Source: an uncultured Candidatus Saccharibacteria bacterium (lineage in GTDB: Bacteria; Patescibacteriota; Minisyncoccia; Phycocordibacterales; CSBR16-119). Taken from it: DNA of 64,000 nucleotides. Shown here piece by piece: positions 1-64,000 of the stretch (positions are counted from its first letter, which is position 1; each line of letters begins with the position of its first letter). Location of the stretch: positions 18,116 to 82,115 of the forward strand of contig CAZBAG010000003.1 of the NCBI GenBank assembly GCA_964490365.1, given 5' to 3'. The position numbers and the translations under genes are program-made. A model generated the notes under the pieces. That model searched no databases. It had not been told where the DNA came from and saw only the letters and a list, made by a program, of their open reading frames with translations.

Positions 1-1142
1 CTTCCTCAAAAATTCTTGAAGGATATGTTGCCGTTTACAATGCAAAAGTTATTGAAGACTTAAAGAACGAAGGTGCGGTTATTTTAGGTCGCACTAACAT
101 GGATGAATTCGCGATGGGTTCTTCAACAGAAACATCTGCATATGGAATTACAAAAAATCCAGTGAACACAGAAACCGTGGCTGGTGGTTCATCCGGAGGT
201 TCTGCTGCTGCAGTTGCTATGAGTGGCGCACTCTTTGCTCTTGGATCAGATACTGGCGGATCAATCAGACAGCCGGCAGGGTTTTGTGGTGTTGTTGGGC
301 TCAAACCAACCTATGGAACTATTTCCCGAAGTGGACTTATGGCAATGGGATCGTCTCTTGATATTATCGGTCCATTCACAAAAACAGTAGAAGATTCTGA
401 AATTATTTTTACCACACTTGCCAAAGAAGATGTAAAAGATAGTACGTGTGTTAAAGAATCTGAAAGAGTTTGTATAAAAAAAGAAGTGAAAAAGATTGGT
501 GTTCCGCGAGGGTTTCTACAGGGAGATGGAATTCATAAAGAGACTCTTCTTAATTTTGAAAAAAGCCTAGAAAAGTTAAAGAGTCTCGGCTATGAAATTG
601 TTGATATTGAAGTTCCTTTTATGGAATATTCACTTGCCGTGTATTACGTGTTGATGCCAGCTGAAGTCTCTACAAACCTTTCTCGTTTTGATGGTATTCG
701 GTTTGGACTTTCTGTTTCTGGAAAAGACGTGGCGGATTCATACAAAAAAACAAAAGAAGCTGGATTTGGAGCAGAAGCAAAACGAAGAATCTTACTCGGT
801 ACATACGTACTTTCTCATGGTTACTATGACGCCTACTACAACAAGGCAATAAAAATGCGACACAAAATTACAGAAGAAATGAACAAGGTATTCGAACATG
901 TTGATCTTATTGTTACGCCAACAACGCCGAGTCCTGCGTTTAAACCGGGCGCTAAAGCAAGTCCACTTGAAATGTATATGTCAGATGTGTTTACCGTGCC
1001 AGCAAACATTACTGGTGTTCCAGCGATTTCATTACCTGCAGGATTTTCAAGTGACGGACTTCCGCTCGACATTCAACTCATGGCGCCACACTTCGGAGAA
1101 CAGTTACTCTTTGAAGTGGGTAAAAAATTTGAGGTACAATAG
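1..1142 (+). CDS. gatA: Glutamyl-tRNA(Gln) amidotransferase subunit A, 5'-truncated by the window edge (reading frame runs from nt 3)
   Basis: The open frame runs from the window start. It contains the GRTNMDEFAMGSS motif and the amidase signature GGSSGGSAAAVA. It ends with TAG at 1140-1142. Confidence 0.9.
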   Translation, partial: SSKILEGYVAVYNAKVIEDLKNEGAVILGRTNMDEFAMGSSTETSAYGITKNPVNTETVAGGSSGGSAAAVAMSGALFALGSDTGGSIRQPAGFCGVVGLKPTYGTISRSGLMAMGSSLDIIGPFTKTVEDSEIIFTTLAKEDVKDSTCVKESERVCIKKEVKKIGVPRGFLQGDGIHKETLLNFEKSLEKLKSLGYEIVDIEVPFMEYSLAVYYVLMPAEVSTNLSRFDGIRFGLSVSGKDVADSYKKTKEAGFGAEAKRRILLGTYVLSHGYYDAYYNKAIKMRHKITEEMNKVFEHVDLIVTPTTPSPAFKPGAKASPLEMYMSDVFTVPANITGVPAISLPAGFSSDGLPLDIQLMAPHFGEQLLFEVGKKFEVQ

Positions 1143-1148
1143 GTCTAT

Positions 1149-1706
1149 ATGCAATCAATCAATATAGAATTTATCTTTCAAAAAATGTATAAGCTGATTA
1201 CCGGAGGACTTTCTGTCGATGGTAGTGGTTTTTTGAGAACGGTTGATAGTGTTGTCACGTTTATATTTTCGGTTGTTGCACTGATCGCTATTACGGTTAT
1301 TTTGTATGTGATTGTGCGAAAAAGTGAAATGCGAGAAAGGAAAGCTAAAAAGCTGAGTAGACCTCTTGAGGCAGAAATTGAAGTGTATAAAAAGAATGAT
1401 CGATGGCAAACAGTGCTCGATCACGTGCATTCAACCAACTCCTCTGATTGGCGACTTGCTATTATCGAAGCCGATAATATTTTAGACGAAATGATGACTC
1501 GGATGGGATACAGAGGAGATAATTTGGGAGAAAAACTTAAATCAGTCGAAGCATCAGATTTTGATACACTTCAAGAAGCATGGGAGGCACATAAAGTGAG
1601 AAATAAAATTGCTCATGAAGGTCTTAATTTCCAAATTGATCATCGAGAAGCAAAACGAGTGATCGCTCAATTTGAAAAAGTTTTCAAAGAATTTGAATTC
1701 ATTTAA
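1149..1706 (+). CDS. Hypothetical membrane-anchored protein (one transmembrane segment, helical C-terminal domain)
   Basis: A 185-aa ORF lies directly downstream of gatA with a hydrophobic segment VVTFIFSVVALIAITVILYVIV. No family was recognised. Confidence 0.45.
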   Translation: MQSINIEFIFQKMYKLITGGLSVDGSGFLRTVDSVVTFIFSVVALIAITVILYVIVRKSEMRERKAKKLSRPLEAEIEVYKKNDRWQTVLDHVHSTNSSDWRLAIIEADNILDEMMTRMGYRGDNLGEKLKSVEASDFDTLQEAWEAHKVRNKIAHEGLNFQIDHREAKRVIAQFEKVFKEFEFI

Positions 1707-1767
1707 GATTGTTTTAAAATCTTGCAAAAAGCTAAAAAGTATGTAGAATTAAACCACTGAAGTATAT

Positions 1768-1830
1768 CGCGGGTACCGCAGTGGTAGTTCCAAAAGGAAC
1801 TTATAGTGCGAATAACCTGAGGTTATGATG
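1768..1830 (+). pseudogene. Degenerate tRNA-fMet-like partial copy with a hairpin insertion
   Basis: It shares the CGCGGG 5' end, the GCAGTGGTAG D-arm and an ATAACCTGA(G)G anticodon-arm segment with the genuine tRNA-fMet 100 nt downstream. A GTTCCAAAAGGAAC hairpin is inserted in the D-loop. The T-arm and acceptor 3' end are missing. Confidence 0.35.
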
Positions 1831-1866
1831 TAAAAGTTGTTGTAGTTAGGTTTAAACAAAATAGAT

Positions 1867-1937
1867 CGCGGGGTAGAGCAGTGGTAGCTCATCAGGCTCA
1901 TAACCTGAAGGCGGCCGTTCGAGTCGGCCCCCCGCAA
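1867..1937 (+). tRNA. Initiator tRNA-fMet (anticodon CAT)
   Basis: Manual fold: acceptor CGCGGGG/CCCCGCA with a C1-A72 mismatch (bacterial initiator hallmark). D-arm GAGC..GCTC, anticodon loop CTCATAA, T-arm GGCCG-TTCGAGT-CGGCC. CCA is not encoded. A hairpin plus T-run terminator follows at 1947-1976. Confidence 0.8.
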
Positions 1938-2023
1938 CATGTAAAACAAAAGCGTCCTCTGGGCGCTTTTGTTTTAGCTCACAAAGCTTGACTTTATTTA
2001 AAATATATAGTATATTAAAAGCC

Positions 2024-2365
2024 AACGAACTTTCAACCATTCCAAACCAAACACTGAATCGCCATGGGACACTCTGAAGAGAATGAAGCTCGCTATGTTG
2101 CTGAGACTGATATCAAAGCTGAAATGAGCAGAGCTGAGGGCGAGGATCCGTCATTCCTGCCCGGAGAACTGGACGGCGCGATAAAAGCGATATGCGGAGC
2201 ATCTGATCGAGCACCCTTGGAGGATGTTGCCACTGATCAGTTCAAAGGCTTTCCCTCGGGCGATCACATGATGGGTAAGCTTTTCGACCGTTGCGCAACA
2301 AGCGGGCACGCTGCATTCTATTGATGTTGGTGCGCTGATAAAGGACCTTCTCAAACCGAGAAGGT
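2024..2365 (+). other. GC-rich promoter-to-terminator transcription unit embedded in the tRNA cluster: candidate structured ncRNA or foreign small ORF (2064-2324, 86 aa)
   Basis: A near-consensus sigma70 promoter, TTGACT-17 nt-TATATT, sits at 1988-2016. A strong intrinsic terminator GGACCTTCTC-AAACC-GAGAAGGTCC plus T-run sits at 2341-2375. GC is about 50% against about 38% in the flanks. The 86-aa ORF is low-complexity and its codon usage is unlike the neighbours. Confidence 0.3.
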
Positions 2366-2420
2366 CCTTTGTGCTTTTTATCTTGAAAATTACTTCATTC
2401 TATGTTACTTTGTATCCATT

Positions 2421-2494
2421 GTCGGGGTAGCTCAGATGGTTAGAGCGTAGCACTCATAACGCTAAGGTCGTGGGTTCGACTCCCACCCTCGACA
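2421..2494 (+). tRNA. tRNA-Met (anticodon CAT; elongator type, could be lysidine tRNA-Ile2)
   Basis: Manual fold: acceptor GTCGGGG/CCTCGAC, D-arm GCTC-AGATGGTTA-GAGC, anticodon loop CTCATAA, T-arm GTGGG-TTCGACT-CCCAC. Confidence 0.75.
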
Positions 2495-2559
2495 CAATTT
2501 TCAAGCGTTGGCAAACGTATCTCTTTGTGATAAACTTGCGACGTTGGAAGTTAATATTT

Positions 2560-2633
2560 GCGGTCGTAGCTCAACTGGTTAGAGCACCCGCCTGTCACGT
2601 GGGAGGTTACGGGTTCAAGTCCCGCCGATCGCG
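2560..2633 (+). tRNA. tRNA-Asp (anticodon GTC)
   Basis: Manual fold: acceptor GCGGTCG/CGATCGC, D-arm GCTC-AACTGGTTA-GAGC, anticodon loop CTGTCAC, T-arm ACGGG-TTCAAGT-CCCGC. A terminator hairpin follows at 2641-2672. Confidence 0.8.
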
Positions 2634-2787
2634 CAAATTAAGAAAAGCCTGACATGTAAAGTCAGGTTTTTCTTATGGTAGGAGGGGAGTAATGTTTGGG
2701 AAACATTACGTTCGGGACTTGAAAACCTTTTGAGCTTAAAACTCCGCTTGTGAAGTTTTAACCAAAAGGTGTACTGAAGCTGTAAGC

Positions 2788-2814
2788 TTCAAGTCCTAGC
2801 AATCGCGCAAATAC
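2788..2814 (+). repeat. Direct repeat of the 3' end of tRNA-Asp (T-loop plus acceptor 3' strand), about 155 bp downstream of the gene
   Basis: TTCAAGTCCTAGCAATCGCGCAAAT matches the tRNA-Asp 3' end TTCAAGTCCCGCCGATCGCGCAAAT at 22 of 25 positions. Confidence 0.55.
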
Positions 2815-2863
2815 AAAAAGAGTCTTTGTAAAAAGGCTCTTTTTGTTTTAATATGTTCTCATT

Positions 2864-2936
2864 GCCGTTGTAGCTCAGTTGGTAGAGCACACCCATGGTA
2901 AGGGTGAGGTCTCGGGTTCGATTCCCGACAATGGCT
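2864..2936 (+). tRNA. tRNA-Thr (anticodon GGT)
   Basis: Manual fold: acceptor GCCGTTG/CAATGGC, D-arm GCTC-AGTTGGTA-GAGC, anticodon stem CACCC/GGGTG with loop ATGGTAA, T-arm TCGGG-TTCGATT-CCCGA. Confidence 0.8.
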
Positions 2937-3065
2937 CCTTTGGAGACATTGAGCAGGCTTTTGCCTGCGATCGGAATCGAAAGGCGGAGGTATATTTTTG
3001 TTTGAGCTTTGCTCAAGGCAAAAATACCGAGCCGGGGTCGCGAAATTTTTCCGTCAGGAAAAATA

Positions 3066-3084
3066 TTTGTGACCGATTCCCGAC
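3066..3084 (+). repeat. Direct repeat of the 3' end of tRNA-Thr, about 130 bp downstream of the gene
   Basis: GATTCCCGACAATGGCTC is identical to the last 18 nt of the tRNA-Thr gene at 2920-2937. Confidence 0.6.
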
Positions 3085-3143
3085 AATGGCTCACATATTT
3101 ACTTTTTCTTGTTTTTGTTGTATTGTCAGCAAAAACAAAGTTC

Positions 3144-3644
3144 ATGCAACTTCAACCCACAAAAAAGGCTTTGAAAGCCCTTAGTCTTTTGACCTCTGCG
3201 CTGGCAGAAGATGCTCTGACCGATAAACAAAGGGCTCACATTGCTGAAGTTTTAGAAGCTCTAGCTGAAAACCCTAAAAGTGTATCTATCAACAGATCTC
3301 AACTTGAGCTTGTTTGGCCAGATTCAGAAAGGTATCTTGGTGCGGATCACGGTGGTAGACTTGCAGTCCTAATTTCTCCTGCTTTTGACCGTCAAAAGAA
3401 GAAGTTGCAGGCCATGCTTGTGTCTTGTGGTATTCAACCAACAAGAATTACAATATTATGTTCAAGTGAGCGTAATGTCGAGGCAATGCTCGGTTCTCAT
3501 CATTGTAGGGCGGTAATTTTCATGAACAGTATCCCTAAAAGGCTTATTGACGGTCTACCCGTGGAAACATCTGCACCCCTAAAAGGTCTCAGGAGTGAGC
3601 AGGTTCGTCAGGCAGTTGACAACCTCAGGAAATTGCTAAGCTGA
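3144..3644 (+). CDS. Hypothetical protein, GC-rich relative to the flanks, immediately after the tRNA-Thr 3' repeat
   Basis: The ORF starts at ATG 3144 (the upstream part of the track ORF overlaps the tRNA repeat). It ends with TGA at 3642-3644. GC is about 45%. No family was recognised. Confidence 0.4.
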   Translation: MQLQPTKKALKALSLLTSALAEDALTDKQRAHIAEVLEALAENPKSVSINRSQLELVWPDSERYLGADHGGRLAVLISPAFDRQKKKLQAMLVSCGIQPTRITILCSSERNVEAMLGSHHCRAVIFMNSIPKRLIDGLPVETSAPLKGLRSEQVRQAVDNLRKLLS

Positions 3645-3721
3645 GCTCTAACATTCATCAAAAAGTCCTGTCTATGACAGGGCTTTTTTCTTTCTATCTT
3701 ATTTGATATAGTGGCGTTACT

Positions 3722-4600
3722 ATGACAAATGAAGAAATAACTTCACAGATTCAATCTCTTGAAGCAGAGATGGCTCGGCCAGATTTTTGAACAAATAAAG
3801 TAGAAGCTCAATCTACAATAAAAAAAATCCAAGAACTAAAAGATAAACTAGAAGGGTTAGCAAAGTACGATAAAAAATCAGCCATTCTTAATATTTTTGC
3901 TGGGGCAGGTGGTGATGATGCCGAAGACTTTGTAAGAATTTTATACGAAATGTATTCACGTTTTTGTGATGCGCATAATTTTTCACAAAAAATTACGAGT
4001 GCTCACACAAACGAACGAAATGGCTATCGAGCGATTTCTATCGAGATTACCGGGAAAAATGTATACGGACTTTTAAAGAGAGAATCGGGCGTACACAGGC
4101 TTGTAAGAATTTCTCCTTTTAATGCAAATGCAAAGCGCCATACTTCGTTTGCTATGGTTGAATTTATTCCTCTGATTGAGCATGTTGATGATTTTATTCT
4201 TCCAAAAGATGACGTAGAGGTTTCTTTTGCTCGAAGTTCTGGTCCTGGTGGACAAAACGTGAACAAACGCGATACTGCTGTTCGTCTGGTCCATGTGCCA
4301 ACAGGTATTGCCGTGCATGTTGAGTCAGAGCGTAGTCAAGAAGCGAATCGAGAAAAAGCAGAGCACATGTTACGAGGGAAACTCATAAAAATTCTTGAAG
4401 AAAAGCAGAAAGAAACACTCGGAGAGCTTGCTATTTCAAAGGTTGTCGACAATGAATGGGGTAGTCAAATACGTTCATATGTCTTCCATCCGTATCAAAT
4501 GGTGAAAGACCATCGGACTGGTGTGGAGATTCGTGATATTGAAAAAGTGCTAAAATCTGGGGAAATCGACGAATTTATTGAGGCAGAACGCTCATTATAG
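3722..4600 (+). CDS. prfB: Peptide chain release factor 2 with an in-frame UGA at codon 23 (3788-3790), the canonical prfB recoding position
   Basis: Downstream of the UGA the same frame stays open and encodes [28 protein letters not shown], the RF2-specific SPF motif ([16 protein letters not shown]) and GGQ (GPGGQNVNK). An N-terminal [28 protein letters not shown], ends at the UGA. The +1 frame hits TAG after four codons. Confidence 0.75.
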
Positions 4601-4639
4601 CTATTCTGTGGATTTGAAAATTTTGCTATACTATATTCC

Positions 4640-5323
4640 ATGATACGTTTTGAAAATGTAACAAAAATCTACCCAAACGCGGCTGAAGCATCTGTTGAAG
4701 GACTAAATTTTGAAATAAAATCAGGGGAATTTGTCTCTATTGTGGGGCACTCTGGAGCTGGAAAAACAACTATTGTTAAACTTTTGCTCGGCGAAGAAAA
4801 GCCATCCGATGGGAATATTTTTTTTGATGAGATAGAAGTAAACACACTTCGTTCATCAAAATTAACAAACCTACGAAGAAGAATTGGTACTGTCTTCCAA
4901 GATTTTCGTCTGTTGCCGAATAAAACTGCTTATGAAAATATTGCCTTTGCGATGGAATCTGCGGGTAAAACAGACGAAGAGATCGAATCGGATGTTCCAC
5001 ACGTTCTTGATCTTGTTGATCTAGGGTCAAAAGCTTTTCATTTCCCACACCAAATGTCTGGTGGAGAAAAACAGCGTCTTTCTATTGCGCGAGCAATTAT
5101 TAACAATCCAGAAGTTGTTGTCGCTGATGAACCAACGGGTAATCTTGATCCAGTAAATACTTACGAGGTTGTTCATATTTTGAAAAAAATTAATAGTTTA
5201 GGAACCACGGTTATTCTTACTACTCACAACAAAGGTGTGGTTGATGCGATTCATAAACGAGTGATTACGCTTGAAGATGGAAAGATGGTTCGTGATGATG
5301 AGAAAGGAAAATATATCATTTAG
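4640..5323 (+). CDS. ftsE: Cell division ABC transporter ATP-binding protein FtsE
   Basis: Walker [13 protein letters not shown] signature [14 protein letters not shown] and Walker [12 protein letters not shown]. It is followed by an FtsX-like permease gene. Confidence 0.85.
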
Positions 5324-5338
5324 AGCAGTAGGATATGA

Positions 5339-5456
5339 ATCCCGATAGTGACCGCGGTCGCTAAGGGTAGTAGAATAGAAATTAAGTTTATTATTATCAG
5401 ATTTTTTAAGAATAACGATAGGAAGCATTAAGACCGCGACCTGTCACTATCGGGAT
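5339..5456. repeat. Long imperfect inverted repeat (about 21/25-bp arms, about 70-nt loop) filling the ftsE-ftsX intergenic region and overlapping the ftsX start codon
   Basis: The left arm is ATCCCGATAGTGAC-CGCGGTC (5339-5359). The right arm GACCGCGACCTGTCACTATCGGGAT (5432-5456) is its reverse complement with a 4-nt bulge. The right arm contains the ftsX ATG at 5455. Confidence 0.6.
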
Positions 5457-6378
5457 GAAAGTATTAGATATAAAAAGAGTTGTACGAGGAGGGTTTCTAA
5501 ATTTCGTTCGAAACGGTTTTGTGTCTTTGTCTTCTGTGCTTGTGATGACTATTACGCTTTCTGTTATTACGCTCATTATTCTTTCTCAGGCAGTTCTTAA
5601 TTTTTCGTTGAGTCAACTCCAAGACAAAGTAGACGTTACTGTTTTCTTTACTGTTGGTGCTTCCGAATCTGAAATTTTGGGTATTAAAGGTCAGCTTGAA
5701 CAGTTGCCTGAAGTTGCAAGTGTTGAATATATTTCTGCAGAACAAGCACTAGCAAATTTCAGAGAGCGACATTCTACCGACTATCTTACTTTACAAGCTC
5801 TTGAAGAGCTCGATGAAAATCCTTTGGGCGCAACACTAAATATTGAAGCAATAGAAGCCTCTGAATATGAACAAATTGCAAACTTCTTAGAGTCGGGCGA
5901 CGCCCTTCAAAGCAACCAACAAGTTATTATTGATAAGGTAAACTATTTCCAAAACAAACTGGTCATTGACCGTCTTATTTCTATCACCGAAGGTGCAAAG
6001 AAGCTTGGCTTGGGTATTACGCTCGTTCTTGTGTGTATTTCTGTCATTATTACTTTTAACACGCTACGACTTAATATTTATATCGTGCGAGAAGAAATTG
6101 GCGTTATGCGTGTTGTGGGTGCTGAAAACCACTATATTCGAGGTCCATTTATGGTTGAGGGAATGTTGTATGGACTTGTCTCTGCGTTTATTACTATGCT
6201 CATCTTCTATCCGATCTCACTGTGGCTTGGTGCAAACATGACAGACTTTTTGGGAATCAATCTTAACACCTACTACTTTGCGAACTTTTTCCAACTCTTT
6301 GTGATCACTGCAGTGTTCGGAATGTTGCTCGGTATGATTTCTAGTTTCCTTGCAACAAGAGCATATCTTAAAAAATAA
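5455..6378 (+). CDS. ftsX: Cell division permease FtsX
   Basis: A 307-aa protein with an N-terminal transmembrane segment, a large extracytoplasmic loop and three C-terminal transmembrane segments. It lies immediately after ftsE. Confidence 0.8.
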   Translation: MKVLDIKRVVRGGFLNFVRNGFVSLSSVLVMTITLSVITLIILSQAVLNFSLSQLQDKVDVTVFFTVGASESEILGIKGQLEQLPEVASVEYISAEQALANFRERHSTDYLTLQALEELDENPLGATLNIEAIEASEYEQIANFLESGDALQSNQQVIIDKVNYFQNKLVIDRLISITEGAKKLGLGITLVLVCISVIITFNTLRLNIYIVREEIGVMRVVGAENHYIRGPFMVEGMLYGLVSAFITMLIFYPISLWLGANMTDFLGINLNTYYFANFFQLFVITAVFGMLLGMISSFLATRAYLKK

Positions 6379-6398
6379 CAATACAAACATCACTTCAT

Positions 6399-8060
6399 AT
6401 GTCAGAAAAAAGATCAAAAACAAAATATATCTTTGTGGTCGGGGGAGTGATGTCTGGCGTTGGTAAGGGAATCACAACAGCTTCAATCGGTACTATTATA
6501 AAAAGTAAAGGCTTAAGGGTCAGCTTGATAAAAGCCGACCCTTATTTAAATGTGGATGCTGGTACGATGAACCCAACAGAACATGGAGAAGTGTTTGTGA
6601 TGGATTCTGGTCTTGAAACTGATCAAGATATGGGTAACTACGAGCGCTTTTTGAATCAAACCCTTCCAAAGGAAAACTATATGACGAACGGCATGGTCTT
6701 TAAGTATGTGATTGATAAAGAGCGCGCGCTTGGATACAAAGGTAAATGTGTTGAACCAACATATCATATTACCGAAGAAATTATTCGGCGTATTCATGAA
6801 TCGGTAAAGAAAACAGATGCAGAAGTTGTGGTTGTAGAAGTTGGTGGTACTGTGGGTGAATACCAAAATGCTATTTTTCTAGAAGCCGCACGTCAACTTA
6901 AACTAAAAAACCCAAAGGATGTTATGTTTGTGATGGTGTCATATTTGCCGACTCCTTCTTCGATTGGTGAAATGAAAACAAAGCCAACTCAAAATGCCGT
7001 TATACAAATGAACTCGTATGGAGTAAGTCCAAATATTATTATTGCCCGGGCCGAGCTTCCTATTGATAAAAAAAGAAAAGAAAAAATTGCCAACATGACA
7101 GGGCTTCTTTCTGCGGATGATGTTATTGCCGCTCCAAATGTAAAAAGTATTTACGAGGTGCCTATTAATTTTGAAAATGATGGGCTAGGAACAAGAATTC
7201 TCAGTCATTTTGGTTTGAAGTCTCGAAAAAATAATCTTAAAGAGTGGAGAAGTGTGGTGATGAAAAAGACTCAGAAAGAAGTGAATATTGCAGTTGTCGG
7301 TAAATATTTTGATACGGGGGACTTTGTACTCTCTGACGCATATATCTCAATTATTGAAGCATTGAAAATTTCAGGAATACACCTGGGGGTCAAAACAAAC
7401 CTTCACTGGCTTGATGCAAAAAAGTTCGAAACTAATGGGAAAAAAGAATTGGCAAAACTTGTAAAATATGACGGTATTTTAGTGCCAGGAGGATTTGGCG
7501 AAACAGGCATTGAAGGAAAGATAAAAGTTATTGAATATGCCAGAGTCAACAAGATTCCATATTTCGGAATTTGTTATGGTATGCAGCTTATGGTTGTTGA
7601 GTACGCAAGAAATGTCCTGGGTCTTAAGAACGCTCATACTGTAGAGATTAATGAAAAGACCGAACATCCAGTGGTGGATATTATGCCGGAGCAAAGAAAA
7701 AAGCTTGAAGTGAAAGAATATGGAGCTTCAATGCGTCTTGGTACATACGAAGCGATCTTGAAGAAAAATACGATTGCTTTTGATGCTTATAAAAAATCAA
7801 AGATTCTTGAGCGCCATCGTCATCGCTATGAAGTGAATCCTGATTATGTGGACATGCTTGAAAAAGCAGGACTTGTATTTTCTGGTAAATCTCCAAATGG
7901 TGTACTCATGGAAATAGCAGAACTTCCGACAACACAGCATCCATTTTTCTTAGGAACACAATTCCACCCAGAATTCCTTGCACGAGTATTAGAACCACAT
8001 CCATTGTTTACAGAGTTTGTAAAAGTTTGCACAAGTAAGGGTAATAAAAAATCTCTTTGA
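6399..8060 (+). CDS. pyrG: CTP synthase
   Basis: N-terminal KYIFVVGGVMSGVGKGITTASIG and a C-terminal glutamine amidotransferase domain with GICYGMQ. The protein is 553 aa. Confidence 0.95.
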   Translation: MSEKRSKTKYIFVVGGVMSGVGKGITTASIGTIIKSKGLRVSLIKADPYLNVDAGTMNPTEHGEVFVMDSGLETDQDMGNYERFLNQTLPKENYMTNGMVFKYVIDKERALGYKGKCVEPTYHITEEIIRRIHESVKKTDAEVVVVEVGGTVGEYQNAIFLEAARQLKLKNPKDVMFVMVSYLPTPSSIGEMKTKPTQNAVIQMNSYGVSPNIIIARAELPIDKKRKEKIANMTGLLSADDVIAAPNVKSIYEVPINFENDGLGTRILSHFGLKSRKNNLKEWRSVVMKKTQKEVNIAVVGKYFDTGDFVLSDAYISIIEALKISGIHLGVKTNLHWLDAKKFETNGKKELAKLVKYDGILVPGGFGETGIEGKIKVIEYARVNKIPYFGICYGMQLMVVEYARNVLGLKNAHTVEINEKTEHPVVDIMPEQRKKLEVKEYGASMRLGTYEAILKKNTIAFDAYKKSKILERHRHRYEVNPDYVDMLEKAGLVFSGKSPNGVLMEIAELPTTQHPFFLGTQFHPEFLARVLEPHPLFTEFVKVCTSKGNKKSL

Positions 8061-8061
8061 A

Positions 8062-8928
8062 CTATATAGTCGTTGAAAGTATAATTGCTGATAGAATTGC
8101 GACAAGAAGACCAATGTATTGGTGCTTGAGTAATTTCTCTTTTGTAATAAAAATTCCGAGAAGTACAGCAATAATGATGTAACTTTCAGAGATTGCAACC
8201 GCAATGCCAATAGGAGTAGAAACCATCGCGATTGCAAACGCTATCCATGCGATGTTGTCTAAGATCATCATGGGCGCAAGCACTTTCGGATATTCTATAA
8301 GATGAATCAAAGTATCTTTTATTTTTCTTTGTCTGGCAATAAAAATAAAAGATCCCACTAAAGAAACACTATTAATAACAAAGTTAATCATAAGTGGATT
8401 TGTTTCTCGTGCACCCCATCCAACAAAAAAATTTGTAATACCCATAAGTAGCGCAGATAAGAAAGCGATTTTTATTCCTTTTTCAAAAATAATTCGTTTA
8501 CTTACTGTGATATCTTTGTATGAAATCAAGAAAAGACCGATCATCAGAATTAGAATAAGTATGATTTGTAGAGTGGAAAGAGGTTCTCGAAGGATAAAAA
8601 AAGCAAAGATACTTGAAACCACTATTTCAAATGACCAAATAGGTTCAACTATAGAAAGCTTTCCTTTCTTGAGTGCCTCAAATTCAAAAAGTGCAGCCAC
8701 GAAAAGTAATATAGCCGCTGTAAATATAATATAGACAATGTTTGATGGTAGTAGTACAATCTTGCCAATATCTGACCATACAAAAGGTAAAACCATTACT
8801 GTTCCAAAAAGAGCAATGAGGAACAAGGTTTGCCAGTCACCAATTTTTCTTGTTGATTTTTGTATAAAAAAATCACCAACACCCCACGCTATCATTGCTA
8901 TAAAAGCCGAGATAATTCCTGTTGTCAT
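8062..8928 (-). CDS. EamA/DMT-family membrane transporter (about 10 transmembrane segments)
   Basis: A polytopic 288-aa membrane protein with two similar halves typical of EamA-like transporters. Confidence 0.55.
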   Translation of the reverse strand: MTTGIISAFIAMIAWGVGDFFIQKSTRKIGDWQTLFLIALFGTVMVLPFVWSDIGKIVLLPSNIVYIIFTAAILLFVAALFEFEALKKGKLSIVEPIWSFEIVVSSIFAFFILREPLSTLQIILILILMIGLFLISYKDITVSKRIIFEKGIKIAFLSALLMGITNFFVGWGARETNPLMINFVINSVSLVGSFIFIARQRKIKDTLIHLIEYPKVLAPMMILDNIAWIAFAIAMVSTPIGIAVAISESYIIIAVLLGIFITKEKLLKHQYIGLLVAILSAIILSTTI

Positions 8929-8931
8929 ACA

Positions 8932-9651
8932 TTATTCTTCTCGCATCGGTGCATTTTTTACAATTCGCACAATCTCATCCTCATCATCGGTAATTGTGTA
9001 GAGATTAAGATCTTCTGGGGATATAGTTTCAAATTCTTTGAGCATCGTTTCGCGTATCATCCTATCAAGTGGTTCCCAGAATTTTTTACCAACTAATATT
9101 ATTGGCACTTTTGAAATTTTACCTGTTTGAACGAGCGTTAAAATTTCAAAGAGTTCATCAAAGGTTCCAAATCCACCAGGGAAGTAAAGATACGCTTCAG
9201 CAGAATATGCCATGAGAACCTTTCGTGTAAAAAAGAAATAGAACGGTATTTCGTCAGTAACATACCTATTTGTATACTGTTCCATTGGAAGCTTAATTGT
9301 TAAACCAAAAGATGGTTTTCCCATTTCGTAAGCGCCACGGTTTCCAGCTTCCATAATACCTGGTCCACCACCAGTAACGATTGAATAGCCAAGCTCTCCA
9401 GCGATACGTCGAGACAGTCTAAGTGCTCGTTGATAGTCTTCATGGCCTTCAGCTAAACGGGCAGAGCCCCAAAAAGTTACCGATTTGTTATGATCTTTGC
9501 TACTTTTGATAATATCAAAACCTTGGCGAAATTCTTCATTGATAACACAAATACGAGTTTCTGTTTCGTCTCCATCTGTGACATAGATACATCCGCTTTT
9601 AATTTCATCAAGAGTGAGGCGTTTTGGTCGAAATGGTTTTTGCTCTTTCAT
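8932..9651 (-). CDS. LOG-family (TIGR00730) Rossmann-fold nucleotide phosphoribohydrolase
   Basis: Motifs VTGGGPGIMEAGNRGA and PGGFGTFDELFE. Confidence 0.75.
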   Translation of the reverse strand: MKEQKPFRPKRLTLDEIKSGCIYVTDGDETETRICVINEEFRQGFDIIKSSKDHNKSVTFWGSARLAEGHEDYQRALRLSRRIAGELGYSIVTGGGPGIMEAGNRGAYEMGKPSFGLTIKLPMEQYTNRYVTDEIPFYFFFTRKVLMAYSAEAYLYFPGGFGTFDELFEILTLVQTGKISKVPIILVGKKFWEPLDRMIRETMLKEFETISPEDLNLYTITDDEDEIVRIVKNAPMREE

Positions 9652-9724
9652 ACGTCATCTATTGTATCTTATTTTGAGAAAAATGATGAGTTCTGGTATA
9701 ACTGAGATGTGTGAAAACACTCAT

Positions 9725-9795
9725 TGCCAGATCGTCTAATGGTAGGACAACGGTTTCTGGTACCGTTTATCTTGGTTCGAGCCCAAGTCTGGCAG
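9725..9795 (+). tRNA. tRNA-Gln (anticodon CTG)
   Basis: Manual fold: acceptor TGCCAGA/TCTGGCA with U1-A72 as in bacterial tRNA-Gln. D-arm GTCT-AATGGTA-GGAC, anticodon stem ACGGT/ACCGT with loop TTCTGGT, T-arm CTTGG-TTCGAGC-CCAAG. Confidence 0.8.
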
Positions 9796-9812
9796 CAGTA
9801 AAGTATATTTCA

Positions 9813-10325
9813 CTATCTTCTTCTCTCAAAAAGATGGGTTACTGCGCAACCTAAAATACCGCCCATAATAAGTGCATCAAAAGGGAATTCAGTGTGTTCT
9901 TCTGATTCAGCATGGTGAGTTTCTTCCGAAGTTTCTACATGTTTATGATTACCTAAAAGAAGAAGCGACAGGAGTCCAACTAATATACCAGCAAGAATTG
10001 CTTTTAAGGCGTTGTGTGAATGACGTTTAAATTCGCTTACAAGAAACACGATATCAAACAGCGCGTGTATTCCGTGAAAGATTAATTCGCCAGTTGTATA
10101 TGACAAGCCAACACTAACATGTTGAGACCACTCAATAGTCATATGCACTGCAAGTAGCAGGATTGTCACAAAGCCTTTTCTTGCATGCGCAAAATAGGCA
10201 AGGAGGACACCAGACAGTAGGGCAATGCCACTGAGTACTGTCCAATCAATATTCTTTGCATGAATGCCAAGTACGACAATGTACAAGACAAGAAATATTT
10301 TAAATAGAATTTCTTTCGTTCGCAT
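9813..10325 (-). CDS. His-rich polytopic membrane protein, possibly a HupE/UreJ-like metal transporter
   Basis: A 170-aa protein with about five transmembrane segments and His clusters (HKHVETSEETHHAESEEHTEF; HMTIEWSQH). It is divergent from a Fur-family regulator across a palindromic operator. Confidence 0.4.
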   Translation of the reverse strand: MRTKEILFKIFLVLYIVVLGIHAKNIDWTVLSGIALLSGVLLAYFAHARKGFVTILLLAVHMTIEWSQHVSVGLSYTTGELIFHGIHALFDIVFLVSEFKRHSHNALKAILAGILVGLLSLLLLGNHKHVETSEETHHAESEEHTEFPFDALIMGGILGCAVTHLFERRR

Positions 10326-10335
10326 AGTACTTCAA

Positions 10336-10380
10336 CAAGTATATTCTATTTGCAAGTAACTTGCAAATAGAATATACTTG
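10336..10380. promoter_or_regulatory. Perfect 22-bp-arm palindrome (candidate Fur-family operator) between divergent genes
   Basis: CAAGTATATTCTATTTGCAAGT-A-ACTTGCAAATAGAATATACTTG. It ends 4 bp before the fur ATG and lies 10 bp upstream of the start of the divergent membrane-protein gene. Confidence 0.6.
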
Positions 10381-10384
10381 TCCC

Positions 10385-10714
10385 ATGAAGAACTCACTCT
10401 ACAAAGATGAAATTTTAGAAATCCTGTCTCAAGAACATTTACTGTCTATTGCTGATATTCAAAAAAAAGTATCAGCAGATTTTTCTACCGTGTTTCGCAA
10501 TCTTGAAAGTTTGGTAAAGGATAATATTGTAAAAAAAGTTCTTATTTCAAAAGATGTTGTTATGTATGAAATAAAAACAGAAGCATCACACGACCATTTT
10601 GTGTGTGATGACTGTGGAAGTGTTGCATCGGTAACTCTTCCGTATAAAAAAAAGCAGGGAGTGGGATACATTCATGACATTGTTATGCGGGGTACATGTA
10701 AAGCGTGTCTCTAA
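10385..10714 (+). CDS. Fur-family metal-responsive transcriptional regulator (Fur/Zur/Nur-like)
   Basis: N-terminal wHTH (ILEILSQEHLLSIADIQKK...VFRNLESL), HDHFVCDDCGSV metal site and C-terminal CKAC. Start taken at ATG 10385 rather than the TTG of the track ORF. Confidence 0.75.
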   Translation: MKNSLYKDEILEILSQEHLLSIADIQKKVSADFSTVFRNLESLVKDNIVKKVLISKDVVMYEIKTEASHDHFVCDDCGSVASVTLPYKKKQGVGYIHDIVMRGTCKACL

Positions 10715-10757
10715 TTGTCCACACGTATTTTTAATAGTTCTATTCTATAATAACCAT

Positions 10758-11051
10758 ATGGAAACTCTTGTGCAGGCAAATATCTTTTTCTTTATTACCT
10801 CGATCGCGGTTCTTGTTATTTCTTTTTTTGTTATTGTACTCTTGATCAAGCTCCGAAGATTGGTTTCTTCAGTGAATGCACTTGTCGAAAAGCTTAAAAA
10901 CACCAGTGATTACATGGGAGAAGAGGCAAAAGACCTTATCGATGACATTAAACAAAGTCCAATTTTTAGATTTATGTTTCCTCGGCGAAAGAAAAGAGTT
11001 GCTTCTGATGCTGTCAAAACAGTCCCTCCTAAAATAAGAAGAAAAGTCTAG
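10758..11051 (+). CDS. Small membrane protein (N-terminal transmembrane segment, coiled C-terminus)
   Basis: ORF from ATG 10758. Transmembrane segment FFFITSIAVLVISFFVIVLLI. Confidence 0.4.
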   Translation: METLVQANIFFFITSIAVLVISFFVIVLLIKLRRLVSSVNALVEKLKNTSDYMGEEAKDLIDDIKQSPIFRFMFPRRKKRVASDAVKTVPPKIRRKV

Positions 11052-11120
11052 TATAGAAATAGTAAAAGGAGTATAATATATCTGTCGCCTATTATCATTA
11101 TTTTTTAAGTAAAAAATCCG

Positions 11121-11501
11121 ATGAAAAAAGTTGCAAAAAAGACAGAAGGAAAAAAAAGTAATGTCGGCAAAGCAGTGGCTGTAGGTGCAGCAGCTGTGGT
11201 TGCTGGTGCAGCAGCGTATGCGCTACTTGGTCCAAACGGTAAAAAGAATCGAGCAAAAGTTGTAAAAGCTGTTGGTGTTGTGAAAAAGAAAGTTGCAGCA
11301 AATAAAGACGTGAAAGCTGCAGCCGCTACTATCAAAAAAGTTATGACTGGTGCTAAAAAAGATGCAAAAGTTATTGCGTCAAAAACAAAAACAGCCGTTA
11401 AAAAGGCTACAGGAAGTGCTAAAAAGGTTGTGAAGAAAGTTGTAACAACTACAAAAGCTGTCGTAAAGAAGGTTGCTAAAAAAGTTCCAGGAAAGAAATA
11501 A
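11121..11501 (+). CDS. Lys/Ala/Val-rich histone H1-like basic protein
   Basis: A 126-aa protein made almost entirely of KK(A/V)xK repeats with a short hydrophobic stretch near the N-terminus. Confidence 0.55.
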   Translation: MKKVAKKTEGKKSNVGKAVAVGAAAVVAGAAAYALLGPNGKKNRAKVVKAVGVVKKKVAANKDVKAAAATIKKVMTGAKKDAKVIASKTKTAVKKATGSAKKVVKKVVTTTKAVVKKVAKKVPGKK

Positions 11502-11524
11502 TTATCCATTAATTAATACGTTCT

Positions 11525-11707
11525 ATGGAAGGTCAAAATAATGGAAGTGGGGTAAATACTATTTTGATTGTCATTGTTATCTTGATACTTGGTTTTTTCG
11601 GGTATCGATATATAACTGACAGACAACAAAATAGTGCAGAAGAGCAAGAGGGAATTAATATTGATTTTTCTCTTGGTGAAGAAAACGGAGAAAGTTTGCC
11701 ACAATAG
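11525..11707 (+). CDS. Small membrane protein, hypothetical
   Basis: A 60-aa protein with one transmembrane segment (ILIVIVILILGFFGY) and an acidic tail. Confidence 0.3.
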   Translation: MEGQNNGSGVNTILIVIVILILGFFGYRYITDRQQNSAEEQEGINIDFSLGEENGESLPQ

Positions 11708-11760
11708 ATATTAGGTTACACAAAGAGGTCGTTTTATAAATATTAAGAATTACAATATTT

Positions 11761-11913
11761 ATGCTTACAACAATCGCTTTCGTACTACTCATATTATGGA
11801 TCCTTGGTGTCGTAGGTGCGTACACTATAGGTTGGTTTATTCACATTCTGTTGGTTGCCGCCGTTATCATGTTTCTCATTCGAATCATTAGGGGTCAAAA
11901 TCCAATAGAATAG
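11761..11913 (+). CDS. lmo0937-family small membrane protein (50 aa; absent from the ORF track because it is under 60 aa)
   Basis: MLTTIAFVLLILWILGVVGAYTIGWFIHILLVAAVIMFLIRIIRGQNPIE matches the LWILG...HILLV...RGR pattern of this family. A terminator AAGCAGCCCTTCGGGGCTGTTTT follows. Confidence 0.55.
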   Translation: MLTTIAFVLLILWILGVVGAYTIGWFIHILLVAAVIMFLIRIIRGQNPIE

Positions 11914-12058
11914 CATCTCAAAGCAGCCCTTCGGGGCTGTTTTGGTTTGGGGGTTATTAGCTTCACAAGTCTTTCTCTACATGGTATAGTAAACGTCCAA
12001 CTATCTCCTTTAAAGGAGGCCCCGACTATTCGGGGTAAATTTTTTAAGTTAATTTTGT

Positions 12059-13846
12059 ATGGAAATCAGAAATATCGCAATTATTGCTCACGTGGACCAC
12101 GGTAAGACAACGCTTACTGACGCTATTTTACGTCAAAATGAAATGGCAGATGAAACAGTATCTATGGATTCAAACGATCTTGAAAAAGAGCGAGGAATCA
12201 CTATTTACGCAAAAAACACTTCGGTGTATTACAAAGGTACAAAAATTAATATTGTAGACACTCCTGGCCACGCCGACTTTGGTTCAGAAGTTGAACGAGT
12301 ATTAAAAGCTGTTGACTCAGTGCTTTTGATCGTTGATGCTGCGGAAGGACCAATGCCTCAAACAAAATTCGTACTTAAAAAATCTCTTGAACTTGGACTT
12401 AAACCTATTTTAGTGCTTAATAAAATTGATAAACCTGCAGCAGACGTGAATGCTGCCCATGATGCGGTATATGAACTCTTTTTTGAGCTTGGTGCATCTG
12501 ATGAACAACTCGATTTCAAAACAGTATACGCAATTGGCCGAGCTGGTACTGCAAAGCTTGCTATGCAAGATGAAATGAAAGATCTAACCCCGCTCCTTGA
12601 TCTTGTGCTTCAAGAAGTACCTTCAGTTTCTGGTGAAGATAAAATTGTAGGACCACTCAAGGCTCAAGTATTTAACCTGGCGTATGACAACTTCCTAGGA
12701 AGAATGGGTGTGTGTCGAATGTATCAAGGTGTTATTAAAGACGGACAAAAAGTATTTGCAAAAGATACTAGCGGAGCACTCCATAGTGGTAAAATCACGA
12801 AACTTTTTACTTTTGAAGGTATGCAACGAAAATCCGTTGAAGGAGCTGTTGCTGGTGACATTATTATGATTTCAGGTCTTCCAGATATTTTCATCGGTCA
12901 AACAATTGTTGATATTGAAACAACTGACCCAATGCCTGAAATTAAAGTTGACGAACCAACCGTTTCCTTCAACATGATGGTGAACGATTCTCCGTTTGTT
13001 GGGCGAGCAGGTAAATTGCTTACGTCACGACAAATCCGAGAGCGACTCGAAAAAGAACTTGAGGTAAACGTGGGTCTTCGAGTTGATTTTGGTGATCAAG
13101 GTAAATTTAAGGTTTATGGACGAGGTGAACTTCACTTGGCAATTCTCATTGAAAATATGCGACGCGAAGGGTTTGAGCTCGCTGTGTCACAACCTGAAGT
13201 AATCATTAAAGATATTGATGGAGAAAAGAGTGAACCTTTCGAAGAGGCAACGATCGTTGTTCCAGAAGAATTTTCTGGTGCCGTTATCGAGAAAATGGGC
13301 AAACGAAAAGGTTTGATGCAAAACATGGAACACGATGGAAACAACGTGAAGATGATCTTCGTTGTTCCGACTCGTGGTCTTCTTGGGTATAGAAATGAAT
13401 TCGTTGTCGATACTCGAGGTGAAGGAATTCTTACAACAATTTTCCACGGCTTCATGCCATATGCTGGTACAGTAACAAAAACAGAATTTGGATCAATGGT
13501 GTCTATGGAAAACGGCAAGGCACTCGCCTTTGCTCTCGATAACCTACAAGAGCGTGGAGTGCTGTATATTCCTGTGAACACAGAAGTATACGAAGGTATG
13601 GTGATTGGATACACCGTGAAGGGCGAAGACATGGTGGTAAATCCAACAAAAGGAAAACAGCTTACCAACATGCGTGCTTCTGGTTCTGATGAGGCTGTGA
13701 AGGTTGTTCCGCCGTTACTTCTTACACTTGAGCTTGCGATGAGTATGATTCGAGGAGATGAACTTCTCGAAGTTACACCAGATGCAGTTCGTCTTCGAAA
13801 GATTTTCTTAAAGGAAGGTGAGAGAAAGAGAGGTTCTAAAAATTAA
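12059..13846 (+). CDS. typA: Translational GTPase TypA/BipA
   Basis: [10 protein letters not shown]1, DTPGHADF G3, NKIDK G4. Overall 595-aa EF-G-like architecture. Confidence 0.95.
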
Positions 13847-13854
13847 AACTATAA

Positions 13855-13886
13855 AAAATCCGCCATTCTCTGGCGGATTTTTTATA
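13855..13886. terminator. Bidirectional intrinsic terminator between convergent typA and the pseudouridine synthase gene
   Basis: AAAAATCCGCCATTCTCTGGCGGATTTTTTAT. Confidence 0.7.
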
Positions 13887-14589
13887 AAACTTCTTTTAAA
13901 AATTCTTCTAATTCTTTACCTTTAATTTCTCTATAAGTGTTTGGTCGTAGTTTGCCAAGCAAAATGTTCATGATACGAACTCTTTGAAGTGACTTCACCT
14001 GATAGTTGAGTGAAGCACACATGCGACGAATTTGTCTATTTTTCCCTTCAGTGATAATAATTTCAAATGTATGACTGTCGAGTTTTCGCACCTTTGCTTT
14101 TTTTGTCATTTCTTTTCCAAGACGAACACCATCACGAAGTTTAACCATAAACATGTGTTCTATGGCGTGATTAACGGTCACCACATATTCTTTCTCATGG
14201 TTATATACACCACTTAAAAGTTTTTCTGTAATACGTCCATCGTTGGTGATAATTAAAAGACCGCTTGAGTCTTTGTCGAGGCGCCCTAGTGGAAAGACTC
14301 TAAAAGGGAATTGAATAATATCTTTAATTTCTTCTTCACCTTCTTGTTTGCCGACCGTGGTAACACCAACAGGTTTGTTGTATGCATAATACACAAGTTT
14401 TTCTTCTTTTGTGTTTTTGAGTGTCACTGTGTCGCTTGACTCGACAGTGTCACCAAGCTTTGCTCGTTTTCCATTAATCAGAACTTTACCAAGGGAAATA
14501 AGCTTGTCGGCGCCGCGACGTGTTGCAATACCTTGATCAGCTAAGTATTTGTTGATTCGTGTTCCGTTGTTTTTGTTATCTGGTGTCAT
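13882..14589 (-). CDS. rRNA pseudouridine synthase, RsuA/RluB family (S4 domain plus catalytic domain)
   Basis: N-terminal S4 RNA-binding domain (RINKYLADQGIATRRGADKLI) and catalytic core with KDSSGLLIITNDG. Confidence 0.85.
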   Translation of the reverse strand: MTPDNKNNGTRINKYLADQGIATRRGADKLISLGKVLINGKRAKLGDTVESSDTVTLKNTKEEKLVYYAYNKPVGVTTVGKQEGEEEIKDIIQFPFRVFPLGRLDKDSSGLLIITNDGRITEKLLSGVYNHEKEYVVTVNHAIEHMFMVKLRDGVRLGKEMTKKAKVRKLDSHTFEIIITEGKNRQIRRMCASLNYQVKSLQRVRIMNILLGKLRPNTYREIKGKELEEFLKEVL

Positions 14590-15748
14590 GAAGGCCGTAC
14601 GTTGGTATAAGTGCCAATAAAACGATAAGTCCTAAGATAATAAACAAATTTTGAATATTTGCAAAGGATAGGGCAATGGTTGCAATAATTGGACTTATAA
14701 GAAATGCGACAGAGGAAGTGTTGCGGAAAACAGAGATTGTTCGAGTATCTTCCTTGTCAATTTTTTTAAAAAAGTAACTTTCTGTTGTTACTTGTATGAG
14801 GCTCGCACCAATACGAGTTAGAGCAAGTCCACAAGCCCAAATCCAAACCTCCTTTCCGGTGATAAATCCAAGTGCAATAGTACACAAGCTGACAATAATA
14901 ATACCCGCGACCATCATTTCTTTTTCACCAAGAATTTTATCGGCAATAGTGCCCCAGGGAATATCAAAGAGGACATAGGGTATGTGCATGACTGCAAACA
15001 CTACACCAATTTCTTGCCACGATAGACCAACGTACTCAGACAGGTACAGAGGGGTGTAGATAGTCATCCATGCGAAGAAGAAGTTAAGTGTTAACGATAC
15101 AAGATATACATTTTTAAGATCAGTTCGCTTGAAAAGATTTTTCACCCCTAAAAAGAAGTTCATTTTTTTATCTTCGGGAAAAATATGCACATCTTTAAAC
15201 TGATGTACAAAGTAATAGAGCATACAGGCAATAAGGAGACCCGATGTTAAATATACACCTTTGAAGTAGACAGTATTTACCAGAATACCGGCAAGAAATG
15301 GTCCAATGAGAAATGCGAAGTTGTACACAGTCAGGTAAATACCCCGAGTATTTCCAGCCGAGGTGTTTTTTGAATAGTGCGACAGAAGTACATCGACAGA
15401 TAAAAACATTGCTATGGCAGAAACCCAGTAGGTTATGAAGAAGAGTTGTAATATTAGTTGATTTTTACAAGCAACAAGAGCAACAACAGATAAGACATAC
15501 AACGCGCCAACACTACTGAGTGTCTTCACTAATCCATACCGATGGAAAATTTTTGGTGTGTAGGATATATAGATAAGCGAAGCAAGTGATGCCGCGGCAA
15601 AAAGTAACCCAACAAGATGAGGAGACGTAAAACTTTCAACAAAGCTCGAGTCTACATAGGACGTCAGAGCTACACTTATCGTTAAGATAAAGCTTACACC
15701 GAAAATAGATTTTAAGTTACTATGTGAGAGCTTCTGCACCATACACAT
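14576..15748 (-). CDS. MFS-family transporter
   Basis: A 390-aa protein with 12 predicted transmembrane segments in two six-helix halves. Confidence 0.65.
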   Translation of the reverse strand: MCMVQKLSHSNLKSIFGVSFILTISVALTSYVDSSFVESFTSPHLVGLLFAAASLASLIYISYTPKIFHRYGLVKTLSSVGALYVLSVVALVACKNQLILQLFFITYWVSAIAMFLSVDVLLSHYSKNTSAGNTRGIYLTVYNFAFLIGPFLAGILVNTVYFKGVYLTSGLLIACMLYYFVHQFKDVHIFPEDKKMNFFLGVKNLFKRTDLKNVYLVSLTLNFFFAWMTIYTPLYLSEYVGLSWQEIGVVFAVMHIPYVLFDIPWGTIADKILGEKEMMVAGIIIVSLCTIALGFITGKEVWIWACGLALTRIGASLIQVTTESYFFKKIDKEDTRTISVFRNTSSVAFLISPIIATIALSFANIQNLFIILGLIVLLALIPTYGLHDTR

Positions 15749-15759
15749 AGTCTAACAAA

Positions 15760-17706
15760 CTATGAGCTGAGAATAACGGGGATAACCACAGGTCGTTTTC
15801 CAGTAGCTTGGAATAGGAACTTTGTTACCTTACGTGTGATCGTATCTTTTACATAGTCAAAATCAACCGGATCCATACCAGCAATTGTTTCTTCAGTTGT
15901 TTTCTTAATCATGTTTCGTGCTTTCTTAAGAAGTTCTTGATTTTCTTTTAAGTAGACAAAACCCCGAGAAATAAGATCAGGAGATTTTTTTACTTGCTTC
16001 GTTTTCATATTGATCATGACAACCATAACGAAGATACCGTCTTGAGCGAGTGCTTTTCGGTCTCGGATCACAAGATGTTGTGTATCCGATACAGAAAGCC
16101 CATCGATAATAACCGCTTCGCCTGGAACTTTTTCTTTTCGCTTAACGATTTCTTTACCTTCATTTACAATTTCAATAATACTTCCGTTATCAGGAACGAC
16201 AATATTAGTTTTTGGGCATCCCAGAGTTTCTGCAAGTTCTGCGTGCATCTTGAGACGGTGGTGGTGTCCGTGTACCGGCATAAAGAATTTGTAGTTAATT
16301 TGCTTGTGAAGCCATTCAAGTTCACCTCGTTTTCCGTGACCAGATGCGTGAACAACATTGTCCATATACGTGATTACTTTTGCATCGCCTCGGTAGAGGT
16401 TGTCTTTCAAACTATCAACAGCAGCTTCGTTTCCTGGAATAACTGACGAAGAAAGCACAATCGTGTCTGTTGCACCAAGCTTGATTTGCTTGTGAGTTCC
16501 GTTCGCCATTCTCATCAGCGCGGCAAATTCTTCACCTTGTGCGCCAGTAGCAATAAGTACAATCTTATGAGGTGGATAATCATCCATGTCCTCAATACCG
16601 ATGACATGTTTGAAGTCAGTCAGTTTAAGTTCTTTGGCAATACCAACGTTTGTTTTCATTGAACGTCCTTCAACAACAACATACTTGCCATATCTCGTTG
16701 CTGAATTGATAAATTCAAGAATTCGTTCTACTTGAGAAGCGAATGTACCAATGATTAATCTACCCGGAGCATTTTTAATAATAGTATCAATATTACTAAT
16801 TACTTCAGCTTCAGAACCAGACCAGCCAGGACTTGTAATACCTGTCGAGTCCATGGTCATAAGAAGTACGTTTCTGTCTTTAAACATTTTGTATTGTTCA
16901 AATTCTTTTGGTAGAGGAACGCCATCTTTGTTATCAACACGAACGTCTCCTGTTGAAACAATATCACCAAATGGTGTTTCAATAATTACTCCTGTTGAAT
17001 CTGGGATTGAGTGAGTAAGCCCAAAAAATCGAACTTTAAAGTCAGGAGAAATTGGAAGCGCACCGTCTGCAGCTTCAACAACTTTAATGTTGAGTTTTAG
17101 ACCTGGAAAATCTTCAGCTTTTGCTTTTACAAGCAATGCCCCGAATTCCCGTGTGTAGATAGGTGGATTACCAATTCGTTCAATAAGATAGGGAATACCT
17201 CCAATGTGATCAAGGTGGCCGTGGGTGATCACCATCGCTTTAATCTTGTGCTTGTTTGCCTCAAGATATTTTGTGTTTGGAATCATGTAGTCAATTCCTG
17301 GATTTTCTTCATCGGCAAAACCAATACCAGCATCTATAACGATAATCTGGTCGTTGAGTTCTACCATGGTCATATTTCTTCCGATTTCTTCAACTCCACC
17401 GAGTGGAATAACTCGAATTACATTTTTTTCTGGAGGCTGAATAGAACTAAGCTCTCGTCGCCCGTGTGGTGCACCGCTTTTGTTTCGATCTCTGACAGGT
17501 GCGCCAGTTCTCATTTGAGAAGGAGCAGGGCGTCGTGGACGCACCCCAGTGTTGGCCGTGGTTTCTGGTCGAGAAGAATTTTTATTATTAAATCTTCTTC
17601 CTCCTCCACGAGAGCTGTGTTGGTTTCGCGTACCAGTATAGGGGGTACGATTTCTATTGTTTTGACCGCTATGTGAAGGTCCTGTGTTGTTTGATTTTTG
17701 ATCCAT
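15760..17706 (-). CDS. rnj: Ribonuclease J with an approximately 95-aa Arg/Gly/Asn-rich N-terminal extension
   Basis: Metallo-beta-lactamase HGHLDHIGG motif, beta-CASP domain and a C-terminal domain. The first roughly 95 residues are low-complexity (RGGGRRFNNKNSSRP...). Confidence 0.9.
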   Translation of the reverse strand: MDQKSNNTGPSHSGQNNRNRTPYTGTRNQHSSRGGGRRFNNKNSSRPETTANTGVRPRRPAPSQMRTGAPVRDRNKSGAPHGRRELSSIQPPEKNVIRVIPLGGVEEIGRNMTMVELNDQIIVIDAGIGFADEENPGIDYMIPNTKYLEANKHKIKAMVITHGHLDHIGGIPYLIERIGNPPIYTREFGALLVKAKAEDFPGLKLNIKVVEAADGALPISPDFKVRFFGLTHSIPDSTGVIIETPFGDIVSTGDVRVDNKDGVPLPKEFEQYKMFKDRNVLLMTMDSTGITSPGWSGSEAEVISNIDTIIKNAPGRLIIGTFASQVERILEFINSATRYGKYVVVEGRSMKTNVGIAKELKLTDFKHVIGIEDMDDYPPHKIVLIATGAQGEEFAALMRMANGTHKQIKLGATDTIVLSSSVIPGNEAAVDSLKDNLYRGDAKVITYMDNVVHASGHGKRGELEWLHKQINYKFFMPVHGHHHRLKMHAELAETLGCPKTNIVVPDNGSIIEIVNEGKEIVKRKEKVPGEAVIIDGLSVSDTQHLVIRDRKALAQDGIFVMVVMINMKTKQVKKSPDLISRGFVYLKENQELLKKARNMIKKTTEETIAGMDPVDFDYVKDTITRKVTKFLFQATGKRPVVIPVILSS

Positions 17707-17738
17707 GTTTATCAGTAGTTATAAATAATAATGTTTTA

Positions 17739-19454
17739 TTAATGAATGAAGTTCCACACTTTCTCAGTTCTGACATACCAGGTATTGACGTGACTCAATC
17801 GTTCAGAAGGGAGTGTGATATTAGTAATGTTAATATTGTGAATCTTGTCGTCCATCAGATAAATGAAATCTGGGGCGTATATAAATAGTGCGGGTAAATC
17901 TTTTTTAATCTCACTATCGATATCGGTAAAATATTTATGCTTCTCATCTTCATTTTGTGAGGTGAGGATTTTTTCAAGTAAACCATCTACCTTACTATTG
18001 GTGTAGCTTGCAATATTGAGTCCTGGGTCATTACGCTGACTTGAATGCCAGAATGCGAACAAATCTGATTCACTACTAATGATTTGTCCAAAGAACAGTG
18101 ATTCATAATCGCGTGGACGTATAACGCTTTGGTTAAGGTTGCCGATTTCAAAAACTTTTACATCAACAGCAATACCTACGCGTTTCAAATCTTCTTTGAT
18201 TAAGTTCGTGGTTGCTTGAAGTTCTGGGGCGTCGCCCGTAGAAATTGAAAATTTAAGAGCAGTTCCATTTTTTGTTCGCATGCCATCACTTCCGAGCACC
18301 CAACCTTCTCGATCAAGAAGTGAATTTGCTTGTGCAATTTCTTCTGTCTGAGTGCTCATTGTGGTTGAACCAGCCCCCTCATGCATCATTTTTGGAATAG
18401 GACCATCAATAACTTGTCCGTATCCTCCAAGTACTGTGGTTACGATAGTGTCTTTATCAATTGCTAAATGAATAGCTTGTACAATATTTTTATTTCTAAA
18501 AATCTCTTGTTTATTGCTATTGAAAAATAGACCAAAAATCCTTGAAAGATTTACATGGGTAATTGTTTCTCCTTCAGATTCAAGCGCTCGTGCTTGCGTG
18601 CCACTGATTGCGTTTATTTGATCAATCTTATGTTTGCGAAATGCTTTGGTTAGGTCTTCTTCGTTTCGATAGAAGACAAATGTTATTTTATGAATATAGG
18701 CTGGCGCACCAGTGTAGTTTTTAAATGCAACAAGAGAGATGCTCTCGATGAGGCCATTCTTCTTCTTTTCAATATGAGAAATTTTATATGGTCCAGATCC
18801 AATCGCACTAATATTACTATCAGAGAATGTAAAATCTTCAGTATCTAAATCTCTCCATAGATGTGCTGGTAAAATTCCGATAGAGGCATTTTCAAGAAAA
18901 TTGCCATATGATGCCGCAAGTTTAAATTCCACCGTTCGTTCATCAATTTTGGTAACAGACACGTTTTGCCAGTTTGCTTGATGTGGACTCTTGAGTGAGC
19001 CATTTTGTATTTGAGTGATCGTAAACACAACATCGTCAGCCGTAACCCTTGTATTGTCGTGAAAAACAGCAGAAGGTTTTAGTATAAAAGTATACAAAGT
19101 TTTTTCATTGTTTACTGTGTAGCTTTCTGCCAAATCATATTCCATAACTCCATCAGAGCTTTTTTTCATGAGTCCTGAAAAAAGAATCGTCGTAAGATCT
19201 TTATCTGTACTTGTACTTGCAAGAACAGGATTGATAAATCGTGGCGATCCAATCACTCCTTCTTTAATAGAGCCACCAGCAAGCGGTCTCTCGACAAGGT
19301 ATTTTTCATTGAGAGTATCTAAAATAAGAAAACCACTTACAAAAAATATGGTAAGTAAGAGTAAAAAGAGAAGCATTTGGCCATACGTAAACGCGTGAAT
19401 AGCCTGATTAATTTTAATTTTTGAGGAGAACGTATTCCCCGAATCTTTGTTCAT
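17739..19454 (-). CDS. ABC transporter substrate-binding protein, family 5 (peptide/nickel type), N-terminally anchored
   Basis: A 571-aa protein with an N-terminal transmembrane anchor and an OppA/DppA-like fold pattern. Confidence 0.7.
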   Translation of the reverse strand: MNKDSGNTFSSKIKINQAIHAFTYGQMLLFLLLLTIFFVSGFLILDTLNEKYLVERPLAGGSIKEGVIGSPRFINPVLASTSTDKDLTTILFSGLMKKSSDGVMEYDLAESYTVNNEKTLYTFILKPSAVFHDNTRVTADDVVFTITQIQNGSLKSPHQANWQNVSVTKIDERTVEFKLAASYGNFLENASIGILPAHLWRDLDTEDFTFSDSNISAIGSGPYKISHIEKKKNGLIESISLVAFKNYTGAPAYIHKITFVFYRNEEDLTKAFRKHKIDQINAISGTQARALESEGETITHVNLSRIFGLFFNSNKQEIFRNKNIVQAIHLAIDKDTIVTTVLGGYGQVIDGPIPKMMHEGAGSTTMSTQTEEIAQANSLLDREGWVLGSDGMRTKNGTALKFSISTGDAPELQATTNLIKEDLKRVGIAVDVKVFEIGNLNQSVIRPRDYESLFFGQIISSESDLFAFWHSSQRNDPGLNIASYTNSKVDGLLEKILTSQNEDEKHKYFTDIDSEIKKDLPALFIYAPDFIYLMDDKIHNINITNITLPSERLSHVNTWYVRTEKVWNFIH

Positions 19455-19470
19455 AGATAAATTGACCCGT

Positions 19471-19692
19471 TTAGATCACGGCCAAGATAGAAGAAACAAC
19501 AAGAAGGACAGCTAACACAATAGTTAGTCTAAATAGGAACTTTTCAAAACCTCTTCTTGTATGGTAGGTGCTACCACTGTCGTTTCCACTACCAAACGCA
19601 CCGCCTAAGCTGGCTTCAGATTTTTGTAGTAAAACACTTATTATTAATAGAATGGATAGTATAATCTGTACCCAAGGTAATATACTGTTCAT
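19471..19692 (-). CDS. secG: Preprotein translocase subunit SecG
   Basis: A 73-aa protein from the second ATG: MNSILPWVQIILSILLIISVLLQKSEASLGGAFGSGN...RRGFEKFLFRLTIVLAVLLVV. Two transmembrane segments and a Gly-rich loop are typical of SecG. Confidence 0.65.
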   Translation of the reverse strand: MNSILPWVQIILSILLIISVLLQKSEASLGGAFGSGNDSGSTYHTRRGFEKFLFRLTIVLAVLLVVSSILAVI

Positions 19693-19838
19693 GCTCCCTA
19701 TACTATCAGATTTAAAAACTAAGGCAAGTCGGCAAAAATATGCACTTTTTGAATAGAATGATGTACTTTTCAAAAAAACTCTGTTTGGTATGATTAAGGT
19801 ATAGACTTATTACTAATATAAGTTTTCATAGTAACGTT

Positions 19839-20360
19839 ATGTTTTTCGAAACCCTTAAAGCAAATCTTCTCATTATTATATTTTTCGGCATAGTTCTTTT
19901 ACTCGGTTATTGGGCTGTTATTTCTTTGCAGGTTAACCCCGAAGAATTTACTGCGCAAACAACAGACGTTCGTCCTATTATTGAAAACGAACCAACTGGA
20001 TATGGCACTGTTGTTGATTCAAATCCAGAAACATCTGTAACGCCAGCACCTCCTTCATCCACACCATCTAGTCAGACACCATCCACGACATCTGGTGAGC
20101 ATGAAAATCTTATTGCAGACTTGCAAGAGCTTGTTGATGACAATGTGCTTATGAAAAAGGGAAGTCGTGGCACGCGAGTAGGAACAGTGCAAGAATTTTT
20201 AAATATCTACAACGGCACTGATTCAAAAATTGATAATGACTACGGAGCAACAACTGAAAATCAAATAAAAGCATTTCAAAAAGCAGAAGGACTTACATCA
20301 GATGGACAAGCAGGGCCAGGAACCTATACAAAAATGATTGAGTGGTTACGCAAACAATAA
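19839..20360 (+). CDS. Membrane-anchored protein with a Pro/Ser/Thr linker and a C-terminal peptidoglycan-binding-like domain
   Basis: N-terminal transmembrane segment, a PAPPSSTPSSQTPSTTSG linker and a C-terminal ...TRVGTVQEFL...LTSDGQAGPGTY segment resembling PG_binding_1. Confidence 0.55.
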   Translation: MFFETLKANLLIIIFFGIVLLLGYWAVISLQVNPEEFTAQTTDVRPIIENEPTGYGTVVDSNPETSVTPAPPSSTPSSQTPSTTSGEHENLIADLQELVDDNVLMKKGSRGTRVGTVQEFLNIYNGTDSKIDNDYGATTENQIKAFQKAEGLTSDGQAGPGTYTKMIEWLRKQ

Positions 20361-20574
20361 ACAAAAAAATTTCACACACTCGTGTGAATTTTTTTTATAA
20401 TTATTTTTGAAAAATATTTTTGTAAAGTTTTCCACAAAAGTTTTTCTTTTTTATTGTTTTATTTTTTGTATAAGAGATAATTATCTATGTAAGTGTAATA
20501 GTTTTCATAAGTTAGAAAATAATTTATGTATGTCGGAACTGTTACTTTTATTATTTAGTTGTTAAATAACTATC

Positions 20575-20679
20575 ATGGCTGCAAAAAAGAAAGCAAAGAA
20601 AGTAGCAAAGAAAAAAGTTGCTAAAAAGAAAGTAGCAAAAAAGACAGCGAAGAAGAAATCTTCTCGCCGCCGAAGATAA
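20575..20679 (+). CDS. 34-aa Lys-rich basic peptide (MAAKKKAKKVAKKKVAKKKVAKKTAKKKSSRRRR)
   Basis: The ATG lies in an AT-rich leader. A strong terminator AACCCCGTAACAGGGGTTCTTATTTTT follows at 20703-20735. Below the ORF-track threshold. Confidence 0.4.
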   Translation: MAAKKKAKKVAKKKVAKKKVAKKTAKKKSSRRRR

Positions 20680-20786
20680 TTCTCAGTTGTCTGCCTTGTA
20701 AATAAGAACCCCGTAACAGGGGTTCTTATTTTTATGGTTTCTGTCGCTCCTTTTATAACACCCCCAAAAATGCTACTATCTTTAGT

Positions 20787-23318
20787 ATGTCATTTTTAAC
20801 GAATATAAAGGCTCTTTTTGGTGATCAAAACCAGTCTTTTCTTAACCAATCAAAGAAAATAGTAGAAAAAATCAATAGTCTGGAATCTGAAATTTCAGCA
20901 CTTTCTGATGAAGATTTTCCTCGAAAAACAGCAGAATTAAAAGAACGTCTCCAACAAGGAGAAAGTCTCGACGATATTTTACCTGAAGCTTTTGCACTTG
21001 TTCGAGAAGTGTCTGTTCGAACTCGCGGACAAAGACATTACGATGTACAGCTCATCGGTGGTATTGCCATACATAAAGGTAATATTGCTGAAATGAGAAC
21101 AGGAGAAGGAAAAACTCTCGTGGCAACGCTACCAGCATATTTAAATGCACTAACAGGCGAAGGTGTGCATGTGGTAACTGTGAACGACTTCTTGGCGCGA
21201 CGTGATGCAACATGGATGGGGCAAGTGTACAGCAAGCTCGGCCTTTCTGTCGGAATTGTTAACTCACAAGGCGTGTCATATTTGTATGATGCAACAATCA
21301 CTGGAGAAAAAGACGAAGAACGAGATGAAGTTGGTTCATTTAAAGTGGTGTATGAATTTCTGAAGCCATGTACACGCAAAGAAGCCTATGCCGCAGATAT
21401 TACCTATGGAACAAATAATGAATTTGGTTTCGACTATTTGCGCGACAATTTAGCGATCATGAAAGACGGAATTGTTGGTAGACCATATAATTTTGCAATT
21501 GTTGATGAAATCGACTCTATTCTTATCGACGAAGCGCGAACCCCACTCATCATCTCGGCTCCAGCAGAAGATTCAGAAAGTTTGTATACAAAATTTGCTG
21601 ATATCGCAAAGATACTTAACAAAACAGAACACTACGAAGTTGATGAGAAATTACGAGCAATTACCCTAAACGACGCAGGTATTCAAAAAGCAGAAAGCAT
21701 GCTCGGTATTGAAAATATTTATACAGAAAAGGGAATTAAGCTAGTTCACCATCTTGAAACTGCTGTCCGTGCACAAGCTTTGTTTTCTCGTGATAAAGAG
21801 TATGTAGTGAATAATGGTGAAGTTATTATTATTGACCAATCTACTGGCCGTATGATGCCGGGCCGACGTTTCAACCAAGGACTCCACCAAGCACTCGAAG
21901 CAAAAGAAGGAGTAAAAATTCAAAAAGAAACAAAGACTGTTGCTTCAATTACGTATCAAAACTACTTTAAGTTTTATAAAAAACTTTCAGGTATGACAGG
22001 TACGGCAAAAACTTCAAGTGAAGAATTTTTTGGTGTGTATGGTCTCGATGTAATCACGATTCCAACGCATAAAAATATTGCGAGAGTTGATCTCAACGAC
22101 CAAATCTACCAAACAGAGATAGGTAAATTTAAGGCGATTGCAAAGAAAATAAAAGAAGTTCACCAAACTGGTCAGCCAATACTTATTGGTACTATTTCTA
22201 TTGAACGAAACGAAATGCTTTCTAATTTCTTGAATCAAGAAGGTGTTCCTCACACGATCTTGAATGCTAAAAAGCATGAAAGTGAAGGAGAGGTGATCGC
22301 CGGAGCAGGAAGACTGGGTGCAGTGACCATTGCAACCAACATGGCTGGAAGAGGTATCGACATTAAACTTGGTGGCGAACTCGCAACAGAAGAAGAGTCA
22401 AAAAAGATTAAAGATCTTGGTGGATTGTTTGTGCTTGGTACTGAACGACACGAATCAAGAAGAATCGACAATCAGCTTCGAGGTCGTGCAGGACGACAAG
22501 GTGATCCAGGAACAACTCAGTTCTTTGTATCACTCGACGATGATTTGATGCGAGTATTCGGAGGCGATCGAATTAAAACAATGATGGGACGATTTGGTAT
22601 TGCTGAAGATCAGCCAATAGAAAACAACATGATTACCGGAGCTCTTGAAAGTGCTCAGAAAAAGATTGAAGGGTTTAACTATGATGCACGTAAACGTACT
22701 CTTGAGTACGATAATGTACTTAGTACTCAACGGAAAGCCGTCTATGAGCGAAGACGAAAGATGCTTTTCGCAGACGACGTCGAAATTAAAAACCATCTTG
22801 TTTCTCTTGCTTCTGATACTGCTCGTATCGACCAAGTTATTACAGAAAAAATCGCTCTTGTTGGCGAGGAGGCTTTCTGGAAAACAGTTCGAAGAATCAT
22901 TCTCCATGTTACTGATGTGTTGTGGACTGAACACCTCGAAACCATGGATTATGTACGTTCATCAGTAAACTTGCGAGCGTACGGACAACGAGAGCCGCTT
23001 ATTGAATACACAAAAGAAGGTTTGAATCTGTATCGAGTTATGGAATCAATGCTCGGAGAACAAGTGCTTTCACTTGTTGAAACAATTAGGCCAACTGAGG
23101 CTCAGCAAGAAGTGCGAGAAGCACCAAAACAATATATTGAAAATTCTGGAAAAGATGAAGAAGTTAAAGGGAAAACTATTACAAACACTGATGCAGATAA
23201 GATTGGTAGGAATGATATAGTGATTATCGAAAAAGATGGAAAGATAGAAGAAATGAAATTTAAAAAAGCAGAGAGTTTGCTTGCTGAAGGTTGGGTGTTG
23301 AAAGGGAAGAAGGATTAA
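20787..23318 (+). CDS. secA: Preprotein translocase ATPase SecA
   Basis: DEAD-like motor motifs (MRTGEGKTLVATL, VDEIDSILIDEARTPLIIS) and 843-aa length. A terminator follows at 23325-23362. Confidence 0.95.
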   Translation: MSFLTNIKALFGDQNQSFLNQSKKIVEKINSLESEISALSDEDFPRKTAELKERLQQGESLDDILPEAFALVREVSVRTRGQRHYDVQLIGGIAIHKGNIAEMRTGEGKTLVATLPAYLNALTGEGVHVVTVNDFLARRDATWMGQVYSKLGLSVGIVNSQGVSYLYDATITGEKDEERDEVGSFKVVYEFLKPCTRKEAYAADITYGTNNEFGFDYLRDNLAIMKDGIVGRPYNFAIVDEIDSILIDEARTPLIISAPAEDSESLYTKFADIAKILNKTEHYEVDEKLRAITLNDAGIQKAESMLGIENIYTEKGIKLVHHLETAVRAQALFSRDKEYVVNNGEVIIIDQSTGRMMPGRRFNQGLHQALEAKEGVKIQKETKTVASITYQNYFKFYKKLSGMTGTAKTSSEEFFGVYGLDVITIPTHKNIARVDLNDQIYQTEIGKFKAIAKKIKEVHQTGQPILIGTISIERNEMLSNFLNQEGVPHTILNAKKHESEGEVIAGAGRLGAVTIATNMAGRGIDIKLGGELATEEESKKIKDLGGLFVLGTERHESRRIDNQLRGRAGRQGDPGTTQFFVSLDDDLMRVFGGDRIKTMMGRFGIAEDQPIENNMITGALESAQKKIEGFNYDARKRTLEYDNVLSTQRKAVYERRRKMLFADDVEIKNHLVSLASDTARIDQVITEKIALVGEEAFWKTVRRIILHVTDVLWTEHLETMDYVRSSVNLRAYGQREPLIEYTKEGLNLYRVMESMLGEQVLSLVETIRPTEAQQEVREAPKQYIENSGKDEEVKGKTITNTDADKIGRNDIVIIEKDGKIEEMKFKKAESLLAEGWVLKGKKD

Positions 23319-23373
23319 TAAAAAAGAAAAAGCCCTGAGCGCGTCGCGTCAGGGCTTTTTTATATGTAGAGAA

Positions 23374-23802
23374 TCATTGATTTTTGAAATCAAGACCATA
23401 TCCTTCAAGTAGTTGTTCCAGTTCTTCAATGGTTTTCTTACCCATGTTGTGCATCTGTAGTAACCTGCTCCTGCTATAAAGTACAAGGTCTCCTAGTGTT
23501 TCAATTTTAAGATATTGGAGTATCTTCTGAGCTCTGACAGACAGGTTACAGTCAACAATCTTTTTGTTTAGCACGTGATCAGGCGGGAGTCTGAGTTTGT
23601 CGATTGCTCTTGAGAGTAGTACCCACTCATCTTCACGCGTGTCAGTGTTGGGTCGAAAAACAAATTCAATAGAGTCTTTAACTTTTCCTCTTTTGATTGT
23701 TACTGATTCTCTGAGTTGTTCAGGAATGCCTGGAAATACTTTGCTTGTCAGATCACTCTTGTTAAGTTCTATTGAAATGCTCCCGAGCTTTATGATTGCC
23801 AT
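23374..23802 (-). CDS. Stand-alone protein with an RNA polymerase alpha-subunit C-terminal-domain-like helix-hairpin-helix fold
   Basis: The C-terminal 60 aa (LSVRAQKILQYLKIETLGDLVLYSRSRLLQMHNMGKKTIEELEQLL) resembles the alpha-CTD helix-hairpin-helix. The N-terminal 80 aa are unassigned. Confidence 0.45.
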   Translation of the reverse strand: MAIIKLGSISIELNKSDLTSKVFPGIPEQLRESVTIKRGKVKDSIEFVFRPNTDTREDEWVLLSRAIDKLRLPPDHVLNKKIVDCNLSVRAQKILQYLKIETLGDLVLYSRSRLLQMHNMGKKTIEELEQLLEGYGLDFKNQ

Positions 23803-24143
23803 GTTCGATGGTTCTTGTTGTTCAGTTCATTGTTATTTTTTACATAATTTTACATTTTTGTCAATTTTTTAACCCTTTAAAATAAGGATTTTGGGTCAAA
23901 ATGAGCCAAAATATTGAGAAAAAACTTTTAGGTTGCAGAAGGGAAAATACTCAAAAACTCATATTTTAAAGCGTTTATAGGACTTGACAGACTAAAATTT
24001 TAGGGTATTGACAAAAAAAATAGGGCATGCTAAGATATGGACGTAAGTCCCGTCGGGGGCTTTTTTGTTTGCCTAAGGGTGAACAACGACCATTTATAAC
24101 TACATAGTAGTTTCAAAAGACTTGTTTAAGTCTTTTTCTATGA

Positions 24144-24830
24144 GTGGTCTTCTGTCATGGTGTTGTCGGAGCGAAACCGTCACATATGAATAAAATATAT
24201 AAGAGTTTCAGCAATTCATTGCACTCGTTTATCCTCTTACCTTTACTGGTAACGAATATTTCTGGAGGTGTCGATAGTAAGATCGATCTTTCTGGGCTCG
24301 AGGATAGCATTAAGTCTGGTTTCGGAGTAACCGAAATGATAGATGAGCAAACAGCTCTTTTAAATGAACAAAAGGTAAAAGCTGCTAAAATCGACGCATA
24401 CTTCGGTAAATATAATTTACCAGCCGAAGGGCATGGTATGGCGATGGTTGTTGCGGCTGAAAAATATGGCCTCGACTGGAGATTACTTCCTGCTCTTGCA
24501 AAACTTGAGACAACAGGAGGAAAGCATACGTGTAAAAATCCAAAAGGTGTAAACAACTGGTTTGGATGGGGTTCTTGTAAGATTGGATTCGATTCCGTTG
24601 AAGAATCATTCGATGTTATCGCAAAGAACCTAACAGGAAATAATCCTAAGACTGCACATTACTATAAAGGTAAGAGTGTAGAAAAAATTCTAGAAGTATA
24701 TAACCCACCAGCAACTCCAGGTATTACTCCTAACTACCACAAACTTGCGTTTAAGATTATGGGCGAGATTGAAGGTATGGATGTAAACCAAGAGGCCCTT
24801 AAACAAGACATGCTTGTCTTGAATAAGTAA
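24144..24830 (+). CDS. Secreted hypothetical protein (the start may be the internal ATG at 24186)
   Basis: Signal-like N-terminus. A -35/-10 pair (TTGACA-17-TAAGAT) lies at 24011-24039. No family was recognised. Confidence 0.45.
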   Translation: MVFCHGVVGAKPSHMNKIYKSFSNSLHSFILLPLLVTNISGGVDSKIDLSGLEDSIKSGFGVTEMIDEQTALLNEQKVKAAKIDAYFGKYNLPAEGHGMAMVVAAEKYGLDWRLLPALAKLETTGGKHTCKNPKGVNNWFGWGSCKIGFDSVEESFDVIAKNLTGNNPKTAHYYKGKSVEKILEVYNPPATPGITPNYHKLAFKIMGEIEGMDVNQEALKQDMLVLNK

Positions 24831-24932
24831 AAATAAGTAAACAAAAATCCGCGCAGAAATGCGCGGCTTTTTGTTGTGTGAGTTGTGTAAAAAGACAAGA
24901 CCGCGAAATATTCGCGGTCGAGCTTGTCTTAC

Positions 24933-25148
24933 TTAGTAGTCTTCTTGCAGGATTAACCTGTCATTTCTTTCATTGGCCTTAGCTTCACGCCAGACTCCAT
25001 GAAAGAATTCACGGACCTGCCTTTTTGAAGTTGTTAGTAAGTTGTTAAAGTGTGCGTTTAGTGCCTTGAGGAACAGAAAGCTTTCCTCTTTAGACAACTC
25101 ATGTTCGGCTATACGGATAGCCTCTGTTTGTCCATCTGTTGTCCACAT
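24933..25148 (-). CDS. Small hypothetical protein (71 aa)
   Basis: An ORF between dnaE and two terminator hairpins at 24838-24931. Confidence 0.25.
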   Translation of the reverse strand: MWTTDGQTEAIRIAEHELSKEESFLFLKALNAHFNNLLTTSKRQVREFFHGVWREAKANERNDRLILQEDY

Positions 25149-25200
25149 GATGTATTGTACTGGTTTATTTTATTTTACTGATTCAGTAATATTTAGTCAA

Positions 25201-28200
25201 TTAAATCTCCTTCAAAGATTCAATCATAATACTTTTTTCTCCATCACGAATGGTGAGTTTACCTTTCACTGCAATACACTTATTTTCGATAAGAAGTGTT
25301 GCGTATTCACGAAATGTTTCTGGGAAGGCGACAGCCTCTATGGTTCCTGTAAGATCAGCAAGTTTTATAAATGCCATTTGTCCACCTTTCTTTGTAATCA
25401 CTTTTCGGATACTTTCAATCATTGCTGCACAGACAACGTTCATATTTTGGTAACCAATTTCAGCTAACTTTTTAAAATCCATACCACTTTTATCTATTTT
25501 TTCTTTGACACGCTCAAGAGGGTGTCCAGAAATATAGAGGCCCAATAGCTCTTTTTCCCATACAAGTTTTTCTTCTTTTGTTGCAATGCCACCATCCTTA
25601 ATGGTTAGTTTTGATTTTGGTGTCATGTCAGCTCCAAACAGAGATCCTTGATTCTTATCAACTTTCGAAAATGATTTATTAAAAGCCAAGAGCTCTTCCA
25701 TACTTTGTAGAAATGTTCCTCTATCGCCAAAATCATCCATGGCTCCAGCTTTGATAAGTGCCTCGAGTGATTTCTTTGTGAGGTTTTTGTGTTGTACTCG
25801 CTCAAGGAAATCTTCCATTGAATTAAATTTACCTCTCACCTTTCTTTCTTCAATAATTGCATCAGAAATATCGTACCCCAAGTTTTTAATGGTGTAGAAT
25901 CCAAAGCGAATTTTATCAAGCTGTTCTCCTTCAACGCGCCTAATCACCGTGAAGTTTCCAAAACATTCATTAATGTTTGGTGGAAGTACTTCAATATTCA
26001 TCTTTTTACATTCGTGAATAATTTCAGAGACTCGCTCCACATCTCCCGACTCGGCGGTGAGGATGGCTGTCATATAGGGTACAGGGAAGTTTGCTTTCAT
26101 GTATGCAGTCTGGTACGCCAAACGTCCGTAACTCGCAGCGTGAGCTTTGTTAAAGCCGTAGGCAGCAAATGGTTCGATAAGAGCCCAAAGTTCTTCAGCT
26201 TTCTTTTCAGTCATACCGTTTTTCAAAAGACCTTCCATAAGTTTTTCTTTTTCAGCCATCATAACTTCAGGAATTTTCTTTCCCATTGCTTTTCGAAGTT
26301 TGTCGGCTTCAAGCCAAGAATATCCAGCAAGTTTAATAGAAATCATCATCACGTCATCTTGGTAGGTGATCACACCATAGGAAAGATCAAGAATATCTTT
26401 CATACGAGGATCAAGAAAACGAATAAGGGCGTGATTGTGTTTTCGTTTGATATATTCTGGAATCATTTCCATTGGTCCAGGCCGATAGAGTGCCACCATG
26501 GCGTTGATATCGTCAATAACTGATGGCGCAAGCTCCTTTAAATACCGTGTCATACCAGATGAAGATAGCTGGAATACACCCATTGTTTTTCCTTCAGCAA
26601 GCATTTTAAATGTTTTGGGATCATCCATGGGGATGTTTTCAACTTCAATTTTTACACCCTCTATTTTATCCACGAGCGTCACCGAGTCAGCAAGGATGGC
26701 TAAGTTTCGAAGTCCTAGGAAGTCGAATTTAATAAGCCCAGCAGCTTCAACAGCGTGCATGTCGTATTGAGTGATAATTTTTCCACCCTTAGGATCGAGT
26801 TGTACAGGAGCATAGTCATCGACACTTGTTGGAGAAATCACCACGCCCGCGGCATGTACAGAAATGTGTCGTGCACAGCCTTCAATTTTCTTTGCCATGT
26901 CAATTACTTCTTTGACGACTTTGTCATTTTCATACATTTCTTTAAGTTCTGGTTCAATACCAATAGCAATATCAATCGTCATAGGAAAGCCCTGTTTTCC
27001 AAGGGGAATGAGTTTTGAAATTTTATCACCAACATCATATGGGTACCCAAGTGCTCGTGCTACATCACGCACTGCTCCACGAGCTTGCATGGTTCCAAAG
27101 GTACCAATTTGCGCTACTGCACGTTCACCATATTTTCGCTTTGCGTACTCAATCACTTCATCACGTCGATTATCGGCAAAGTCCATATCAATATCGGGAG
27201 CTGATGGACGTTCAGGGTTAAGAAATCGTTCAAAGGGAAGTTTAAAACGAAATGGATCAACGTTCGTGATACCAAGGAGATAGGTGGTGATTGAACCAGC
27301 AACAGAACCTCGAATGTTCGTTAGAATACCATTTTCGTTGGCAAAGCGAATAAGGTCACCCACAATAAGGAGGTAAATAGAAAATCCTTTATTTTTAATA
27401 ATTTCAAGTTCATAGTCTATTCTTTTGATAATTTCTGCAGATTCTTGTCCGTATCGTTTTGGAATTCCTTCAAGAACATATTTTCTAAGTTGTGTTTCTG
27501 GGGTGTGCCCATCTTCAAGACCAAACTTTGGAAATACCCATGAACCAAGTTCAAGGTTAATGTCTACCATGTCAGCGACTTTTACTGTGTTCTCAACGGC
27601 TTCTGGGATATCTTTAAAATATGTTAAAGCACCTTCAGGATTTATGAAGTGGTAGTCACCGGTGAATTTAAAGTTTGTACTGTTGGTGTTGATAGCGAGA
27701 AGGGTATTGTGAGCTTCGTTGTCATGTTCATGCAGGTAGTGTGAATCCCACGTTGCGACAATAGGAATATCATATTTTTTTGAAAGTGTTTGAAGACCCT
27801 CTTTCACAAGTTCAGTTCCTTCAACTTCACTGTGGTTCATGAATTCAAGAAAGAAATTTTCCTTGCCGAAAATGCTGATATATTTTTCAATAATCTGTTC
27901 TGCGCGTTCTTGGTTTTTAGCACGAAGTGCATGAGCAAGTTCTCCAGCAGGGCATCCTGAAAGACAAATAATACCTTCAGAGTATGTTCTTAAAATCTCT
28001 TCATCCATACGGGGTTTGTAGTAGTAGCCTTCAAGAAATGAAAGTGAAACAAGCTTCATTAAGTTTCGATATCCTGTGTTATTTTTTGCAAGAAGAGTAA
28101 GGTGATATCTTTTACTATCGACACCAGACTCTTTATCGTGTCGTGTTCGCTCGGCAATATATGCCTCTACACCAATAATTGGTTTAATCCCAGCATCTTT

Positions 28201-28368
28201 ACATTCTTTGTAAAATTCAATTGCTCCATACATTGCGCCGTGATCGGTAATTGCAAGTGCGGGCATATTAAATTCTTTTGCTTTTGCTACAAGATCCTCA
28301 ATTTTAGAAAGCCCATCCAGGAGGGAATAGTGAGAATGAGTGTGGAGATGGACAAACTTTGCTGACAT
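25201..28368 (-). CDS. dnaE: DNA polymerase III alpha subunit
   Basis: PHP domain [13 protein letters not shown], polymerase core, and an OB fold near the C-terminus. The protein is 1055 aa. Confidence 0.95.
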
Positions 28369-28394
28369 AAGTGGCTATATTTTAGCATAAAACC

Positions 28395-29015
28395 ATGTGG
28401 TACTATAGGCAGATGGAATACCCTTATTTTATAGGAGTAGACGAGGTGGGGCGTGGTCCGGTGGCTGGTCCTGTCTATGTTTGCGCGTTGTTTATTTCAG
28501 CAGAAAATCTACAAACCTTACTTACGGAGGCAGGAAAATTGCCACTTCGAGATTCCAAAAAGCTCACAGAGAACATGCGTAAAAAGTGGTTTACCAAAAT
28601 CACAGAGTATGCCGATAAAGGTTTTTTGAAATATGTTGTTTCAAAGGCTTCAGCAAAAGAAATTGATGACAAGGGAATTGCCGTCTGCATTAAAGCGAGC
28701 GTGAAAAACTCTGTTATAAAAATTGATGCTGACAAAGAAACCACAAAAGTATTTTTAGATGGAGGACTTTCGGTCGGAGAACATTTTATTGAAGAATCTG
28801 TTATTAAGGGTGATGAAACGATTCCGGCTATCTCTCTTGCTTCTATCGTTGCAAAAGTGCTCAGAGATCAAGAAATGGTTGAGTTAGGTATTCAGTATCC
28901 TGAATACCAATTTGAGAAGCATAAGGGATATGGTACAAAAGCTCATCTCGATGCAATTAGTCGACATGGTTTAACCGAGATACACAGGACAACTTTTTTA
29001 AAGAACTATATTTAA
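28395..29015 (+). CDS. rnhB: Ribonuclease HII
   Basis: GVDEVGRGPVAGPVYV catalytic motif. Confidence 0.9.
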   Translation: MWYYRQMEYPYFIGVDEVGRGPVAGPVYVCALFISAENLQTLLTEAGKLPLRDSKKLTENMRKKWFTKITEYADKGFLKYVVSKASAKEIDDKGIAVCIKASVKNSVIKIDADKETTKVFLDGGLSVGEHFIEESVIKGDETIPAISLASIVAKVLRDQEMVELGIQYPEYQFEKHKGYGTKAHLDAISRHGLTEIHRTTFLKNYI

Positions 29016-29019
29016 TAAT

Positions 29020-29664
29020 ATGAAAAAACCAGACGATATTCTACTCATAGACAAACCAAAAGGAATTTCTTCTTTTGACGTTATTCGCATACTCAGAAAG
29101 AAATTAGGTATCAGAAAAATGGGACACGCTGGTACGCTTGATCCACTTGCAACTGGACTTATGATCATTGGTGTTGAATCTGGAACAAAAAAATTAAATG
29201 ACTATATAAAACTTGATAAAAGTTATACGGCAGATATTTTGTTTGGGAGAAAAACAACAACAGGGGACATGGAGGGGGAAATCGTGGAAGAAACACAGAT
29301 AGCTTTTGTTGAAGATGATTACTTGAAAGAACTCATGCATGCTTTTCACGGTGAATTTTTATTGTTGCCTCCAATCTATTCTGCAATTAAAAAAGATGGA
29401 AAGCCTTTGTATGCCTACGCAAGAAATGGGGAAGAGGTGAAAGTCGAACCAAGAAAAATGATTGTATATAAAAGTAAATTTTTAGGAAGTGAAAAAGTGC
29501 CAGAAGGATTTATTGCACGGGTCTCGTTCGATGTTGCGTCGGGCGTATACATACGATCTTTAGTAGAAAAAATAGGGGAACTTGTAGGTGTTCCCGCAAC
29601 TCTTTATGATCTCCGGAGAACAAAAATAGGGAAGTTTAGTGTGACAAAAGCCGAGAAACTATAG
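29020..29664 (+). CDS. truB: tRNA pseudouridine(55) synthase
   Basis: GHAGTLDPLATGLMIIG motif with the catalytic Asp. Confidence 0.9.
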   Translation: MKKPDDILLIDKPKGISSFDVIRILRKKLGIRKMGHAGTLDPLATGLMIIGVESGTKKLNDYIKLDKSYTADILFGRKTTTGDMEGEIVEETQIAFVEDDYLKELMHAFHGEFLLLPPIYSAIKKDGKPLYAYARNGEEVKVEPRKMIVYKSKFLGSEKVPEGFIARVSFDVASGVYIRSLVEKIGELVGVPATLYDLRRTKIGKFSVTKAEKL

Positions 29665-29780
29665 CCCAACATAAGGGTTTTTCAGCATGTTCGTGGCGTG
29701 CTCAAGATGCTTGACTTTTAAGTTATTTTATGCTATAAATAAAGAGAGGATAAACAAGTACCTTAACACCCCTACATACC

Positions 29781-30716
29781 ATGAAGAACCTCACACTCCT
29801 TGTTGTGATGCTTCTGTCATTTCTCTCTGGAGACGTGGCACAAGCACAGAATTACGAAGTTCGTTGGATAGACCGCATTGGTTCTAACAACGTAACGGTT
29901 GTTGCGGACTACGATAGCTTCAATGATCCAGTCTACCGTCGAGTATATCGAAACAACAGCACTGTCTTCTATCAACCCATCTGGGTTGCAATTGCAGAAG
30001 ATGTGTTGACTGGAAATGGTGTCGATACCATTGTTCTCAGTACTGGCGGCGATCTCTTGATCAAGATCCTTGATCAGAACTACATTGAGATGGAAGAATT
30101 TACCCATCGATTCCAGGAATCTGTGATCGCTGTACCAACAATGACCGTGCATGATGCGATCTATGGACAAGCACCCATGGTGAGCTTCCGCACTGACATA
30201 CATGCACCATATGGTTTGGGTCGCCCCTCTCAATATGTAACAAAGTTGCACTGCGAGCTGGAACGCACAAGCCCGGCTGGATACATGCAAACGGTTACGT
30301 TCACTTACCCTGTCAACATTGCACCCATTGCACATTTCGAACTCCCATTCCAATTCTTCGGTGATTACTGCTTCAGGTGGTATATCACTGATGAGCATGT
30401 GAGTTTGAATGAAGTACATTTCGGTGAGATTGAAGTTTGGAGTTCTGATCTCTATTGCTTCTCATACGGAAGTACTGGATTCCAGAGTGAAGGACTCAAG
30501 GCCGAGTTTGGCTCATTCCCAAATCCGTTTACCGATATCGTGACGATCACGTCACCATCTGAAACGGAGTACCGGGTTTCGAATCTCTCTGGGCAAACAG
30601 TGGCTTTCGGAAAGCTCTTCGTCGGCGACAATCGTATCGACGCGCTCTCCGGACTCACTCCTGGTATGTACATTCTTGAAACCAGCCTTGGTTCTACCAA
30701 GCTGATCAAGCAATAA
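29781..30716 (+). CDS. Secreted protein with a type IX secretion system (T9SS) type-A C-terminal sorting domain
   Basis: Signal peptide MKNLTLLVVMLLSFLSGDVAQAQ. The C-terminal 65 aa, FPNPFTDIVTITSPSETEYRVSNLSGQTVAFGKLFVGDNRIDALSGLTPGMYILETSLGSTKLIKQ, follows the Por-secretion CTD pattern. The gene has higher GC than the flanks. A strong terminator follows at 30722-30766. Confidence 0.7.
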   Translation: MKNLTLLVVMLLSFLSGDVAQAQNYEVRWIDRIGSNNVTVVADYDSFNDPVYRRVYRNNSTVFYQPIWVAIAEDVLTGNGVDTIVLSTGGDLLIKILDQNYIEMEEFTHRFQESVIAVPTMTVHDAIYGQAPMVSFRTDIHAPYGLGRPSQYVTKLHCELERTSPAGYMQTVTFTYPVNIAPIAHFELPFQFFGDYCFRWYITDEHVSLNEVHFGEIEVWSSDLYCFSYGSTGFQSEGLKAEFGSFPNPFTDIVTITSPSETEYRVSNLSGQTVAFGKLFVGDNRIDALSGLTPGMYILETSLGSTKLIKQ

Positions 30717-30809
30717 ACCCTTCTTCATGGGAGACCCCGCGACGCAATGCGTTCGCGGGGTTTTTCGTTGTATACTTATAAGCAGATGAACCTTTAAAAA
30801 CCTTGGAAT

Positions 30810-31613
30810 ATGAACACCAGATTTGTGCTTGCGCTCTCGTGTGTCGTTTTTTCAACGACTGTTCTTGCCCAAGATGTTCTCAATATGAGGACAGGTTTTG
30901 TGCCAAATGTCTTGGATAGTAACAACTTTTACTATTCTGTAAGCTTTTCGTACATTGTCCCCAAAAAGGAGGCAACAACGTTTCAGAAAAGTCGTTTGCG
31001 TGAAGATGCAATACAAGGAAATCGTCTGACAAAGGCAAAGATGGAAATGGTTTTGTTTCCTCTCACGAAATACAAACAAGACATTCACCCGCACTTATTT
31101 GTGCGCCTCGACATGATTCCTTCGAGTTATCTGTCGTCTCGATTTGGCGCTGGGGTATCGAGTAAAAAGCTTCAATCCAGCCTTGGCGTGTTTTACGGAA
31201 CGTATTATCGTAGGGTTCCGTATGAATCAAATTTCATCACAAGGCGAAAGCGGTCATTCGAGAACTACAACCTTACAGGAGTATACCTTCAATCTTCAAG
31301 TGTCGATGCAAACTTTTTCTTTGCTCTCGCTCTTGAAAAGACGCACACCTTTATCTCAGCACGTGTTGGGATTGTGGCAGGAAATTTCTTATGTCTTGGT
31401 GAAGCTGGTTCGCGACTTCGCACCCTTGAAGGCGTTATGCACTACGAAACACTTTCTGGTTTCGGTCTTGGCGCAGCGGTTGCACCATTTGATGGAATGA
31501 GATTTGAAACACTCTGGGTGGTACCAGATCCTCGTGATGTTGAGGAGCAGGCACGGCTTCAAACCAAACTTACCAGAGGAGTTTTGGTAAGTGTGTCATA
31601 TTTCGTGAACTGA
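30810..31613 (+). CDS. Secreted hypothetical protein with a Gram-negative-style signal peptide (MNTRFVLALSCVVFSTTVLAQ)
   Basis: A 267-aa protein in the same higher-GC block as the T9SS-CTD gene. A terminator follows at 31617-31652. Confidence 0.5.
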   Translation: MNTRFVLALSCVVFSTTVLAQDVLNMRTGFVPNVLDSNNFYYSVSFSYIVPKKEATTFQKSRLREDAIQGNRLTKAKMEMVLFPLTKYKQDIHPHLFVRLDMIPSSYLSSRFGAGVSSKKLQSSLGVFYGTYYRRVPYESNFITRRKRSFENYNLTGVYLQSSSVDANFFFALALEKTHTFISARVGIVAGNFLCLGEAGSRLRTLEGVMHYETLSGFGLGAAVAPFDGMRFETLWVVPDPRDVEEQARLQTKLTRGVLVSVSYFVN

Positions 31614-31647
31614 TTCATCAGATCGAAGGCTTCGCCTTCGATCTTTT

Positions 31648-33207
31648 TTATAATCCAAGATTTCTTCGTATTTTTCGGATAGTAAGTGCTCTTGTTATGA
31701 TGATGATAAGTCCGATAATCAAGAGTGCTCCAAGCGCTATTATTTCTACTCCAAGAGAATCAATGATCGAATCAAAAGGAATGATACTATTGCTTTTTAT
31801 TTTCACTTCTACTGGCACAGACCACTCACTTTGAGCACCTCGTCCATCTGATACTCTAAATGATACAAATACTGTACCTTTTCTTAGGTCTTTTTGTTCA
31901 AACGTAAATTTACCACTGGCACTTTGGAATTCATCTTGGATGAGGAAATTGTTTTTCTTGCTGGTTAATTTTGCTTCGACATTACCATTCGGAATAGTTT
32001 CTCCTTTAATAATAAGTGTGTCCCCAACCATAATTTCCGCAGGGTATGAAGTTACTTTTGGTACTTCTAGAGCTTCTACGATAATAGGTAGGAACGTTTC
32101 ATTTTTATTACCAGCTCGGTCGTATGCCGTGATAACAAGCTCGTGTTCCCCTGGATTAATAGTTTCAAGTTTCAGATCACCAGACGGCAACGTTTCGTAA
32201 TCTAATTTTTCGTTGTTTATTGAAAGTTCAAAATTCTTTACACATGAAGTCGTGTCTTTCACGCTAAGAGAAATAACTGGTTTTGGATCGGTGAGATCTG
32301 ACCTCTTTATTTCCCGTGCCTCTATACTTGGCGGCGTGTGATCAATTTTGATCTTGAAATGTTCTGTTTCTGTCCATCCTGAGTTGTTTTGCAGAGACAA
32401 GTGGAAATACCATGTTCCATCTTCTACATTTTCATATCGTTTCTCTACAATTGCAGGACTGTTGATTGTTGTGGGTTCTGTTGTCGGATTTTTGTCAAAA
32501 GCTATCTTACTTGCAAGAATATCTTGGCCTATATCCCATGAAAAGGCGGCCGTGTTTTCTCTTCGCCAGACAACACCTGGGTGCGTGCTCGATGTAATAA
32601 TTGAATCTGCTTCACACACTTCTTCTTGTGTCACAATGGTTTCTTCTGAAGGTTTTAATTCTTCCAGATCAATGACTTCTGGTTCTTGCTTTGTAACTTC
32701 CGTGATCGTGAACGATGCATCACTGACACTTGTGAGAACATTGGTGCCGACACCATCATTTGCAAGAACTGAAGATGAAGCAATTTTCACTTGTGCAAGC
32801 CCAGTAGCTTTACCTTTAAATGTAACAGTAGCGAGTCTACCAGAAGCCCCCTTGTATCCTGGAGTTAGTACGACGCCCTCAAGTTTAATTTCTCCTGTAC
32901 TGTTTGAAAATGTCGGTTCTTGAGCCCAGAAGTCTACGATAGAACCGGTTTTTGAAATAGATACTACTTGAAGTGTAGTGGTAGGAAAGGTGATACGAAG
33001 AGCTGCGGCATTCATTGCTTGCTCTGTGCTCGATACGTTGATATTTACAGAGAAGTTGCTGTTTTGGGCATATGAACCACTCGACGGCGAAAGGTTAAGT
33101 GTTGCAGCGAACACCCCAAATGGATAGGTAAGTATTGTTATGGCGATAAAAATACCTAAGAAACCCGTTCTTTGATTTTTCTGAATTCTTTTGACTGTTT
33201 TCTCCAT
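31648..33207 (-). CDS. Cohesin-domain cell-surface protein with a C-terminal membrane anchor
   Basis: Probable start MEKTV at 33207. The N-terminal domain NSNFSVNINVSS...AALRITFPTTTLQVVSISKTGSIV...GRLATVTFKGKATGLAQVKI reads as a cohesin module. Ig-like repeats follow. The C-terminal transmembrane segment is IIALGALLIIGLIIIIT with a basic tail. Confidence 0.6.
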   Translation of the reverse strand: MEKTVKRIQKNQRTGFLGIFIAITILTYPFGVFAATLNLSPSSGSYAQNSNFSVNINVSSTEQAMNAAALRITFPTTTLQVVSISKTGSIVDFWAQEPTFSNSTGEIKLEGVVLTPGYKGASGRLATVTFKGKATGLAQVKIASSSVLANDGVGTNVLTSVSDASFTITEVTKQEPEVIDLEELKPSEETIVTQEEVCEADSIITSSTHPGVVWRRENTAAFSWDIGQDILASKIAFDKNPTTEPTTINSPAIVEKRYENVEDGTWYFHLSLQNNSGWTETEHFKIKIDHTPPSIEAREIKRSDLTDPKPVISLSVKDTTSCVKNFELSINNEKLDYETLPSGDLKLETINPGEHELVITAYDRAGNKNETFLPIIVEALEVPKVTSYPAEIMVGDTLIIKGETIPNGNVEAKLTSKKNNFLIQDEFQSASGKFTFEQKDLRKGTVFVSFRVSDGRGAQSEWSVPVEVKIKSNSIIPFDSIIDSLGVEIIALGALLIIGLIIIITRALTIRKIRRNLGL

Positions 33208-34049
33208 ATAACTAAGAAGAGTACAAAAATGAGCGCTAATGTTACGATAAGAATTTTTTGGTTTACACATTGTGCGCCAAAGCATGCGCTATTTGGAATA
33301 TCTACTCGAACTACTCGCTCATTTCCATAGTAGTCTTTTGCTTTAACATATATTTTCTCATTAATTTTTTGGTTTTTCAATATATATGGACTCTCTGCCT
33401 GTTCAAAAAGTTTTTTACCTTCTAACACAGAATAGCTTCGTATGCCAGAGCCCTTATCAATTGCTTCAAAGACAAGTACATACTTGTTATTTGCAATGGT
33501 TGGATCTTTTACTAACAGTGCGTCAAATTGTTCGGGTGGAGTAGTATCTGTCCATGTTAGTTTACTTGGTACTTCGCCGGGCAACAGGCTTCTTACTGGG
33601 ATTTCTTTGTCTTGTGTGTTCAGCGTCTCTTCTGTGCCAAGTCCATTATTTTTAAATATTGATATATTTTTCAGCTCGACAGGGAAGACGCCCGCTTCTT
33701 TTGGAACGATAACAAGTTCAAAAAGAGTACCACTGCCTTGTAATCCACCAGCAATAATTCCTGCAAATGAGATAGTGTTTGTTTTTGATTTGCTCGGATT
33801 TTCAATCCATGCAGAGATCACAGAATTCCTAGTGATGATCTGTATGATCTCAAAAGATGGATCAACAGAAAGTGTTCCGGATACAGCATTGTACGACTCC
33901 AATTCTGTTTGAAAGTTTATTTCGAGAAGTAACTCGTCTCCAACTTTTTGATTGGCAGGTCCAGAGTTTTTTTGCTGTAGCGTAAGAGAACCCGCCAAGG
34001 CTGTGTTGGTTGTGAGTAGAAAAATAAGAATGTAAATGAAATATTTCAT
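33156..34049 (-). CDS. Second cohesin-domain protein with a signal peptide and C-terminal membrane anchor
   Basis: VGDELLLEINFQTELESYNAVSGTLSVDPSFEIIQI...GSGTLFELVIVPKEAGVFPVELKNISIF follows the cohesin pattern. C-terminal transmembrane segment ILIVTLALIFVLFLVIW. Confidence 0.6.
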   Translation of the reverse strand: MKYFIYILIFLLTTNTALAGSLTLQQKNSGPANQKVGDELLLEINFQTELESYNAVSGTLSVDPSFEIIQIITRNSVISAWIENPSKSKTNTISFAGIIAGGLQGSGTLFELVIVPKEAGVFPVELKNISIFKNNGLGTEETLNTQDKEIPVRSLLPGEVPSKLTWTDTTPPEQFDALLVKDPTIANNKYVLVFEAIDKGSGIRSYSVLEGKKLFEQAESPYILKNQKINEKIYVKAKDYYGNERVVRVDIPNSACFGAQCVNQKILIVTLALIFVLFLVIWRKQSKEFRKIKERVS

Positions 34050-34055
34050 ATGTGA

Positions 34056-35090
34056 TTATCCTGTCCAATGGAAAGCAAGAATACTAAAATCAACCAAGTT
34101 TATTTTTCCATCACCGTTGAGGCATGAAGTTTCTTTGATAATAATTTCTCCAGATAATGGTTTGTTAAACCAAAAGGCTGCGATAGAGAAGTCGATCAAA
34201 TCGATTCGACTATCATCGTTGAGGTCTGCTGTGCAGGATGAGGCTCCTGGAACTTTGAGAATATTTTGATCTCCCACTTGAAAGGCAACTCGTTTTCCGA
34301 ATCCACTCGATTCTCCTGTGGTCAGGTTTGTTTTTGATCGACCGCTGTGTGAACCTTCTTCAAGTGGAGCAGAGTTAAAATTGTACAGATACACACCATC
34401 TTCATCTGATGTTGCGTTGACGAATACCTGTGTCTCTGAGTTTACTTCAATCGTAACGTTACTTTCTGGAACGGTCTGTCCAAAAATCACAATATCATCC
34501 CCTCTCTTTACTTCAGATTTATCAACATCGATAGTTGGCGAGAGAAAGATTCCCGTAACATCGGTGGTTGAACCCTGGGTGATAAATACAGGGAAGGAGA
34601 ATGGATTTGACTCCACATTATTTTCATCACGACTTTTAACGGTGAAGTTATAGTTTCCAGGATTGAGGTCAAGAAGGTTTACTCGGAAACGAGCGTCCGG
34701 GCCAGCAATTGTTTCAACTGCAATAACACCATCTTTTAAAATCGTGACTCTGGAAAGAGGGTAGGCACGACCAGAAAAGGTAACACCTGTGTCTGGCGGG
34801 CGTGATCCTCCACCACCTCCGCCTCCACCACCACTCGAAGAATTTGATTCGCTATCATCGGTATATGAAGAGCAACCTGGGTCGTTAGGAAAGTCTATGA
34901 GTGTATCAGAGTCATTGTCTTGCCCGTCGAAACATTGTGGGGCGGGAACGATTGTGATCGTAAAGTTCGATGTTTCATCAGATTGTAGTTGTGTCGCCTG
35001 TATAAAGAAAAAGTATACGAAGCCACCAACCAATAGAGTCGCTAGTAGATAGAGTAATTTTTTTGCTAAAACTGTCATATTAACTTGCAA
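34056..35090 (-). CDS. Dockerin-domain protein (N-terminal anchor, poly-Gly linker, Ig-like domain, C-terminal dockerin)
   Basis: Two calcium-binding dockerin repeats: DLNDDSRIDLIDFSIAAF and NGDGKINLVDFSILAF. A GGGGGGGGG linker is present. Confidence 0.65.
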   Translation of the reverse strand: MQVNMTVLAKKLLYLLATLLVGGFVYFFFIQATQLQSDETSNFTITIVPAPQCFDGQDNDSDTLIDFPNDPGCSSYTDDSESNSSSGGGGGGGGGSRPPDTGVTFSGRAYPLSRVTILKDGVIAVETIAGPDARFRVNLLDLNPGNYNFTVKSRDENNVESNPFSFPVFITQGSTTDVTGIFLSPTIDVDKSEVKRGDDIVIFGQTVPESNVTIEVNSETQVFVNATSDEDGVYLYNFNSAPLEEGSHSGRSKTNLTTGESSGFGKRVAFQVGDQNILKVPGASSCTADLNDDSRIDLIDFSIAAFWFNKPLSGEIIIKETSCLNGDGKINLVDFSILAFHWTG

Positions 35091-37467
35091 TGATTGAAAG
35101 TGTCATGTTAATAGAGTAACTATCAGCAGGTTGCTCAGCTGGAATTGTCTGAGATATTCCAATACCTGTAATATCCCAATAACAGTTTGTATCTGCACCA
35201 CTTGCTGCGCTCGCTAAGGTGATCGCATCTGTTACTCCTTCGCTATATGAACTACTACTTCCGCTAGAAATATTAGTGAGTGTACATCCACCTTCTGGAG
35301 TAATCGTGCTTGCCCCAGGGTTGAGTGTCATACGTCCACCGAGTGAATCCGCGTCACCACCATCTCCAGCGTTTGCTGTGGGGTCATTGAAATCATAGTC
35401 TGTGGTTCCATTCCAAAAAGCAGTTGCACCAGCGTCTGCAGCGAGTGATAGTGTCCATGTGGCTGTCCCTGTTCCATTATCAACTCTTACTTTCTGAGAA
35501 GTTGTTCCAAAAGTACCCGTGGCAGTTTGATGCACAAAAGATACGTTTGCCCCGTTCATGCCAACAGAAGGTGATCCAACCGTAGTGCCACCAGCATCAA
35601 CAATGTCGACAGACAAAGCTCCTCCTGCAGATGTTGTTATTTCAGGAATAACAGAATATGTATCAAGTAATGTTCCACCTGACTCTACAACTCGAAAACA
35701 ATACGAGGTGTTTGCGGGCGCACCATTATCGATAAGTGAAAAATCCCATTTTCCGTCTTGTCCGGTGTTAATTGTAGAGACGGAGTTAGTGAAGTTGTTT
35801 AATTCTTCGTAGTCTTGATTAACAATCGTGTCTGCGCTGTGTGTTGGATCATTTGCGTTTGAGGTAAGGTTGTCTCCATCAGTAGGAGATGCGTTATTGT
35901 TATATGCTATAGCGGTGGCGCCCGTTACATCTGCATAGGTTTCTCCAGAAAATCCAGTGTCACATGTTCCAGATTTTTGTGCAAACTGTAACTTAAAATT
36001 TTTACCACTTGTTGTTAGGTTTGCATTTGAAATATGAAGGAGGAGTCGTAATCGAAAAGCTCCACCAGTTACGCTGATGGTTCCTGCAGTATCTTGTGAT
36101 GCAAGAGCAGTTCCTACGTCAGTTGAGTCGTTGTTTGCAAAAAATCGATAGGCGGATTGTTCTGTAGCGCTCGCTGGTAGTGTAAACAGAAATGTCGTAG
36201 CGTTATATGTTACGTTACCCGTACCCGTCCCCCCAGCAGTAACAAGACTTCTAATGGCAATTGTGTCAGTACTCGTTATTGTGTCAGTGTTTGTCGTGTC
36301 TTGAAACCATCCTGTTGTACCCTGGAGATTGGTAATATCGTTATTTCCATTTGTACCACTAATACGCATACGGATACTCATATCTCGGTTAGATGCATTG
36401 GCAGATACATAGATACCAAACTTTGATACTTCCCCTACTGAACCGATAAACATTTTCTGTTGTGTTTCTGTTGATGTGTTTGTGCCCAAACCACCAATCG
36501 GCGATATCCATATAGATGATGCTGTTGAGGAACGAGTGAAAGCAGATGCACCTAAGAACGTTATTTGTTGTGGGTTATCTGAAACCAAAGTGATTTGAAA
36601 GTTTCTAATGTTAATATTTCCACCAGATCCAAGGGTGGAAAAAGAGAAGTTTACTAAATCACCCGCTGTTATTGAGTCAGTATTGCTCGTGTCTCGTAAA
36701 AGTCCCGAGACGCCGCTCCCAAATACGACCGACTGGTTTCCATTTCCAGCGTTTTTACGAAAACGAAACGTTGTGTTTGTTGTTCTGGCATTAGCGGAAA
36801 CATACGCTCCAAAGTTTGAAGCCACCGAACCATGATTAATCATATTTTGCACGATAGGCTCTGTTGTTGATGAAAGAAGGTTTCCAACAGGGTATGTGTA
36901 TCGTGTGGTATTGTTGGTTGCAAAACTCGCAAGAGCAGAAGCAGCCATCAAGAATTGTGTTGTACTTCCATCGCTTGCTTCAAAGAAAATTGTTACCGAG
37001 TTTAATGTAATAGTACCAGCTGTATAGGTGATTTGCATATTAATCAAATCACCCGCCGAAACACTATCAGAGTTTGTCGTATCTTGAAAAAGACCTGTTA
37101 GGGTTGAACCAATGGTGACAGTATTATTTCCATCTGCTCCATTTTTGCGAAACTTTACGGTTGTGTCTCCTGTTGCATTTGCCGCAGCAACAAGGACGGA
37201 TAGTCCTGTAAACGTACCAGCTTTCGGTACATAGAACTGAACCTCTGCTTCTGTTGCTGTTGCAGTGGCACGAGCATGTACAATAGGGTAGTAGTTAGCA
37301 CCTATCGTACTAGCCCCGTTAAATGATACGACATGAGGAACTTTGTATCCTCCTGTAGCCTTGACCTCTTTTGGAATTATAAGAAGAGGGTAAAATATTA
37401 ATACAATAGTTAAAAAAATAACTTGAATTTTTTTTAAAGAAAATAACTTTTTCAATTTAGTAGTCAT
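35080..37467 (-). CDS. Large Thr/Asn/Gly-rich surface protein with about 60-aa internal repeats and a C-terminal domain shared with the 39416-40117 protein
   Basis: N-terminal anchor. At least three repeats of the form (F/I)R(F/M)RKNG.(N/D)GN..V..G....GL(F/L).DT.N.D..(S/T)AGDL.N. The C-terminal 150 aa ends ...QTIPAEQPADSYSINMTLSIIAS. Confidence 0.6.
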   Translation of the reverse strand: MTTKLKKLFSLKKIQVIFLTIVLIFYPLLIIPKEVKATGGYKVPHVVSFNGASTIGANYYPIVHARATATATEAEVQFYVPKAGTFTGLSVLVAAANATGDTTVKFRKNGADGNNTVTIGSTLTGLFQDTTNSDSVSAGDLINMQITYTAGTITLNSVTIFFEASDGSTTQFLMAASALASFATNNTTRYTYPVGNLLSSTTEPIVQNMINHGSVASNFGAYVSANARTTNTTFRFRKNAGNGNQSVVFGSGVSGLLRDTSNTDSITAGDLVNFSFSTLGSGGNINIRNFQITLVSDNPQQITFLGASAFTRSSTASSIWISPIGGLGTNTSTETQQKMFIGSVGEVSKFGIYVSANASNRDMSIRMRISGTNGNNDITNLQGTTGWFQDTTNTDTITSTDTIAIRSLVTAGGTGTGNVTYNATTFLFTLPASATEQSAYRFFANNDSTDVGTALASQDTAGTISVTGGAFRLRLLLHISNANLTTSGKNFKLQFAQKSGTCDTGFSGETYADVTGATAIAYNNNASPTDGDNLTSNANDPTHSADTIVNQDYEELNNFTNSVSTINTGQDGKWDFSLIDNGAPANTSYCFRVVESGGTLLDTYSVIPEITTSAGGALSVDIVDAGGTTVGSPSVGMNGANVSFVHQTATGTFGTTSQKVRVDNGTGTATWTLSLAADAGATAFWNGTTDYDFNDPTANAGDGGDADSLGGRMTLNPGASTITPEGGCTLTNISSGSSSSYSEGVTDAITLASAASGADTNCYWDITGIGISQTIPAEQPADSYSINMTLSIIAS

Positions 37468-38159
37468 TAGTTAACAATGTTTATTTGACAGATTGCAGTA
37501 GAGGTTTTTTCTGGATTTTTTAAAGTATATAGAATTGGTATGTTAAAAGAACCTTGTTGTGCACCATTTTGCTTGGACACCAAAACCAATACAGAAGATT
37601 CTTTCTGTTCAATTGTTTTTGTGTATGATCCAGTAGCAACTATTTTTACATTAATACCATCTGGGAGACTTCCAATTTCTAAGTTCTCAACACCTGGCTG
37701 GTTTGCCTTGGTAAGCATAATACTCACTTGCGTTGTACCGTTTCCAAGATCTGTAGAAAAGTCAGAAAGTGTGCATGAGTGTGTTGCGTTCGGATCAATA
37801 ACTATTTTTCTTGTAACTTGTCTTTCAGATAGATTTGGTATTGTAGCTGGTCGCCAAATAACCTTAGGTTCTTCTATAATTGGCTCAACAATAGCATCTC
37901 CCAGGGCCTCAAGTTCTCTATCTGTCGGTAATTCCTCAACCCCTTCGTTGGTTGACTCAGGTTGACTTTCGTCTGTGTTACTAGAAGTTTCAACACTATT
38001 TTCTATCTGTTCTCTTGGCACAAGAATTTCAGAAGATGGTTCATTCTCTGAAGTCTCAACCTCGTTATTTGGCACTTCTTGAGAATATGAAATATGCGTT
38101 GTCAGTATGAACATTGTCACTATACCTATTTTAAACAAGTGATTTTTCATGTTATGCAT
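37467..38159 (-). CDS. Secreted acidic protein, hypothetical
   Basis: Signal peptide and a Glu/Ser-rich linker. No family was recognised. Confidence 0.45.
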   Translation of the reverse strand: MHNMKNHLFKIGIVTMFILTTHISYSQEVPNNEVETSENEPSSEILVPREQIENSVETSSNTDESQPESTNEGVEELPTDRELEALGDAIVEPIIEEPKVIWRPATIPNLSERQVTRKIVIDPNATHSCTLSDFSTDLGNGTTQVSIMLTKANQPGVENLEIGSLPDGINVKIVATGSYTKTIEQKESSVLVLVSKQNGAQQGSFNIPILYTLKNPEKTSTAICQINIVN

Positions 38160-38190
38160 AGTATATCAATAATAATAAACGAAAATATAG

Positions 38191-39387
38191 TTATTTTTGA
38201 GGGGAATTGGGCGTATTTTTTCTTGGTGGTAACTTAATGATCTGACCATTATTAATACTGTACGGTGGACGTATATTATTTACCTCTGCAATAATTTCCC
38301 AATGTACTTTGTATTTTTTTGACAAGCTTTCCAGAGTATCGTTTTTCTCTACTCGATAGGTTGTCCATTTTTGTATCCATTTTTTCTTTTTCTTATGCAA
38401 TCTCCAGAGTGCAAATATGCAAATAAGTCCGAGCAGGATTACAATTTCTGAAATGAGCCCAAGGAGTGTTGGGGCAGATACAAACCATTTCGTTGCAGAT
38501 TTTACTTGTACAAGCTGACTACCACTTTTCACACCAATACTTGCACCAGAGTCTTCGTCATATTCAAATGTTGCTTTCGCAAAATAAAGCCCTCCCCAAA
38601 ATGGTTTTTTGAGTTCAAAGTTAAAATCGTACACTTCGTCGCGAAGGACAGGAAATTCTCCACCAAATTTCTCATGTGAAAGGCCAAAGAAATATCTGAC
38701 ATTGATTATTACATTGGTGTCGATAGATACATTACCAGTGTTTTTGACAGATGGCTTTAAATAGACAGATTTATTCTTCTTTTCAATACTAAAATCGTTG
38801 AATTCCAGTTTTCGAATCACCTCTCCCGGAACACTAATCGCCACTCGTACACCACTACGCAGGCTGAGTGACACCCCAACATCATCAGATGTTTTTTCTT
38901 TTATTTCTTGTATAAGTACGCAACCGTTATGTTCTCCAACGGAAGCTTGTGCTGGAACTTTTATACTAAAAGGTATGAGAATTTCTGTTCCCGCAGGAAT
39001 AGTGAGTTCGACAGTACTAGGGATACTGCCATTTTTTACTGTTTCAATGTCTTCTTCAAGATCTTGAATGTTAAATTGTATCCAATTTCCAACACCTACT
39101 GGTTCTTCTGATATTTGTGTACAAGCAAAACCGCCACCACTTGAGCGTAGTGAGTCTCTCGCATACAAAAGCAGGTTTTTAGGAGTATTAGTGCTATTAA
39201 TAACTTTTACACCTTCACCTACAGATTCACCAGGCTTGATGGTTTGAACAAAAATAGATTCAGTGCGAGGATTATCCGCTCTTGGATATGCTGGCTTTAC
39301 TCCAAAACTTACTGCCGAGCTCGTGCTAGGAAAAAAGATAACAAAGAAAAAAGTAAGGAAAGAAATCCTTAAAAAGGTGGATATCAT
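38191..39387 (-). CDS. Cell-surface protein with a signal peptide, an approximately 300-aa ectodomain, a transmembrane anchor, a KKKKK stop-transfer and a C-terminal LysM domain (DUF916/DUF3324-like architecture)
   Basis: Ectodomain start FGVKPAYPRADNPRTESIFVQTIKPGESVGEGVKVINSTNTPKN. Transmembrane segment LLGLISEIVILLGLICIFALW. LysM-like segment YRVEKNDTLESLSKKYKVHWEIIAEVNNIRPPYSINNGQIIKLP. Confidence 0.5.
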   Translation of the reverse strand: MISTFLRISFLTFFFVIFFPSTSSAVSFGVKPAYPRADNPRTESIFVQTIKPGESVGEGVKVINSTNTPKNLLLYARDSLRSSGGGFACTQISEEPVGVGNWIQFNIQDLEEDIETVKNGSIPSTVELTIPAGTEILIPFSIKVPAQASVGEHNGCVLIQEIKEKTSDDVGVSLSLRSGVRVAISVPGEVIRKLEFNDFSIEKKNKSVYLKPSVKNTGNVSIDTNVIINVRYFFGLSHEKFGGEFPVLRDEVYDFNFELKKPFWGGLYFAKATFEYDEDSGASIGVKSGSQLVQVKSATKWFVSAPTLLGLISEIVILLGLICIFALWRLHKKKKKWIQKWTTYRVEKNDTLESLSKKYKVHWEIIAEVNNIRPPYSINNGQIIKLPPRKNTPNSPQK

Positions 39388-39415
39388 ACTTTATAGTATA
39401 TCAAATAAACTTATT

Positions 39416-40117
39416 TTAAGAAGCGAGAATCGACAGTGTCATGTTGATGTCGTAGTCGTTTGCAGCTGGTTGTTCTGCTGGGATTGTTTGAGCAATATCA
39501 ATGTCTTGTACCGTCCAATCTCCCACGTCGTTTGCTCCTGCCGCCGCCGTTACAAGAGTAATTGAATCAGTGGTTCCTTGATTGAATGCGTTTGAAGATC
39601 CAAGAGTTACGTTTGATGTGGTACATGTGTCACACGCTCCAACCGTGAGCGTTCCCCCAGAAGCATCAACCGTCATTTGTCCACCAAGTGAATCTGCATC
39701 GCCGCCGTCGGTACATCCAGCTGATGTTGGATCGTTAAAATCGAAATCAGTACCCGCTGAATCCCAAACCGCTGTTGGGCCAGATGCTGCCAAAGATACG
39801 GTAAAACCGTTATCAGCGGCGTCAGGGTTTTGAATATAAATTTGTTGACTTGTAGTACCAAATGTACCGTTTGTTGTTTGACACGAAAAGCTAAAAGCAG
39901 TTGAACCGAGTGCTACGGAAGGGGAGCCAACGGTAACGTAACTTGCATTGGTGATATCTACAGAAAGGGTTCCCGCCGTAATTGTTTGTTGGAAATTTGA
40001 AGTACTTGCCGCCAGAACAATACCTGTTACGGTGAGAGAAAAGAGAAAAATAAATCCTACTACTAATAGTTTAGAAAACGGGATTCTTGAAATAAAAAAT
40101 GTACCTAGTTTTTCCAT
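39416..40117 (-). CDS. Small surface protein paralogous to the C-terminal domain of the 795-aa protein
   Basis: The conserved blocks GTFGTTSQ, DFDFNDPT, DGGDADSLGG and the tail QTIPAEQPAANDYDINMTLSILAS align with the C-terminus of the 35080-37467 protein. Confidence 0.6.
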   Translation of the reverse strand: MEKLGTFFISRIPFSKLLVVGFIFLFSLTVTGIVLAASTSNFQQTITAGTLSVDITNASYVTVGSPSVALGSTAFSFSCQTTNGTFGTTSQQIYIQNPDAADNGFTVSLAASGPTAVWDSAGTDFDFNDPTSAGCTDGGDADSLGGQMTVDASGGTLTVGACDTCTTSNVTLGSSNAFNQGTTDSITLVTAAAGANDVGDWTVQDIDIAQTIPAEQPAANDYDINMTLSILAS

Positions 40118-40209
40118 TGAATATGAAATACTCTAACAAGCACATAATACCATCAATTCACTATTACGCCACAAGAGTCACCCTGTGGAAAGTGTGAATA
40201 ACTTAGTGT

Positions 40210-41331
40210 ATGATGGTTGTAATGTTGAAAAATCTCGTTACTGGAAAAATAGAGAAGGTAAAAATATTTTCACAAAAATATAAGGTGTATGTTATGCCAG
40301 TGGTCCTTATCATTGGTTTTTTAATTGACTTTATTACTTTGCGACGGGTTGATGGCCTGTTTGATAATATTCTGCTTTCTAGTCATATTTTTATTGTGGG
40401 TCTATCAATCACACTACTCTTTTCGAAGGACACCGCACTCGGTGCACGGCTAAGAATTTTGCAACATGCTCAGAAGATAGAGTATCTCATGCTTTTTTCT
40501 TTTGGTGCGCTTTTTTCTGGTTCGATTATTTTCTTTTCTAAAAGTGCTTCATTATCAGCATCGTGGCCATTTTTTCTCTTACTCCTTATTCTTATGCTAG
40601 GGACTGAGTTTCAAAAGAAATATTTCCAAAGATTGATTTTCCAAATCAATTTTTACTATGTTGCGTTGTTCTCATATTTGATTGTACTTGTGCCGGTGCT
40701 CAAGCGAGATATGGGTCCAGATATTTTTGTGGCAAGCGGTATCTTGAGTTTAATTTTGATTGGCCTTTTCTTTCTGTTTCTTGGAGCAATTGATCATAAA
40801 AAGATGAAGCTCTATGCTCGAAAAATGATTTCCGGCATTCTGGCTATTTTCGTGTTTTTTAATTTCTTATATTTTGCAAATATTATTCCACCTATTCCAC
40901 TTTCGCTGAAGTTTACGGGTGTCTATCATTCGGTATATCGAGTGTCGGCAAATAATTATGTCGGAACATACGAGGGAGCGCCACCAGTATATTTTTGGAA
41001 AAAACGAAGCACTACAGTTCATCGAGATCCAAATGGCTCGGTCTATGTGTTTAGTTCAGTGTTTGCTCCAACAAATTTAGATACAAATATTTACCACCAG
41101 TGGCAATATTTTGATCCAGTAAAAAAAGAATGGATTGATTCAACAAAGATTAAACTGGGAGTTTCGGGAGGTAGGGAAGAAGGTTTCCGGGGATATTCGT
41201 TTAAGAGAAGTCTAACGAATGGTGTATGGCGAGTGATTGTTGAAACAGAGCGAGGACAAAAACTTGGTCAGATTAAGTTTGAGATTGCACCCAAACAAGG
41301 AGATATTATTCTAAAAGAAGAATTACTGTAA
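40210..41331 (+). CDS. Polytopic membrane protein with a C-terminal soluble domain, hypothetical
   Basis: A 373-aa protein with about seven N-terminal transmembrane segments. A terminator follows at 41340-41375. Confidence 0.45.
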   Translation: MMVVMLKNLVTGKIEKVKIFSQKYKVYVMPVVLIIGFLIDFITLRRVDGLFDNILLSSHIFIVGLSITLLFSKDTALGARLRILQHAQKIEYLMLFSFGALFSGSIIFFSKSASLSASWPFFLLLLILMLGTEFQKKYFQRLIFQINFYYVALFSYLIVLVPVLKRDMGPDIFVASGILSLILIGLFFLFLGAIDHKKMKLYARKMISGILAIFVFFNFLYFANIIPPIPLSLKFTGVYHSVYRVSANNYVGTYEGAPPVYFWKKRSTTVHRDPNGSVYVFSSVFAPTNLDTNIYHQWQYFDPVKKEWIDSTKIKLGVSGGREEGFRGYSFKRSLTNGVWRVIVETERGQKLGQIKFEIAPKQGDIILKEELL

Positions 41332-41378
41332 AAGCTAAATAAAGAAAAAACCCCTCAAGAGGGGTTTTTCTTTGTGAA

Positions 41379-41582
41379 TTAGATTCGGCTCACGTTAACG
41401 GCGTTAGGACCTTTTGGACCTTGTTCCATTTCGAATTGAACTTTATCTCCTTCTCGCAGACTATTGAATTCTACACCAACAAGATTTGTTGCGTGGAAAA
41501 ATAGGTCTTTTGCTGATTCTTGATCTGGCTTAATAAAACCAAAACCTTTATCAGTAACTCTTGCGATTGTGCCTGTTTGCAT
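41379..41582 (-). CDS. cspA: Cold-shock protein (CspA family)
   Basis: GTIARVTDKGFGFIKP and VQFEMEQGPKGPNAVNV are the RNP motifs of the cold-shock domain. Confidence 0.9.
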   Translation of the reverse strand: MQTGTIARVTDKGFGFIKPDQESAKDLFFHATNLVGVEFNSLREGDKVQFEMEQGPKGPNAVNVSRI

Positions 41583-41705
41583 GCTCTATAAGAGAAACTA
41601 CTTCTAAAATATCAAACCGATGGCTGTAGTTTTAAACCCGACTTCGTTTCTCTTACAGGTCAAATTTGATACGTCTATTAAAGCACGTTTCTTTACAGGG
41701 GTCAA

Positions 41706-42476
41706 TTATATGAGAAAAAAGAGTATGCCAGCTCCCGCAATAATTCGGTATACGCCAAATACCATAAACGAATGATGCTGTATAAACCGCATAAGAAATC
41801 TGATGGCGATATAGGCAGAAACAAACGCTACAACGAAGCCAAGAACGAGCTCGAACAGGTGCTCCTTATTTATGAGAACTTCTGATTGCAATATATCGTA
41901 TCCTGAAGCCGCAACGATGGTCGGGATGGCAAGGAGAAACGAGAATTCTATAATTGCTGTTCGTGATATGCCAAGCCCCATACCACCAAGAATGGTTGCA
42001 CCTGACCTTGATACTCCAGGAATGATCGCCAGTGTCTGTATCAGTCCAACCAAAAAGCTTTTCTTGTAGGAAATATCTTCTACCATCTCCACCCCTTTTT
42101 TCTTGTCAGTAGAGAAGTATTCAAAAAGTATAATCACAATACCTCCTACGATCATTGCAAGGGCGATAGTGGAGAGATTTTCAAGAAGAACGTCTTTGAC
42201 AAGTTGGTAGAGTAAAAAGCCAATACCAGCAGTTGGTATCCATGCTACAAGTACTTTTTTCCACAACGTACGACTTTTGAATATTTTTTGAGCGTACAAG
42301 TAAAGCACTGCTAAGATTGCACCAAGCTGAATAATAATTATGAACGATTTAAAGAAATCCGTTTCTGGAATTCCTAAAAGCTTTCCCGTAATAATAAGAT
42401 GTGCAGTTGATGATATGGGTAAAAATTCTGTAAGCCCTTCAACAATACCAAGCACAACGCTATCAAATGGAGTCAT
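41706..42476 (-). CDS. uppP: Undecaprenyl-diphosphatase
   Basis: VLGIVEGLTEFLPISSTAHL N-terminal motif. A 256-aa polytopic protein. Confidence 0.9.
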   Translation of the reverse strand: MTPFDSVVLGIVEGLTEFLPISSTAHLIITGKLLGIPETDFFKSFIIIIQLGAILAVLYLYAQKIFKSRTLWKKVLVAWIPTAGIGFLLYQLVKDVLLENLSTIALAMIVGGIVIILFEYFSTDKKKGVEMVEDISYKKSFLVGLIQTLAIIPGVSRSGATILGGMGLGISRTAIIEFSFLLAIPTIVAASGYDILQSEVLINKEHLFELVLGFVVAFVSAYIAIRFLMRFIQHHSFMVFGVYRIIAGAGILFFLI

Positions 42477-42538
42477 GGTAGTAGTATATCAAAAATACAC
42501 GACTATGAGGGTTTCTCTATGATTGCTATAATCGAGGC

Positions 42539-43177
42539 ATGAAAATAATTGCGTTATCGTGTTCTCCTTCTCGCGGGAGAAATTCTGACACCATGCTGGA
42601 CAGTTTTATCGAGGGTATCCGAGAAGTGCCATTGCTCTCGGTTGAAAAAATTTATCTTCAAGATATTCCGATCGATTACTATACATTTGAAAACAGTAAA
42701 GGAGTCTTGCCACACGAAAGTAAGTTTAAAGAACTAACCAATAGTCTTCGTAATGATGCTATCGGTCTTGTTATTGCAACTCCAACATATAACTTTTCGG
42801 TTCCAGCTCACTTAAAGAATTTCATTGACCGACTTCGATTTATAGCACTCGATATGAATGCAAAGAATAGTTTGGGGCAGCCTGTTGGACAGCTTCGTCA
42901 TCTGAAAACATATTTCTTAGTTTCCGGTGGTACGCCTTCGTGGGCAGAAAAAATATTATTTTTTGCCTTTCCTCCATTTTGGTTACGAGGAGTATTTCTC
43001 TATTTTGGTGCACGAGTAATGGGCGCAACCTATACAGGAGATATTCGTGCATTTGAAAATAAAAAGTTACTTGCCAAGTGTAAACAAAAAGGAAAACAAT
43101 ATGGGCAGCAAATCTCTTCCGGTGCTCGTCAGGGTATTCTCGAACATATCTTTTGGCGACCCCCTCAGAGTAAATAA
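42539..43177 (+). CDS. Flavodoxin-like fold NAD(P)H-dependent FMN reductase-type protein
   Basis: Motifs LSCSPSRGRNSDT and ATPTYNFSVPAHLKNFIDRL. Confidence 0.55.
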   Translation: MKIIALSCSPSRGRNSDTMLDSFIEGIREVPLLSVEKIYLQDIPIDYYTFENSKGVLPHESKFKELTNSLRNDAIGLVIATPTYNFSVPAHLKNFIDRLRFIALDMNAKNSLGQPVGQLRHLKTYFLVSGGTPSWAEKILFFAFPPFWLRGVFLYFGARVMGATYTGDIRAFENKKLLAKCKQKGKQYGQQISSGARQGILEHIFWRPPQSK

Positions 43178-43218
43178 CCCTCTATTTTTGAGGTAATTTT
43201 GTGATATACTCTTGTACT

Positions 43219-44628
43219 ATGAAAACAAAGTATACAAAGATTGTTGCAACGCTCGGTCCCGCTTCGGCCAAAGAAGATATTCTCAAAAAAATGTTTGAGG
43301 CTGGTTTAAATGTTGTTCGAATGAACTTTAGTCATGGAGACCATGCTACTCATCAAAAAAACCTTAACCTTGTAAGAAGGGTTGCAAAGAAGATTGGCGT
43401 AAGGGTTGTCATTTTGCAGGATTTGTCAGGGCCAAAAATTCGTATTGGTGAATTTAAAGAGGGATCAATTTCTCTCGTAGCTGGACAAGAATTTACACTC
43501 ACAACAGAAAAGGTGTTAGGTGACAACAGTATGGTTCATGTGAACTACGCCAAGCTCCCAGAAGAAGTTTCTGTTGGCGGAGATATTATGATCTTCGATG
43601 GAAAAATTCGTCTGAAAGTAAAAAATATCAAAGGGAAACATGTTGTCTGCACGGTGGTGAGCGGCGGAGAAATCTCAAATAAAAAAGGTGTAAATATTCC
43701 AGGTGCACATTTGTCTATAAAATCTCTCACAGAAAAAGACAAACAAGATGTGGCCTTTGGTATAAAAAATAAAGTCGAGTTTATTGCGTTCTCGTTTGTG
43801 CGGACAGGTGACGACGTGACTGAGCTCCGTTCTATTTTGCAAAAAGCAAAATCAAAAAGCTTGATCATTTCTAAAATAGAAACAACAGAGGCGGTAGAAC
43901 ATTTTGACGCTATTTTAGCGGCAACAGACGGTGTGATGGTTGCCCGAGGTGACCTTGCCGTTGAAATTGGTGCAGAATATGTTCCGGGTGTTCAAAAAGC
44001 AATTATTTCAAAATGTAACAATGCTGGTAAACCAGTGATTACCGCTACACAAATGCTTGATTCAATGGAGCACGCACCAGTGCCAACACGAGCTGAAGTC
44101 TCGGACGTGGCAAATGCAATTTTCGACGGCACCGATGCAGTGATGCTTTCAGGTGAAACAGCAACAGGTGAATATCCCGTTGAAGCAATTGCGGTGATGA
44201 ATCGTGTTGCGCTCGCAACTGAAGCAACTCTGCCAAAAAGAAAATTCATTGATCTTACTGACGCTCACAATACGATTAATGCAGTAACACTCTCAGTAGT
44301 TCGAGTCGCTGAAGATGTTGATGCAAAGGCAATTATCGCCCTGACAGAATCTGGTCTTACGGCGAAAATGGTTTCTCGTTTTCGAGCGCCATTTCCTATT
44401 TTCAGTATTAGTCCTAACGACTTCTCCTGTAGTCAGCTCATGCTTTCGTACGGTGTTATGCCAGTGAAAATGACATGCTCAAAGCACGTTGATACCTTCA
44501 CTAAGCAAATACAGAAATTTGTTCTTGATAACAAGATTGCGAAAAAGGGTGAAAAGATTGTTCTGTCTGCTGGTATGCCGTTTGGTAAGGTTGGTAGCAC
44601 GAATACGCTCTTTGTATTAGCTATTTAA
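43219..44628 (+). CDS. pyk: Pyruvate kinase
   Basis: KTKIVATLGPAS, MNFSHGDH and MVARGDLAVEIG motifs. Start taken at the internal ATG (MKTKYTKIVATLGPAS). Confidence 0.9.
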   Translation: MKTKYTKIVATLGPASAKEDILKKMFEAGLNVVRMNFSHGDHATHQKNLNLVRRVAKKIGVRVVILQDLSGPKIRIGEFKEGSISLVAGQEFTLTTEKVLGDNSMVHVNYAKLPEEVSVGGDIMIFDGKIRLKVKNIKGKHVVCTVVSGGEISNKKGVNIPGAHLSIKSLTEKDKQDVAFGIKNKVEFIAFSFVRTGDDVTELRSILQKAKSKSLIISKIETTEAVEHFDAILAATDGVMVARGDLAVEIGAEYVPGVQKAIISKCNNAGKPVITATQMLDSMEHAPVPTRAEVSDVANAIFDGTDAVMLSGETATGEYPVEAIAVMNRVALATEATLPKRKFIDLTDAHNTINAVTLSVVRVAEDVDAKAIIALTESGLTAKMVSRFRAPFPIFSISPNDFSCSQLMLSYGVMPVKMTCSKHVDTFTKQIQKFVLDNKIAKKGEKIVLSAGMPFGKVGSTNTLFVLAI

Positions 44629-44721
44629 CAATGCCTAAAACGGGTGTATACTATAGGTAAGACTATTGTGAAATAGTTAAGGAACGATAGTTTATTATAA
44701 AAATAACATCTAGTTTATTCT

Positions 44722-44973
44722 ATGAATACGAAAACCGCCTTGATCATTTTGGGTGCCGCCGTGCTTATCATTGCTATTATTGCGATTGCTCGTCCAAAGT
44801 CAGATTCTACAGGAGACGAGCCAAAAATTGATCCGGTAACAGGTGAAGTGATTCTTGGAACTGGTGGACCAGAAGATGGAACAGGAGAAGGTGCAGTGCC
44901 TGCTGATCCAAAAGATCCAAACGCTCCAGCAAACCCAACATTTCCTAAAACAGGATTTAAACCAGTTAAATAA
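44722..44973 (+). CDS. Small Pro/Gly-rich membrane-anchored protein, hypothetical
   Basis: An 83-aa protein with an N-terminal transmembrane segment and a PxP-rich tail. A terminator follows at 44975-45006. Confidence 0.35.
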   Translation: MNTKTALIILGAAVLIIAIIAIARPKSDSTGDEPKIDPVTGEVILGTGGPEDGTGEGAVPADPKDPNAPANPTFPKTGFKPVK

Positions 44974-45002
44974 AAAATAAAAATGCCGTAGTTACGGCAT
45001 TT

Positions 45003-45572
45003 TTATTTGTTCAATTTTTCTGTGAAAATAACAAGTCGCGATTCATGAGTGTTCAACCAATCGTTCCAGGTTCCGTCACAGGTGATTAGGTTGAGTCTCG
45101 ATATACCATCAGATGATGTAAAAATTTCTGACGTGTCGGCATAGAGGGGAAATTCTTTTATTTTGGTAACTCTAAAATGAGTTATTTCTCCATAATTATT
45201 TGTTACTGATACAACATCATCAAGGGCTATATTTTTTAGTTCTGTGAATACTGCATCTTCTCCGTTCATCCAGTTTACATGTCCGGCAAATACAGCACTC
45301 CCCGAGTCTCCTGGTTTTGTGCCAAACCGATACCAACCAACGTTTGTTCCAAGTGTTGGCACAGCCATGGCGCCATCGAGCATGCCCACTAGCTCAACAG
45401 GTGCATTCACGTTAATACTAGGAATCGTTATCTTTACTGGATAGGTTTCTTTCTGGGGAGTGACGTGCTCTATAGCAGGGACTACTTCAACGTCTTGTGT
45501 GGGTCTTAAAAAGGCAACAACACAAAGGGCCGTAAAGCTTGTAAAAGCAAGAATAGACGGTAGATTTTTCAT
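45003..45572 (-). CDS. Sortase-family transpeptidase
   Basis: Start at the internal MKNLPSILAFTSFTALCVVAFL transmembrane anchor. Catalytic His (VFAGHVNW) and LITCDG Cys motif. Confidence 0.7.
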   Translation of the reverse strand: MKNLPSILAFTSFTALCVVAFLRPTQDVEVVPAIEHVTPQKETYPVKITIPSINVNAPVELVGMLDGAMAVPTLGTNVGWYRFGTKPGDSGSAVFAGHVNWMNGEDAVFTELKNIALDDVVSVTNNYGEITHFRVTKIKEFPLYADTSEIFTSSDGISRLNLITCDGTWNDWLNTHESRLVIFTEKLNK

Positions 45573-45637
45573 GTCGATAGTATAGTATATATCATTGTGT
45601 GAAGATAGCTTGTCTTTATGGTATATAATGACATTAT

Positions 45638-45964
45638 ATGTTGCATAAAAAAGAAATTTCCAACAGCATTGCACATAAATTGCCTGATGATTTGCGAAAG
45701 GCACTCATGTCTTCAAACAAAGCACTTTTGGCGTGGGAAGATATTACACCACTTGCTCGTAATGAATGGATTTGTTGGACAATTTCAGTGAAACAACAAG
45801 TAACAAGAAACGAACATGTAAAAAGAGTTGTTTCTGAACTTGTAGAAGGTAAACGTCGACCATGTTGTTGGATGGGGTGTAGTCATCGAAAAGATAAACC
45901 AGTGGGCTCTTCACAAAAATTTGTTTTAAGTAGGCAATCTAAAAAGAGAACAAAACAACACTAA
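45638..45964 (+). CDS. YdeI/OmpD-associated family protein (DUF1905-like)
   Basis: DLRKALMSSNKALLAWEDITPLARNEWICWTISVKQQVTRNEHVKRVV pattern. Confidence 0.45.
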   Translation: MLHKKEISNSIAHKLPDDLRKALMSSNKALLAWEDITPLARNEWICWTISVKQQVTRNEHVKRVVSELVEGKRRPCCWMGCSHRKDKPVGSSQKFVLSRQSKKRTKQH

Positions 45965-45966
45965 TT

Positions 45967-46434
45967 ATGAAGCATTTTATGAAAAATACCCTCACATTGA
46001 TTTCCCAGATTATTCTCGCGCTTATCGGCATTGTTGCGCTCATTCTGATGATCAAACTTCCATTAACAGAAGGAAGGGCTGCATACTTAGATCTTCTAAG
46101 TATCTACACTGATCCGCTCATCACCCACGCCTACATAGCATCTATTCCTTTCTTTATTGGGCTCTATCAAGCGTGTGTTTTGCTCGGGTGCATACGCCAG
46201 AACAAACTATTTTCACCGAGTTCAGTGAAAGCCCTGAAAGTAATAAAGTTGTGCGCAGTAGTAACAAGTTTTTTTGTTATATTGGCAGGAGTATACATTG
46301 CACTATTTCACGCAGAAGGTGATGATCCAGCTGGTTTTCTTGCTTTATGCATAATGATCATCTTTGTTTCTACTATTGTTGCAATTTGTGCAAATATGTT
46401 TGAGAGGAAGTTACAAAGAGCTCTTCAAAGATAA
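45967..46434 (+). CDS. Membrane protein, hypothetical (4 transmembrane segments)
   Basis: A 155-aa polytopic protein. Confidence 0.4.
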   Translation: MKHFMKNTLTLISQIILALIGIVALILMIKLPLTEGRAAYLDLLSIYTDPLITHAYIASIPFFIGLYQACVLLGCIRQNKLFSPSSVKALKVIKLCAVVTSFFVILAGVYIALFHAEGDDPAGFLALCIMIIFVSTIVAICANMFERKLQRALQR

Positions 46435-46490
46435 AAAACTTCAATTTTCAAATAATCGTTTTTTATATCCAACTTTGATAAAATTATCCT

Positions 46491-46892
46491 ATGGATTTAA
46501 TCAGTATTACACCCAAAGATTCAATTATTTTTCAAGACAACAAAGTTTTAGTCGCCTTGGCATTTGAACCAATTACGCATGGTCACGCTATTGTTATTTG
46601 GAAAAATGGCAACCAAGACATTAATCAACTCCAAACAGAAGATTATGAATATTTGATGGATGTTGTGGGGGTTATAAGAGAAACTCTTAAAAGTTTTTAT
46701 AATCTCGAAAAGGTATACCTGATGTATCTTGATGAAATAAACTGGGTACACTGGCATCTTGTTCCTCGATATGATGAAAAAGGTTTTAATGTGCTCACTC
46801 ATAAACCCGAAAGAATTTATGATTTTCAAGACGTGAAAGAATTGGCTGATATATTCAAAAAACTTCACCAGAAGATGATTATTGAAAATTAG
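46491..46892 (+). CDS. HIT-family hydrolase-like protein
   Basis: Histidine-triad-like VHWHLVPR near the C-terminus. Confidence 0.5.
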   Translation: MDLISITPKDSIIFQDNKVLVALAFEPITHGHAIVIWKNGNQDINQLQTEDYEYLMDVVGVIRETLKSFYNLEKVYLMYLDEINWVHWHLVPRYDEKGFNVLTHKPERIYDFQDVKELADIFKKLHQKMIIEN

Positions 46893-47006
46893 TTTTTCTT
46901 CTGTTCTCGCAGTAAAAAGAGGATTTTAAGTATATCTGTGCAACTTTCATGTAAAAAGAAAACACCCCGAAAGGTATTTCCTTTTGGGGTGTTTGATGGG
47001 ATTCTC

Positions 47007-47603
47007 TTAATCCTGCTCGGCAATTGCAACTTCTTCTGCGAACCATTTCGAAATCATGGTGTCATATTTCGCAGTTGAAGCGAATGCTTCACTCGCCAAG
47101 AACTGGCGTGTGCCAACACTGGTGTTTCCAAGCTCAGCCAGCTCCTTGATCACGTTGTCATACTGAGCTGGGTTGGTCAGAACGCTCACGTGTTTCTAGT
47201 TCTTGGATCCTGCGCGGATGAGTGATGGCCCACCGATGTCGATTTGTTCAATCGATGGGTTTCCTTCAAAGTCGTAAAGATTCACGACAACGATGTCAAA
47301 CGCATACTGGATGCCGACTTGGCGCGCTTCCAGTATGTGTTGCTCATTGTCCCTGTCGTACAATATTCCACCGAAGATCTTGGAGTTCAGAGTCTTCAGT
47401 CTTCCATCCATAATGGAAGGGAACTCTGTAATCTCAGATGCATCCAAGACATGAAGTCCTGCTCTTCGGATGATATCGGCTGTGCCACCAGTCGACACAA
47501 GATCCAGTCCGGTTGTAGATATTGCTTGTGCGATTTCGACAATGATACTCTTATCCGTAACAGACAAGAGTGCCGCCCTTCGTAATTTGTTGCTCATGAT
47601 CAT
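47007..47603 (-). pseudogene. purH: Relic of the bifunctional purine biosynthesis gene purH: the MGS-like domain is intact, then a frameshift, then about 60 aa of the AICARFT linker, then nothing
   Basis: 47196-47603 encodes MIMSNKLRRAALLSVTDKSIIVEIAQAI...VVVNLYDFEGNPSIEQIDIGGPSLIRAGSKN, matching the PurH N-terminus. 47007-47189 is in another frame and encodes ...TSVGTRQFLASEAFASTAKYDTMISKWF. The remaining roughly 300 aa of the catalytic domain are absent. GC is about 47%. Confidence 0.7.
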
Positions 47604-47671
47604 GCCATTTTTTTATATTTTACATAGATTTATATAAAAAGAAACCCCAAGAGTTTTTAACTCTTGGGGTG

Positions 47672-48062
47672 GATAAGGTTGGTGTACCTCACGTTCCGTT
47701 TCAGTTAAGCAGCTAACGGTTTCGTTAAACTTTCTCGTGGACTCACGTCTAGACGTAATGGATTAATAGGGCTCGTCGACTACTAATGTGATCTGATCCC
47801 GGTCACGACCAGATCCGTCGAGGCAATGTTAACATAGCTGCCCAACCACGGGGTTCTTTGTTGAGATGCTCTAGAACATCTAGAAGGTGCTTTCAAGTGA
47901 CTTAGTAAGAACCATTCAAAAATTGCCACTCATCCCCAAGCGTTAACTCTCCTTGGAGAACCAGAGATAGAGGGGTTATGTATTTTTTGGTACACCGGTC
48001 AACCTTTCAATATGAGTTTATATGAAAGCGATTGATGAGTAAAGAAGGGAACAACTAATTAA
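47672..48062. other. Unassigned 390-nt GC-rich region bracketed by two bidirectional terminator hairpins: candidate structured ncRNA or further decayed gene remnant
   Basis: Hairpins at 47641-47672 (AAACCCCAAGAGTTTTTAACTCTTGGGGT) and 48061-48092 (AAAAAGTCCGGTATTACCGGACTTTTT). A long-range 8-bp complement pairs GGTGTACC at 47684 with GGTACACC at 47987. No ORF longer than 40 codons. Confidence 0.3.
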
Positions 48063-48288
48063 AAAGTCCGGTATTACCGGACTTTTTCTTTGCTCGACTT
48101 AGTCCACGAGGTTGTAACCTTTTGGCAATCATATTTAACTGCCAATAAAGAGCACATTTATATCCCGAATTATAGGGACGGGTTGTTTAAGATTGAGCGG
48201 CCGACGGCTGAGGAAATGGCTGCAGCTTTGTAGAAGGTAGAGATATTCACAGTTGACTTGAATACCCCCTAGGGGGTATCATGTTGAT

Positions 48289-48552
48289 ATGAATACAAAC
48301 AAAGAAAAGATGGCTCGTCGCCTAAAAATCATTGAAGGTCAGGTTCGAGGTTTAAGAGAGATGGTCGAAAAAGGGACTTACTGCATTGATGTGATTACCC
48401 AAAGCTCTGCAATCAAGCAAGGACTTTCGAATGTCGAGGATATGCTCATGGAGCATCACCTTTCGCATTGTGTAGTGAACCAAATAAAAGGCGGTACTCC
48501 TGATAAGGCTGTCGGTGAAGTTCTTAAGGTTTATAAGTTAAAGCGCAAATAA
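48289..48552 (+). CDS. csoR: CsoR/RcnR-family metal-sensing transcriptional repressor
   Basis: An 87-aa four-helix-bundle family with YCIDV...HLSHC (Cys-His-Cys ligand set). Confidence 0.8.
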   Translation: MNTNKEKMARRLKIIEGQVRGLREMVEKGTYCIDVITQSSAIKQGLSNVEDMLMEHHLSHCVVNQIKGGTPDKAVGEVLKVYKLKRK

Positions 48553-48555
48553 ACT

Positions 48556-50880
48556 ATGACCACTGCTAAAACCTACAGAGTAAAAGGAATGCACTGCGCG
48601 TCATGCGCCGGCATTATTGAGAAGACTTTCAAAAAGACTGAGGGTGTCCAGTCTGCAGAGGTTAACTATGGGACCGAAACGGCAAAAATTTCATATGACG
48701 AATCAAAAACAAACCCTCATCATCTTTCACAAAAAATAGAAAAGTTCGGATACTCTCTCGCTCTGGATCAAGACAATCCTCATAATCATGCAGGTCCCAC
48801 AGCCGAAGAAATGGGTATGTCTCCGAGCGAACATGCAGCACATCTTGGTCTAAATCAAACCAAGAAAGAAAAATTGGCTGAAGTTGCAGCTCAGAGAATA
48901 CTTGTACTTTCAGCTTTGCCTCTTGCTGTCATTGCAGCCTTTGTTATGGGTTGGGATATTTTTGCTCAGTACGGCCTGGTAGCTGAAATGAGCTATATCA
49001 TCAAAGAGTTTTTTCATCACCTTCTGCCTCTCCTTGCAACATATACGCTCTTTGTTGTTGGTAAGCCTTATCTCCAGGGTTTTTATCGATTCCTTCGCTA
49101 TGGCAAAGCGAATATGGATACACTTATCGGTATAGGAACAGTCGCTGCATTTTTATACAGTTTTGCGGTGACCGCTTTTGAAGATGTCCTCAGACCTTTT
49201 ATAAACGTTGATTATCAATACTACGACGTAACCATAGTTGTCATCACCTTTATTGCTCTTGGCAAATATTTAGAGGCTTGGTCCAAAATAAAAACTGGTG
49301 ATGCAATTGAGAAGCTTCTTAACCTTCAGGCAAAAACTGCTCTTGTGGTCCGAGACGGAAAAGAAATTGAGATTTCAGTAAATGATGTAAAGCATAACGA
49401 TCTCATAATTGTTAAACCAGGAGCAAAGATTCCGGTGGATGGTGTGATAACCGAAGGATCATCTTTTGTAGACGAATCAATGGTTACCGGTGAACCAATG
49501 CCAGCCCAAAAGAAAATCGGAGACTCAGTCGTAGCGGGAACAATCAACACAAACGGATCATTTACATTTAAAGCTACGAAAGTTGGTTCAGAAACTCTAC
49601 TCGCACAAATAATCAAAATGGTTGAAGACGCTCAAGGTAGCAAGGCACCTATTCAAGCATTGGCCGATAAAATTTCATCCGTCTTTGTACCAATTGTCCT
49701 CGTTATCGCATTCCTTACCCTTGGCGCTTGGTTATTCTTCGGATCGCAATATCTTGGTTTTTCTCAAGCGCTTTCATTCGGTCTTGTGTCGTTTGTCGGC
49801 ATACTCGTGATCGCTTGCCCTTGTGCACTTGGTCTCGCAACTCCTACGGCAATTATCGTCGGCGTTGGAAAGGGTGCTAAAGAAGGTATCCTCATTAAAG
49901 ATGCGGCAACACTAGAGAAACTCCACAAGGTAAATACAGTGGTGGTTGATAAGACAGGTACGATCACGAAAGGAAAGCCAGCTCTTGTGGATATTCAAAA
50001 TCTTTCAGATAAAAAGGATGACGAACTTGTATCCATCCTTGCATCGCTTGAAAAGAAATCAGAACACCCGATCGCCCATGCGATCGTAAGCTATGCGCAA
50101 GAGAAAAACATTCGGGTATCTAATATTTCAAATTTCGAGGGCATACAAGGTAAAGGACTTAAGGGAACAATTAGTGGAACTGAATACTTTGTTGGCAATG
50201 CCAAACTCATTAAAGACCTGAGTATTTCATTCGATTCGTCAAAAGTTGAGCAGTTCACAGCTCAAGGAAAAACTCCGGTCATTCTCGCAACTAAAGAAAA
50301 GGTTCTCGGTTTTGTCATGGTGGCCGATGAAATAAAAGCGGAATCGATTGAAGCAGTAAAAAATCTCCACTCGCTTGGTATCAAAGTAGTGATGCTCACC
50401 GGCGATGATGAAAAGGCAGCAAAATACATTGCCTCATTGGTTGGTATTGATGATGTGGTTGCGCACGTACTTCCTGAAGACAAATTGAAAAAGATTGAGG
50501 AGCTGCAGTCACAAGGTCGAGTGGTTGCCATGGCAGGTGATGGTGTAAACGACGCTCCTGCACTCGCTCAAGCTGATGTGGGTATTGCCATGGGGACCGG
50601 AACTGATGTGGCTATCGAATCGGCCGGCATTACACTTCTCGGGGGTGATATTTCAAAGCTCGTAAAAGCTATCAAACTTTCAAAAATGACCATGCGCGGC
50701 ATCAAACAGAATCTCTTCTGGGCTTTCATCTACAATATTGTCGGTATTCCTCTTGCAGCTGGGGCGTTATATCCAGTCTTCGGTTGGCTCCTTAATCCCG
50801 TCTTTGCCGGATTTGCCATGGCGATGTCTTCGGTATCGGTCGTATCAAACTCACTTAGGATTAAAGCTCAAAAACTATAA
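48556..50880 (+). CDS. copA: Copper-translocating P1B-type ATPase
   Basis: N-terminal HMA domain GMHCASCAG, transmembrane CPC motif, DKTGTIT phosphorylation site and GDGVNDAP. Confidence 0.95.
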
Positions 50881-50885
50881 TTATC

Positions 50886-51917
50886 ATGTCTACACAAACA
50901 CAGAAATACACCTTTCACGTTCATGGCATGCACTGCAACTCCTGTGTACTTATGACTGAAAGTGAGATCGGCGATCTGCCGAACGTCACTCATGTTAAAT
51001 CGAGCTTGAAAAATCATTCAGTTCAAGTAATTGGCGACTTTAGAAATAAGACATTGGAACAGATCGCAGAAGAACTTACCGTCCCCCTCAAGCCTCATGG
51101 CTATACTGTGTCAGTTGAAAAACAAAAACATAATGCCAAATGGGGAGACTTTAAAATTGCGATCCCAATCGCACTAAGTTTTGCTGTCCTCTTTGTAGTC
51201 CTGCAGAAACTGGGAATTGTTAACCTAGTGAGCGCAGGCAATGTCACATACGGCACTGCTTTCGTGATCGGTATCATTGCTTCACTTTCAACATGCATGG
51301 CAGTTGTCGGCGGGCTAGTTCTATCAATGTCAGCAACTTTTGCTAAAGAGGGCGACAAGATAAAACCTCAGCTTATGTTCCATGCTGGACGAATAGCCTC
51401 ATTCTTTGTACTCGGTGGAGTAATTGGTGCGATCGGGTCAGCATTTACACTCAATACTTCTGCGACGTTTATCCTGAGTTTGATAATTGGCATAGTCATG
51501 CTCATCCTCGGTATCAATCTTCTCGATACATTCCATTGGGCAAAAAAGTTGCAGCCGTCAATGCCGAAGTTTATTGCTAAGCATGCTCATAGCGTATCAA
51601 AGTTCAATCATACACTTACGCCGCTTCTTGTAGGTATTGTTACTTTTTTCCTGCCATGCGGATTCACACAGTCAATGCAACTTTATACGCTTACCACTGG
51701 TAATTTCCTTCATGGCGGACTGACTATGCTCGCGTTTGCACTTGGAACATTGCCAGTTCTCGCGCTCATTAGTTTTAGCTCATTCAGTATTCAAAAAAGT
51801 TCAAAGGCAGGAGTGTTCTTTAAGACTGCAGGGCTTATTGTGATTATGTTCGCATTATTCAATCTCATTAATAGTCTGGTAGTGATCGGAGTCATACCGC
51901 CAATATTTAACTTCTAG
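50886..51917 (+). CDS. HMA-domain protein fused to a CcdA/DsbD-type thiol-disulfide membrane domain
   Basis: N-terminal GMHCNSCV metal-binding domain. The membrane part has Cys in transmembrane segment 1 (LSTCMAV) and in a later segment (FLPCGF), as in CcdA/DsbD/MerT-like proteins. Confidence 0.6.
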   Translation: MSTQTQKYTFHVHGMHCNSCVLMTESEIGDLPNVTHVKSSLKNHSVQVIGDFRNKTLEQIAEELTVPLKPHGYTVSVEKQKHNAKWGDFKIAIPIALSFAVLFVVLQKLGIVNLVSAGNVTYGTAFVIGIIASLSTCMAVVGGLVLSMSATFAKEGDKIKPQLMFHAGRIASFFVLGGVIGAIGSAFTLNTSATFILSLIIGIVMLILGINLLDTFHWAKKLQPSMPKFIAKHAHSVSKFNHTLTPLLVGIVTFFLPCGFTQSMQLYTLTTGNFLHGGLTMLAFALGTLPVLALISFSSFSIQKSSKAGVFFKTAGLIVIMFALFNLINSLVVIGVIPPIFNF

Positions 51918-51930
51918 TATAATTCTAATC

Positions 51931-52320
51931 ATGAAAGCAACTATTATTTCAGTCATTGTGGCGGTGTCCCTCATCGGGGGAGCTTTCTTGCTTAGCCGAG
52001 GAAGTTCTAGCGATGATAATTCTATTCCCGCAAACAATGTCAGCATCGTGGATGGAAAACAAATAATCGAGATACGAGCAAAAGGCGGATACCGGCCACG
52101 AAAGAGTATTGCGAAAGCCGGCATGCCTACAGTGTTGCGATTCAATACCGCAGGCACATTCGACTGCTCATCCTCGGTACGCATTCCAAGTCTCAATATC
52201 AGCAAAGGTCTGCTACAGTCAGGTTCTACTGACATAGATATTGGTACCGGAAAGCTGGGAACACTTCAGGGTTCATGCGGAATGGGCATGTATCCGTTTG
52301 AAGTTGAGTTTCAAAGTTAA
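51931..52320 (+). CDS. Small secreted cupredoxin-like protein
   Basis: Signal anchor followed by a beta-rich domain with Cys and Met ligand candidates (FDCSSS...GSCGMGMYPFEVEF). Confidence 0.45.
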   Translation: MKATIISVIVAVSLIGGAFLLSRGSSSDDNSIPANNVSIVDGKQIIEIRAKGGYRPRKSIAKAGMPTVLRFNTAGTFDCSSSVRIPSLNISKGLLQSGSTDIDIGTGKLGTLQGSCGMGMYPFEVEFQS

Positions 52321-52346
52321 TTATTATTAATGTAAATTAAAAATAT

Positions 52347-52715
52347 ATGACAACAAATAAAAAATTAGAATGGATATTGAGGATTGGTGTAGCCGGTGAA
52401 TTTTTGGGGCATGGTATTTTCGCACTTCAAGGTAAAGCTGATTGGATAAAGTGGACACAGCAGCTTTCAGGTATGGAAGCCTCAACTGCTACAACTTTTA
52501 TTTTTATCGTCGGTCTCGTCGATGTTCTCTTGGCTATTCTGGTTCTAGTAAAACCGGTCCGTCCCATCCTACTTTGGATGGCATTTTGGGGGTTTTGGAC
52601 AGCGCTTGTTCGCCCGCTAGTCGGAATGCCTATATGGGATTTCATCGAGCGTTTCGCTAACTGGGCAGCACCGTTGGCTCTCTACTACGTTTATAGAGTG
52701 AACAAGGATAAGTAG
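52347..52715 (+). CDS. DoxX-like small membrane protein
   Basis: A 122-aa protein with 3-4 transmembrane segments. Confidence 0.35.
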   Translation: MTTNKKLEWILRIGVAGEFLGHGIFALQGKADWIKWTQQLSGMEASTATTFIFIVGLVDVLLAILVLVKPVRPILLWMAFWGFWTALVRPLVGMPIWDFIERFANWAAPLALYYVYRVNKDK

Positions 52716-52720
52716 CTTGT

Positions 52721-52960
52721 TTAAGGTACAAAGTTTGCAGCCTTCTCAGTTGCAGCATCTTTAGCAGGTTGGACTTGTTCGTGCCAACAAACGTCTATAT
52801 CCCATCTGATTGGCCATTCAAATACACAATTAGTTACAAATCGATAAGCAAATATGCAAATAAAGCTGACAGCGAAAATACTTATAAAAAGTATCCACTG
52901 GAACTTTTCAAATTCAGTCATTTTCTTTTCTCTGTGTCTGTGAAATCTGCGACGACTCAT
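52721..52960 (-). CDS. Small membrane protein, hypothetical (79 aa), last gene of the minus-strand operon headed by the RelA/SpoT-fusion gene
   Basis: Overlaps the upstream ORF by 4 nt (operon-like). One transmembrane segment. Confidence 0.3.
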   Translation of the reverse strand: MSRRRFHRHREKKMTEFEKFQWILFISIFAVSFICIFAYRFVTNCVFEWPIRWDIDVCWHEQVQPAKDAATEKAANFVP

Positions 52961-53271
52961 AGTATTGGATTATTATTTTCGTCCACTCGATGATATTTTT
53001 CTTTAAGAATTTTCGTGAATTCATCAAGTTCAGTTTTACTAACCCACTTAGCATTGTAGAATTTTACAAACGCAAACCACTCTTCAGTTGTTGGAGTAAA
53101 GAAGTGAACCATATTGTTTGCGTACTGATCATCCCATGTCCGAATATCAACTCTGCCGTAGGCCCAGTCTCTGATTTTAGGATTTATCAGGGTCGGATCA
53201 GTCCAACCTTGTTCCACAAATATCAGTTGGAATTTGTCTTTGTATTCAGCTGGAGTTTCTTGATCGTTCAT
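52957..53271 (-). CDS. Hypothetical 104-aa protein immediately downstream of the RelA/SpoT-fusion gene
   Basis: Same strand, 77-bp gap to the 974-aa gene. Trp/acidic-rich. No family was recognised. Confidence 0.35.
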   Translation of the reverse strand: MNDQETPAEYKDKFQLIFVEQGWTDPTLINPKIRDWAYGRVDIRTWDDQYANNMVHFFTPTTEEWFAFVKFYNAKWVSKTELDEFTKILKEKYHRVDENNNPIL

Positions 53272-53348
53272 GTCCGCATTTTAACTTCAAACAAAAGATT
53301 AGTGAATGAATGGTAAAAATAGGGTTCCATTCACTGGTTTTATTGAAA

Positions 53349-56273
53349 TTAAGGGCCAAACTCTCGTTTTCGAATCTCAACACCCTCCTCGGCTCGTTTT
53401 CGTTCGTGCATGATTCTTACGTTAAGGTATTTTTCGTATTCCACAGCAAAATTCTTTACGGCGGTATGAGGATCGGTCTTAAGTTTCTGTGCATCCGCTT
53501 TCTTTGCTTCGTAGGCTGTTACAAAACCGTCTTCTCCCATGACTACACCTGTTTGAGAAAGACTACCGAATAGCGAACCCCGAATCTCATCATATTTGGC
53601 ATGGTCATGGTATTTTTTAGCGATTGCTTTTACTACGCCAAATAGAAAATCCTCCCCTTGGCGTTTATTAATTATGGATAAAACTATATCCAGTTCTTCT
53701 TTTCCACCATTATTTACAAGATCAACCAGGGACTGCTCAAAGGTGGGGCTGAAACTTGAAAAGATTTCTTCCAAAAGATGGCTAGCTTCCCATCGAAACA
53801 ACCATTTGTTTTTCTTGCCACCTTTACTGAACCATGCCAAAAGCATAGGTATAATTTTTGTCTCATTTTTCTTTAAGGCAGCATTGAGTTTGTGAAAATT
53901 AAAGGGAACAGCATCGTATCTGTCATATATGTTTCTCTCACGTTTTGATTTAAGTTCGACTCTTTTGTAGAAAAAATCAATTATCTTTTCAGGATACTTT
54001 TCAGCAAGCGGCATCAGAACCTCCTCGATATGATAGTCGATGTGTGGGAACATCAATAAGTTTTCAACAAGTACGTCAAAGTCTTTTTCAGAAAAATCCT
54101 TTAAAATAGATTCTCCTCGAAACCAGACGTTCTGAATCCACCAGTAGTTTTTATTTTTTGTAAGCTCTTTAAGTGTCTTTATAAATAAAGCTCTCGTGTT
54201 TTTATATTTTGGGTAGTTTCTGACTATTGAACCTGTGATGTTGTTAAGGGCTTGCAAATCCTTCTTTGCTTTTGCCTTAGTGAATATTTTATTCAAGATT
54301 TTTCCATCAATTTCTTCCACATAGTCAAATAGGCGTGCTGAAACCGCTAAATGCTTATCATCCATGGTCCATTCACTGACAATCTGTTTTGCCTTCTTCT
54401 TTTGAGGGCCTGACCAAATTCCAGCTATAAGGTGAATGAGAAACGGATCAAGCTCTGGAGTATCGATGAGTTGCAGAGCAAGGTTGGTTTTTTGCTTTCC
54501 AAGCTCATAAAGGAATTTGTTGAAATATTGAAATTCGCCTGGCTCGACGCTGGAGTAGTTTTTAATAATTTTTAGAATTTTAAGTTTCCATTCAGGAATA
54601 TTTTCCTGGGTAATATCCTGCACATATTGAGATACCTGATTGTTTCTTGTTTTTGCTGCTTTACCCCAATCCATTTCCTCGTCAAAACGTCCATCATAGC
54701 CAACAAGCACTCTGTACATTTGGTAATCCTGATTTGAGTGGATTATGGCATCTAAATCTCCAATACGAGCAAAAGACTCTCTCTTAAATCTCCTTATAAG
54801 CCAGTATGACTGCTCCTCAATTTCTTTCATGATCTCATTTTCAGCAGATGGGAGTATAGAAATATAAAAATCAATTAGCTCATTAGTGTTTTCGATAATG
54901 ACCTTCTCCATTTCTTCGTTCTTTTCTCCTCGATCTGAAGTGTAAGATGCTTGCTGTAGTCTTTTCAGCACTTTCTCTTTTAGACTGACGCTGGGAGCAA
55001 GGAAGTAGAGCTTTTTACCAAGTGCCAGCGTTCTTTTTCTGACCTCGAGAAGTGGTTTGTCGGGGTGTAAGGCTCCGAAATGAAAAGTGAATGTTTTATA
55101 ATCAGTCATCTCATGACCCTCAAAAGAAGGGTCGAGAAGGTGACCAACTGCTTCGGCAGCAAGATCAAATCGTTTTAATGTCTCAGCTTCACTCCACGCT
55201 TCAATTTTTTCCAAAAGAAGAATTTGCATTTGATATCCTATCTGTTTCAATGCCCTAAGATCGTACTGTGCAAAATGCTCGAATACTTTCAATACCTTTG
55301 CTTTAATATCCTTGTCTGTATCTTCAGCAATCTCTGCTAACAAATCAAAAGCTTCTATTGGTCTATGAAATCTAAGTTTTTCGATTATATCGAGACACAC
55401 GATTGCCACATCTTTATATGAATGACCGGCAAGCTTACCAAAAGGGGTCTCCATTGGCTCAGTTTTGGTATTTTTTGCTTTGGCGATTACAGCTTTAATT
55501 ATCGTTGCCGCATTAAGGTGTTCTGGAGTCTTGTCTCCAAATTCTTCGATGTATTTTAAAAGGAGCTTTAAATTTTCGTGCAATTCATTATTTGATTTTG
55601 AATCAAGTACGCTCTTAAGAAAGGACTCGTCAAAGATTTTTTTACCTTCCTTTACCTTTTGAATCTCTTTTGCAATGAAGTCAAAAGTATACTGGGCTTC
55701 CTTGATATGATTCTTCATCGTATCTGCCAGGCGTTTTTGTAGAGATTCAAAGGTATGTGAATCAAAGTTTTTGATTTCATCATCAGGTTTATAGGTAGAA
55801 TCATGAGCCATTTCTGACCATGCATGATAAAGGACTGTGGTGAGCTGAATTTCGCATTTTAGTCCATTGAATCTTTGATACTTTGCTGATTTCAAAAGGT
55901 CGTCTTTTAATTTAACAATCAAATGTGATGCATTGTAACCATCTGTAGAAAATCTAAGGTTATGTTTGACAACCTCGAATTCTTTGAATAACAGGTTTGC
56001 AAATCTATCAATATTATCTGTATAAAAAATAACTCTGCAGCCAGAAAGATCATCTATTTCAAGTAAATCTTTAACATTTACCTTGCCACTCTCCAGCTTT
56101 CTTTTTAAGTGATCAGGGTCTTTTTCTCTACTTGCAACCATTTGGTATCCAAATGATTCATTTTTTAATATACTCTCCAAAATTGATTTTACTTCGAGAG
56201 CAAAATCATGAAAGTCCTCCTTTCTCTTTTTATAGCTTTCAATTAAGGTTTTAATATTTTCTTCTTTTGACAT
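53349..56273 (-). CDS. 974-aa protein with an N-terminal RelA/SpoT-type nucleotidyltransferase (alarmone-synthetase-like) domain fused to an approximately 800-aa all-helical C-terminal region
   Basis: RelA/SpoT synthetase-fold motifs are present: DDLSGCRVIFY (compare DxxGxRVI), YNASHLIVKL (compare YRSLHTAV) and CEIQLTTVLYHAWSEMAHDSTYK (compare EIQIRTxxMHxxAExGxAAHWxYK). The remainder is helical with no recognised domain. Confidence 0.75.
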   Translation of the reverse strand: MSKEENIKTLIESYKKRKEDFHDFALEVKSILESILKNESFGYQMVASREKDPDHLKRKLESGKVNVKDLLEIDDLSGCRVIFYTDNIDRFANLLFKEFEVVKHNLRFSTDGYNASHLIVKLKDDLLKSAKYQRFNGLKCEIQLTTVLYHAWSEMAHDSTYKPDDEIKNFDSHTFESLQKRLADTMKNHIKEAQYTFDFIAKEIQKVKEGKKIFDESFLKSVLDSKSNNELHENLKLLLKYIEEFGDKTPEHLNAATIIKAVIAKAKNTKTEPMETPFGKLAGHSYKDVAIVCLDIIEKLRFHRPIEAFDLLAEIAEDTDKDIKAKVLKVFEHFAQYDLRALKQIGYQMQILLLEKIEAWSEAETLKRFDLAAEAVGHLLDPSFEGHEMTDYKTFTFHFGALHPDKPLLEVRKRTLALGKKLYFLAPSVSLKEKVLKRLQQASYTSDRGEKNEEMEKVIIENTNELIDFYISILPSAENEIMKEIEEQSYWLIRRFKRESFARIGDLDAIIHSNQDYQMYRVLVGYDGRFDEEMDWGKAAKTRNNQVSQYVQDITQENIPEWKLKILKIIKNYSSVEPGEFQYFNKFLYELGKQKTNLALQLIDTPELDPFLIHLIAGIWSGPQKKKAKQIVSEWTMDDKHLAVSARLFDYVEEIDGKILNKIFTKAKAKKDLQALNNITGSIVRNYPKYKNTRALFIKTLKELTKNKNYWWIQNVWFRGESILKDFSEKDFDVLVENLLMFPHIDYHIEEVLMPLAEKYPEKIIDFFYKRVELKSKRERNIYDRYDAVPFNFHKLNAALKKNETKIIPMLLAWFSKGGKKNKWLFRWEASHLLEEIFSSFSPTFEQSLVDLVNNGGKEELDIVLSIINKRQGEDFLFGVVKAIAKKYHDHAKYDEIRGSLFGSLSQTGVVMGEDGFVTAYEAKKADAQKLKTDPHTAVKNFAVEYEKYLNVRIMHERKRAEEGVEIRKREFGP

Positions 56274-56289
56274 GAATATTTGTTTACGT

Positions 56290-56308
56290 GTTGATAACTG
56301 GGGTTGAT
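56290..56308. promoter_or_regulatory. Direct repeat GTTGAT-N7-GTTGAT in the 65-bp divergent promoter region, just upstream of a TATAAT box (56327-56332): candidate operator for the LexA-fusion protein
   Basis: GTTGATAACTGGGGTTGAT. It lies between the RelA/SpoT-fusion start (56273, minus strand) and the LexA-methylase start (56339). Confidence 0.35.
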
Positions 56309-56338
56309 GACTTTCTATTTATTTTCTATAATATCACC

Positions 56339-57799
56339 ATGATTACAAAGAAGCAAAAAAGTGTCCTAGATTTCATCACTGATTATCAAAAGAGTAAGGG
56401 GTATGCTCCCGCTCTTGAGGAGATAAGGAAGAAATTTAAACTTGCTTCTGTTTCAACTGCTCATCATCATGTGACAAAGCTTCGTGATTTGGGATATCTT
56501 GAGAAAGAAGAGAACAAACCTAGAGCAATTGATATCGTGGATAGAGAGATGATGGTAAAAATCCCTCTTCTTGGAACTATTGCAGCAGGACAACCCATTG
56601 AAGCTATACAAAATAAAGAGACTATTGCTGTGGCTAAAAGCAAAATACCTTCCTCTTCTGAGGTCTATGCTTTACGTGTTGTCGGAAATAGTATGATTGA
56701 GGAAAATATTAATGATGGAGACATTATTTTAGTAAAAAATCAGCAGACAGCAGAGAATGGACAGAAAGTTGTAGCTCTTATAGATAATCAAGAAACAACA
56801 CTAAAGAAATTTTATAAAGAAAAAGGACATATTCGACTCCAGCCAGCAAATAAGGATATGGAACCTCTTATTTTTAAGAGTACTAAAGATGTATCTGTTC
56901 AAGGCGTAGTGCTTGATGTGATAAAAGAACAAAGGTCCCTTCCTCTAGAGTTACCAGAACAAAAAGAATTAGAAAAATTTAAGGAACTTCCTTTAAATAA
57001 ATTTATATGTGGTGACGCGATACATTATCTTCGAAGACTACCAGATAGGTCAGTAGATCTAATTGTCGCAGATCCTCCTTACAATCTTTCTAAGGGAAGT
57101 AATATCCGTTTTGATAACCAAGTTAATAAACTTAAGGGTTTTGGTGGTACCTGGAATAAAGTTATGGAGCAATGGGATAGCATGCCAATGGCGGATTATT
57201 TTGAATTTACTATTAAGTGGGTACAGGAAGCAAAAAGAGTTTTAAAACCTACAGGTTCTATATGGGTATTTGGAACTTACCACAATATTGGAATTATTAA
57301 CTTTATTTTCCAAACTCTCGGCATCGAAATTATCAATGAAGTAGTTTGGTATAAACGTAATGCTTTTCCAAATCTAGCAGGGCGAAGATTTACAGCAAGT
57401 CACGAGACATTATTGTGGGGTCATGTTGGAAATGAAAAGAGACAATATTACTTTGACTATAAACAATCTAAAAGTTATGCAGACCCTTCTGATTTATTAA
57501 AGGCGGGAGGAAAACAGATGCGTACTGTTTGGGATATTCCAAACAACAAAGGAGCCGGGGAGATTAGCTTTGGTAAGCACCCAACCCAAAAACCATTGAG
57601 TGTTTGTAAAAGGATAATCTCTTTAACTTCTAAACCAGGTGATGTTGTCGTAGCTCCTTTTGGAGGTGCTGGAAGTGAGTGTGTTGCAGCAAAAGAATTA
57701 GGTAGAAATTATTTAGGGTTTGAGCTTGATCAGCAGTATGTGGATATAGCACAGAAACGACTTTCAGCTGTTCGTAATCAAGATACACTTTTCTCATAA
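56339..57799 (+). CDS. Fusion of a complete LexA-type repressor (wHTH plus S24 autopeptidase) to an N6-adenine/N4-cytosine DNA methyltransferase (beta class, DPPY)
   Basis: LexA half: wHTH (LEEIRKKFKLASVSTAHHHVTKLRDLGYLE), cleavage site LLGTIAAGQP, Ser motif LRVVGNSM and Lys motif QKVVALIDNQETTLKKF. Methylase half: DLIVADPPYN (motif IV), a VVVAPFGGAGSE C-terminal AdoMet motif, beta-class order. Start taken at ATG 56339. Confidence 0.85.
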   Translation: MITKKQKSVLDFITDYQKSKGYAPALEEIRKKFKLASVSTAHHHVTKLRDLGYLEKEENKPRAIDIVDREMMVKIPLLGTIAAGQPIEAIQNKETIAVAKSKIPSSSEVYALRVVGNSMIEENINDGDIILVKNQQTAENGQKVVALIDNQETTLKKFYKEKGHIRLQPANKDMEPLIFKSTKDVSVQGVVLDVIKEQRSLPLELPEQKELEKFKELPLNKFICGDAIHYLRRLPDRSVDLIVADPPYNLSKGSNIRFDNQVNKLKGFGGTWNKVMEQWDSMPMADYFEFTIKWVQEAKRVLKPTGSIWVFGTYHNIGIINFIFQTLGIEIINEVVWYKRNAFPNLAGRRFTASHETLLWGHVGNEKRQYYFDYKQSKSYADPSDLLKAGGKQMRTVWDIPNNKGAGEISFGKHPTQKPLSVCKRIISLTSKPGDVVVAPFGGAGSECVAAKELGRNYLGFELDQQYVDIAQKRLSAVRNQDTLFS

Positions 57800-57803
57800 T
57801 GTC

Positions 57804-58610
57804 ATGATTCTAAAACCCTTTATAAAATGGACCGGAAGTAAACGGTCCCAAGCTGAAGAAATAACCTCTTATTTTCCTAAAGAGATTGATACTTACTACG
57901 AACCGTTTTTAGGTAGTGGTGCAATTTTAGGACATCTGAAACCAAAAAAGGCTGTAGGTGGAGATGTAAATAAACCCCTCATTGAGCTTTGGAAAATATT
58001 GAAGGAAGATCCAGAAAAAGTTGCAAAGGAGTATACAAAACATTGGCAATCATTACAGGATGAGGGTCACTTATATTTCTATAAAATAAGAGAACGGTTC
58101 AATAAAAAGCAATCACCAATAGACTTTCTTTTTCTAACCAGGACATGTGTAAATGGTCTTATTCGCTATAACAAAAATGGAGAATTTAATAATTCACTAC
58201 ACCATACACGTAAGGGAATGAATCCTGAGCAACTAAGAAAGATCATTCTTCAGTGGGCTATTCTTATTAAAAGCTACAGATTTTCAGATCAATCTTACGA
58301 GATAACAACAAAAGACGCTGGTAAAAATGATTTTGTGTATCTGGACCCTCCTTATGCAAACACTGGGACTAGATATTTTGGAGGAATCGATTATGACAAT
58401 TTCATTAGTTACCTTGAACAGTTAAATAAGAAGGGTATAAAATTCGCTCTTTCATTTGACGGTACCAGAGGAGATAAATCCTTTGTCGTTGAGATTCCAA
58501 AACATTTATACAAACGGCACATTCTCGTTCACTCGGGAAACTCTGCTTTTAATAAGGTCCAGAACGGAAAGGTGGAGAAAGTTCACGAATCTCTTTACCT
58601 GAATTATTGA
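57804..58610 (+). CDS. Dam-family (D12 class) N6-adenine DNA methyltransferase
   Basis: FIKWTGSKRS, YYEPFLGSGAI (AdoMet site) and LDPPYANTG motifs in alpha-class order. Confidence 0.85.
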   Translation: MILKPFIKWTGSKRSQAEEITSYFPKEIDTYYEPFLGSGAILGHLKPKKAVGGDVNKPLIELWKILKEDPEKVAKEYTKHWQSLQDEGHLYFYKIRERFNKKQSPIDFLFLTRTCVNGLIRYNKNGEFNNSLHHTRKGMNPEQLRKIILQWAILIKSYRFSDQSYEITTKDAGKNDFVYLDPPYANTGTRYFGGIDYDNFISYLEQLNKKGIKFALSFDGTRGDKSFVVEIPKHLYKRHILVHSGNSAFNKVQNGKVEKVHESLYLNY

Positions 58611-60625
58611 TGCAGCACTAAACTAATAATTCCCTTAAATCTATCAGCAAGTTTTTGAAGGGTCGGAATAAGTATAAGCCCAGTCTCTTTTGCTGTTATA
58701 TGTATTATGGTCACCTTATTATCGGTGTTAAATTCTACACCCAGAGCAATATCAGATTTGCTTACCTTTAAGGTTGATTTCAGATCTTTTTCATTTTGAT
58801 AGCGAAAAGCAACACCAGATAAACCAGCCAGGTCGTTAGTATATTCATCTACAGTTCTTAACCAATCGTCTTTACTATACTCACGAAAAGCTATTGGTTT
58901 TTTACTTAAAAGCGCGTGTACATATTTTATCAATCGCGGCCCAATACTTTTCTCTAATGTAAAAGATGTATCTTTCGATTCCATCGAGAGTAAAATCTTA
59001 TCGTTTATGAATTGTATGATGTGGTCTGGCCGTTTAGAAGATTTACCAGATACTCTTGGAAGCGAAGTCCATCGCAATTCTAGTTTCTTGGTAGGTTCGT
59101 AAATGCTTATGCCACTCCAATCGCCACCTGGCGGATTACACAATGATTCATATACTCCTTGCGTTAACGCATTTGAGAAAAGTAGATGCAATACAGCATC
59201 AACATCATGTTCACCAAAATTAGGTATTTCTTTTGATGCAGGTAGAGCCTTCTTTTCAAACACCTTATCGTTTGGACTAACTAAAAGGCCATAATTTTTC
59301 AGTGAACTACTTGTACTACTATCCACTAGTATTCCATTACTAAGATTAACGATTGCTTCCCAAAGTCCATTAATTGAAGCAAGTTTTCTCATATCTTTTT
59401 CAAGCAAGGTCCAAGTAGATTGTTTGGCAGGACCATATACTACAGTAAGCAAATCTACATCTTCAATTCCAAATATCATTCGAGCTAAGGGAACTAGTCC
59501 TCGATCAGGTCGAGAGTCGTCACCTCGAGGTTTAAAGCCGGCTACCCAGACACAGACTAAAGGTTTTTCAGATTTTGAAACCCATTGAATGAACTCTGCA
59601 CCAGCCTTTTCGCCATAGATTCTAGTGATTTCTTTGCCAAATTCTGCCCGTTTATCGGTGGGGATAATACATATTGGCATTTCTCTAGAACCTATCGCTC
59701 TGGCCCCATTCTTTATAGTTGTTTCGAGTAGATTCTTAAAAGTGGGCGTTAGAGTTTTGATACCAGTTTTCTTATTCCATGGCATTGCTTTTTTAATCAA
59801 CCAGTTTAACTTTTCTGCACCAGTTTTTTGAGAATAAAGTTCGGTCCATTCAGTTGCAGTCAGAACATCTGATCTTTTACGCTGTGTGGTAAGTATCTCT
59901 AAAATTTTAAGAACCTTTGTCTCGACTTGAGTGTGCGCTTCCTTAAAATCAGTCGAAAGCAAAATTCCTCTCACTATTTCAATTGATTCCTTTGTTCCAA
60001 AGCAATCTTTAAAAATCTCAATGATTTTCTGATCGCTAGATGGACTTGGTATATAAACGGGTAGTGACACCGAATTCCTACTTGCACCTAATACTGCATA
60101 CGCAAATGGAACTAGTGGGTTTGGAAATCGTGCAGCCTTAATTTTTCGATCCGAATCGAGCTCCTGGCCACCTAATTCAGTAAAATACAAATAAGGGATA
60201 CCAGCATATGCCAAAGCAAGAGCTCGCCCTGTTCTTTGCCACGCATTATTGCCTGCAGGGAGTGCCCCACTGAATTCTAGAGCTAGAATAGGAACCTCAC
60301 ACTCTTCTCCTCCACTTATTTCTAATTTTGTAATAATTGCATCAGGAGCTTCTCGCAAGCTTCCGCCAAGAGATGCGATATGATCTGTAAGCGCAAAATT
60401 CCAACGACCATAACCCGCAAAAAACTGTACTGTAAAATCCTCACCGTTTCCGGCAATGAATTTGTATTTTGGAGCGAAGGCCGGTCCAGATATTAATTCT
60501 GGCTGGCTACCACCTAAAGAATTTACTATAAGCTTTAATGCGCTCTCACATTCTAAAATATTGTCTCCATGGATACGCAACTGGTGCTGGGTCATTGAAA
60601 TGTATTGAAAAATATTGTATTTCAA
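58604..60625 (-). CDS. Putative restriction endonuclease partner of the two methyltransferases (673 aa, family not recognised)
   Basis: Convergent with, and overlapping by 7 nt, the Dam-like gene. Large enough for an enzyme cleaving outside its site or a fused specificity domain. The call rests on position only. Confidence 0.4.
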   Translation of the reverse strand: MKYNIFQYISMTQHQLRIHGDNILECESALKLIVNSLGGSQPELISGPAFAPKYKFIAGNGEDFTVQFFAGYGRWNFALTDHIASLGGSLREAPDAIITKLEISGGEECEVPILALEFSGALPAGNNAWQRTGRALALAYAGIPYLYFTELGGQELDSDRKIKAARFPNPLVPFAYAVLGASRNSVSLPVYIPSPSSDQKIIEIFKDCFGTKESIEIVRGILLSTDFKEAHTQVETKVLKILEILTTQRKRSDVLTATEWTELYSQKTGAEKLNWLIKKAMPWNKKTGIKTLTPTFKNLLETTIKNGARAIGSREMPICIIPTDKRAEFGKEITRIYGEKAGAEFIQWVSKSEKPLVCVWVAGFKPRGDDSRPDRGLVPLARMIFGIEDVDLLTVVYGPAKQSTWTLLEKDMRKLASINGLWEAIVNLSNGILVDSSTSSSLKNYGLLVSPNDKVFEKKALPASKEIPNFGEHDVDAVLHLLFSNALTQGVYESLCNPPGGDWSGISIYEPTKKLELRWTSLPRVSGKSSKRPDHIIQFINDKILLSMESKDTSFTLEKSIGPRLIKYVHALLSKKPIAFREYSKDDWLRTVDEYTNDLAGLSGVAFRYQNEKDLKSTLKVSKSDIALGVEFNTDNKVTIIHITAKETGLILIPTLQKLADRFKGIISLVLHQ

Positions 60626-60788
60626 TTCTACTTCAATTTCTTCATTTTTCCTATCTGGATCAAAGCGCCGCCGAATTAGCCCCTAAATTGCCCTGTGTAC
60701 GCTTTTCGCAGCATGTTCAGGGCTTTTTACGTTCCTGGACCAATACCCTCAAATTTGCACATATTCGGACCTACACTTAAAAGGTCCT

Positions 60789-61060
60789 AAAAGTAATGCA
60801 CACCGATTTGCATATTTTATGGCATTAGGATTACAGCAGTCCTTTAGGGCAAAAGTAATGCACCATTTTTTGCTCTTTTGGGACAGTACGATTACAGCAA
60901 TCCTTTAAGGTAAAAGTAATTCCTATATTTAGACACTTTTGCATCTATAGGATTAAGTAGTTCTTTGGTCCAAGTAATTCCTGCAGTTAGAAAATTATAG
61001 GACCTTAGAATAAACAAATCGGCGATCCAAAAGTAATGCACGCAATTTTGCACGAAATTG
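60789..61060. repeat. Iteron-like array: 4-5 degenerate tandem units of about 60 bp, each containing AAAAGTAATGCAC and (C)GATTACAGCARTCCTTTARGG
   Basis: AAAAGTAATGCAC occurs at 60789, 60851 and 61029, with variants AAAAGTAATTCC at 60912 and AAGTAATTCC at 60972. GATTACAGCAGTCCTTTAGGG is at 60830 and GATTACAGCAATCCTTTAAGG at 60891. An interlocking hairpin lies at 61088-61136. Confidence 0.55.
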
Positions 61061-61326
61061 GATCTACGATACATAACACTTCCAGTTGCGCGGAAAGAGC
61101 TGAGTCACTCGCAACTGGGACTCAGCTCTTTCTGTTTTCAGGAAGTCTGATACAAGGTCGAACACCCTCATGCTAAGCAAACAAGCCCTAGAAGAATATA
61201 AGGAAATTCATAAGCAGGAAACCAATACGATCCTAGCTGATGAAGTCTTGCTTGATGAGGCAATTAATCTCCTCACGCTTTTTGATCGCGTCTATCGGCC
61301 GATCAAGAAAGTGTGGCTACAAGAAT

Positions 61327-62238
61327 ATGGAAGGAATCACACTCGATCCAGAATGGGAACTACCAAACAGAAAAGAAGAGATTGCGCATCAGTATCATCT
61401 GAAGAAAATACAAGAACTTCAACAGATGGTAGATCGGTCCAAGTTGCGGGGTAAACGCAGGGTCACACGATTTTTTGTCGATAATGAATATGTGGAGAAC
61501 GGCTATATGGAAAAATTGCCGAAGCTCTGTACCTTGGTGTATCAAGGACTCTTATATCATGGCAATACCGAAACGCAGACAGCGTGGCCGAGTTTTAAGA
61601 AACTCACCGGACACACTGGAGAAAAGAATCGAAACTACATATCAAATGCTCTTCGGTTGCTCAAAGAGTGCGGCATCATTGGTGTGGTCCAGTGCAAGAA
61701 AGGATTTAAAACCTTAAACCTTTACTATTTTCAGTCGACCGAATATTGGATTAGTCTCGAACATACTACTAAACGTCTTAAGCTTACCGATAGCCTTGCG
61801 CAGTATCCAAACGTGACCCTCCGTAGTATCAAAAGACGTGGTGTCCGTAGGAAGAACGTTGATACTCTAACTAACCAAATAAATAACAATCCGAATTCTG
61901 TAACTAGCATCGGAGATGTCTTAGCAAGGAGAATGCAGAAATGGCAGAAAAGCCCAGAGGTTGCTATTCCAGAGGGTTCTCGCAATACTGTCGTTCGCAC
62001 AGCATATGAGGGAGATGTAGAGGTAAGTACCATACACTTAGATAGCCCAGATATACCCGAGGAAAATGGTGAAAAAACGGTACTCCGTAGTGTTCCAGAA
62101 GATACCACGCAGGTTCCCGTAATAACGGGAAATTTACGGGAAAAAATCGCTGAATTGGATACCACGCAAACACACCATGAATTAGCCCTAGAAGACATAA
62201 CCAAAGAAGATATTGGACCAGGTAGCGCAACATTATAA
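61327..62238 (+). CDS. Winged-helix replication-initiator-like protein (HTH_36/RepA-like)
   Basis: LVYQGLLYHGNTETQTAWPSFKKLTGHTGEKNRNYISNALRLLKECGIIGV reads as a Rep-type winged helix. Start taken at ATG 61327. An overlapping upstream ORF 61170-61454 lies in another frame. Confidence 0.45.
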   Translation: MEGITLDPEWELPNRKEEIAHQYHLKKIQELQQMVDRSKLRGKRRVTRFFVDNEYVENGYMEKLPKLCTLVYQGLLYHGNTETQTAWPSFKKLTGHTGEKNRNYISNALRLLKECGIIGVVQCKKGFKTLNLYYFQSTEYWISLEHTTKRLKLTDSLAQYPNVTLRSIKRRGVRRKNVDTLTNQINNNPNSVTSIGDVLARRMQKWQKSPEVAIPEGSRNTVVRTAYEGDVEVSTIHLDSPDIPEENGEKTVLRSVPEDTTQVPVITGNLREKIAELDTTQTHHELALEDITKEDIGPGSATL

Positions 62239-63874
62239 AACCATGAATAAAACACAACCAATCAAATACTTTCTCTATGCCCGTAAATCGAGCGAGGCAG
62301 AAGATCGACAAGCAGCATCCATCGATGCTCAAAAGGACGAACTCTTAAAGATCGCTAAAGAACAAGGGCTGGTTATCGTTGATATCTTGGAAGAATCACA
62401 ATCAGCCAAGAAGCCAGGAAGACCAGTATTCAACAAAATGCTTGAGAGAATCTATAAAAGCGAAGCCAACGGTATTGTATGTTGGAAATTGGACCGACTA
62501 GCCCGTAATCCAGTAGACGGTGGACAGATAAGTTGGATGTTGCAGCAGAGTGTGATAGCTCAGATTGTTACCTTCGGCCGAACGTATTATCCAACTGACA
62601 ACGTTCTCATGATGCAGGTTGAGCTTGGAATGGCCAACCAATACATCCGAGATCTTTCAGTAAACGTAAAGAGAGGACTCGCTAAGAAGGTCAGAGAAGG
62701 TTGGCTTCCAAGCGGGGCACCGATTGGGTACATGAGCACACCCGATAGAGATAAAGGATTTAAAACAATCAGTATCGATCCAAACCGATTCCCAGTGGTC
62801 CGCAGACTCTTTGACCTTATGCTTACCGGCACTTACACTGTGGCTCAAATTTGGAATATATCCCGTAAGGAGTTGAATTTGAAAACATATCAGCGAAGAA
62901 ATATTGGTGGTAAGCATCTTTCAAAAAGTGCAGTGTATGCAATTTTAAGCAATCACTTTTACTACGGATGGTTTGAGTACCCATATAAAAGCGGAGAATG
63001 GCATAAGGGCGCACATGAGCCGATGATTACCGAAGATGAGTTTAATAAGGTTCAAGTACTTATGGGGCGCAAGACAACTCCTCGGCTTGAGAAGAATTTA
63101 AGTTTTGCTTTTACAGGGCTTATGAAGTGCGGCACCTGTGGTTGTAGTATTACGGCTCAAGCCAAAGTTAAGCGATGTAAGAATGGCAACGTCCACCATT
63201 ATGTCTACTACAACTGCACCAAGAAGAAAGTCGATACCAACTGTCCAGAGCGATGTGTCGAACTAAAGGATCTGACACTCGATATCAAAGAAAAAATAAG
63301 TGAGATCACTATTTCAGAAAAGTTTAAGAACTGGGCTATCAAGCATCTCCATGTAATGAGAAAGAATGAAGCTGACAGTGATACGTTGGTCCTTAAAGGA
63401 AAGCATAAAGAACTTGAAGAAGTTACTAAGAATTTGCAGTCACTTACGCTTAATTTCACCTCACCAAAGAACCAAGACCGATTATTGATATCTGATGATG
63501 AATACCAGAACCTCAAAGCCGGAATGGTTAAACGAAAGCTAATTCTTGAAGATGAGCTCAAGGTCCAAAAGAAACAGGTCCTTGAGTGGGTGGAACTTAC
63601 CGAGCGAACCTTTGATTTTGCATGTTATGCCCATATTTGGTTTGAAAAAGGAGACGATAAGACGAGGAGGGCGATACTTTCATGTTTAGGCTCGAACCTC
63701 ACCCTAAAAGGCAAAAAACTCTTTGTTAATTACCATTCTTTCATCAAGACGATGATGAAAAGTCGTCAGGCGGTTGAAGAAGAATTAGAGAAGGTTAGAA
63801 CCTCTGAAAAGCGAGTCTATAAAAGACAAAACCCCACAAATCGTGAGGTTTCGTCACTAGGGCTCCCCGAGTAG
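62213..63874 (+). CDS. Large serine recombinase (resolvase catalytic domain, recombinase domain and zinc ribbon)
   Basis: N-terminal YARKSSEAEDRQAASIDAQ...CWKLDRLARN with the catalytic Ser, a recombinase domain and a CGTCGC...YYNC zinc ribbon. The protein is 553 aa. The last five codons are templated by a tRNA 3'-end-like sequence. Confidence 0.9.
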   Translation: MDQVAQHYKTMNKTQPIKYFLYARKSSEAEDRQAASIDAQKDELLKIAKEQGLVIVDILEESQSAKKPGRPVFNKMLERIYKSEANGIVCWKLDRLARNPVDGGQISWMLQQSVIAQIVTFGRTYYPTDNVLMMQVELGMANQYIRDLSVNVKRGLAKKVREGWLPSGAPIGYMSTPDRDKGFKTISIDPNRFPVVRRLFDLMLTGTYTVAQIWNISRKELNLKTYQRRNIGGKHLSKSAVYAILSNHFYYGWFEYPYKSGEWHKGAHEPMITEDEFNKVQVLMGRKTTPRLEKNLSFAFTGLMKCGTCGCSITAQAKVKRCKNGNVHHYVYYNCTKKKVDTNCPERCVELKDLTLDIKEKISEITISEKFKNWAIKHLHVMRKNEADSDTLVLKGKHKELEEVTKNLQSLTLNFTSPKNQDRLLISDDEYQNLKAGMVKRKLILEDELKVQKKQVLEWVELTERTFDFACYAHIWFEKGDDKTRRAILSCLGSNLTLKGKKLFVNYHSFIKTMMKSRQAVEEELEKVRTSEKRVYKRQNPTNREVSSLGLPE

Positions 63875-63895
63875 GATTCGAACCTACGGCCAATC
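63866..63895 (-). repeat. Truncated tRNA 3' end (T-arm plus acceptor 3' strand) on the minus strand, abutting the recombinase stop: probable attachment-site core
   Basis: The reverse complement reads GTAGG-TTCGAAT-CCTAC-TCGGGGA-G. No compatible 5' half was found in the remaining 105 nt of the window. Confidence 0.45.
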
Positions 63896-64000
63896 GATTA
63901 CATGTATCCTAAAATTACTTAAAGGCATGGACTATATCATCACCATGTTCCAAATGGAATTTAGGTGCAAGGCGCTTCGATTTTGAATTTCAAAACCTAC

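What the first reader, a model, noticed from the sequence alone, without database searches (positions are those of the whole stretch)
1768..3090. tRNA cluster carrying partial tRNA duplicates: a degenerate fMet copy and direct repeats of the 3' ends of tRNA-Asp and tRNA-Thr
The last 18 nt of tRNA-Thr recur exactly 130 bp downstream (3066-3084). The last roughly 25 nt of tRNA-Asp recur 155 bp downstream with three mismatches (2788-2812). A partial, insertion-containing copy of tRNA-fMet lies 100 nt upstream of the real gene. Duplicated tRNA 3' ends are the footprint left by tyrosine- or serine-integrase elements inserting into tRNA genes. Here the intervening DNA is only 130-155 bp. These look like scars of former integrations followed by deletion, or of repeated att-site recombination. 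Three such scars in 1.3 kb suggest this tRNA array is an integration hotspot.
Basis: seen in the sequence. Interest (0 to 1): 0.5.

Follow-up and report, generated by a model that had tools for sequence, protein, structure and literature searches.

The report
Structured insertion modules behind tRNA genes
The duplicated tRNA ends are not integrase scars: they are the closing arms of two ~150-base, tightly folded, non-coding modules from a large family, absent from Rfam 15 and from the literature I could search, that sits directly behind tRNA genes of nearly every kind in Patescibacteria-type genomes, each copy carrying a stretch that base-pairs with the tail of its own tRNA.

Summary
All three repeats are real, with small coordinate errors. 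The Thr repeat (3074-3092) and the Asp repeat (2788-2812) are each the 3' end of a complete non-coding module, not a deletion scar. A module has three parts: a segment antisense to the tRNA tail (T'), a conserved multi-helix core, and a copy of the tRNA tail from the T-loop to just past the discriminator (T2).

The Thr module (2939-3092) scores 99 bits (E 1e-24) against a covariance model built from 31 copies. That model finds 94 copies in 100 metagenome loci. Among pattern hits, copies lie behind tRNAs of 19 amino-acid specificities.

Covariation is strong: 93% of cells paired against 71-74% in shuffles, with conserved G.U pairs valid only on the tRNA-sense strand. T' matches its own tRNA (7.1/8 pairs against 5.7 with swapped partners). 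The Asp module is a decayed copy of a second core type.

Occupancy differs between close relatives, different subfamilies stack in tandem, and no Rfam family, linked protein gene or integrase was found.

Best reading: a selfish, non-autonomous, structure-dependent insertion element of tRNA gene tails, mechanism unknown. The fMet partial copy is a separate, conserved leader pseudo-tRNA.

The parts
2864..2938 (+). tRNA-Thr(GGT), complete. Its tail T1 (2919-2937) runs from T-loop C56 to one base past the discriminator.
   Evidence: (67 bits)
2939..3092 (+). Type-1 tRNA-tail module, the Thr copy. A full-length member of the family.
   Evidence: R1 covariance model: 99 bits, E 1e-24, all 164 model positions. 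MFE fold -67 kcal/mol, z -6.2, same helices as the consensus. Orthologous copy in L023 is 86% identical. Empty site in L003.
2941..2951 (+). t2' of the Thr module: TGGAGACATTG, antisense to the acceptor 3' strand, discriminator and following bases of tRNA-Thr. In the fold it pairs with T2 bases 3083-3091 (8 pairs around one A.G mismatch).
2952..2968 (+). Hairpin b of the Thr module (AGCAGGC TTTT GCCTGC). It separates the two antisense segments.
   Evidence: Compensatory changes against L023. Helices 1-2 are 91-97% paired across the family.
2971..2981 (+). t1' of the Thr module: TCGGAATCGAA, antisense to the T-stem 3' strand and T-loop of tRNA-Thr. It is followed by the invariant junction A/G.
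   Evidence: (helix 3)
2983..3033 (+). Helix P_C: GGC[G]GAG ... CGAGCC. It has a bulged G and a tandem G.A/A.G next to a lower helix that covaries.
   Evidence: helices 4-6; pair 79:134 is CG 19 / GC 11
3036..3074 (+). Helix P_D: GGTCGCGA ... TTGTGACC. It has two G.U pairs that are only possible on this strand.
   Evidence: (one pair GU in 64 sequences; the next GC 34 / GU 27 / AU 11)
3074..3092 (+). T2 of the Thr module: an exact 19-nt copy of the tRNA-Thr tail. The native downstream flank follows it.
2560..2634 (+). tRNA-Asp(GTC), complete and without an intron. The repeated block starts at 2614 and runs to 2638, four bases past the gene.
2643..2671 (+). Terminator-like hairpin directly after tRNA-Asp, lying between T1 and the antisense part of the Asp module.
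   Evidence: (I6)
2672..2812 (+). Type-2 tRNA-tail module, the Asp copy, partly decayed. Parts: hairpin b 2690-2708 (GGGA loop); t1' CGGGACTTGAA 2713-2723; helix 2725-2770; signature GTACTGAAGCTGTAAGC 2771-2787; T2 2788-2812 (21/25 to T1). The t2' segment has been lost.
   Evidence: R1 gives 22.8 bits, E 1e-4. The type-2 signature is shared with L027, L055, L068/L140 and L141 (x2). The consensus fold of 5 copies has 15 of 30 predicted pairs kept through changes on both sides.
2813..2846 (+). Intrinsic-terminator-like hairpin after the Asp T2. Presumably the original tRNA-Asp terminator, displaced by the insertion.
   Evidence: (I1)
2421..2495 (+). tRNA-Met (elongator type). Here the site is empty. 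The same site is filled with a type-1 module in L001, L002, L023, L026 and L089, and L003 keeps a 17-nt stump.
1867..1938 (+). tRNA-fMet. No module follows it here, but a type-1 module follows it in L003 and L115.
1768..1827 (+). Leader pseudo-tRNA: the 5' part of tRNA-fMet (acceptor 5' strand, D-arm, part of the anticodon arm) with inserted hairpins. A separate phenomenon from the tail modules.
   Evidence: Conserved upstream of tRNA-fMet in all 10 relatives, and it moves together with the tRNA in inversions.
1722..1749 (+). Promoter-like site TTGCAA-16-TAGAAT upstream of the pseudo-tRNA. The TATGTAGAATTAA block containing its second hexamer recurs in most relatives.

Best explanation
The Thr and Asp repeats are the ends of two small non-coding insertion modules from a superfamily that lives at the tails of tRNA genes. 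A module consists of:
- T': one or two segments antisense to the tRNA from the T-loop to a few bases past the discriminator, usually split by a hairpin;
- a conserved core of helices: type 1 has P_C with tandem G.A pairs and P_D with conserved G.U pairs; type 2 has a different core;
- T2: a second copy of that same tRNA tail.

The module sits so that the upstream tRNA gene stays whole (T1) and the gene's original downstream flank follows T2.

On the tRNA-sense strand, T' pairs with T2 and closes a compact multi-helix fold. The Thr copy has no terminator between it and tRNA-Thr, so it is most likely made as RNA on the same transcript.

I read the family as selfish, non-autonomous mobile elements. 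They enter, stack up at and are lost from tRNA tails through the T repeat. T' specifies the cognate tRNA, and it also ties up the decoy tail so that it cannot compete with the real tail during tRNA folding. The conserved core is the handle, or the catalytic part, for a factor supplied in trans that I could not identify.

Shown: the architecture, the family, the fold and its strand, the match of T' to the tRNA, differences in occupancy between relatives, and tandem stacking.
Inferred: mobility as such, the RNA (rather than single-stranded DNA) form, the masking role of T', and every enzymatic step.
For: Family and fold:
- Model R1 finds 94 copies in 100 metagenome loci, plus copies in L001, L002, L003, L019, L023 and L026.
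- 93.4% of cells are paired against 74.2% in shuffles on A2, and 92.8% against 71.4% on A3. Cells with changes on both sides number 183 against 51 (A2) and 557 against 147 (A3). No shuffle of 500 reaches the observed values, and slid controls give 34-50%.
- Conserved G.U pairs in P_D fix the folded strand as the tRNA-sense strand.

Target matching:
- Of the 117 distinct pattern hits, 62 have a same-strand tRNA within 400 nt upstream, covering 19 specificities.
- t1' pairs 7.09/8 with its own T against 5.73 with permuted partners (maximum 6.06 in 2000 permutations).
- T1 and T2 are identical in 23 of 60 copies and differ at 3 or fewer positions in 41 of 60.

Insertion and turnover:
- Clean empty sites against filled sites exist at Met and Thr among genomes whose neighbouring gene is 79-90% identical.
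- L003 keeps a 17-nt stump at the Met site.
- Two different subfamilies lie in tandem behind one tRNA in L045 and L108; identical tandem units occur in L096.
- In the biased sample, 63 of 185 tRNA genes carry a tail repeat.
- The Met and fMet modules share a 79% identical core, but their T segments are only 61% identical, and the t2' of the fMet copy is still Met-like.

No coding capacity or partner:
- No Rfam match.
- No enriched neighbouring protein.
- No recombinase or reverse-transcriptase domain in the 30 window ORFs scanned.
- Nothing in the phage or plasmid collections, and only chance hits in viral contigs.
Against: - No enzyme or intermediate is known, and no fresh transposition event (identical copies at unlinked sites) was seen.
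- Part of the presence/absence pattern is loss rather than gain (L003 stump).
- High occupancy (34% of tRNA genes in a biased sample) and strong purifying selection on the core fit a host function as well as a selfish one.
- Many copies, including the window's Asp copy, have a terminator-like hairpin between the tRNA and T'. This makes co-transcription doubtful for them and leaves room for a single-stranded-DNA form.
- The t2':t2 helix is only weakly supported family-wide (5.48 against 5.16 pairs of 7).
- The metagenome set was collected with a pattern taken from the core, so conservation of those bases is partly circular.
Confidence: 0.5

Rival explanations
1. A host-serving, tRNA-linked structured RNA. 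The module would be a cis-acting or released RNA that helps or regulates its tRNA, for example by offering a tRNA-like minihelix to RNase P/Z for 3'-end processing, or by acting as a decoy of the tRNA tail. It would be inherited with the tRNA gene, homogenised with it by gene conversion, and often lost by recombination between T1 and T2.
For: - Strong covariation and conserved G.U and G.A motifs.
- Always the same strand as the tRNA and immediately 3' of it.
- High occupancy.
- No mobility gene.
- Some of the polymorphism is deletion.
- t1' pairs slightly better with the real tail than with T2 (7.4 against 7.1 of 8).
Against: - Patchy among close relatives at four tRNAs.
- Absent from many Paceibacterota arrays (L006, L007, L012, L018).
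- Heterologous tandem copies behind one tRNA.
- Orphan copies without a tRNA.
- T2 decays while the core persists (L023 and L026 Met copies).
- Terminator-like hairpins sit ahead of many copies.
Confidence: 0.25
2. A folded single-stranded-DNA cassette, like an integron attC. On the lagging-strand template, T' and T2 would fold into a double-stranded mimic of the tRNA-gene tail, and a host tyrosine recombinase would recombine this with the real gene. The module would then be a promoterless mini-cassette rather than an RNA.
For: - An imperfect inverted repeat with bulges, strand-specific G.T pairs, and tandem arrays at one target.
- C-GAA-G loops are the commonest helix tip; from memory, d(GCGAAGC) is an unusually stable DNA mini-hairpin.
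- Terminator-like hairpins lie upstream of many copies.
- GC skew puts the tRNA-sense strand on the leading strand, so by inference the sense sequence is the lagging-strand template here.
Against: - No integrase was found near any copy.
- The core is conserved in sequence, unlike attC sites.
- A single sequence-specific recombinase could not read 19 different tRNA tails.
- GNRA-type loops and conserved G.U pairs are more typical of RNA.
Confidence: 0.12
3. One reading: footprints of tyrosine- or serine-integrase islands that integrated into tRNA genes and were later almost completely deleted.
For: - The direct repeats start in the T-loop and end just past the tRNA. From memory (Williams 2002), this is the usual identity block of tRNA-targeting integrases.
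- The array varies between relatives.
Against: - The DNA between the repeats is a conserved, covarying structure shared across 19 tRNA types and unrelated hosts.
- Independent deletions could not leave the same 150 nt each time.
- There is no integrase or integrase remnant.
Confidence: 0.04
4. Decayed tandem duplicates of the tRNA genes themselves.
For: t2' and the 5' part of t1' resemble the acceptor and T-stem 5' strands, as any sequence that pairs with the tail must.
Against: - The same core occurs behind unrelated tRNAs.
- There is no D-arm or anticodon-arm remnant.
- The T-loop is present in antisense.
Confidence: 0.02

Closest known systems
Genomic islands or prophages integrated at tRNA genes by tyrosine integrases (att repeats, CIME-like remnants, tycheposon arrays). 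Recalled from memory, plus the tRNA-fragment paper 10.1101/2022.07.05.498093 (title and abstract only).
   Same: The insert sits at the tRNA tail, the tRNA is kept whole, and a direct repeat runs from the T-loop to just past the 3' end. Repeated use of the same site gives arrays.
   Different: The module is 135-190 nt with no genes and no integrase. Its interior is a conserved folded structure carrying an antisense copy of the target. One core family serves all tRNA types.
Integron gene cassettes with attC sites (from memory)
   Same: Small promoterless units that stack in arrays at one target. They are defined by an imperfect inverted repeat that folds on one strand and contains extrahelical bases.
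   Different: There is no intI/attI platform and no GTTRRRY core. The target is a tRNA tail, the inverted repeat is target-derived, and the interior is conserved in sequence.
Bacterial MITEs such as Correia, RUP/BOX and RPE elements (from memory)
   Same: Short, non-coding, multi-copy elements with a folded transcript, mobilised (if at all) in trans.
   Different: There are no terminal inverted repeats matching an IS and no short fixed target duplication. The site is strictly specified by complementarity to a tRNA.
Group I introns in Patescibacteria tRNA genes (PMC13011429). Seen here in the tRNA-Asp of L002 and L023.
   Same: Selfish structured RNAs residing in the tRNA genes of the same organisms, mostly without their own endonuclease. 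They use base pairing with the tRNA sequence.
   Different: The module does not interrupt the tRNA, needs no splicing, has no Rfam group I match, and lies 3' of the gene with a duplicated tail.
Guide-bearing non-coding RNAs of mobile elements (IS110 bridge RNA or seekRNA, group II intron EBS; from memory)
   Same: A conserved scaffold carries short segments complementary to the insertion target, placed on either side of a hairpin.
   Different: No recombinase or intron-encoded protein gene is attached. Both guide halves pair with the same strand. The duplicated segment is 19-25 nt long.

Membership tests
tRNA-tail module, type 1 (family defined here, model R1) | A full-length match to the covariance model: hairpin b, the t1':T2 helix, P_C with a bulged G and tandem G.A, and P_D with G.U pairs | tested here: met
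   Window 2936-3093 scores 99 bits, E 1e-24, over model positions 1-164. The independent MFE fold gives the same helices.
tRNA-tail module, type 1 | The module lies directly 3' of a same-strand tRNA whose tail it repeats (T2) and complements (T') | tested here: met
   T2 is 19/19 identical to the tRNA-Thr tail. In the fold, t2' forms 8 pairs around one mismatch and t1' forms 6 contiguous pairs with T2; by eye, 3 more follow across a bulged C.
tRNA-tail module, type 2 (window Asp copy) | GGGA-loop hairpin, t1', the ACC...GGT helix, the signature GTACWGAANCTGTAAG, and T2 starting at T54 | tested here: met
   The signature and layout are shared with 5 other loci. The consensus fold covaries. T2 is decayed (21/25) and t2' is lost. 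The R1 match is only weak (22.8 bits).
Integrase-mediated tRNA-gene island or its scar | A direct repeat of the tRNA 3' part flanks the insert | tested here: met
Integrase-mediated tRNA-gene island or its scar | An integrase gene or its remnant lies in or beside the insert | tested here: not met
   There is no room for an ORF in 135-153 nt. No recombinase domain occurs in the 30 window ORFs scanned. No family is enriched near 88 loci.
Integrase-mediated tRNA-gene island or its scar | The insert content is heterogeneous island DNA | tested here: not met
   The insert is a conserved covarying structure.
MITE | Terminal inverted repeats plus a short fixed target-site duplication | tested here: not met
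   The inverted repeat is T'/T2 and is target-derived. The duplication is 19-25 nt of tRNA.
Integron cassette / attC | An intI/attI platform and the GTTRRRY core sites | tested here: not met
   No integrase was found. The boundaries are the P_D end 'GACC' and the tRNA tail.
Group I intron (RF00028) | It interrupts the gene and matches the group I model | tested here: not met
   The upstream tRNAs are complete. No Rfam hit appeared at E<=10 (window region) or E<=1 (ten loci).
Any Rfam 15 family | A match to a curated covariance model | tested here: not met
   Only tRNA and noise hits appeared in window 1500-4000 and in 10 element-bearing loci.
Retroelement primer-binding site | Complementarity to the mature tRNA 3' end, including the CCA | tested here: not met
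   The 4 nt upstream of t2' match the genomic trailer better than TGG plus the N73 complement (79 against 63 of 160 positions).
tRNA-like structure (tmRNA TLD or viral TLS type) | An acceptor-like stem formed from the 5' and 3' ends | tested here: inconclusive
   Present in the Thr copy, but weak family-wide.
tRNA-like structure (tmRNA TLD or viral TLS type) | A T-arm with a free T-loop, CCA addition, and aminoacylation | not testable with these tools
   The T-loop half in T2 is base-paired or absent. Processing and charging need experiments.

The most novel reading that the evidence does not exclude
The conserved core is a catalytic RNA, or a scaffold for a host factor, that uses T' as a programmable guide. 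The module RNA (or its single-stranded DNA form) pairs with the tail of the matching tRNA gene, and the module is inserted at the edge of that duplex. The result is a mobile element without any protein gene of its own, retargetable by a few base changes. The Met-to-fMet pair suggests this: the cores are 79% identical while the T segments differ.
Probability: 0.12. Interest if true: 0.95.

Novelty: categorically new. Interest (0 to 1): 0.82.

Why it matters
If this holds, a sizeable share of tRNA genes in a major, poorly understood bacterial radiation carry an uncatalogued class of structured non-coding element. In the biased sample here the share was a third.

Its architecture is a conserved scaffold plus a segment complementary to its own insertion target plus a copy of that target. 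I know of no counterpart to this.

Three consequences follow:
- tRNA-fragment calls in such genomes would need reinterpreting.
- There would be a new structured RNA family to characterise, with roughly 160 model positions, strong covariation, and tandem G.A and conserved G.U motifs.
- Two questions become open: how a gene-less element keeps target specificity, and how tiny genomes tolerate it.

If the guide reading is right, it would be a minimal programmable insertion system.

Tried and rejected
- Known RNA families: Rfam at E<=10 (window region) and E<=1 (ten loci) gave nothing.
- Hammerhead, HDV-like, group I, box C/D and K-turn layouts were compared by eye and do not fit. There is no pseudoknot order, no omega-G, no CUGAUGA, and only a 1-nt bulge.
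- Primer-binding-site idea (T' matching the mature CCA end): rejected.
- True T-loop intron (tRNA 5' part + module + T2, without T1): no such case among 28 pattern hits lacking an upstream tRNA call. Those are contig edges, orphans or decayed copies.
- Cargo or a distant second repeat in copies with a poor T2: none found, and T2 is simply truncated.
- A linked protein: all-against-all clustering of 628 neighbouring ORFs gave only housekeeping families, each in 5 or fewer of 88 loci.
- Phage or plasmid origin: no match. The viral-contig scan gave two chance hits.
- Thermodynamic co-folding of tRNA-Thr plus module is degenerate because T1 = T2. The MFE swaps the two tails, so it says nothing about masking.
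- Taxonomic assignment of the metagenome loci was not achieved. Locus GC ranges from 29% to 62%.
- Six literature searches found no description. The library is open-access only, so a prior description cannot be excluded.
Full report
**Observation.** ARAGORN and Rfam agree on four + strand tRNA genes: fMet 1867-1938, Met 2421-2495, Asp 2560-2634 and Thr 2864-2938.
- The last 19 nt of tRNA-Thr (2919-2937) recur exactly at 3074-3092. There are 2 matches where 0.02 are expected with up to 3 mismatches.
- The Asp tail (2614-2638) recurs at 2788-2812 with 21/25 identity. No such match appeared in 300 shuffles.
- A partial 5' copy of tRNA-fMet lies at 1768-1827.

So all three observations are real.

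**First clue from relatives.** I used the 185-aa gene just upstream (1149-1706) to fetch related loci. The organisms are Paceibacterota-type Patescibacteria, and the fMet-Met-Asp-Thr array is conserved. Close relatives show the same layout, a tRNA followed by 135-190 nt and then a repeat of its tail, but behind other tRNAs:
- Met in L001, L002, L023, L026 and L089;
- fMet in L003 and L115;
- Asp in L003, L023, L026, L027 and L019 (two copies in tandem);
- Thr in L023.

The inserts are homologous to each other. Each contains a segment antisense to the T-loop and T-stem of its own tRNA, and this segment changes with the tRNA: AATTGAA, AGTCGAA, ACTCGAA and AATCGAA.

**Empty and filled sites.**
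- The window's Met site is clean. L001 and L026 carry the module there, with the native flank resuming after the second tail copy. L003 keeps only the first 17 nt of the module, which is an imprecise deletion.
- The Thr site is filled in the window and L023 and clean in L003.

The unit that comes and goes is therefore the module body plus one copy of the tail. Part of the polymorphism is loss.

**Breadth.** A pattern taken from the core was scanned over metagenome contigs.
- Of 117 distinct hits, 62 have a same-strand tRNA ending within 400 nt upstream. These cover 19 amino-acid specificities.
- In most of them the tRNA tail recurs with 0-3 mismatches about 65-115 nt after the core start.
- By eye, roughly a quarter of the hits are chance matches in GC-rich coding DNA.
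- The viral-contig scan gave two hits, which on inspection look like chance matches.

**Structure.** On 31 copies (alignment A2) I wrote a six-helix structure by hand: hairpin b (two helix segments), the t1':T2 helix, P_C (two segments) and P_D.
- 93.4% of cells are paired against 74.2% in shuffles.
- 183 cells have changes on both sides against 51 in shuffles, and no shuffle of 500 reaches the observed values.
- Slid controls give 34-40%.

Model R1, built from A2, finds 94 copies in 100 metagenome loci, several loci holding 2-3 copies.
- On that alignment, 92.8% of cells are paired against 71.4% in shuffles, and 557 cells have changes on both sides against 147.
- In P_D, one pair is G.U in 64 sequences. 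The next is GC 34 / GU 27 / AU 11. The folded strand is therefore the tRNA-sense strand.
- P_C carries an invariant bulged G and a tandem G.A next to a lower helix that flips between GCC:GGC and GGC:GCC.

**The window copies.**
- Thr module: window 2936-3093 scores 99 bits (E 1e-24), full length. The only other window hit is 2672-2809 at 22.8 bits.
- The Thr module folds by itself into the consensus shape (-67 kcal/mol, z -6.2).
- No terminator lies between it and tRNA-Thr.
- Asp module: it belongs to a second core type, with signature GTACWGAANCTGTAAG and T2 starting at T54. This type also occurs in L027, L055, L068/L140 and twice in L141, and its fold covaries.
- The window's Asp copy is partly decayed. 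T2 is 21/25 and the acceptor-antisense segment is lost.
- Further core variants exist.

**Target matching.**
- t1' pairs 7.09/8 with its own T2 against 5.73 with permuted partners (maximum 6.06 in 2000 permutations).
- The acceptor-antisense segment t2' is clear in the window's Thr copy (8 pairs around one mismatch) but weak family-wide (5.48 against 5.16 of 7).
- T1 and T2 are identical in 23 of 60 copies and differ at 3 or fewer positions in 41 of 60. Where they differ, t1' pairs at least as well with the real tRNA.
- T' extends into the genomic trailer, not into the CCA, so it is not a primer-binding site for mature tRNA.

**What it is not.**
- No Rfam family matches.
- No protein family is enriched next to 88 loci.
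- No recombinase or reverse-transcriptase domain occurs among the 30 window ORFs scanned.
- Nothing matches in the phage or plasmid collections.
- The 28 pattern hits without an upstream tRNA call are contig edges, orphans or decayed copies. None is a tRNA 5' part joined directly to a module, so the module is not an intron.

**Signs of turnover.**
- Two different subfamilies sit in tandem behind one tRNA in L045 and L108. Identical tandem units occur in L096.
- In this biased sample, 63 of 185 tRNA genes carry a tail repeat 40-435 nt downstream.
- The Met module of L002 and the fMet module of L003 have 79% identical cores, but their T segments are only 61% identical, and the t2' of the fMet copy still looks Met-like. 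This suggests a recent change of target.

**Interpretation.** The best-supported reading (about 0.5) is a selfish, non-autonomous, structure-dependent insertion element of tRNA tails.
- T2 is the recombination or duplication product that keeps the tRNA whole.
- T' specifies the cognate tRNA and sequesters the decoy tail.
- The core serves an unknown trans-acting factor, or is itself catalytic.

The rivals are:
- a host-serving tRNA-linked RNA (0.25);
- a folded single-stranded-DNA cassette of the integron type (0.12);
- decayed tRNA duplicates (0.02).

I could not identify the enzyme or decide between RNA and single-stranded DNA. C-GAA-G loops are the commonest helix tip, and terminator-like hairpins lie ahead of many copies. 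Both keep the DNA form alive.

**The fMet copy.** The 5'-part pseudo-tRNA is conserved upstream of tRNA-fMet in all 10 relatives examined. In the window it lies downstream of the promoter-like TTGCAA-16-TAGAAT, whose second-hexamer block (TATGTAGAATTAA) recurs in most relatives, and it is inverted together with the tRNA in some genomes. It is a leader element or an old partial duplication. It is not an att footprint and not a member of the tail-module family.

**Novelty and limits.** Six literature searches found only the group I intron paper for these tRNA genes (PMC13011429) and a general paper on tRNA fragments.
- The library is open-access only.
- The metagenome set is biased by my search pattern.
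- Host taxonomy of those loci is unverified (GC 29-62%).

Within those limits, the architecture has no known counterpart.

Noticed in passing
window 3722-4600 (TGA at 3788-3790); L023 about 9343-10233: The RF2 gene (prfB) has an in-frame TGA at codon 23 ('ARPDF*TNKVEAQ'), and the RF2 body continues in the same frame. L023 has the same TGA. L003 and L024 have TGG (Trp) at that position. The rest of the window reads with the standard code. This looks like RF2 autoregulation by UGA read-through rather than by the classical +1 frameshift.
   Followed up: partly
L002 3646-3945 and 2967-3640; L023 7911-8205 and 7234-7905: In two relatives the tRNA-Asp is split by a ~240-nt group I intron in the anticodon loop (position 35/36 type, cf. 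PMC13011429). A free-standing LAGLIDADG ORF lies immediately upstream. The window's tRNA-Asp has no intron.
   Followed up: partly
window 1768-1938 compared with L002, L003, L023; L024, L027: The block of leader pseudo-tRNA plus tRNA-fMet is inverted in L002, L003 and L023. The Met-Asp-Thr block is inverted in L024 and L027. The array therefore rearranges by inversion between close relatives.
   Followed up: no
window 1980-2400: A GC-rich (about 53%) 86-aa ORF (2064-2324) lies between tRNA-fMet and tRNA-Met. It has its own promoter-like site (1988-2016) and terminator (2338-2372). It is absent from L001 and has no Pfam match.
   Followed up: partly
window 56339-57796: A single ORF combines a LexA DNA-binding domain, an S24 peptidase domain and an N6/N4 DNA methylase domain.
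   Followed up: no
L145, L100, and the linkers of many modules (for example L128, L042): Tiny hairpins of the form GA-NN-GAA-N'N'-GA recur in the linkers and helix tips of the modules. They even occur as small insertions inside T2, as if they were a separate mini-module.
   Followed up: no
L079 (two copies), L060, L142/L075/L047, L031: Orphan modules have only a truncated T1, or a T1 of another tRNA, upstream and no tRNA gene. Some abut the start codon of a divergent gene.
   Followed up: partly

Follow-up and report, generated by a model that had tools for sequence, protein, structure and literature searches.

In the window (the whole 64-kb stretch of DNA analyzed here), we identified a prfB gene, encoding the bacterial termination factor RF2, in which an in-frame UGA stands in the place of an invariant Trp codon close to the start of the coding sequence. 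Judged from sequence comparisons, this gene, which belongs to a Paceibacterota-like member of the Patescibacteria, is likely functional: the UGG codon for Trp-23 appears to have changed to UGA, and RF2 would be synthesized by read-through of a UGA-A signal by Trp-tRNA, in competition with RF2 itself. RF2 could probably be produced only by reading through this UGA. An initial annotation of the same DNA had offered three explanations for the interrupted gene, i.e., (a) UGA read-through with RF2 feedback, (b) an error in the run of T residues before the UGA and (c) a prfB pseudogene. We favor the first as the most probable account and reject the other two.

The gene is located at positions 3722-4600 of the forward strand, which were read and translated as one 293-codon frame with a single internal stop, TGA at 3788-3790, preceded by 22 sense codons counted from ATG 3722. 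The features of the locus are:

3660-3688, forward strand: intrinsic terminator with a 13-bp stem and a T run, following the upstream gene.
3704-3712, forward strand: extended -10-like box, TGaTATAGT, 9 nt before ATG 3722.
3722-3787, forward strand: prfB codons 1-22, whose homolog in full-length relatives is the N-terminal helix.
3788-3793, forward strand: in-frame UGA and the following ACA (Thr); the UGA replaces the invariant Trp codon, and the A at +4 gives UGA-A, a weak-terminator context.
3791-4597, forward strand: RF2 residues 24-292 in the zero frame, with no further stop until TAG.
4112-4120, forward strand: SPF tripeptide, the RF2-type stop-codon recognition motif; S131, P132 and F133 are invariant in the alignment.
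4247-4255, forward strand: GGQ, the peptidyl-tRNA hydrolysis motif; G176, G177 and Q178 are invariant in the alignment.
4598-4600, forward strand: true prfB stop, TAG, RF1-dependent, as read and translated.

The product is a short-form RF2 of 292 codons, in which SPF is part of ISPFNA (residues 130-135) and GGQ is part of GPGGQN (residues 174-179). The part of RF2 that contains these motifs continues in the frame of the UGA, as the initial annotation had stated, and this frame is open to the TAG. Pfam domains PCRF (1.2e-39) and RF-1 (5.6e-34) were detected, and the best PDB matches were RF2 chains. The NCBIfam prfB profile TIGR00020 scored 334 bits, compared to 215 and 210 bits for the RF1 profiles; owing to the short form of the protein, this score does not reach the curated cut-off of 370. 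The idea that codons 1-22 are an unrelated upstream ORF was rejected, as they align with the N-terminal helix of full-length relatives.

Residues 8-51 of the prfB product align to residues 31-74 of a solved RF2 of 366 aa, and the stop stands opposite the Trp of the ADPEFWNDQ segment of that protein. All 20 aligned Patescibacteria relatives that cover the position have DFW or NFW there. At the DNA level, codon 23 was TGG in 157 of the 161 relatives among the matches listed, TGA in three and misaligned in one; this TGG background was derived in part from a contig scan with the conserved peptide, and the matches listed were mostly cyanobacterial RF2. According to these alignments, the prfB UGA is a UGG-to-UGA change at the invariant Trp of a P-D/E-F-W motif. 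The initial annotation had assigned it exactly to the classic autoregulatory site, a match that holds in codon number only: in E. coli RF2 we take the canonical site to be UGA26 and the equivalent of the invariant Trp to be W47, about 21 codons downstream, and it is to this Trp that the UGA corresponds by homology.

In the alignment, the 292-aa RF2 family starts roughly at the expected canonical frameshift site, with part of domain 1 missing; the family is without the N-terminal segment that carries this site. The loss of this segment and the location of the UGA on the invariant Trp imply that the canonical device is absent. The frameshift signals of that device were all missing. There is no slippery CUU before the UGA and no C after it (the sequence is GAU UUU UGA ACA); no GGAGG-like element, i.e., an SD-like purine-rich stimulator upstream of the UGA, was present in GAGATGGCTCGGCCAGAT; and the main ORF stays in the zero frame and does not continue in +1. 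The gene has an early RF2-specific UGA, at codon 23, which is conserved. Past UUU, the +1 frame reads GAA CAA ATA AAG TAG and the -1 frame TTG AAC AAA TAA, so that they end after four and three codons, respectively, in agreement with the earlier remark that both stop within five codons. Since both frames are dead, frameshifting cannot rescue prfB, nor can slippage on the T run. Transcriptional slippage on the T run was also rejected, given that one U more or fewer leads to the dead-end frames and that the T run is not conserved.

Strong selection was evident in the gene. Logan assemblies from three other sequencing runs (L169-171) were 100% identical to the window over 879 nt. A prfB from another study (L001) differed from that of the window at 74 of 879 nt (91.6% nucleotide identity) and kept CCA GAT TTT TGA ACA. 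The differences comprised 68 synonymous and 6 non-synonymous changes (dS 0.48, dN 0.009, omega 0.02), with 3 synonymous and 2 non-synonymous changes in codons 1-22, 8 and 0 in codons 24-76 (from the TGA to the next ATG) and 57 and 4 in codons 77-292. Omega downstream of the stop was 0.00-0.01, which indicates purifying selection at the protein level. TGA at codon 23 (TGA23) was retained across dS 0.48 between the window and L001, and across dS 0.2 between L083 and L084, two members of the second lineage described below. Codons 24-76 are translatable only by passing the UGA, and purifying selection acts on both sides of it. Taken together, the divergence of L001, the strict purifying selection and the identical runs exclude that the TGA is a sequencing error or that the gene is a pseudogene in decay.

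In the mechanism that we propose, ribosomes would start at the first AUG of what is probably a leaderless mRNA, translate 22 codons and arrive at UGA-A, where RF2, the product of the gene, and the near-cognate Trp-tRNA(CCA) would compete. Termination at this codon would release a 22-residue peptide; read-through would insert Trp, the residue required by the family, and yield the 292-aa RF2. Scarcity of RF2 would raise its output and abundance would lower it, giving a negative loop in the zero frame whose feedback logic matches that of the canonical +1 frameshift, and output would be self-limiting, since no factor other than RF2 reads UGA. Read-through itself, Trp as the inserted residue and operation of the feedback are features that we infer. 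In B. subtilis, UGA read-through is about 6% and increases to 19-54% in prfB mutants (PMC7918605), which makes both the magnitude and the RF2-sensitivity plausible here.

The context of the stop is consistent with this mechanism. Codon 23 was followed by Thr (ACN) in both lineages with TGA23 and in none of the 35 closest TGG clusters (Fisher p = 0.0015), in which the residue after Trp was Ser (21), Ala (13) or Gln (1). UGA-AC was observed in four of five TGA lineages, and gain of A at +4 co-occurred with TGA. Six TGA stops in the window are credible as real ones, and four of them were followed by T, which is the strong terminator context (PMC5289835). Read-through of UGA by tRNA-Trp is increased by an A on the 3' side (Engelberg-Kulka and Kopelowitz, cited in PMC10540940). 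UGA-A at the prfB stop is a leaky context of this kind. The coat stop of Qbeta type reads TAC TGA ACT and is annotated with about 5% read-through. A stimulatory RNA structure was not evident after the prfB UGA, where folding was no better than that of shuffled sequences (z = -0.65).

The UGA is not restricted to the lineage of the window. A second TGA23 lineage (the P0041 cluster, 81% amino acid identity) was spotted via truncated gene calls; it includes sequences from Logan (L083), ENA (L084) and JGI (L172), all of which read CCA GAY TTT TGA ACT GAT, among them a GAC TTT TGA version with only four T residues. The gene upstream of prfB also ends in TGA in this lineage. Identity of the lineage to L173 is 93%, and to L165 and L175 it is 90%; these three carry TGG. 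To the lineage of the window the identity is no more than 80%. In a single-gene neighbor-joining (NJ) tree, each TGA23 lineage paired with a TGG clade, with bootstrap values of 71.5% and 75%. Two independent UGG-to-UGA events would be the parsimonious reading of this tree and the identity values. The initial annotation had regarded an uninterrupted gene in sister genomes as evidence against its finding. Most relatives do have TGG, but the finding stands, because TGA is retained inside a lineage and turns up again in others.

In-frame TGA was also found at codon 5 in two clades, one represented by L085 and L176/177 and the other by L086, L174, L178 and L179-181. The starts of these genes read ATG AAY CAT GAA TGA ACT and ATG RAT AAT MAA TGA RCT. 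The RF2-like frame continues in eight sequences, and the TGA is retained across dS 0.45-1.4. Given that initiation or re-initiation at an invariant Met-17 is an alternative in these clades, they back the case for read-through weakly. The origin of the codon-5 TGA in two steps (from GAA or CAA) and the correlated A at +4 hint at selection. On the other hand, the fast evolution of RF2 relative to its neighbors and the low share of UGA stops (about 10%) hint at relaxed demand for RF2 rather than at tuned regulation. Recurrence could also reflect an unusual tolerance of TGA and not selection, because a UGA in prfB is self-correcting.

Among the 181 prfB-related loci (L001-L181), in-frame stops in RF2 were confined to one tight group, and all were TGA except for one dubious TAA. 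The latter, in place of Lys-47 in the low-quality L082, was set aside as poor assembly or decay, since the same contig has a TAA inside ftsX. With the exception of L082, no in-frame stop was present in the adjacent ftsE, ftsX and pyrG. Amino acid identity in the same loci was 75-80% for RF2 and 88-98% for FtsE, FtsX and PyrG. Gene callers cut the TGA-bearing prfB to fragments of 216 or 238 aa, and to 276 aa in the codon-5 TGA clades. A 276-aa call does not by itself show that the N-terminus is interrupted, as the genes of P0008/L173 and P0033/L175 are intact but called from Met-17; protein length is thus not diagnostic.

Elsewhere in the window, UGA was used as a stop codon. In a greedy set of 59 ORFs from the 64-kb window, the stops were TAA (39), TAG (13) and TGA (7; about 5-7 TGA). 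Outside prfB, all 172 Trp codons of the 59 predicted genes were TGG and none was TGA, and genes as long as 1058 aa had no internal TGA. For three genes, pyrG (CTP synthase), an rpoA-CTD-like ORF and dam (Dam methylase), the family profile ends at the TGA stop; the TGA of pyrG is backed up by a TAG two codons further. The gene directly upstream of prfB ends in TGA as well (3642-3644). These data bear out the view, already expressed in the initial annotation, that UGA is otherwise a stop in this window. Given genuine TGA stops and no other Trp encoded by TGA, the prfB UGA is probably a one-gene exception and not a code change. Genomes that use genetic code table 4 have UGA at conserved Trp positions in many genes, have lost RF2 and have no UGA stops; in the window, no such UGA was found outside prfB, no long gene was split, and RF2 is under selection. 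The window and the 181 prfB-related loci contained no gene for a tRNA-Trp or a suppressor tRNA, and an Rfam scan of the whole window returned five tRNAs and nothing else. The tRNA-Trp gene of the organism is located outside the sequence surveyed, and its product may have a UCA anticodon or a 4-bp anticodon stem.

The alternative that survives best is that UGA is shifting to Trp throughout the genome (code 11 to 4), a process still early or partial, with the prfB UGA as its first step or a symptom. UGA would then be generally leaky, owing to a tRNA-Trp that is modified or acts as a suppressor and to a weakened RF2, and the prfB UGA would not be a gene-specific device. There is a precedent in PSAC, a 'Candidatus Providencia siddallii': in this obligate endosymbiont, whose GC content is 22%, prfB has a UGG-to-UGA change with an A-rich 3' context, trnW(CCA) and prfB are retained and 125 of 610 genes have in-frame UGA; the authors proposed that low-level read-through gives functional RF2 and viewed the prfB change as the trigger of the code 11-to-4 change (Manzano-Marin et al. 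2023, PMC10540940). In addition, a Patescibacteriota family, JAKLIH01, was reported in 2026 to have fully reassigned UGA to Trp, with no RF2, no UGA stops and many UGA Trp codons (PMC13092985). Low usage of TGA stops, the faster divergence of RF2 than of the neighboring genes and the TAG behind the pyrG TGA would also fit such a shift. However, not one of the 172 Trp codons counted elsewhere in the 64 kb is TGA, as against 20% of genes affected in PSAC; genuine TGA stops are present and borne out by the profile ends; RF2 keeps both SPF and GGQ at an omega of 0.02; and neighboring genes in about 20 related loci are free of in-frame TGA. The window and the related loci also lack a suppressor tRNA gene, a result to be read with the likewise missing tRNA-Trp gene in mind. 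We therefore consider a genome-wide shift unlikely.

A further alternative involves initiation of translation. The terminator upstream of prfB would set the gene apart as its own transcription unit, and in each related lineage, those with TGA at codon 5 among them, a TGnTAnAGT box lies 7-9 nt ahead of the first ATG. SD-like sequences preceded 2 of 42 genes, and TANNNT ending 5-12 nt before the start was found in 20 of 42 genes, compared to 11.3 +/- 2.7 in shuffles. The prfB mRNA may thus be leaderless or near-leaderless, with ribosomes loading at the first AUG, which argues against internal starts. If, instead of read-through, termination at the UGA were followed by re-initiation, or if translation began internally, at a non-canonical codon or at ATG 3950, the product would be an N-terminally truncated functional RF2 and the 22-codon ORF would be a leader peptide. 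Re-initiation by 70S ribosomes after short ORFs occurs in bacteria, and the codon-5 TGA clades have the invariant Met-17 at 12 codons downstream of the stop. In the window, however, no ATG, GTG or TTG was found in frame between 3791 and 3950, the next ATG being that at 3950 (Met-77). A start at Met-77 would delete an invariant block, although strict purifying selection acts on codons 24-76, with their 8 synonymous and 0 non-synonymous changes. Moreover, in both TGA23 lineages the pattern and length of the RF2 N-terminus are preserved in the 22 upstream codons, and the codon taken by the stop is the only one at which read-through gives back the native residue. These observations make re-initiation or an internal start improbable.

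Two other possibilities have still lower probability. In the first, a nonsense mutation has inactivated prfB, which is now decaying, an explanation already contained in the initial annotation. It would account for the in-frame stop, which the closest relatives of the gene lack, and RF2 does evolve relatively fast in this clade. Against it are an omega of 0.02 over dS 0.48 since the TGA arose, the lack of extra stops or indels in at least eight TGA-bearing sequences, the UGA stops of the same genome that still need RF2 and the occurrence of the same change twice; a pseudogene is thus very improbable. In the second, which we regard as equally improbable, UGA is decoded as selenocysteine (Sec), Gly or Cys by a dedicated system. 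Many bacteria insert Sec at UGA, and Gly is inserted in Gracilibacteria and Absconditabacteria of the same superphylum. However, the position is occupied by an invariant Trp, and homologs have Trp rather than Cys or Sec. Consistent with the folding result given above, no SECIS-like hairpin and no Rfam match were found 3' of the UGA; the window has no other in-frame UGA, and no tRNA(UCA) was found in the window or the related loci. The probability of a sequencing or assembly error, whether in the run of five T residues immediately before the codon, as the initial annotation had suggested for this homopolymer, or at the third base of TGG, is negligible, given three independently assembled identical runs, retention of TGA in a strain from another study that is 8.4% divergent, a second lineage that comes from three different repositories and in one case has only four T residues, and the fact that a T run longer or shorter by one residue leads to dead-end frames.

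Read-through of the UGA by Trp-tRNA thus remains our preferred reading for the window. A broader proposal can be put forward only tentatively and is distinctly less certain: Paceibacterota-like CPR bacteria that form one close-knit group, with an RF2 gene shortened by the region of the ancestral +1 frameshift and with mostly SD-less or leaderless mRNAs, may have repeatedly re-invented RF2 autoregulation, by means of a zero-frame UGA within the first 23 codons, a near-cognate Trp-tRNA and a UGA-ACN context, with at least two origins at Trp-23 and one or two at codon 5.

The standard example of recoding in bacteria is RF2 autoregulation through a +1 frameshift, and large surveys equate an in-frame stop in prfB with this frameshift. 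A large survey of prfB genes considers the CTTTGA frameshift motif only (10.1101/2024.09.24.614795), and in our literature searches no zero-frame UGA in prfB was described for CPR/Patescibacteria. The feedback logic and the chemistry of read-through are already known. A zero-frame UGA that has to be read through would solve the same control problem in a second way, different in mechanism, and it occurs in a lineage that lost the segment housing the frameshift. If the broader proposal is true, a termination factor of bacteria would be under the control of a natural read-through "thermostat" that evolved convergently. A UGG-to-UGA change in prfB would be uniquely self-buffering and could be an entry point to code 4, a change that has been completed in a related Patescibacteriota family. 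From a practical point of view, RF2 is mis-annotated in these metagenome-assembled genomes because gene callers truncate the TGA-bearing prfB, and the 18-nt context (GAY UUU UGA ACN) is a candidate natural RF2-sensitive read-through cassette.

Comparison with known systems places the prfB UGA close to several of them and apart from each. JAKLIH01 and other users of table 4 also have UGA where Trp is required, the former in the same phylum; unlike in these organisms, RF2 and UGA stops are present here and UGA in place of Trp is confined to prfB. The closest precedent is prfB of PSAC, in which a Trp codon has likewise mutated to UGA. In contrast to PSAC, no other gene in 64 kb is affected, several lineages that are related and free-standing carry the change, and purifying selection is strong. 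A similar context, UGA followed by ACU or ACA, is found at the Qbeta coat/A1 site. The coat UGA is read by normal tRNA-Trp at a level of a few per cent. In the phage, read-through gives a minor, C-terminally extended protein, whereas in prfB the main product would be obtained in no other way, and this product is itself the factor that competes at the site. Finally, the canonical prfB +1 frameshift of E. coli type shares an early, RF2-specific UGA and the requirement that termination by RF2 fail for the full protein to be made. In both cases the stop is exclusively TGA and never TAG, as it is in 8160 surveyed genes of the frameshift type (10.1101/2024.09.24.614795). However, the canonical arrangement is CUU UGA C with an SD-like stimulator, whereas the UGA described here lies in the zero frame, has no CUU, stimulator or C at +4, and occupies a Trp codon about 21 codons downstream; recoding at this site would be a matter of near-cognate decoding and not of a tRNA slip.

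Protein identity to the window was compared over positions 3722-8060 for the related contigs L001 (a diverged strain), L083-L086 and L165-L181. In these contigs, identity was 75-80% for RF2, far below that of its neighbors FtsE (92-98%), FtsX (about 91%) and CTP synthase (88-90%). Judged from these protein comparisons, RF2 has therefore evolved unusually fast in this group.

Terminal stops of prfB were tabulated in the window and related loci, yielding eight TAG, two TAA and no TGA; in these genes, the internal UGA was the sole UGA presented by the prfB mRNA. The 3′ ends of prfB and pyrG in the window are:

4598-4600, terminal stop of prfB
8055-8069, 3′ end of pyrG, CTT TGA ACT ATA TAG

The pyrG terminus itself has a CUU-UGA arrangement, its UGA-ACU context matches the internal prfB stops of relatives, and a back-up TAG is present two codons past the TGA.

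TAA nonsense codons were detected in one related MAG contig:

L082 (GCA_030918005.1, JAUPTQ010000034.1), TAA at 70-72 and about 1872-1874

In its prfB, TAA replaces Lys-47, and ftsX is likewise interrupted by a TAA. Either this contig was poorly assembled, or it comes from a genome in which nonsense mutations are building up.

Window-wide, a Shine-Dalgarno sequence was present in only 2 of 42 genes, and a -10-like TANNNT box ending 5-12 nt 5′ of the start codon was found in 20 of 42 (shuffles, 11.3 ± 2.7 genes, maximum 19). These boxes frequently take the form TGnTAnAnT. Examples of the overall arrangement are:

3704-3721
4618-4639
38160-38190, minus strand
42477-42500, minus strand

The rarity of Shine-Dalgarno sequences, together with the frequent boxes before starts, points to widespread use of leaderless or near-leaderless mRNAs in this organism.

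Additional genes were observed in the window and in relatives:

Window 23377-23802, minus strand, 142-aa ORF ending in TGA
L172 (a relative with TGA at prfB codon 23) 718-1389, LAGLIDADG homing-endonuclease gene
L174 (a relative with TGA at codon 5) 392-1063, LAGLIDADG homing-endonuclease gene

Similarity of this ORF to the C-terminal domain of RNA polymerase alpha is confined to its C-terminal half, and its predicted product is a stand-alone alpha-CTD-like protein. In some relatives, homing-endonuclease genes are interspersed with the tRNA genes that precede prfB; no such gene was observed at the corresponding site in the window.

RF2 of the window (3722-4600) is a short form of ~292 aa, common to hundreds of Patescibacteria relatives, and scores 334 bits against the NCBIfam prfB profile, under the curated cut-off of 370. 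Compared to solved RF2 chains, this form lacks ~50 residues of domain 1 as well as the first ~25 residues, which include the canonical frameshift region.

What the first reader, a model, noticed from the sequence alone, without database searches (positions are those of the whole stretch)
35080..40117. Four-gene surface cluster: repeat-rich 795-aa protein and small paralogue sharing a C-terminal domain, plus a LysM-tailed DUF916-like anchor protein
The 795-aa and 233-aa proteins share a roughly 150-aa C-terminal domain (GTFGTTSQ…DFDFNDPT…DGGDADSLGG…QTIPAEQPA..Y.INMTLSI.AS). Between them lie a secreted acidic protein and a 398-aa protein. The 398-aa protein has a signal peptide, an ectodomain beginning FGVKP.YPR.DNP, a transmembrane segment, a KKKKK stretch and a LysM. 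This recalls the DUF916/DUF3324 cell-surface proteins that partner WxL-domain proteins in Firmicutes Csc clusters. The shared domain has conserved W and DFNDP but is not a canonical WxL domain by eye. The analogy is only architectural. A sortase is encoded 5 kb away.
Basis: inference. Interest (0 to 1): 0.5.

Follow-up and report, generated by a model that had tools for sequence, protein, structure and literature searches.

The report
WxL-like surface cluster in Patescibacteria
This is a tightly packed operon from an ultra-small (CPR/Patescibacteria) bacterium that looks like a divergent, so far undescribed version of the WxL/DUF916 cell-surface display clusters of lactic acid bacteria, and it is a plausible candidate for how these episymbionts stick to other cells.

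Summary
Four minus-strand ORFs lie at the stated coordinates. The 795-aa and 233-aa proteins share a C-terminal domain of about 190 aa (52% identity, E=1e-47).

The 398-aa protein is a LysM-tailed homologue of the Firmicutes WxL-interacting protein (WxLIP/DUF916):
- Pfam PF06030 scores just below threshold here and matches 39/40 relatives.
- hhalign against Firmicutes WxLIP gives 95% probability.
- The family profile matches solved EfmWxLIP1 at 6e-7.

The shared domain matches no Pfam family. It aligns collinearly with genuine WxL domains only weakly (hhalign P from 5.5e-5 to 7e-3; score 30 against 16.6±1.6 for shuffles). It keeps the first GW-x-L block and the terminal "IPA…Y…[ML]T[WL]S[LI]" block. 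It lacks the second Trp, and fold searches did not return the solved WxL chain.

Gene order (small, WxLIP, large), the C-terminal position of the domain, an acidic small protein, a basic anchor and variable lectin-like heads all match WxL/Csc clusters.

The unit is larger than reported. Three downstream genes (one dockerin-bearing, two cohesin-like) are co-conserved across many Patescibacteria lineages. The sortase is unrelated.

Verdict: a new, CPR-wide variant of a known kind. The function is inferred, not shown.

The parts
39416..40117 (-). Small protein, 233 aa. [quoted passage not shown] Mature pI is 4.05, with no Lys or Arg and 4 conserved Cys.
   Evidence: The family has 836 hits, all from Patescibacteria, with no Pfam domain. 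The AF2 model is an all-beta fold, pLDDT 74.
38191..39387 (-). Membrane anchor, 398 aa, basic (pI 9.05). It comprises a signal peptide, a WxLIP_PGBD/DUF916-like domain (aa 28-160, nt 38908-39306), a second beta domain (aa ~188-300), a TM helix (aa ~304-327, nt 38407-38478), a KKKKK stretch, and a LysM domain (aa 344-387, nt 38227-38358).
   Evidence: Pfam results. hhalign against Firmicutes WxLIP gives 95.1% probability, E=3.3e-8. The family profile matches solved EfmWxLIP1 (9i25_C, 9i1y_A) at E=6e-7.
37467..38159 (-). Secreted acidic 230-aa protein. It has an acidic low-complexity N-terminal half and a C-terminal beta-rich domain of about 120 aa with 2 Cys. It is a lineage-restricted accessory gene sitting between the anchor gene and the large-protein gene.
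   Evidence: Homologues at this position occur only in close relatives and in a group of loci whose ORFs are intact only when UGA is read as a sense codon (translation table 25). The only Pfam hit is sub-threshold (Myco_19_kDa, E=0.002).
35080..37467 (-). Large protein, 795 aa. It comprises a signal peptide, three ~130-aa repeats (aa 41-435, nt 36163-37347), a conserved ~180-aa module (aa 436-612, nt 35632-36162), and the shared WxL-like C-terminal domain (aa 613-795, nt 35083-35631) carrying a true W-T-L at aa 671-673.
   Evidence: In the AF2 model aa 430-795 have pLDDT of about 90, and the repeats are below 50.
34056..35090 (-). 344-aa protein with an N-terminal membrane anchor, an acidic Cys-rich repeat, a Gly run, Big_6 Ig-like domains and a C-terminal type I dockerin. 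It overlaps the stop of the 795-aa gene and is co-conserved with the cluster.
   Evidence: Pfam Big_6 E=3.7e-8; Dockerin_1 scores 22.9 bits, equal to the cut-off. A homologue lies next to the large gene in 29 of 44 loci with enough sequence.
33156..34049 (-). 297-aa protein with a signal peptide, a cohesin-like N-terminal domain and a C-terminal TM anchor.
   Evidence: It shares its N-terminal domain with the 545-aa protein (phmmer 1e-6). Two of 10 homologues hit Cohesin PF00963 below threshold (E=6e-4 and 2e-3, nearly full length of the profile).
31648..33285 (-). 545-aa protein with the same cohesin-like N-terminal domain, a Big_13 Ig-like domain and a C-terminal TM anchor. It is the last gene of the unit.
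   Evidence: It is co-conserved downstream in many loci.
31620..31644 (.). GC-rich 11-bp-stem palindrome between the end of the 545-aa gene and the convergent upstream gene. It is the likely terminator closing the seven-gene unit.
   Evidence: This is a pattern match only.

Best explanation
The region 31648-40117 is a seven-gene operon of a Patescibacteria (CPR) bacterium. Its core is a divergent counterpart of the Firmicutes WxL/Csc surface-display cluster.

Proposed mechanism:
1. The small acidic protein (233 aa) and the large protein (795 aa) are exported by Sec.
2. Both end in the same beta-sandwich domain of about 190 aa. This domain is the handle by which they are held at the cell surface.
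3. The basic 398-aa protein is the holder. Its DUF916/PGBD-type ectodomain binds that handle, probably by adding a beta-strand to it as in the Enterococcus WxLIP-WxL complex. Its TM helix fixes the assembly in the cell's own membrane.
4. The N-terminal part of the large protein points outward and binds a ligand. Here it is three repeats plus a conserved module. In other lineages it is H-type lectin, LamG, DUF2341 or BNR modules. Given the episymbiotic lifestyle of the group, the most likely ligand is a surface glycan of a host cell.
5. The co-transcribed dockerin protein and the two membrane-anchored cohesin-like proteins form a second tethering pair in the same assembly.

Shown by sequence: the domain sharing, WxLIP-PGBD homology, LysM, gene order, conservation across lineages, and variability of the heads.

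Inferred: homology of the shared domain to WxL, the handle-holder contact, the ligand, and any role in host attachment.
For: - Shared domain: 52% identity, E=1e-47. It lies within 3 aa of the C-terminus in 146 of 150 family representatives.
- Anchor protein: PF06030 matches 39/40 family members, best E=6.6e-9. hhalign against four Firmicutes WxLIP gives 95.1% probability, E=3.3e-8 over 173 columns. The family profile matches solved EfmWxLIP1 at E=6e-7.
- Gene order: Firmicutes loci show the same order, small WxL then WxLIP then large lectin-WxL. Among 75 Patescibacteria loci, 51 carry small, anchor and large together. The anchor is adjacent to the small gene in 56 of 67 loci with enough sequence.
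- Shared domain against 32 genuine PF13731 proteins: hhalign P=5.5e-5 (50 C-terminal columns). With a 136-sequence profile, P=8e-4 to 4e-3 over 137 collinear columns covering the GW-x-L block and the terminal L-x-[VI]-P-A...Y...[LM]-T-[WL]-[ST]-[LI] block.
- Controls: score 30.2 against 16.6 (sd 1.6, max 19.8) for 40 block-shuffles, and against 11-18 for five unrelated secreted families.
- A Firmicutes WxL HMM places shared-domain ORFs at 16 of its top 20 hits among 1909 ORFs.
- Motif geometry: the first motif sits at residue 105 and the last at 228 of 233. In a genuine WxL protein (P0391) the positions are 103 and 216 of 222. This agrees with the figures given in PMC9772566.
- Charge pattern: acidic small protein (pI 4.05) and basic anchor (pI 9.05), as reported for L. 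plantarum clusters.
- Large proteins of the family carry variable lectin-like N-termini.
Against: - No PF13731 hit in 40 small or 33 large family members.
- The second Trp-x-Leu motif is absent. The 233-aa protein has Phe in place of the first Trp.
- hhalign probabilities are only 5-66%, and the result depends on how the alignments are trimmed.
- The second ectodomain of the anchor shows no DUF3324 signal (P=0.26; 0/40).
- By the positive-inside rule the LysM lies on the cytoplasmic side of the TM helix. This does not fit simple peptidoglycan anchoring.
- There are no expression, localisation or binding data.
Confidence: 0.62

Rival explanations
1. Convergent architecture. Only the DUF916-type anchor is related to the Firmicutes system. 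The shared domain is an unrelated, Patescibacteria-specific beta-sandwich that happens to be carried by one small and one large protein. The cluster may still display proteins on the surface, but it is not a WxL system in the evolutionary sense.
For: - No PF13731 hit.
- The second Trp is missing.
- hhalign probability is modest.
- The small and large copies here share one domain type, whereas Firmicutes small and large WxL domains are reported to differ in topology.
Against: - The similarity is collinear over 137 columns and covers both motif blocks. It exceeds all 40 block-shuffles and five control families.
- The motif positions match a genuine small WxL protein.
- The partner protein is a true WxLIP homologue and sits in the same gene order.
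Confidence: 0.2
2. Surface fibre built by donor-strand exchange. The small protein polymerises as the major subunit. The large protein is a tip adhesin that carries the same pilin-like domain at its C-terminus, as FimH does relative to FimA. The two-domain 398-aa protein acts as a membrane-bound chaperone or base.
For: - The pairing of a subunit-only protein with an adhesin-plus-subunit protein mirrors chaperone-usher pili.
- Published AlphaFold models have a WxLIP strand completing the WxL sandwich.
- The small protein is 50-80% identical across lineages labelled as different candidate phyla. That fits a structural subunit.
Against: - All fold scores are in the range of generic beta-sandwich matches. 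No Foldseek hit has E of 0.001 or below.
- No usher, dedicated signal peptidase or polymerising sortase is encoded in the cluster.
- The camelysin/TasA family is hit by 1 of 40 members, at E=0.05 only.
- No multimer prediction could be run.
Confidence: 0.1
3. Envelope-lattice (S-layer-like) components. The small protein is an abundant, conserved surface-lattice subunit tethered by the LysM/DUF916 protein. The large protein and the cohesin/dockerin proteins are decorations.
For: - Conservation of the small protein is very high.
- The small and large proteins are acidic and rich in Ser, Thr, Asn, Gly and Ala (55%).
- An Asp-rich D-x-D-x-N-D-P...D-G-x-D-A-D motif resembles calcium-binding sites (this reading is inference).
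Against: - No S-layer homology or other S-layer family hit.
- A mature size of 20 kDa is small for a lattice protein.
- The variable large paralogue fits an adhesin better than a lattice component.
Confidence: 0.05

Closest known systems
WxL / Csc cell-surface clusters of Lactobacillales, Listeria and Enterococcus (small WxL = CscB, large WxL = CscC, DUF916 protein = CscA/WxLIP, LPxTG protein = CscD)
   Same: - A small protein whose mature form is only the domain, and a large protein carrying the same domain at its C-terminus behind variable lectin/adhesin modules.
- A DUF916-type single-pass membrane protein encoded between them, in the same gene order.
- An acidic small protein and a basic anchor.
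- Weak collinear sequence similarity covering both motif blocks.
   Different: - No PF13731 match, and the second Trp-x-Leu motif is replaced by [ML]-T-L-S-I.
- The small and large copies share one domain type.
- No LPxTG protein.
- The anchor has a LysM after its TM helix and no detectable DUF3324.
- Three co-conserved dockerin/cohesin-like genes follow.
- The host organisms are Patescibacteria. WxL is reported as over 91% Firmicutes.
WxL-interacting protein EfmWxLIP1 of Enterococcus faecium (PDB 9i1y; complex with a WxL domain protein in 9i25)
   Same: - The N-terminal PGBD/DUF916 domain is homologous (E=6e-7 to the solved chain; hhalign 95%).
- A conserved N-terminal motif sits at the equivalent place: DNPRTESIF here against NQ...YFDL in Firmicutes.
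- A second beta domain and then a C-terminal TM helix with a basic tail follow.
   Different: - The second domain is not recognisable as DUF3324/HBD. Thirteen of 40 relatives give weak fn3_5 hits instead.
- A LysM domain of about 60 aa follows the basic stop-transfer stretch in 54 of 60 full-length Patescibacteria homologues.
Chaperone-usher pili (FimA/FimH, Csu) and other donor-strand fibres
   Same: - A subunit-only protein paired with an adhesin carrying a C-terminal subunit-like domain.
- The best, though weak, fold matches of the small-protein model are FimA and CsuA/B.
   Different: - No usher and no periplasmic chaperone.
- A monoderm-type organism.
- Fold scores are not significant.
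Cohesin-dockerin tethering systems
   Same: The 344-aa protein ends in a type I dockerin that scores exactly at the Pfam cut-off. The two following membrane-anchored proteins share an N-terminal domain that is cohesin-like in some homologues.
   Different: - No carbohydrate-active enzyme is attached.
- The window's own 297-aa and 545-aa proteins give no Cohesin hit.

Membership tests
WxL domain (Pfam PF13731) | Match to the PF13731 profile | tested here: not met
   No hit at E<=10 in 40 small-family members, and none at E<=0.01 in 33 large proteins.
WxL domain (Pfam PF13731) | Two Trp-x-Leu motifs on adjacent strands | tested here: not met
   First motif: G-W-T-[VL] in most family members, WTL in the 795-aa protein, and F-T-V in the 233-aa protein. 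Second motif: replaced by [ML]-T-L-S-[IV], with no Trp.
WxL domain (Pfam PF13731) | Domain located at the extreme C-terminus; present in one small and one large protein of the same cluster | tested here: met
   The domain lies within 3 aa of the C-terminus in 146 of 150 representatives. A small and large pair occurs in 51 of 75 loci.
WxL domain (Pfam PF13731) | Detectable remote homology to genuine WxL domains (profile-profile) | tested here: inconclusive
   hhalign P ranges from 5.5e-5 to 7e-3 and probability from 5% to 66%, depending on the alignments. The score exceeds block-shuffles (z about 8.5) and five control families.
WxL domain (Pfam PF13731) | Same fold as the solved WxL domain (PDB 9i25 chain A) | tested here: inconclusive
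WxL domain (Pfam PF13731) | Non-covalent binding to peptidoglycan | not testable with these tools
   This needs a binding assay.
WxLIP (DUF916 + DUF3324 + TM helix) | PGBD / DUF916 domain (PF06030) | tested here: met
   This protein scores 23.1 bits against a cut-off of 27.3 while covering positions 1-120 of the 121-position profile. 39 of 40 relatives match, best E=6.6e-9. hhalign gives 95.1%. The family profile matches solved EfmWxLIP1 at E=6e-7.
WxLIP (DUF916 + DUF3324 + TM helix) | HBD / DUF3324 domain (PF11797) | tested here: not met
   0 of 40 relatives match at E<=0.1. hhalign of the second domain alone gives P=0.26.
WxLIP (DUF916 + DUF3324 + TM helix) | C-terminal transmembrane helix after the two ectodomains | tested here: met
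   A hydrophobic segment spans aa 301-333 and is followed by KKKKK. It is conserved across the family.
WxLIP (DUF916 + DUF3324 + TM helix) | Binds the WxL domain by inserting a beta-strand | not testable with these tools
   Only single-chain prediction was available. The published model is quoted.
WxL gene cluster as defined by Hassan et al. [quoted passage not shown] | One WxLIP plus two proteins carrying the partner domain, all adjacent | tested here: inconclusive
   The architecture is met. Membership depends on accepting the shared domain as a WxL domain.
LysM (PF01476) | Match to the LysM profile above the cut-off | tested here: met
   E=5.5e-11, 42.7 bits against a cut-off of 20.9, full profile length. 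40 of 40 relatives match.
Sortase-anchored (LPxTG) surface proteins | C-terminal LPxTG-type motif followed by a TM helix and a basic tail | tested here: not met
   None of the seven proteins has such a motif near the C-terminus.
TasA / camelysin (PF12389) fibre proteins | Match to the family profile | tested here: not met
   1 of 40 members matches, at E=0.05. There is no PDB sequence hit.
Cohesin-dockerin pair | A dockerin domain and a cohesin domain in neighbouring proteins | tested here: inconclusive
   Dockerin_1 scores exactly at the cut-off (22.9 bits) in the 344-aa protein. Cohesin is hit only below threshold, in 2 of 10 homologues of the 297-aa protein.

The most novel reading that the evidence does not exclude
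The operon encodes a conserved, so far unrecognised host-attachment organelle of Patescibacteria. The invariant small subunit and a lineage-variable lectin-headed subunit would be assembled on a DUF916-type membrane base by beta-strand complementation. The base would be coupled to the cell interior through a cytoplasmic LysM domain and to a cohesin-dockerin tether outside. This would be a monoderm analogue of adhesive pili, and the element that determines which hosts these episymbionts can bind.
Probability: 0.15. Interest if true: 0.85.

Novelty: new variant of a known kind. Interest (0 to 1): 0.58.

Why it matters
WxL/WxLIP clusters are described as essentially a Firmicutes feature, mostly of gut commensals (PMC9772566). 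Here a recognisable but strongly diverged version is spread over many Patescibacteria lineages. At least 710 clusters at 50% identity carry the domain. The small and large proteins belong to no Pfam family and are annotated only as hypothetical.

How ultra-small episymbionts recognise and hold on to host cells is an open question. Tn-seq in a cultivated Saccharibacterium found several surface adhesins, including a dockerin protein, to be essential (PMC10633639). A conserved anchor with lineage-variable lectin-like heads is the kind of module expected to set host range. It can be tested by localisation, binding and knock-out wherever a cultivable member carries it.

It also gives the WxL field a distant outgroup. 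That outgroup shows which residues of the domain and of the WxLIP PGBD are truly constrained.

Tried and rejected
- **Pfam and NCBIfam scans.** Scans of the shared domain in 40 small and 33 large proteins gave no family.
- **PDB sequence searches.** A search with the shared-domain profile found nothing at E<=10 except chance TbpB hits. The 297-aa protein found nothing.
- **Exhaustive HMM search.** It listed only strong family members, so the weak tail where Firmicutes WxL proteins might sit could not be seen.
- **DUF3324.** Neither hhalign of the second ectodomain alone (P=0.26) nor Pfam detects it.
- **N-terminal repeats of the 795-aa protein.** Too few homologues exist, and AF2 confidence is below 50, so their fold is unknown.
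- **Sortase link.** Rejected, because there is no LPxTG-type signal in any cluster protein, and the sortase is not next to the cluster in the related loci examined.
- **TasA/SipW idea.** It was prompted by the N-terminal 'SNFxQTIxAGTLxVDI' motif. It was rejected for lack of profile or fold support. The same G-x-L-x-[LV]-D strand also occurs in genuine WxL proteins.
- **Literature.** No paper in the library connects Patescibacteria with WxL or DUF916.
- **Method note.** The genuine WxL set was obtained by seeding a search with OCR-damaged CscB fragments from a 2006 supplement. Only the retrieved database proteins, all carrying PF13731, were used afterwards.

Full report
**Observation**

| ORF | Coordinates |
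|---|---|
| 233 aa | 39416-40117 |
| 398 aa | 38191-39387 |
| 230 aa | 37467-38159 |
| 795 aa | 35080-37467 |

- BLASTP of the 795-aa protein against the 233-aa protein gives 52% identity over aa 616-795 vs 49-233, E=1e-47. The shared C-terminal domain is real and about 190 aa long.
- The 795-aa protein carries three repeats of about 130 aa (aa 41-435). Smith-Waterman z-scores are 14-19 against shuffles.
- The 230-aa protein has a leader and is acidic, pI 4.3.
- The 398-aa protein has a leader, an ectodomain, a hydrophobic segment at aa 301-333, a KKKKK stretch and a LysM domain, Pfam E=5.5e-11.

**Source and distribution**

- Identical proteins sit on a 380-kb NCBI contig and in several Logan assemblies.
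- All named relatives are Patescibacteria/CPR: Paceibacterota, Kerfeld-, Falkow-, Peregrini-, Gracili-, Dojka-, Doudna-, Colwell-, Andersen- and Azambacteria, and Microgenomates.
- The small protein is unusually conserved, 50-80% identical across these lineages.
- An exhaustive profile search finds 710 cluster representatives at E<=0.001. The domain lies within 3 residues of the C-terminus in 146 of the best 150.
- There is only one copy of the cluster in the window.

**The 398-aa protein**

- Pfam PF06030 (WxLIP_PGBD, formerly DUF916) covers positions 1-120 of the 121-position profile at 23.1 bits, just under the 27.3-bit cut-off.
- 39 of 40 family members match it, best E=6.6e-9, and all 40 have LysM. 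NCBI already names some of them DUF916 proteins.
- I fetched Firmicutes loci to obtain genuine WxLIP proteins carrying PF06030 and PF11797. hhalign of the Patescibacteria family against four of them gives 95.1% probability, E=3.3e-8 over 173 columns.
- The family profile also matches the solved chains called EfmWxLIP1 (PDB 9i1y, 9i25) at E=6e-7.
- The family-invariant stretch DNPRTESIF aligns with the conserved NQ...YFDL motif of Firmicutes PGBD domains.
- The second ectodomain gives no DUF3324 signal: 0 of 40 in Pfam, and hhalign P=0.26.

The protein is therefore a true WxLIP-PGBD homologue with a TM helix in the expected place, an unassigned second domain, and an added LysM.

**The shared domain**

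- It matches no Pfam or NCBIfam family.
- To test the WxL idea I needed real WxL sequences. I seeded a search with CscB fragments transcribed from a supplement of Siezen et al. 2006 (PMC1534035). This retrieved 106 database proteins, all carrying PF13731.
- hhalign of the 40-sequence Patescibacteria alignment against 32 of these gives P=5.5e-5, probability 66%, over the last 50 columns.
- A broader 136-sequence profile gives a collinear 137-column alignment at P=8e-4 to 4e-3. It pairs 'IYV.NPDAADNGWTVSLAA' with 'V.D.RG...GW.L.V'. It pairs 'ISQTIPAEQPAASDYDINMTLSI' with 'L.VP.......Y.ATLTWTL'.
- The score of 30.2 exceeds 40 block-shuffled controls (16.6, sd 1.6, max 19.8). It also exceeds five unrelated secreted families (11-18).
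- A Firmicutes WxL HMM ranks shared-domain ORFs 16 times in its top 20 among 1909 ORFs. These ORFs are homologues of one another and so are not independent.
- Motif positions (105 and 228 of 233) match a genuine small WxL protein (103 and 216 of 222).

Against this:
- The second Trp is missing.
- The 233-aa protein has Phe for the first Trp.

I rate homology to WxL as probable (about 0.6), not established.

**Context**

- Firmicutes clusters read small WxL, then WxLIP, then large lectin-WxL. The Patescibacteria loci read small, then anchor, then large.
- Of 75 Patescibacteria loci, 74 have a small gene and 66 have an anchor. Of 60 full-length anchors, 54 have LysM. All three genes occur together in 51 loci.
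- The mature small protein is acidic (pI 4.05) and has no Lys or Arg. The anchor is basic, pI 9.05. This is the pattern reported for L. plantarum clusters.
- Large proteins of the family carry interchangeable N-terminal modules, including H-type lectin, LamG, DUF2341, BNR and a beta-propeller.
- A conserved ~180-aa module directly precedes the shared domain in many of them. AF2 models aa 430-795 of the 795-aa protein at pLDDT of about 90.

**The unit is larger than four genes**

- The 344-aa gene overlaps the stop of the 795-aa gene. The 297-aa and 545-aa genes follow with a 6-nt gap and then an overlap. A GC-rich palindrome closes the unit at 31620-31644.
- Homologues of these three genes follow the large gene in many lineages. 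The dockerin-type gene is adjacent in 29 of 44 loci with enough sequence, and 22 loci have both dockerin-type and cohesin-like genes.
- The 344-aa protein has Big_6 domains and a type I dockerin at the Pfam cut-off.
- The other two proteins share an N-terminal domain that is cohesin-like below threshold in 2 of 10 homologues, and each ends in a TM anchor.

**Other points**

- The 230-aa gene is present only in close relatives and in one group of lineages. In that group the ORFs are intact only when UGA is read as a sense codon.
- No cluster protein has an LPxTG-type signal, so the class F sortase 5 kb away is not linked.

**Mechanism**

The best-supported reading is a membrane-anchored display complex. 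The DUF916-type ectodomain holds the shared domain of the small and large proteins. A WxLIP strand completes the WxL sandwich in published models, and a crystal complex is deposited as 9i25. The variable head of the large protein would bind a ligand, plausibly a host-surface glycan. All binding steps are inferred.

One feature does not fit the Firmicutes model. The LysM follows the TM helix and a poly-Lys stop-transfer stretch, so it is predicted to be cytoplasmic.

**Rivals**

- Convergent architecture with an unrelated domain.
- A donor-strand fibre. The best fold matches are FimA-type pilins, but they are not significant.
- An S-layer-like lattice.

**Novelty**

No paper in the library links Patescibacteria with WxL or DUF916. 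The small and large proteins are unannotated. I class the finding as a new variant of a known kind.

Noticed in passing
window 38227-38478 (aa 304-387 of the 398-aa protein): The LysM domain lies C-terminal to the TM helix and a KKKKK stop-transfer stretch. By the positive-inside rule it should face the cytoplasm, where there is no assembled peptidoglycan. The arrangement is conserved in 54 of 60 full-length homologues.
   Followed up: partly
window 31648-35090: Three genes (a dockerin-bearing Big_6 protein and two membrane-anchored proteins with a shared cohesin-like N-terminal domain) are co-transcribed and co-conserved with the four reported genes across many Patescibacteria lineages.
   Followed up: partly
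window 39419-40009 (mature 233-aa protein): The mature small protein has no Lys or Arg at all (pI 4.05) and four family-conserved Cys. It carries an invariant Asp-rich stretch, D-F-D-F-N-D-P...D-G-G-D-A-D-S, that resembles calcium-binding loops. In the large paralogue the Cys pattern differs.
   Followed up: no
loci L018, L022, L027, L028, L033, L051: In a group of related loci the cluster genes are intact only if UGA is read as a sense codon (translation table 25). The gene order there is rearranged (anchor, acidic protein, large, then one to three small genes), and the small gene is duplicated.
   Followed up: partly
window 29781-30716 (+): The 311-aa ORF here is recorded with a Por_Secre_tail (type IX secretion C-terminal sorting) domain in the gene table of the identical contig. 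This is unexpected in a monoderm-type Patescibacterium.
   Followed up: no
window 40210-41331 (+): A multi-pass membrane protein with a C-terminal DUF2914 domain is divergently transcribed from the cluster. It keeps this position only in the closest relatives (L003-L008, L012).
   Followed up: no
window 1867-2936 and 9725-9795: There is a cluster of four tRNA genes within about 1.1 kb, plus a fifth tRNA.
   Followed up: no
loci L006-L080 (record titles): Many MAG records that carry this Patescibacteria-type cluster are titled 'uncultured Gammaproteobacteria', 'Christensenellaceae', 'Alphaproteobacteria' or 'Saccharibacteria'. These titles are probably unreliable taxonomic labels or reflect contaminated bins.
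   Followed up: no
PDB 9i25 / 9i1y: A solved complex of a 'WxL domain surface protein' with 'EfmWxLIP1' is in the PDB sequence file. No paper describing it is in the searchable library, and it did not surface in the fold searches.
   Followed up: partly
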